DNA from: Fischerella sp. PCC 9431
GTDB lineage: Bacteria; Cyanobacteriota; Cyanobacteriia; Cyanobacteriales; Nostocaceae
DNA length: 24,000 nucleotides
Assembly (NCBI GenBank): GCA_000447295.1
Contig: ALVX01000004.1
Direction: 5' to 3' (one strand)
A program made the translations under genes and the position numbers. The stretch's first letter is position 1, and each line of letters starts with the position of its first letter. Shown here one piece after another: positions 1 to 24,000 of this stretch. The notes beneath the pieces are model-generated. The model was not told where the DNA came from. It was given only the letters and a program-made list of their open reading frames with translations, and searched no databases.

Positions 1-2
1 AA

Positions 3-971
3 AGACTTTGGAAAGCAGGACAAAGCCTAGATCAAGTGATGGAATTAGGAGATTTTGAGGAAGTATTTGGCTTAGAGAATTTTAGTCTGAAGGATATTGA
101 GAAACTAAGTGGCATTTCTCTACAAAATAATAATTTATCAGACTTTTCAATCGCAAAATGGCAGACAATACCTGAGTTGGTTAAAGCAATTCCCAAATTA
201 GCTGATGAATATGTAGTAGATGTGCCGCCAATCAGAGACTTGGTTGAGCAGATATTAACTAAAGGAGTCACCACAGACCAAACGATTGGAGAATTAATAC
301 AGCAAAACCCGGATTTAAAAGATATTGAACTAGGAGAAATTGACCTTTCAAAATACAAACTTTCCTCAATCCCAGGTATTGAGAAAACACTACTAAATAA
401 ATTTACTAACTGGCAGAATGCAACCATCTCCAAAGTGCCTGGACTTAACGAAGTTAGCTTTAACAATTTCCCTATTATCCCAATACCTCAAGGAGATATC
501 ATAGGGAAAGTGGATTTGCCATTGAAAGAAGTAGAAAATAATCGCCAACGTTCTATAAGTGGCAGTTACCAAGAAGGATTTAATGTACCCTGCTCTCAAA
601 ATTGCGCTCATATAGAATTGTCAGGTCAAGAAGGACTTACAGGCGCTCAATGGATGAGTGGTAAGTTTCAAAATGTTCGCGGTGGATATGGAATACTAGG
701 TAAGTTGAATGGGGGAAAAGAGCCAACAGGAAGACATCCTTTTGGAAAGGCATTTAAACAAGTGATATGGGATGTAAATGAAAAGGATGGCAGTATTACC
801 ACTGCTATGTTCTTCCGCATTTGCAAACGCAGCTCATTTGTCAATTTTGGCTGCTCTCCCTACTTCATTGGCCCCTTCCCTTTTCTCCCCTATAAAGAGA
901 AATCCTATATTTTTATTGGTACTCCTCTCAACGTTATCCAAAGCTCTAAATCTAACTATTTTTTTTCTTAA
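3..971 (+). CDS. Hypothetical protein, 5'-truncated by the window edge
   Basis: The reading frame is open from position 3 with no upstream stop, so the GTG/ATG at 36/39 is probably internal. It is a long ORF, the opposite-strand ORFs look spurious, and I recognise no family motif. Confidence 0.5.
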   Translation, partial: RLWKAGQSLDQVMELGDFEEVFGLENFSLKDIEKLSGISLQNNNLSDFSIAKWQTIPELVKAIPKLADEYVVDVPPIRDLVEQILTKGVTTDQTIGELIQQNPDLKDIELGEIDLSKYKLSSIPGIEKTLLNKFTNWQNATISKVPGLNEVSFNNFPIIPIPQGDIIGKVDLPLKEVENNRQRSISGSYQEGFNVPCSQNCAHIELSGQEGLTGAQWMSGKFQNVRGGYGILGKLNGGKEPTGRHPFGKAFKQVIWDVNEKDGSITTAMFFRICKRSSFVNFGCSPYFIGPFPFLPYKEKSYIFIGTPLNVIQSSKSNYFFS

Positions 972-981
972 GACACTATTG

Positions 982-1015
982 CTGAATACAGAATTATCAC
1001 TAATTCTGTATTCAG
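982..1015. repeat. Perfect 15-bp inverted repeat (CTGAATACAGAATTA-tcac-TAATTCTGTATTCAG); terminator of the upstream ORF or a protein-binding/oriT-type hairpin
   Basis: Read directly: 982-996 is the exact reverse complement of 1001-1015, with a 4-nt loop. It starts 11 nt after the stop at 971. No clear T-run follows. Confidence 0.6.
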
Positions 1016-1027
1016 ATTTGCTCACGA

Positions 1028-1158
1028 TAAGTAAGTCGGTGGGAATAAACATAACTATATTACGAAAGGTAAATATGCTTGAAACCTTTACCAATAATGA
1101 ATGAGAAAGGACAAATGATAACCCCAACTAGTTATCTTTATTTGTACCGACTTACTTA
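1028..1158. repeat. 13-bp inverted repeat pair (TAAGTAAGTCGGT at 1028-1040, ACCGACTTACTTA at 1146-1158) bracketing about 105 bp of AT-rich non-coding DNA
   Basis: Exact reverse-complement match read from the sequence, lying immediately upstream of the coupling-protein gene. Confidence 0.5.
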
Positions 1159-1194
1159 AATATTGAAACAAATAGTAAATGAAATTAATATTTG

Positions 1195-2925
1195 ATGAGT
1201 GATACAAATTTTATTCAAGACATCCAAAATCCTCAATCTCCTATAGGCAAATATACAAACAGCTTATTTAGTCCTAATGGCATTATCTTAGCAGGATGCT
1301 TGCTAGGAATTGCTGCTTTTTCCATGCTTTCTGGAGGAAAGAAAGCCAAATTGGCTACCAGTTATTTTGGTGGTAGGAAGGAGACTGCTAAAGCTAGAAA
1401 AAAGGCTATTAAACAAATTGCATCCCCGAAATGCGACAGCGCCACACTATATATTGGCAGACATAAGTTCAAGGATGAAAGAACGAAAGAAGAGAAGGGG
1501 AGTGGGGGAACACCATTATACATACCCGATGTGCAGAGAGGGACTGCTGTCATTGGTGCGCCTGGAAGCGGTAAATCTTTTTCTGCTATTAATCCCATGA
1601 TTTATTCTGCAATTGACCAGGGCTTCCCAATCGTTTTATATGATTTCAAATATCCTACCCAAGCCAAGGTTGCTAGCTACGCTAAGAAGATGGGTTATGA
1701 AGTGCATGTATTCGCCCCTGGTTTCCCTGAAAGCGAAGTTTGCAATCCTTTAGATTTTTTGCGAGATGCTACTGATGCTGAAACTGCCCGTCAATTAGCA
1801 ACTGTTATCAACAAAAACTTCAAGATGATGGCATCAAGTAATGAGGATGCCTTTTTTGGCCCTGCGGGCGATCAGCTGACCGAAGCGATTTTGATGTTGA
1901 CCAAAGGAACTCAGTATCCAGACATTATGACTGCTGCTGCCATCCTTAGTAGCGATCGCATGGTGGAAAGGTTAATGGCAGCAAATCTTAACCCGTGGAT
2001 CAAGATTTCCTTTGGTCAGCTGTTTAGTTCTGCTGGTTCTGAGAAAACTGTGGCAGGTATCGCTGGTACTGCCAGTTTGATGTTCACTCGGTTCATGAAG
2101 AAAAACACCTTGGGGTGTTTTGTAGGTAAAACTACACTGCCTTTGAACATTAAGGGCAAGCAGATGATTATTTTCGGTTTGGATAGGGAACGCAGAGATG
2201 CGGTTGGGCCTTTACTGTGCAGCATTTTACACATGACTGTAGCCAGAGCGATCGCTAAAAAACGCAAAGAACCCCTCATTGTTGTGTTGGACGAAGTGCC
2301 TTCTCTATATCTGCCCGATTTGTTCAAATGGCTGAACGAATCTCGTAGTGAAGGGTTCTGCGGTATCCTTGGCTGGCAGAACATGGGACAGCTAGAGAAA
2401 TACTACGGCAAGGAAGTAGCCAAAACTATGCTGGGTGCTTGTGGTACTAAATTCATCTTCAACACAGGGGAAGAAGAATCAGCACGTTTGTTTAGCGCTT
2501 ACCTGGGAGATCAAGAAATCAAGTACAAGCAGAAATCGAAAAGTACTGGTGGAGGTAAAACAAGTACATCTGTATCAGAACAAGAAAAAACACGGAAGCT
2601 GTTTGAGCCAGCACAGTTTTTGAAGTTGCCTTCTGGGAAGTGCATATTCATCAACCCAGCATACTCCAACAATTCGGAAGCTTCTGTGCCATTGTTGAAG
2701 GCAATTAAAGTGCCAAAAGCCCTGATAAATATTGAAAAAGAGAATGATAATAATTGGGAAAAGCTAATAGTAAAACTTACCCAAAAAAGTACTCAGAGGC
2801 GACCCACTCAGGAAGATTTGGATAAGCGGATTGCTGAAGTAGAACAGCGATTTCCCATTCCCCAACAGCCTGTTCAAGCAGGTGCTGCACCCCTACCAGT
2901 GGATGCATATAAAGGATTTTTGTAA
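1195..2925 (+). CDS. Type IV secretion/conjugation coupling protein (VirD4/TraG/TraD family ATPase)
   Basis: N-terminal hydrophobic segment GIILAGCLLGIAAFSML. Walker A is AVIGAPGSGKS and Walker B-like is PLIVVLDEVPSL. At about 576 aa the size is typical of T4CPs. The ATG at 1195 is preferred over the TTG at 1192. Confidence 0.8.
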   Translation: MSDTNFIQDIQNPQSPIGKYTNSLFSPNGIILAGCLLGIAAFSMLSGGKKAKLATSYFGGRKETAKARKKAIKQIASPKCDSATLYIGRHKFKDERTKEEKGSGGTPLYIPDVQRGTAVIGAPGSGKSFSAINPMIYSAIDQGFPIVLYDFKYPTQAKVASYAKKMGYEVHVFAPGFPESEVCNPLDFLRDATDAETARQLATVINKNFKMMASSNEDAFFGPAGDQLTEAILMLTKGTQYPDIMTAAAILSSDRMVERLMAANLNPWIKISFGQLFSSAGSEKTVAGIAGTASLMFTRFMKKNTLGCFVGKTTLPLNIKGKQMIIFGLDRERRDAVGPLLCSILHMTVARAIAKKRKEPLIVVLDEVPSLYLPDLFKWLNESRSEGFCGILGWQNMGQLEKYYGKEVAKTMLGACGTKFIFNTGEEESARLFSAYLGDQEIKYKQKSKSTGGGKTSTSVSEQEKTRKLFEPAQFLKLPSGKCIFINPAYSNNSEASVPLLKAIKVPKALINIEKENDNNWEKLIVKLTQKSTQRRPTQEDLDKRIAEVEQRFPIPQQPVQAGAAPLPVDAYKGFL

Positions 2926-2928
2926 CAG

Positions 2929-3228
2929 ATGCATAACTTATTACCAAATAATTCTAAGTTGATATTAAGAATTGAAAAAGCCAAAAAATTACCCAGATGG
3001 AACTACCGATATCCTCCTTACATTGAGGCACATTTTCATGATGGAATTCTGGTGTATTGGCACAATAAAAAAATTCCTCAAGCAACTTATTGCGATATCT
3101 ATCCAGAGTGTTTAGCACCTCCATACCTCATTGAAATATTCTTCGACAACCAATTAGTGTTTGTGAAAGTTAAAGACAAAGTTATTTTAGATAGGCTTCC
3201 TCAACCACCATGTTTGATGAAAGAGTAA
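2929..3228 (+). CDS. Hypothetical small protein, apparently in an operon with the T4CP gene
   Basis: The ATG lies 4 nt after the T4CP stop, and the 3' end overlaps the next ORF by 19 nt (translational coupling pattern). No recognisable motifs. Confidence 0.45.
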   Translation: MHNLLPNNSKLILRIEKAKKLPRWNYRYPPYIEAHFHDGILVYWHNKKIPQATYCDIYPECLAPPYLIEIFFDNQLVFVKVKDKVILDRLPQPPCLMKE

Positions 3229-5366
3229 TCCAATTAGCAACTGCTTATCAAAAAACGGTTGATCATACAATTATTAATCTTAAATATCTTGCTTCAGAAT
3301 TTATAGAGTTAATGAAAGCTCTGTTGGAAAGATTATTAGAGAAATTGAAGGAAGAAAAAGAGAAATTATCTAATATAGAAGTAAAAGTTGGTAGTGAAAA
3401 ATATCGACTTGTGCCAGATGAGCAATTTCCTGGTGCATGGAAATGGGAATCCGCCAAAATGACAGATTTTCAAGCACAGACTGTCGCAAGGCGGTTGATG
3501 CTGACAGAAGCAATGGGAGAAGCGGTAGATATTGATCAAGCCCAAAATAACTGTTCTTTAGCCATAATTGTCACGACTGAATTTGGGGAAAAGCTTGTAG
3601 TTTACCACCAAAATTGTGAGGGACAATGCCTTACCAATTTGGTGACAGAGAATTTAAATGCTGAAGAAATAATTGATATAGCTTACGAAACGCTTACTCC
3701 TAATCTGCTATCAGCTGCCTCTGAAATTGTAGAAGAAGTAGGAGCAGAATTCACAGAAATAATTGATGAAGAGACTGAAGAGCATGTTGTTGATAGTGTT
3801 GCTCCTCAATCCCCTGAAACAGAAGAAAGCACTATTGAAAATAGAAGTGTAGAAGACTACTCATCAGACTGGGAAGACTCAGTCATTATCTGGGATGAAA
3901 ACGCACCACTTCCAGAACCACCAGAAGAAGACTACCCAAATGATTTTAGCGAAGAAGGGAGAACACCAGCAGAGTCAAAAGAAATTTTGGCACTGACTAA
4001 AGTTAACCAAGTAGAATCGAACACCGAACCACAGTCACAAGTTAATGATATATTCCAAGAAATGCTAAATAATCCAGCTGCCCAAGAGGTGATTGAGGAA
4101 GATACTGACAAATCAAAACGCAAGTCAGCTTTTGAGTACACTTACGATGAAGTAGCTTCTGCCAAAGAAGTCAGTCCCCAAACCAAAAACTGGGTGAGGG
4201 AAGTAGAAATATCTATTAAGAAAGCTGTTGCTAACAGTCGTGCGGAACGTCAGCGCCAAAAACAGGAAAACATCGATATTGCTAAAGCTGCTAAGGAAAT
4301 GCTCAAGGCGTATGCAGAAACTAATCCTGATGGCAGTAGAATTTACAGAAGCGATGCGTTCGTGATTCGACACAAAGGAGACAAATACAGCATTCACCGC
4401 CGTCATGATGAGCTTACTAACTTTGCCAATCCTCTGATGGAGTTTACTGAGAACTCTAAAGGGAAGATAAAAATCACAACTCCTCCTACACAGATGTTAG
4501 CAGTGGAAAGACAGGAGTTTTTAATGGTGGCGGAGCGACTAGAATCGGGTAAAAAACTGCCCCAATTAGCAAATGCAGATTTGAGAGATGTTGCTAATAA
4601 TCTTGGTTCTCTCGCGCCTGCTGGCACTTTTAAAACTCTAGAATCTTTTAGACAAACTGAGATGTTAGGATTGCTAAATTCTGCATTACAAAAAGCCAAC
4701 ACAGACACTCTAACTGTGGGAGAATACACGATTTTGAGAACGAGGAACATAGAAGCAGGAACAGCAAATCTTTCTCTTTATAAAAGAGCAGAAACTGGAG
4801 AAAGCAGAGAGTTATTATCTTTTACTTTACAAAAAACAGATACAGGTTTAACTAAGCAGGTGAAAAAATTGAACATCAACGATTGGGATTTAGCCCAGTT
4901 AAAATTCATCTCCGAAAATGCTAAAGCTTTTGAATTAAATCACGTTCTTGAAAACTCCAGAGAACAACAATCAAAGAAGTCTGTCTCTGAGATTAAAGTC
5001 CCTCTCCACCCAGCAATTCAACAAGCTTGGAACCAGTTAGAGACTCAGGGCGGTTCTAAGTGGCACTCTAGTATCAGACAAGAAAATGAGCAAATTAGAC
5101 AGAACCTGCAAGAATTTCAGGGAAAATTATCAATTACCGAACAGAGAGAACTGTATTTTCAAATATTAGCTCAACAGCAGTTGGACTCTTCAACTGAACA
5201 AATCAAAATGCCACCACTTAAGGAAATAATGAAAGACCTGCTTTCTTGGCGGCAAGAGGCTATATCTAATAAGTATACCCCCAAACAACATATTCCTATG
5301 ACGCAAGAAAAAACTGCTAGCAGAAATTCTACTAACTCTAGAAGAAAAGCGGAAATGTCACTTTAA
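3210..5366 (+). CDS. Hypothetical 718-aa protein with a highly acidic, low-complexity central region
   Basis: Long uninterrupted ORF with only short antisense ORFs. An E/D-rich segment runs roughly from EEVGAEFTEIIDEETEEH to PEPPEEDYPNDFSEEG. I could see no relaxase 3-His or Walker motifs. Confidence 0.6.
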   Translation: MFDERVIQLATAYQKTVDHTIINLKYLASEFIELMKALLERLLEKLKEEKEKLSNIEVKVGSEKYRLVPDEQFPGAWKWESAKMTDFQAQTVARRLMLTEAMGEAVDIDQAQNNCSLAIIVTTEFGEKLVVYHQNCEGQCLTNLVTENLNAEEIIDIAYETLTPNLLSAASEIVEEVGAEFTEIIDEETEEHVVDSVAPQSPETEESTIENRSVEDYSSDWEDSVIIWDENAPLPEPPEEDYPNDFSEEGRTPAESKEILALTKVNQVESNTEPQSQVNDIFQEMLNNPAAQEVIEEDTDKSKRKSAFEYTYDEVASAKEVSPQTKNWVREVEISIKKAVANSRAERQRQKQENIDIAKAAKEMLKAYAETNPDGSRIYRSDAFVIRHKGDKYSIHRRHDELTNFANPLMEFTENSKGKIKITTPPTQMLAVERQEFLMVAERLESGKKLPQLANADLRDVANNLGSLAPAGTFKTLESFRQTEMLGLLNSALQKANTDTLTVGEYTILRTRNIEAGTANLSLYKRAETGESRELLSFTLQKTDTGLTKQVKKLNINDWDLAQLKFISENAKAFELNHVLENSREQQSKKSVSEIKVPLHPAIQQAWNQLETQGGSKWHSSIRQENEQIRQNLQEFQGKLSITEQRELYFQILAQQQLDSSTEQIKMPPLKEIMKDLLSWRQEAISNKYTPKQHIPMTQEKTASRNSTNSRRKAEMSL

Positions 5367-5499
5367 AAAATAAATATTGAAAAATCCAGGTTGTACAGAA
5401 AATTATTACTACACTGCTAGGGCTATAATTTCAATAATCTACTACGCTATCTTAAAAAGAAAGGTGGTGTGAATAAAAGTAAAGCTTTGCTCTAAGAAA

Positions 5500-5760
5500 A
5501 GTTTTAACCTGGATAAAAGCCAGTCAACAACCCACCACTGACCTGGAGTACCAGGTACAGTGGGGGCTTGAAAAACAGCCCTAGTTGACCCGTCTTAGTA
5601 CCTTGAGTACTACGTTTTTTGAGTTACGATACCTACGAATGCGACGCCAGTTTGTAGCTCTGTCATCTAACGTTAAACAACCATTTGGGAGGTAGTGCGT
5701 TAGGTCTAACAAGCTCTTAAAACATTGACTAGGCGAACTTTACCCGAAAGGAGGGACTTT
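5500..5760 (+). ncRNA. Candidate omega-RNA (HEARO-type guide RNA scaffold) of IscB; ends not determinable by eye
   Basis: 394-nt gap (5367-5760) with no ORF directly upstream of iscB, which is where omega-RNAs are encoded. It holds several stem-loops: ACCTGG-agta-CCAGGT (5541-5556) extended by CACTG/CAGTG; GGGCT/AGCCC near 5564-5581; and TAGTAC-cttga-GTACTA (5596-5612) followed by T6. Confidence 0.4.
5531..5561 (+). repeat. Left copy of the 31-nt hairpin repeat CCCA(C)CACTGACCTGGAGTACCAGGTACAGT
   Basis: Direct comparison with 7137-7167 shows a single mismatch at the fifth base. It contains the 6-bp palindromic stem ACCTGG/CCAGGT with a 4-nt loop. Confidence 0.85.
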
Positions 5761-7044
5761 ATGTCCAAAGTGTTTGTTATTGATTTAGAAAAACGACCAT
5801 TAGATCCAGTTCATCCAGCACAAGCGAGGCAGTTATTACGAAACAAAAAAGCAGCAGTTTTTAGACGTTTTCCTTTCACAATTATCCTGAAAGACTCACA
5901 GGCGTACGCACCAGTTCAACCAATAAGGTTGAAAATTGACCCAGGTGCGAAACACACAGGTATTGCATTAGTTAACGATTCAACTGGTGAAGTTGTCTTT
6001 GCTGCTGAGTTAAAGCATAGAGGCTTTGCAATTCGAGATGCTTTAACTTCTAGAAGACAATTAAGACGCGGTAGAAGGAATCGCAAAACCCGTTATAGAA
6101 AACCTAGATTTCTCAATAGAACCCGTCTAGAAGGATGGTTAGTGCCAAGTTTACAGAGTCGTGTTGAAAACATCAAAACTTGGGTTGAAAGACTACGCAA
6201 ACTTGTACCGATTACAACTATCAGTCAAGAATTAGTACGCTTTGATATGCAACTAATGCGTAATCCAAATATTCAAGGTAAAGAATATCAGCAAGGCACT
6301 TTAGCAGGTTACGAAACTAGAGAATATTTATTAGAGAAGTGGGATAGACAATGCGCTTATTGTGGTGTCAAAGACGTTCCACTACAGATAGAACATATTC
6401 ACCCTAGAGCCAAAGGAGGTAGTAACTCGATTACAAATTTGACCTTAAGTTGTTCTAAATGCAATACAAACAAAGGAACTAAAGACATCAAAGATTTTCT
6501 CAAAAAAGACCCATTGCGGTTACAGAAAATCTTGAAACAAGCCTGCATACCTTTAGCTGATGCAGCAGTAGTCAACACAACTAGATTCGCTTTATTTGAG
6601 GTTTTGAAATCGACAGGTTTACCAGTAGAAACAGGTTCTGGTGGATTAACAAAGTTCAATCGTAGTCAACAAAATCTAGAAAAATCTCATTGGTTAGATG
6701 CTGCTTGCGTTGGTAAATCAACACCGATTCTTGATATCAAAAGCGTTAAACCGTTGCTGATTACTGCTAATGGTCATGGTACTAGGCAATCATGTCGCAC
6801 AGACAAGTTTGGATTTCCTAATCGCCACTGTTCAAGGACTAAATTTCATTTTGGTTTTCAGACTGGCGATATTGTGAAAGCGGTTGTTACTTCTGGTAAG
6901 AAAGTAGGCGAATACGCTGGAAGAATTGCAACTCGTGCATCTGGAAGTTTCAACATTTCAACCAAGAACGGATTGGTTCAAGGTATCTCATACAAATATT
7001 GCAAACATATTCATAAAAAGGATGGTTACTCGTATGCAACCTAA
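5761..7044 (+). CDS. iscB: IscB, an OMEGA-family RNA-guided RuvC/HNH nuclease (Cas9 ancestor family), apparently intact
   Basis: PLMP-like N-terminus (VFVIDLEKRPLDPVHPAQARQLL). RuvC-I is KIDPGAKHTGIAL. Arg-rich bridge helix is RRQLRRGRRNRKTRYRKPRF. RuvC-II is ISQELVRFD. HNH is CAYCG...IEHIHPRAKGGSNSITNLTLSCSKCNTNK. RuvC-III is SHWLDAACVG. The C-terminal FQTGDIV...GRIATRASGSFNI resembles the TAM-interaction domain. GGAGG lies 6 nt before the ATG at 5761, so the TTG at 5725 in the ORF track is probably not the start. Confidence 0.85.
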   Translation: MSKVFVIDLEKRPLDPVHPAQARQLLRNKKAAVFRRFPFTIILKDSQAYAPVQPIRLKIDPGAKHTGIALVNDSTGEVVFAAELKHRGFAIRDALTSRRQLRRGRRNRKTRYRKPRFLNRTRLEGWLVPSLQSRVENIKTWVERLRKLVPITTISQELVRFDMQLMRNPNIQGKEYQQGTLAGYETREYLLEKWDRQCAYCGVKDVPLQIEHIHPRAKGGSNSITNLTLSCSKCNTNKGTKDIKDFLKKDPLRLQKILKQACIPLADAAVVNTTRFALFEVLKSTGLPVETGSGGLTKFNRSQQNLEKSHWLDAACVGKSTPILDIKSVKPLLITANGHGTRQSCRTDKFGFPNRHCSRTKFHFGFQTGDIVKAVVTSGKKVGEYAGRIATRASGSFNISTKNGLVQGISYKYCKHIHKKDGYSYAT

Positions 7045-7072
7045 GAAATTAGGAATTGCTCAACTGTCCCAT

Positions 7073-7104
7073 AGCTGTGTTTGTGCGTTAGCACAAAAAC
7101 AGCT
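7073..7104 (+). other. Imperfect 14-bp stem-loop just downstream of the iscB stop
   Basis: AGCTGTGTTTGTGC-gtta-GCACAAAAACAGCT with one mismatch in the stem and no T-run. It could be a transcript-stabilising structure or part of the right end. Confidence 0.4.
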
Positions 7105-7136
7105 ACGGGACGTTTCACAATTCCCCCTCCATTCCT

Positions 7137-7167
7137 CCCATCACTGACCTGGAGTACCAGGTACAGT
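7137..7167 (+). repeat. Right copy of the 31-nt hairpin repeat CCCA(T)CACTGACCTGGAGTACCAGGTACAGT
   Basis: 30/31 identity with 5531-5561 in the same orientation, located 93 nt after the iscB stop. Confidence 0.85.
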
Positions 7168-7189
7168 CAGGGTCTCCTGGAGGTTTGAG

Positions 7190-7456
7190 ATGACAAAAAG
7201 TAAAAAATCTCAAAGAAAGATAAAGCAGCTTTTATGCAGAATTTGCAAGAAAAATCCTGTGTGGCGTTATAAAAACTCAGATGGTACAGTCTGCAAGCGT
7301 TGTTATCACAAATATATTTGGGAAGATAGACCAAGTGCCAAAAAGGAAAGACAATCCACTATAGTTAATTATGAATTAGAAGAAACAGAAGAACTGGTTT
7401 TTGACGGGTATACTGGGCAGTTTTATTCAGCAAATCAATATCCCTGGTGGATGTAA
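7190..7456 (+). CDS. Small basic protein with a 4-Cys zinc-ribbon-like motif
   Basis: CRIC-x17-CKRC motif and a Lys-rich N-terminus. GGAGG lies about 7 nt upstream of the ATG. No family recognised. Confidence 0.45.
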   Translation: MTKSKKSQRKIKQLLCRICKKNPVWRYKNSDGTVCKRCYHKYIWEDRPSAKKERQSTIVNYELEETEELVFDGYTGQFYSANQYPWWM

Positions 7457-7636
7457 ATATTTAGCAAAAGATAAATTAAATACTGAATATTAGGGTATAA
7501 AGACAGATTTTTAGATAAAATTTGATTATACTAGTATCATAATTTACTGGTGAGTGAAAAAATAGCCCATAGAGTTTAGTGTGGGTGATTTTGATTCTGG
7601 TATGCTGAAACCGAGGTTGTAGAAAGTTCTTTGAAA

Positions 7637-7936
7637 ATGCCAATTGTCCGAAAAAGATACCCAAGCAACTGGAACGAAATTTCTCTTGCAGTCAGAGAAG
7701 CTGCTGGATGGAGATGTCAGCATTGCGATCGCCTTTGTTTTCGTCCTGGAGAAAGACCTAAAACCCTAACTCGTTCGGAATGGACGATGGCAACTCTTAC
7801 AGTTCATCACGCAGACTTTGCTCCTGAGAATAACAACCTCGACAACTTGATCGCTTTGTGCGCTCCTTGCCACTTGGCGCTGCACGCTAGAACTAGGCGT
7901 TCAAATGTCTCGCCAGGACAACTCTCTTTGTGGTAG
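7637..7936 (+). CDS. Small HNH endonuclease
   Basis: CQHC ... HHADFAPENNNLDNLIALCAPCHLALH, i.e. an HNH core with paired CxxC zinc ligands. The ATG at 7637 is preferred over the TTG at 7631. Confidence 0.75.
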   Translation: MPIVRKRYPSNWNEISLAVREAAGWRCQHCDRLCFRPGERPKTLTRSEWTMATLTVHHADFAPENNNLDNLIALCAPCHLALHARTRRSNVSPGQLSLW

Positions 7937-8002
7937 TGTTTTCAACTTTTACATTCAACTTTATCTCGATTGTAGTCAAAAATCCGCAAAGTATTTATAA
8001 GC

Positions 8003-9196
8003 TCACAATTTCACATATCGGGCAACTAAAGCTTGTGCTGCTTGATAGTGCTTCTCTACTAATTGAGGAGGAGAAAGTACCTGCACTTTATCCATGTAAC
8101 GATACACCCAGATACTAAACTCATCTAAAGAACGAGGTGGTAGGGGAACTGCATAATCCACATAACAAGGTTTACCTGTAGTTGTATCCACAGAACCGAT
8201 AGTAATTTTTTGTTTGGGATGACGGCGTTCTCCCTCAACAATAAAAGATGTAATTGGAGGGAAAAAACGTACTTTTACCTTGACAAACTCTAACTTCCCT
8301 TCTAGTTCCAGCTTTTGCTGTTGTGGATCTCCTAAATATAAACCCCAGCCGTTTTCTAGCAACTGATAGGCTTTGGCTAGGCTATTTCTTTGTGCTTCTA
8401 GTCCTCTAGCTGATTCGCTTAAAACTACATAGTAATTCTTAAAGCGATTCAAACGCCCTATAGCTAAATGTGCATTTTCACAATATTCGTAGAGTAAATA
8501 CCAAGCTATGTCATGATAAATAAGCTGTAAAGGTATGACTTGAATAGGGCCGATGCGGCTGTTGCCGTATAAGTCGCTACCACGAGAAATTTCAATTGCT
8601 AATCCCTGACTAATTGCTTTTTCAACTACAGATAATTGGTGAAATAAAGTATCTCGGTTTTCTCCTCGTGCTGCCATTTCTTCAGGATCTGTGTAAACAA
8701 TGGCACGATTGAGATGCTGGCGGACTGGGTAGAAGAATTCTCCTTTTAATTCCATATCCAAACCCCGCAATCTTTTAGAGAGTGTTTGGTAAATTCGTCT
8801 GAGTTGAGGATCACCTTGGAATTGTGCTTGTGATGCTAAAGCATTAAATGCTACTTTTAATTCTTCCGAGGATAAGGCACCAGTACCAAGGTAGTAACCC
8901 CAACGATACATACGGTGTTCCAAAATACCGTAGCGGCGTAGGGTTTCTAAATCTTTACGGATTGTGGGAATCGCAGGATAACCCGTTGGTAATTCTACAC
9001 CACATTCAGCAGCTAAGGAGCGTAGGTAGATTTGTACTTGGACTAGTGCATTGTGGTGTTGATGATCTGGAGAATCTGGAGTAGTGAACTCTGGACTACC
9101 TATACCTGGATGTTTGAGCAAAGTTGCAATCAGTAACATCAGGCGTTCAAAAGCCAGGATTTCTGTGTAGGCATGGGATGCAGGTTTTTTGGGCAT
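8003..9196 (-). CDS. WYL-domain transcriptional regulator (N-terminal wHTH-like region), divergent from the cas operon
   Basis: Contains a literal WYL motif in context (IYHDIAWYLLYEYCENAHLAIGRLNRF) after an N-terminal helical region. Its size and position next to cas genes fit known CRISPR-associated WYL regulators. Confidence 0.7.
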   Translation of the reverse strand: MPKKPASHAYTEILAFERLMLLIATLLKHPGIGSPEFTTPDSPDHQHHNALVQVQIYLRSLAAECGVELPTGYPAIPTIRKDLETLRRYGILEHRMYRWGYYLGTGALSSEELKVAFNALASQAQFQGDPQLRRIYQTLSKRLRGLDMELKGEFFYPVRQHLNRAIVYTDPEEMAARGENRDTLFHQLSVVEKAISQGLAIEISRGSDLYGNSRIGPIQVIPLQLIYHDIAWYLLYEYCENAHLAIGRLNRFKNYYVVLSESARGLEAQRNSLAKAYQLLENGWGLYLGDPQQQKLELEGKLEFVKVKVRFFPPITSFIVEGERRHPKQKITIGSVDTTTGKPCYVDYAVPLPPRSLDEFSIWVYRYMDKVQVLSPPQLVEKHYQAAQALVARYVKL

Positions 9197-9202
9197 CTGA
9201 AA

Positions 9203-9218
9203 AAGAAAATATTTTCTT
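9203..9218. promoter_or_regulatory. Perfect 16-bp palindrome AAGAAAATATTTTCTT immediately upstream of the WYL gene start; candidate operator
   Basis: Self-complementary as read. It sits 7 nt upstream of the WYL start codon (minus strand) in the divergent intergenic region. AT-rich, so chance occurrence is not negligible. Confidence 0.3.
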
Positions 9219-9374
9219 CATCCATTTTATTTTGCTAATACATGCTTGGCTAAAGCTTTTTAAGCAATTTATATAAAAATATTTAATTATAGTCTTTTTC
9301 TGGCGCTCAAGATGATTTCAGTAATATCTTAGTTATAAAGACTACAACTAAATCAATTAATTATTTACCAATTT

Positions 9375-9668
9375 ATGTATATTTCGCCTCGTGTCGCCAG
9401 ACTACGTAATGCTTTAGTATCCATATTCAATGGCAGTATTACTCTGATCATTTTGCTGATTGCTCCTTTAGGGTTAGCAGCAGTGATCATCAATACTTTA
9501 TTAGTCACAATCGCTACTTTTTTTGTTGCTACGATTGCTGACGGAGTGATCAGGTGGTTGGAACCAGGACAAAAGGCAGAGTTAATTTCTGCATCTAGAC
9601 AAAGAAATAGAAATGCCCTCAGTCACCTGTTGTCTTCTATTTTGAGACATGAGCATCGCAGAGATTAG
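9375..9668 (+). CDS. Possible small membrane protein (two predicted hydrophobic helices)
   Basis: ITLIILLIAPLGLAAVIINTLLVTIATFFVATIA hydrophobic stretch. The ORF ends 24 nt before cas1. There is no homology signal, so it could be spurious. Confidence 0.3.
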   Translation: MYISPRVARLRNALVSIFNGSITLIILLIAPLGLAAVIINTLLVTIATFFVATIADGVIRWLEPGQKAELISASRQRNRNALSHLLSSILRHEHRRD

Positions 9669-10486
9669 TAAAGATTCATTAACAAAGTTTAAATGCAGAC
9701 TCTCTATGTTTCCCAACAGAACTGCTATGTCGCCTTGCAACAAGAAAAACTGATAGTCAAACAAGGCGAAACTATACATGCACAGGTGCAATTGCCATTA
9801 TTAGAACAAATTTTGATTTTCGGCAATTCCCAGGTTAGCACCCAAGCTATTCGGGCATGTTTATGGCAGAACGTTCCCATAGCCTATCTTTCCCGTATGG
9901 GTTACTGTTACGGTAGGTTATTACCGCTCTTACGAGGATATCGCCAGTTGTCACGCTATCAACAGCAACTTTCAACAGTTGAACGGTTGATTACTGCACG
10001 AGCGATCGCCCAAACTAAAATCAAAAATAGTCGAGTTTTGCTACGGCGACAGAAAAAACGACTAGAATCAGAAGAATTGGAAAAAACACTGCAAAATCTT
10101 GATTATTTGGCTGCTCAAGCAGGTGAGGCTGATAGCTGGGAACGATTATTAGGATTTGAAGGTGCAGGTGCGGCTCAGTATTTTTCAGCTTTTGGCAAGT
10201 GTATCACAAACCCAAATTTTGTATTTACCGGGCGTAGTCGCCGTCCTCCGGGAAATCCTGTCAATGCGATGTTGAGCTTTGGTTATCAAGTTCTGTGGAA
10301 TCATTTATTAGCACTAATTGAACTCCAAGGACTTGATCCTTATTATGCTTGTTTGCATCAAGCACATGATGGTCATGCAGCACTAGCTTCAGATTTAATC
10401 GAGGAGTTCCGCGCTGCTATTGTAGACTCTTTGGTATTGTGGCTGATTAATCGTAAAATTGTTGATGCTCAACAAGACTTTGAATA

Positions 10487-11674
10487 AGCTGCTACGCAGC
10501 TTGATTGTATAATTATGAGTTAAGTAACCAAGCTATAATCAGCCACCTATGCCAGCAAAAAACCATCTTTCTCAAGAGCAGAAGGAACGGCTACTGAAAA
10601 CGCTAAAGGAGCATGAAAATCCATATGTAAGAGAAAAGGTTTTGATAATTTTGTTGATAAATGATGGAAAAACTTATCAAGAGATTAGTAGTTTTTTAGA
10701 TATTGCATATCCAACAGTAGCTTACTGGGCGGTTCACGGTGATCCAGATGATTTAGAAAGTTTTTTAGATGGGAGAAGAGAAGGTAACTTCCGTAAAGCT
10801 ACTAAAGAATATGAGGATTTGCTATTAGAAGTAATTGAAAAAGACCCGATAGAATATGGATATGAATTTGGTCGATGGACGGCGGCAAGACTAGCAATAT
10901 ATCTCGAAGAAGTAACAGGGATTAAGTTAAGCGGCTCTCAAGTCAGGAGAATATTAGAGCGAAAAAAGTACGTTTACCTCTGGGCAAAGTACAGCCTAGA
11001 GGACAAACAGAATCCTGAAAAGCGTAGAGCATTTAAAGAAAAACTATCCGAATATTTAAGAATAACGAAGGAAACACCAGAACGTTTACAGGTATGGTTT
11101 TGGGATGAAAGCGGATTTAGTTTAAGAGTCATAAGAAGAAAAACATGGGGTCGTAAAGGTCATAGAAAGAAAGTGACAGGACAAAGAAGAAAAGGAAGAG
11201 TAAATATTATGGGAGGGTTGCGTTATCATGATAAGAAGAGAATAAACTTTGTGATCAAACAAGGAAATGCAGATGTTTTTTATGAACAACTAAAATCCCT
11301 GAATAATTTTCTCATGCAAGAATGGCTAGAGTCAGGAAAAACAATAGAAGAATTTAAAAACTGCTCTGCAAAAATAGTAATTATATTAGATAATGCTAGC
11401 TTTCATAAAAGGAAAGATATTTTAGATAAAATTGAGTCAGAAATGCCAAATATTATCCTAGAATTTTTGCCAGAGTATAGCCCAGATTATAATTTAATTG
11501 AACTGGTTTGGCATTCAGCAAAAGAATATATAGCTCATAGATTATTCGAGTCAGTTTCACAACTAGAAGAGTTGTTAAATAAATTGTTAAATGAAGGAGG
11601 TCTTGTTATTAAATGGGAGCGCAAGATCAAAAATAAAGGTAATGCTGTTTATTAAATTTAGCTGCGTAGCAGCT
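10487..11674 (+). mobile_element. IS630-family insertion sequence (1188 bp) with a TA target-site duplication
   Basis: Terminal inverted repeats are AGCTGCTACGCAGCT (10487-10501) and AGCTGCGTAGCAGCT (11660-11674). They are flanked by TA at 10485-10486 and 11675-11676. The element has a single intact transposase ORF. Confidence 0.9.
10549..11655 (+). CDS. IS630-family (Tc1/mariner-like) DDE transposase
   Basis: N-terminal HTH-like region. DDE-type motifs are WFWDESGF, IILDNASFHK and YSPDYNLIELVW. The ORF is intact at 368 aa. Confidence 0.85.
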   Translation: MPAKNHLSQEQKERLLKTLKEHENPYVREKVLIILLINDGKTYQEISSFLDIAYPTVAYWAVHGDPDDLESFLDGRREGNFRKATKEYEDLLLEVIEKDPIEYGYEFGRWTAARLAIYLEEVTGIKLSGSQVRRILERKKYVYLWAKYSLEDKQNPEKRRAFKEKLSEYLRITKETPERLQVWFWDESGFSLRVIRRKTWGRKGHRKKVTGQRRKGRVNIMGGLRYHDKKRINFVIKQGNADVFYEQLKSLNNFLMQEWLESGKTIEEFKNCSAKIVIILDNASFHKRKDILDKIESEMPNIILEFLPEYSPDYNLIELVWHSAKEYIAHRLFESVSQLEELLNKLLNEGGLVIKWERKIKNKGNAVY

Positions 11675-11887
11675 TATCACAATGGCGGTTGTTATTTAAA
11701 TGATTCTGGACGAAGGAAATATTTGAAGGCATTTGTGCAGCGCATGGCAGAGGAAATACAAACTGATGCAGGTGAAAAACAACCGAAATGGGATTTACTC
11801 AACCGACAAATTAAGGCTTTTAAGCAGTTTGTCTACAATCCTAGCCATCATTATCAGCCTTATCGAATTGATTAAAGCCAATCAATC

Positions 11888-12169
11888 ATGTTGTTGTACG
11901 TTGTAGCTTATGACATTCCTTGCAACAAACGCCGCAAAAAGGTATCTGATTTATTGGAAGGCTATGGGCAAAGAGTTCAATATTCTGTCTTTGAGTGCCA
12001 GTTGACTACAGATCAATATAATGAACTTCGCAAGCGGTTAAAGAAACAGGTAAAATTAACAGAAGATAATGTGCGATTTTATCCATTATCACGGCATACT
12101 TTGGCACAAGTGGAAACTTGGGGAATTGGATCACCTGTGATTGAACCACCCAGTTCTGTGATTATATGA
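11888..12169 (+). CDS. cas2: CRISPR-associated endoribonuclease Cas2
   Basis: Canonical N-terminus MLLYVVAYDIPCNKRRKKVSDLLEGYGQRVQYSVFEC, 93 aa, directly between cas1 and the array. Confidence 0.9.
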   Translation: MLLYVVAYDIPCNKRRKKVSDLLEGYGQRVQYSVFECQLTTDQYNELRKRLKKQVKLTEDNVRFYPLSRHTLAQVETWGIGSPVIEPPSSVII

Positions 12170-12357
12170 GAGCAAGTACCGAAGTTCAGCCCAAATGCTG
12201 CAAATGCCTATTGTTGTGTTGTGAACTTCGGTTCTTTATGGGATAAGGTTTTTAGCCTTTTTGGTTGGAGGAATTGAGATGTTTTTGTCTATAAAATCTC
12301 TGAACTTCGGAAATCGGCTCTGGAAATCTTACTGGGTAACGGTTTAAAATGGGACTC
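12170..12357 (+). promoter_or_regulatory. CRISPR leader region
   Basis: AT-rich 188-nt region between cas2 and the first repeat, with the degenerate repeat at the far end of the array. It contains the inverted repeat ACCGAAGTTCA (12178-12188) / TGAACTTCGGT (12222-12232) and a further TGAACTTCGG copy at 12301-12310. I could not place a convincing -35/-10 pair. Confidence 0.55.
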
Positions 12358-13268
12358 TCCCCACTCGCTGGGGAAACTAATTGAATGGAAACATTGTTTG
12401 TTCTTCCTTCATTCGCATCAGCTTGGCTCTCCCCACTCGCTGGGGAAACTAATTGAATGGAAACCTCCTACGAAACCCACCTGTCCTTTAGATGTTCCGT
12501 CTCTCCCCACTCGCTGGGGAAACTAATTGAATGGAAACAGAAGAAGATGTGTAGGTAAGATTTTTGATCTTGTTTACTCCCCACTCGCTGGGGAAACTAA
12601 TTGAATGGAAACATAAAGTAAACTTTAGTAATTGATTAGCTTTTGCACTCCCCACTCGCTGGGGAAACTAATTGAATGGAAACACTTGTTGTGTAGATTA
12701 AAGCACAATGCTCTTTGATCTCCCCACTCGCTGGGGAAACTAATTGAATGGAAACTTCAGTGTAGACAACCCCTCAGCTAATAATTGCTTGACTCCCCAC
12801 TCGCTGGGGAAACTAATTGAATGGAAACATTGTTTAAGGTTATATCAAAGTTTTTAGAGGAAAATACCTCCCCACTCGCTGGGGAAACTAATTGAATGGA
12901 AACTTTCGATATCAAAAACATTTACAGTCTGATCAAGAATATACTCCCCACTCGCTGGGGAAACTAATTGAATGGAAACGTTATTAAATATTTGTTTATT
13001 AATAATATGCTATCCTCCCCACTCGCTGGGGAAACTAATTGAATGGAAACCTATATCATATTCTATTTGATCCGTTGAGAATATATTTCCTCCCCACTCG
13101 CTGGGGAAACTAATTGAATGGAAACGAAGTCGGACTTCCTTGAAACCGAGACCAGGAAACTCCCCACTCGCTGGGGAAACTAATTGAATGGAAACTTCTA
13201 TGTTGGTTGTCGTAGGGAATAAAGAAAAAGGACTCCCCACTCGCTGGGGAAACTAATTGAAATGTCAA
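12358..13268 (+). CRISPR. CRISPR array with 13 repeats (12 full, last one degenerate) and 12 spacers of 34-40 nt; repeat CTCCCCACTCGCTGGGGAAACTAATTGAATGGAAAC (36 nt)
   Basis: Repeat starts are 12358, 12429, 12503, 12577, 12648, 12720, 12793, 12868, 12944, 13015, 13090, 13160 and 13233. The first repeat has one C fewer in the C-run. The last repeat matches 28 nt and then diverges (..CTAATTGAAATGTCAAG). The repeat can form a CCCCA/TGGGG stem and ends in GAAAC, which supports + strand transcription. Confidence 0.97.
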
Positions 13269-13297
13269 GAGATAAGAAAATATTCTTGACTATTTTT
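13264..13297 (+). terminator. Possible weak intrinsic terminator after the array
   Basis: GTCAAGA (13264-13270) pairs with TCTTGAC (13284-13290) and is followed by TATTTTT. The loop is large (13 nt) and the stem is AT-rich. Confidence 0.3.
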
Positions 13298-13434
13298 CTA
13301 TAGAACCTAAAAGTCTTTCCAGCCAACAATCTGAAGCATTTTTCATATATTATTCCGAATATGTACAGAAATTCGACAAAACCAGATAACAATTAATACA
13401 ATCTAATCTGGAGGCTAAGAAAGGAAAATTACTT

Positions 13435-17567
<4,133 letters not shown>

Positions 17568-17579
17568 GGCAAGAAAATA

Positions 17580-18362
17580 ATGATTAATTCTATTTACCTC
17601 TATCTACTTTCTCCATTACATACAGGTGGTGCAACTCAAGAAGGTAATTTACTAGGAATTGCCCGTGAATCTCATACTAATTTACCTTACATACCCTCCA
17701 GTACTATTCGCGGTAAAGTTCGGTCAACTGTTACAGACGAAAAAATCAAATATCAACTATTTGGCAATGAGTTAAAAGATGGAAACCAATTAGAACAAGG
17801 TAACATTTGGATTGGTGATGCTTCTATATTGTGGTTACCTGTACCTTCTTTAAGTCATAGTGTAGTTTGGATTAGTTGTCCTATGTTGCTACAACGTTGG
17901 CAACGTCTACAAGGTAGTAATTTAACTATACCTCCTGAATATAGTTGCAACTTTGCTAATGGTAAATCTGCTGTTTATCTCAAAGATGCAATAATCAAAG
18001 CCGATAAATTACAAGCTTGGGAGAAATGGGAAGAATTTGTTCCCAAATCATCAGCAACAAGTTCTATAAATCGTTTATTAGTTTTACCAGATAAACATTG
18101 CGCTACATTAATACAAATGAGTTTATGGCGACAAGTGAAAATTAAACTAGATGAACACAAATCGGTAGATGGTGGTTTTCGTTATGAAGAAGCAATTCCC
18201 CCAGACACATTAATGTATTTACCTTGGGGAATCACATCTCAAGCTAACGGCACAGGTGAGAAATCATCTCAAGATTTTCAGAATTTACTAGCTGCAAATG
18301 AAATCTTACAAATTGGTGGGCAAGAAAGTTTGGGAAGAGGATTTGTCCAGCAGTGGATGTAA
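17580..18362 (+). CDS. cmr4: Cmr4 (backbone RAMP subunit); the canonical catalytic Asp is apparently not conserved
   Basis: LLSPLHTGG...LPYIPSSTIRGKVRS at the N-terminus and LQIGGQESLGRGFV at the C-terminus are typical of Cmr4. See the finding on the missing Asp. Confidence 0.85.
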   Translation: MINSIYLYLLSPLHTGGATQEGNLLGIARESHTNLPYIPSSTIRGKVRSTVTDEKIKYQLFGNELKDGNQLEQGNIWIGDASILWLPVPSLSHSVVWISCPMLLQRWQRLQGSNLTIPPEYSCNFANGKSAVYLKDAIIKADKLQAWEKWEEFVPKSSATSSINRLLVLPDKHCATLIQMSLWRQVKIKLDEHKSVDGGFRYEEAIPPDTLMYLPWGITSQANGTGEKSSQDFQNLLAANEILQIGGQESLGRGFVQQWM

Positions 18363-18390
18363 ACATTTAGTAGTAAAGGAATTAATTAAT

Positions 18391-18792
18391 ATGACATTTG
18401 ACCCCAGAACAATTGCAACACCAATTTATAAAGCCTTAAATAAATTGCGTTCTGAATCTCATCAAGATGATACTTGTTTAAAGCAACAAAAAGGGCAAGC
18501 AGTTGAACTTTACACTTATCTTTCTACTTGGGGGATGATGCGACTAAAGGCTGAAGAAACAGCTTTGGCAGATAATATGAAAGGTAAAAAACAGATAGTA
18601 AACAAGTTTTTTCAATGTTTACAAGAACTATCAGGAATAGAGGGTTTAGCGAACGAACAAGGTTTAGTCACTTTAAAAAATCTGGATACAGATGAATATT
18701 TAGGTTTAACCGGGTTAGGACTAGCTTTAGCACAAGAGTTTAGTTTTTGGGCTACTGCTATTTATTCAGATATTGAGGGAGATGCAAACTAA
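18391..18792 (+). CDS. cmr5: Probable Cmr5-like small subunit
   Basis: 133-aa ORF whose composition looks helical, in the cmr5 position between cmr4 and cmr6. The ATG at 18391 follows AAGGA; the ORF-track start at 18298 would overlap cmr4. The assignment rests on position and size only. Confidence 0.5.
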   Translation: MTFDPRTIATPIYKALNKLRSESHQDDTCLKQQKGQAVELYTYLSTWGMMRLKAEETALADNMKGKKQIVNKFFQCLQELSGIEGLANEQGLVTLKNLDTDEYLGLTGLGLALAQEFSFWATAIYSDIEGDAN

Positions 18793-20723
18793 TGGTATTT
18801 GATAGACCTCAACCTAATCAACCGAAAAAACCTCAACCACCTGCAACTACTAAATCAGATATGAATAAACCTAAAAAAGTAATTACTGTTGGTGTTGGTA
18901 GTAATTCTGGTGGTCATGGTGGCAGTAATCAGCCTTCTCTACCTTCTCCTTGGTTAAATCCAAAAAATCCACCTCAACCAGATCCCACAGCTAGCTTTGT
19001 AGAATATCTGCGTTGGATGCGATCGCTTGATAGCGAGTACAAAGATGCAACGAAAGTACAGTTACTCCAGATAGCTGAGGAAAAAGCAAATTACCGCGAT
19101 CGCCTCACTCAGCTAATGAAACGCACTCAGCTAATTGCCAGTGATACATTTCAAGTCAAGTGTCCTTGGCGAATTCGGGTAGGTGGGCATCGAGGCCCAG
19201 AAAGTATTCTCCTACCAGCCTTTGATGCTTTGGGAATGCCTTATATACCTTCTAGTACTCTGCGCGGTGTTGCTAGAACTCAGGCCATTAGAGAAATTAT
19301 GCTGCAAAAATCCCTGGAGTGGAAAGCAGCAGAGAAAGAAGTTGCGCCTTGGTTTGGTGCTTTAGAAGCCAAAAATGAGTGCGATCGTACAGGTAAAGTT
19401 ATTTTTTTAGATGCTTACCCTTTACCCGGACAAAAGATATTAACGGTAGACATAGCAAATAATATTTGGCAGTGGAAAGATGACTCACTAGAATATAGTC
19501 CTAACCCTAATGTATTCTTTTCTCTCCAAGAAGCAACTTTTTTAATTGGTTTACGCCTAGCTAGTGGTTGTCAAGATGACACAATTTTAGCCCAGGTGAA
19601 ACAGTGGTTAATTGCAGGCTTACAAGCTGGTGTGGGTTCTCAAATTAACAGTGGTTATGGTCAATTAAATCCTGCAGGTAAAGTTAATTCTCAAAGTGAA
19701 TTTTTCCGAGTTGAATTTATATTAGAAGGTCAATTAATTCACGGTAAGCAACAATTTAAAAATATTAATCAACCTTATAAACCAGATAAAAAAGGGAATT
19801 TAAGAGCCGATACAATCAATTATGCAGAAGTCCGTCCCGTTGCTTTTAAATCTATGCTACGTTATTGGTTTAGAGCTTTTGCATTAGGAATTTTAGAACC
19901 AATACAAGTTAAAACATGGGAAAATAAGATATTTGGTGGAATCAACCCAAGTAGAGAATATGGTTGGTTAATGGTCAGAGTTTTAGAAGGCATAATTATT
20001 CAACAAGAACCTCAAAATGAACGTGATAAATGTGGCGAGCAACAAGGAATTTTAACATTAAATCACTCACCAGCAATTCCCAAAGATAAACTAGATAATT
20101 TCCAGAAATTAACTCAAAATCTTACTTGGTTAATGTTTCACTTAGGTGGTATTGGTCAAGGTGCAAGAAGACCTTGTTATTCTCGCCAAAACCGTCCTTA
20201 TATGCGTGGTTCGACCTTAATTCCTGAAAGTGAAGATTCATTTTGGAAATTACCCAAAACTCCTAAAGAATTTCAGCAATTATTTATAAAAAGATTAGAA
20301 AGTTTTTATCAAGCACTACAAGCTTTAGGCGCAAATTTTAATCCCCGTCAACTTAGAAACTGTGGCACAGTCAACTCATTTACTTGGCTGGAAGCTTTAG
20401 ATCTTAATGCCCAAATTATAGTTGTCAGTAATGAAGACAATGACAATAAAGGATATGCATTAAGCATTTTACATCAAAAATTTCATGACTTAGAAAAACA
20501 AAATTATACTGATGCAAAAAATTTGTGTGGTGGTGTGAATAAAGATTATCCAAATGGCAAAAAACGTGAGGTTATTCCTTCACCAGTCTGGATTGCCGAT
20601 TTAGGTGATTACCAAGTAGTGACAGTTTTTAGTGCTAGTAGCGATCCGCGCAAAGAGTATTTAACTAAATTACGCGATCGCAGTTCTCATCAAAGCTACT
20701 TTCAAATTTATCCTTTAACTTAA
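18792..20723 (+). CDS. Cmr6-Cmr1 fusion RAMP protein with a Pro/Gly-rich N-terminal extension
   Basis: The first half has Cmr6-like motifs (WRIRVGGHRGPES...LGMPYIPSSTLRGVAR and GVGSQINSGYGQL). The second half has Cmr1-like motifs (EVRPVAFKSMLRYWFRAF and HLGGIGQGARRP). The first 60-70 aa or so are PQPNQPKKPQPP...GSNSGGHGGSNQPSLPSP low complexity. Confidence 0.7.
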   Translation: MVFDRPQPNQPKKPQPPATTKSDMNKPKKVITVGVGSNSGGHGGSNQPSLPSPWLNPKNPPQPDPTASFVEYLRWMRSLDSEYKDATKVQLLQIAEEKANYRDRLTQLMKRTQLIASDTFQVKCPWRIRVGGHRGPESILLPAFDALGMPYIPSSTLRGVARTQAIREIMLQKSLEWKAAEKEVAPWFGALEAKNECDRTGKVIFLDAYPLPGQKILTVDIANNIWQWKDDSLEYSPNPNVFFSLQEATFLIGLRLASGCQDDTILAQVKQWLIAGLQAGVGSQINSGYGQLNPAGKVNSQSEFFRVEFILEGQLIHGKQQFKNINQPYKPDKKGNLRADTINYAEVRPVAFKSMLRYWFRAFALGILEPIQVKTWENKIFGGINPSREYGWLMVRVLEGIIIQQEPQNERDKCGEQQGILTLNHSPAIPKDKLDNFQKLTQNLTWLMFHLGGIGQGARRPCYSRQNRPYMRGSTLIPESEDSFWKLPKTPKEFQQLFIKRLESFYQALQALGANFNPRQLRNCGTVNSFTWLEALDLNAQIIVVSNEDNDNKGYALSILHQKFHDLEKQNYTDAKNLCGGVNKDYPNGKKREVIPSPVWIADLGDYQVVTVFSASSDPRKEYLTKLRDRSSHQSYFQIYPLT

Positions 20724-20730
20724 TTTCTAT

Positions 20731-22194
20731 ATGAAAGCTGCTCTAATTGCAACAATTGGTACTAGAGATTTAATGTTCCAAATTTCCTCTGGTACTTGGT
20801 ATAACATTGGCGATGATCGAATGCAAAATGGAGAGATTATTGGTGAACAAGCAGAGGTAATTTCTGACTTAGGGCTGTATAATATCAATTTTCGAGATTT
20901 AACTAAGTATTTAGTAGATAAAATTACAATTTATCAAGACCAAATTAAGCCAGTGATTATTGGTAAGCTACTCAGCGAGAAAGGCACAGATATTGAAAAA
21001 GTCTATTTAATTGCGACTGATCAAAAATTAGAAGTGCGAGAACGAGAGAAGGACACATTATATACAGCAGAGTTGATCAAATTATGGATTGTGAATCAAT
21101 TTGCTCATATTAGTGTTGAAATTATATCCTTGGGCCAGGATGGGACTAATCCTTCTAATTTTGAGCAGATGTTCTATTGGTGGCGACGAACTTGGAGAGA
21201 GAAAATTACCACTAAAGCAGAACAACCTATCTGGCTTTGTCTCAAAGGAGGAGTAGGCCAAGCTTCAGAAGCATCAAGGATTTCTGGCTTAAGCTTTTAT
21301 GGCGATCGCATTCAATTTTTTGAGTTTAAGCAAAATACTAAAGCAAATCAAGCGGGCATTCCCTCAGATTATAGTGGCCCCTTTTTGGGCAACAATTATC
21401 TTTGGGATAGAACTCAACAGCAAGCTTTGAAGCTGTTAGCCAGATATGACTATGCTGAAGTTTACGAGCTATTACAACCTTATTTTCGGCAGTCATCTTC
21501 AAGTTTTGGCGCTGTACCAAATTTATTGAAGGCAGGAATATTTTGGAACCAAAGGCAGTTTGGAAAGTTTTTGTCATTAGCTAGAAGTTCTATGGCAATA
21601 CCAGCAATTCACGAGAAATTTTGGATTGCTTACGAACAAGCTTATTTGGGTGTAGTTCGTTTGCAACAGCAAAACACTACAGAGGCAATGCTACATAGTC
21701 ATCGGGCTATTGAGGGTGTTTTATATTTGTGGACGGGCCAATCTTTTCCTCATGACTTGATAGAGGAGCCTAATCAATACCCATTGATAAAAGATTCAAT
21801 TTTAGAGAAATATCCTGCTTTAAGTACTCATTTTAATCAATCAGAAAAGCAAATATCAGAGATTTCTCTATATGGTAGAGTTCTCCGGGATCTAGTAGTC
21901 GCTGCTATCCCAGGGATCATAAATAGTAGTGATTTTTACGCATTTTGGCATCCAGCACGAGAGATGCGAAATAATCTTTCTCATCGCTTAGAAGGTTTAT
22001 CAGAAAGAGAACTATTCATTGCTTGGGGTGAAGATGTGACCAACTCAGAGCAATGGCAGACACGAGTATTAAATTGCTTGAATTTAGTTACAGGGCAGAC
22101 TTTTAGAACTTTAGCTCAAGCCAGCATTTTTAATAAACTACATAACCAAGTTTTACAAGCAATTACTAAACATGAAATCAAAGGGTTTGAATAG
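20731..22194 (+). CDS. Csx1/Csm6-like ancillary effector: N-terminal CARF-like Rossmann domain plus C-terminal HEPN (RxxxxH)
   Basis: The N-terminus shows a beta-strand/Gly pattern (AALIATIGTRD, VYLIATDQ, IWLCLKGGVGQAS). The C-terminal EMRNNLSHRLEG fits the HEPN R-x4-H motif. It is the last gene of the cmr operon. Confidence 0.6.
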   Translation: MKAALIATIGTRDLMFQISSGTWYNIGDDRMQNGEIIGEQAEVISDLGLYNINFRDLTKYLVDKITIYQDQIKPVIIGKLLSEKGTDIEKVYLIATDQKLEVREREKDTLYTAELIKLWIVNQFAHISVEIISLGQDGTNPSNFEQMFYWWRRTWREKITTKAEQPIWLCLKGGVGQASEASRISGLSFYGDRIQFFEFKQNTKANQAGIPSDYSGPFLGNNYLWDRTQQQALKLLARYDYAEVYELLQPYFRQSSSSFGAVPNLLKAGIFWNQRQFGKFLSLARSSMAIPAIHEKFWIAYEQAYLGVVRLQQQNTTEAMLHSHRAIEGVLYLWTGQSFPHDLIEEPNQYPLIKDSILEKYPALSTHFNQSEKQISEISLYGRVLRDLVVAAIPGIINSSDFYAFWHPAREMRNNLSHRLEGLSERELFIAWGEDVTNSEQWQTRVLNCLNLVTGQTFRTLAQASIFNKLHNQVLQAITKHEIKGFE

Positions 22195-22287
22195 TATATA
22201 TCTGCATACAATAGTTCTTCTAAACCCCTGAATAAATTTTAAGCTTGAATTTTTGTCCAGTATAGCCCTATCTGGCCTTTCCAAGCA

Positions 22288-22326
22288 ATAAAATGCCCAG
22301 GCGTCGGCTAGGCATTTTATTTTTTT
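22288..22326 (+). terminator. Rho-independent terminator (potentially bidirectional) ending the cmr/csx operon
   Basis: ATAAAATGCC-CAGGCGTCGGCTA-GGCATTTTAT followed by TTTTTT. The stem is 10 bp (8-bp core plus 2 flanking A-T pairs), with an A-tract upstream and a T-tract downstream. Confidence 0.65.
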
Positions 22327-22539
22327 GAGATACCTCTACAGTTGATTGCCAGGGATATTTAGCCTGACGGCTGCAAGGAATCGAAATCTGAATCAAGATT
22401 CCCTATGGCAGACGTTATCTTCAAAAAAGAAAACTAAGCCATAGATAATTCGACCATCATTCACCATGCTCCTCAAAAAAACTGTCAAACAACTAAACTA
22501 ATTGAAACCCTAGAAATACTGCCCTCCCACTGGCTGATA

Positions 22540-23421
22540 GTGCCAACTCAAGGAAAAAGACCACTCGGATACCAATGGCAGCAGTATCCTTTTACACCCC
22601 AATCCTTACAGGAACAACTTGCCCACACAGGAAAAGTTAAGGTACGTGTAAATGCGGAGCAGCTTGTTGCAAGACATCGCGCCTGTTCTGTATACGAAGC
22701 ACAGCCTACAGGCATTGGTCTGCTGTGCGGTCAAAATTCTCAAGAATTTCTGGTATCTGTAGACTGCGATGGCCTAAGTGCCTACGACAAAATTAGAGCG
22801 ATCGCTTCTGAACCTCTGCCTCCCACAGTAGCATTCACCTCCGGACGACCTGGCAGGGCGCAATACCTATTCAAAATCCCAGAGCAACCCCAACACCAAC
22901 TGCTCAAATTCAAATCTAGAAAAATTGCCACCGCTCCTGGTGAAGCACTAGAACTTAGAGGTTCCAACCTACAGTCAGTGCTACCACCATCAATCCACCC
23001 ACTCACCGGATATTATCGCTGGTTGCCCGGTTGTCGCCCAGACCAAGTTGAGGTAGCAGCTGCACCATTATGGGTGGTGCAGAAAATGGCAGACTTACCA
23101 AAATCAAAAACTAAAACTATTGTTGTCCCTCATTGCAAACAGAGGCACAAACTTTTGGAAAATGCACCATTGAGTGCAGATATCCACAAATCACTGCTGC
23201 TATTAGAGATAATTCATCCCAGATTTGCGGATGACTATGACTCGTGGATTCATGTTGGAATGGCTCTTAAATCTGTTAGTCCTAGCTTGCTCCCTGCTTG
23301 GGACAACTGGAGTCAATTATCTCCCAAATACAAGATAGGAGAATGTCAATATAAATGGGATTCCTTTAATAAATGGGGCATAACAGTGCGAACTCTTTAT
23401 CGATTAGCAAATCTTTCTTAA
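22540..23421 (+). CDS. Bifunctional primase-polymerase (PrimPol) N-terminal domain plus PriCT-2 domain protein; no helicase domain
   Basis: DxD motif (VSVDCDG). SGRPGRAQYLF and LELRGSNLQSVLPPSIHPLTGYYRW are PrimPol-like. The C-terminal YDSWIHVGMALKS...CQYKWDSF is PriCT-2-like. GTG start. Confidence 0.75.
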   Translation: MPTQGKRPLGYQWQQYPFTPQSLQEQLAHTGKVKVRVNAEQLVARHRACSVYEAQPTGIGLLCGQNSQEFLVSVDCDGLSAYDKIRAIASEPLPPTVAFTSGRPGRAQYLFKIPEQPQHQLLKFKSRKIATAPGEALELRGSNLQSVLPPSIHPLTGYYRWLPGCRPDQVEVAAAPLWVVQKMADLPKSKTKTIVVPHCKQRHKLLENAPLSADIHKSLLLLEIIHPRFADDYDSWIHVGMALKSVSPSLLPAWDNWSQLSPKYKIGECQYKWDSFNKWGITVRTLYRLANLS

Positions 23422-23434
23422 ATTGTAATCACTC

Positions 23435-23749
23435 ATGACTGATGCTGCTCACTATCAACCTGTAGATAATCTCTCTAAAGCCTTGAGATTAATGAGGGTA
23501 TTTCACGATTTAACGCAAAAAGAATTAGCAGAAAAAATAGGAATATCCAAATCCTATATTTCAGAAATTGAATCTAGAAAGAAAAAGCCTAACATTTACT
23601 TACTGAATTGTTATTCAGAGGTTTTTAATGTGCCGATGTCCTCAATTGTGTTCTTTGCAGAACAGCTTGACAGTGATGTTGCTCTTGAAAAGACAACAGT
23701 ATTTGTAAATAAAAAAATTATAGCTATGCTCAACTTCGTAAAAACTTAA
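23435..23749 (+). CDS. XRE-family helix-turn-helix transcriptional regulator
   Basis: LTQKELAEKIGISKSYISEIESRKKKP is a classic HTH_3/XRE signature. Confidence 0.8.
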   Translation: MTDAAHYQPVDNLSKALRLMRVFHDLTQKELAEKIGISKSYISEIESRKKKPNIYLLNCYSEVFNVPMSSIVFFAEQLDSDVALEKTTVFVNKKIIAMLNFVKT

Positions 23750-23851
23750 GGCTTGTCTTCCAACAAATAATATTGCATGAAAACCGTAATTTGTAACCTT
23801 CGACATCGCTGACGCGTTTTTCCTTTGAACTCATCCAAAGGAGAAACATAC

Positions 23852-24000
23852 AATGCTTAAACTCAACTACGAAATGCTGGAACTATTGGAGAAAGATACC
23901 AAAAAGTTTCAGCAGTATTTTATTGAACAAAGATTTCCACCTCATTATTCTAAGAGTATTGCTCAACAAAATCTTGGAGAACAATTCCATCTTCTAATGC
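23852..24000 (+). CDS. Hypothetical protein, 3'-truncated by the window edge
   Basis: The ATG at 23852 is preceded by AAGGAG, and the frame is open to the window end (MLKLNYEMLELLEKDTKKFQQYF...). It is too short to be in the supplied ORF track. Confidence 0.35.

Follow-up and report, generated by a model that had tools for sequence, protein, structure and literature searches.

Elements of the IS200/IS605 type such as IS608 and ISDra2 have no inverted repeats, cause no target duplication and insert 3' of a short motif adjoining the LE but not the RE, and they carry similar subterminal hairpins at both ends, on one strand. In IS608 the spacing between hairpin and element end is about 19 nt (LE) and 10 nt (RE). 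For the HEARO RNA (Rfam RF02033), integration 5' of ATGA or GTGA was reportedly noted in the original description. ISGst5, the element of Geobacillus stearothermophilus that encodes GstIscB, is non-autonomous, of the IS200/IS605 type, and consists of an ωRNA gene and iscB only (Meers et al. 2023, bioRxiv 10.1101/2023.03.14.532601). In ISGst5 the ωRNA precedes iscB and borders the canonical RE (the HEARO side), the guide is located outside the element, and the experimentally determined TAM, TTCAT, abuts the LE. The cognate TnpA is known and mobilises the IscB element in trans, and iscB adjoins tnpA in only ~1.5% of cases (Meers et al. 2023, bioRxiv 10.1101/2023.03.14.532601). The protein OgeuIscB (496 aa; PDB 7UTN, 7XHT) has a TAM that is reported as NWRRNA.

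The window analysed here, a stretch of 24,000 nt from Fischerella sp. PCC 9431, contains an ordinary member of the known IscB/ωRNA (HEARO) family of the IS200/IS605 type. It resembles ISGst5 in gene content, in gene order and in the apparent placement of its guide, and TTCAT, read in iscB orientation, is ATGAA, which matches the consensus of the family studied here; unlike ISGst5, it comes from a different phylum, has ATGAC instead of ATGAA at its own target, and has no known cognate TnpA. The ends are organised as in IS608 and ISDra2, with hairpin-to-end spacings of 17 nt (LE) and 8 nt (RE), but tnpA and tnpB are lacking. The match to HEARO shows no difference in kind, although the apex of the first hairpin is longer (21 nt versus 9 in the consensus), and the 427-aa protein shares with the larger OgeuIscB the order of domains and the aligned catalytic residues but has a different putative TAM. 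We estimate the probability at about 0.85 that positions 5523-7189 are an intact element of the IS200/IS605 family, non-autonomous and with no genes but that of the ωRNA and iscB, within the full mechanism proposed below. The accepted picture of IscB and IS200/IS605 biology is unchanged by these results. They provide a fully delimited natural IscB element, with exact ends, a native guide (putatively of 16 nt), a TAM and matched filled and empty sites, and a compact cyanobacterial IscB with its ωRNA is thereby open to direct testing. The features that define the limits of the element are:

5523-7189, + strand: the whole non-autonomous IscB element, from the Fortiea contorta empty site and the Fischerella NIES-4106 copy.
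7190-7194, + strand: ATGAC, the TAM and insertion target (read as TCAT on the canonical strand, next to the LE), from the empty site and family comparison.
7190-7456, + strand: host gene of 88 aa, its start codon abutting the element, with an 88-aa counterpart in Fortiea contorta that has no insertion.

The element measures 1,667 bp, and its limits were obtained from an empty site and from a second, independent insertion. The empty site was located via homologues of the neighbouring 88-aa protein. In Fortiea contorta the counterpart of this protein, which belongs to the same 90%-identity cluster, is encoded after the same series of genes (T4SS coupling protein, 102-aa protein, 710-aa protein), and iscB is missing. 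The empty site reads ...CCTGGATAAAAGTCT/ATGACAAAAAGT, the slash marking the junction. In the window the left junction is ...CCTGGATAAAAGCCA/GTCAAC... (with the left flank in shorter form, ...AAAAGCCA/GTCAAC...) and the right junction is ...GGAGGTTTGAG/ATGACAAAAAGT..., the element terminating in ...GGTTTGAG. Alignment of the two sites gives a clean insertion between ...AAAAG(C/T)C(A/T) and ATGAC; ATGA is present once only and there is no target-site duplication. Terminal inverted repeats are also absent. The element adjoins ATGAC directly on its 5' side, and translation of the 88-aa gene starts at this ATG. The second insertion is in Fischerella sp. NIES-4106, where a copy with 95% identity in the protein occupies an unrelated chromosomal site. 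Homology with the window runs from GTCAAC to ...GGTTTGAG, giving the same limits, the same hairpin is found at both ends, and the ATG at the junction is the called start of a MerR-family gene. The original prediction had placed the element at 5500-7185; both of these coordinates were wrong and are replaced by the mapped ends. A query made of the joined flanks did not find the empty site among plasmids. Logan contigs were observed to break at the right end of the element.

The surroundings are as originally described, with conjugation genes on one side (T4SS coupling protein at 1192-2925) and a CRISPR locus on the other (Cas1 at 9693-10487, the array at 12357-13125 and cmr genes from 13435). 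The 88-aa host gene is part of the conjugative element. Adjacency to the CRISPR locus looks incidental, judged from the gene neighbourhood, because the empty site of Fortiea contorta has no CRISPR gene closer than 4 kb.

The junctions were compared in 80 close relatives (75-90% protein identity, from Nostocales and other cyanobacteria) and three plasmid loci. The left boundary always coincides with position 1 of HEARO, and the left flanks share no common motif. At the right boundary an SD-like purine motif precedes [A/G]TGA, and the fifth base is A in 52/80; the figure of 80/80 for the pattern as a whole is partly built in, as junctions were called only where [A/G]TGA came after an SD-like motif. 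Support that does not depend on this rule comes from the empty site, from the Fischerella copy and from genomes with multiple copies (L047, L052, L054; A. azotica), in which the copies diverge at the same end points. The family consensus, ATGAA, is the reverse complement of the GstIscB TAM. By analogy with GstIscB, because TTCAT abuts the LE and HEARO is at the RE there, the right end of the element as it stands in the window is the canonical LE and the left (ωRNA) end the canonical RE.

The coding content of the element and the adjoining guide are as follows:

5761-7044, + strand: iscB, 427 aa, with catalytic residues D60, E157, H212, H310 and D313, from profile, PDB and family alignments.
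5523-5743, + strand: ωRNA scaffold (Rfam HEARO RF02033), 139.3 bits against a gathering score of 83.
5507-5522, + strand: putative ωRNA guide, ACCTGGATAAAAGCCA, in the host flank just outside the element.

The ORF has its ATG at 5761 and its stop at 7044. It matches the NCBIfam equivalog guided_IscB over residues 4-318 with 459.4 bits (cutoff 175), and in Pfam it matches RRXRR (244 bits, 7.9e-73) together with HNH. The best PDB matches are all IscB proteins (TbaIscB, OgeuIscB and HfmIscB), those to Cas9 being far weaker. By these NCBIfam, Pfam and PDB matches, an Arg-rich bridge helix and an inserted HNH domain interrupt the RuvC domain. The identification as IscB, already made in the original prediction, is decisive at the level of sequence comparison. 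The residues that had looked catalytic are D60 (IDPG), E157 (ELVRFD), H212 (EHIHP) and H310/D313 (HWLDAA); they are invariant in 20 relatives and align to the catalytic positions of OgeuIscB in RuvC-I, RuvC-II, HNH and RuvC-III (IDPG, E, HH, HxxD). The IscB/ωRNA element is intact and probably active, and the protein would be expected to act as a nuclease. The C-terminal segment is well conserved among the relatives and located where the TID is expected. A PDB sequence search with residues 320-427 gave no match even at E = 10, a profile of 20 sequences aligns to the solved IscB chains only as far as residue ~344, and residues ~345-427 have no similarity to any solved IscB that is detectable by sequence and profile searches. 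A single-sequence AlphaFold model (pLDDT 34) was unusable. Look-ups of the exact protein, with the 427-aa and the 439-aa start, returned no identical record; orthologues are already annotated automatically as 'RNA-guided endonuclease IscB'.

The HEARO model is matched over its full length (positions 1-211), which places the cognate ωRNA, not placed in the original prediction, directly upstream of iscB: the match stops 17 nt before the ATG, on the same strand. All three of the annotated plasmid relatives that were scanned also match HEARO. A permissive Rfam search of 5300-7500 gave nothing credible beyond HEARO, only a chance miRNA match on a long hairpin near the right end. The left flanks of different copies are unrelated right up to HEARO position 1, and the guide would consist of 16 nt of host flank outside the element; this length and the external position are taken from published IscB biology.

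The structures at the two ends are:

5531-5566, + strand: subterminal hairpin with repeat copy 1, which is the first ωRNA hairpin and would be the canonical RE hairpin, from fold and covariation.
7052-7124, no strand assigned: long, almost perfect hairpin that follows the iscB stop and precedes the terminal hairpin, from the fold of 7046-7195.
7126-7183, + strand: terminal structure in which an outer stem, CCTCCA/TGGAGG, surrounds the hairpin 7137-7172 (repeat copy 2, by the same assignment the canonical LE hairpin), from fold and covariation.

The two flanking copies of a 31-nt repeat, CCCA[C/T]CACTGACCTGGAGTACCAGGTACAGT, on which the original prediction was built, were confirmed by an exact search: the pattern CCCAYCACTGACCTGGAGTACCAGGTACAGT has exactly two matches, at 5531-5561 and 7137-7167, both on the + strand, and 0 in 100 shuffles. 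The copies are identical at 30/31 nt, and the extended repeat is 36 nt long with 92% identity. The upstream copy forms the first ωRNA hairpin and lies inside a variable-length insertion of the HEARO model. The foot of this hairpin is 8 nt from the end of the element (5523-5530) and that of the downstream hairpin 17 nt (7173-7189). Both fold as DNA on either strand (z = -3.6 to -3.9 for the upstream hairpin), and compensatory changes are found in 7/12 pairs of the upstream hairpin (16 relatives) and 8/13 pairs of the downstream one (17 relatives). The fold of 7046-7195 has an energy of -42.9 kcal/mol (z = -9.2); the long hairpin within it is missing from relatives with a short tail (L018, L019, L025, L026). 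Across the ~80 relatives the two end hairpins of an element tend to resemble each other. The similarity is significant (p<0.01) in 28/69 elements and strongest in the window (z = 21.6), and there are subfamilies with a matching pair of their own (CCCACCAC...GTGGGGG; CTCAGGGCTAAAGCCnCTGAG; CCCCAyGnnTAAAnnnGGGG). In a Brasilonema-type subfamily the end hairpins are alike in architecture and not in sequence.

Could the locus be immobile, that is, a domesticated or decaying iscB in which the upstream hairpin is ωRNA structure only and the downstream copy arose by gene conversion and acts like a stabiliser or terminator? No tnpA is nearby, the reported share of iscB genes adjoining tnpA is only about 1.5%, and the hairpins would form in + strand RNA as well. 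Against this, the NIES-4106 copy (recorded in the analysis report as from another genus) has identical ends at an unrelated site, several genomes (A. azotica, S. hofmanni) hold multiple copies with different flanks, the catalytic residues are all intact and the ωRNA is full-length. A terminator role also finds no T-run 3' of iscB on the + strand. We consider immobility unlikely, and an element that moves is the reading followed here.

The transposase was searched for by phmmer with an IS200 TnpA query (validated with PF01797, 131 bits) in all ORFs of the window and of 87 further loci. The window contains no Y1 transposase, in agreement with the absence of tnpA stated in the original prediction, and among the 88 sources one was found within about 4 kb of iscB in a single case (L020). 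This scarcity agrees with the published association of ~1.5%. The IS605 of L020 was considered as the cognate autonomous element and rejected; it is a separate IS605 with different end hairpins. When the right-end sequence was compared with plasmids for a relative bearing tnpA, only two matches were obtained, both of the IscB type. The failure to find a cognate TnpA in the 88 sources is also what would be seen if the element spread without a Y1 transposase, IscB breaking [A/G]TGA-flanked sites into which the element is then copied by recombination or another route, with the hairpins serving IscB and the ωRNA; the target motif does equal the IscB TAM, and the ωRNA physically includes the upstream hairpin. 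Homing, however, requires homology to both flanks and cannot explain insertion at loci as unrelated as a MerR-family gene, parB and response-regulator genes. Moreover, the lack of a duplication, the motif at one end and the same-strand hairpins, at 8 and 17 nt from the two ends, make up the signature of IS200/IS605, and in Geobacillus an IscB element is mobilised in trans by TnpA (Meers et al. 2023, bioRxiv 10.1101/2023.03.14.532601). Such transposase-free spread is very improbable, and mobilisation in trans by a TnpA is the more plausible route.

According to one alternative, which the original prediction itself had raised, the 31-nt sequence belongs to the generic dispersed repeats of cyanobacteria (of the MITE or palindromic type) and has no role at the ends. 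This is hardly tenable and largely refuted: Nostocales genomes are rich in small dispersed repeats, and several relatives have a different repeat, of 45 nt, nested in their right end, but the 26-nt core has 0 matches in 185,579 species-representative genomes (searched with loop positions left free) and 0 among 241 million metagenome records, in 750 kb of retrieved loci the end motifs are confined to IscB elements, the upstream copy is a modelled HEARO hairpin, and both copies lie at fixed distances from independently mapped ends. That the repeats are subterminal end hairpins of an IS200/IS605-type element is supported, from sequence comparison, because the mapped ends, the covariation, the matching pairs of the subfamilies and the absence of the motif elsewhere all fit. 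The LE/RE geometry that had been proposed for the two repeats is thus borne out.

The mechanism that we propose has five steps: (i) transcription from upstream host DNA would read into the element and yield an ωRNA with a 5' guide of ~16 nt derived from the left flank (5507-5522); (ii) the IscB-ωRNA complex would cleave DNA that bears the left flank followed by the TAM ATGA(A/C); (iii) a Y1 TnpA encoded elsewhere would recognise the two near-identical subterminal hairpins on one strand and cut after TCAT at the canonical LE (right in the window) and after GTTGAC at the canonical RE (left in the window); (iv) since the target motif includes ATG, start codons are exactly where copies would accumulate; and (v) GGAGG at the end of the element would probably serve as ribosome-binding site of the displaced host gene. 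The last two steps concern the following feature:

7179-7183, + strand: GGAGG, an SD-like motif inside the element, 6 nt before the ATG of the host gene, read from the sequence.

A bias towards start codons is observed in the relatives. The junction ATG opens a frame of at least 100 codons in 35/76 distinct right flanks, whereas frames +1 and +2 do so in 0 and 2 (binomial p = 3e-7 against a background of 20%); about half of the relatives have no long ORF at the junction. Upstream of the element the same frame is open over a short distance only (about 6 codons in the median), and therefore the junction ATGs are gene starts and not internal Met codons. The annotated start is the junction ATG for ParB (L002) and for the next CDS in L001, and some of the junction ORFs have recognisable N-termini, for instance MKILVVEDD. 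In 70/76 distinct insertions a GAGG-type motif precedes the junction ATG, its end lying 4-8 nt away, a count to be read with the junction rule that demanded such a motif. The GGAGG of the window may act in translation of the displaced gene; it also pairs with CCTCC in the outer stem, and its conservation may serve structure instead of translation. No intrinsic T-run terminator was found between iscB and the host gene on the + strand, and a scan for promoters and terminators gave nothing above chance. Neither the start-codon preference nor the SD-like motif at the end was found in the text of Meers et al. 2023 (bioRxiv 10.1101/2023.03.14.532601), and the searchable literature yielded no description of this arrangement for IscB elements.

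The Nostocales IscB lineage may have adapted to occupy exactly the space that separates a start codon from the host promoter or gene upstream of it, in such a way that the TAM is the start codon, the element's own GGAGG replaces the ribosome-binding site of the host and the host promoter transcribes the external guide; we consider the chances for and against this evenly balanced. If true, insertion would be nearly neutral for the host gene and the element self-sufficient for the production of guide RNA. The siting at start codons and the SD-like edge are relevant to the persistence of such elements in operons and on plasmids. The element of one relative is located between parA and parB.

A sequence of the form CTAGGGCTATAATT(T/A)CAA, with a TATAAT box within it, is found at window positions 5416–5433 and at approximately position 3900 of L086, the Fortiea contorta locus with an empty site. 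It is conserved between the window and this empty site, some 95 nt upstream of the point of insertion, and is a candidate host promoter from which the guide and the ωRNA would be transcribed.

Near the right end of the element, a long and near-perfect hairpin (7052–7124) is situated in the window between the iscB stop codon and the terminal hairpin; the fold of 7046–7195 has a free energy of −42.9 kcal/mol (z = −9.2). This hairpin is kept in many relatives and is missing in the short-tailed loci L018, L019, L025 and L026. Several IscB elements carry, between CATTCC and the terminal hairpin, a nested GC-rich insert of ∼45 nt (TGAGCGAGTGCGTTGCGGGG...CACCTCGCG; L089, 4377–4421; also the downstream tails of L010, L023, L066 and L068). 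The insert resembles a small dispersed repeat and seems to have invaded the end of the IscB element. Two Logan contigs from independent sequencing runs (L084 and L085) start 25 nt before the host ATG, so that contig positions 1–25 fall within the right end of the element, suggesting that the end sequence is multi-copy in those samples.

The window IscB (5761–7044) was compared with P0018, the IscB of Fischerella NIES-4106, and 22 amino-acid differences were found. These are concentrated in residues 41–238, with 19 of them within 41–194, and the remaining C-terminal ∼190 residues are near-identical (one difference). Such clustering suggests mosaic recombination between element copies. In the L010 copy, the 5' end of HEARO (at ∼1252) is located ∼2.7 kb upstream of iscB (at 4001), implying that a large insertion lies within the ωRNA region.

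Among 88 sources, the only Y1 transposase seen was the tnpA of L020. There, tnpA (+) and tnpB (−), the latter frameshifted, form an IS605-type pair (6125–8135) located 0.8 kb downstream of an IscB element; the end hairpins of this pair are unlike those of the IscB element.

In plasmid C of T. variabilis (L002, 3057–5411) an IscB element is inserted between parA and parB, and the annotated ParB start is the junction ATG. The same parA/parB insertion recurs in L051, L062 and L076; several Nostoc strains share it, on plasmids or contigs.

The neighbouring genes in the window include the following.

Features of the window region 9693–22194
9693–10487, cas1
10549–11655, IS630-like DDE_3 transposase
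12357–13125, CRISPR array with the 36-nt repeat CTCCCCACTCGCTGGGGAAACTAATTGAATGGAAAC
13435 onward, type III-B cmr genes

The IS630-like transposase separates cas1 from the CRISPR array. Closer to the element, a 101-aa ORF (7631–7936) shows the pattern CxxC...HH...CxxCH, which is HNH-like, and matches ZorE-HNH weakly (E = 4.8e-5). An ORF of 99 aa occupies the same relative position in Fortiea.
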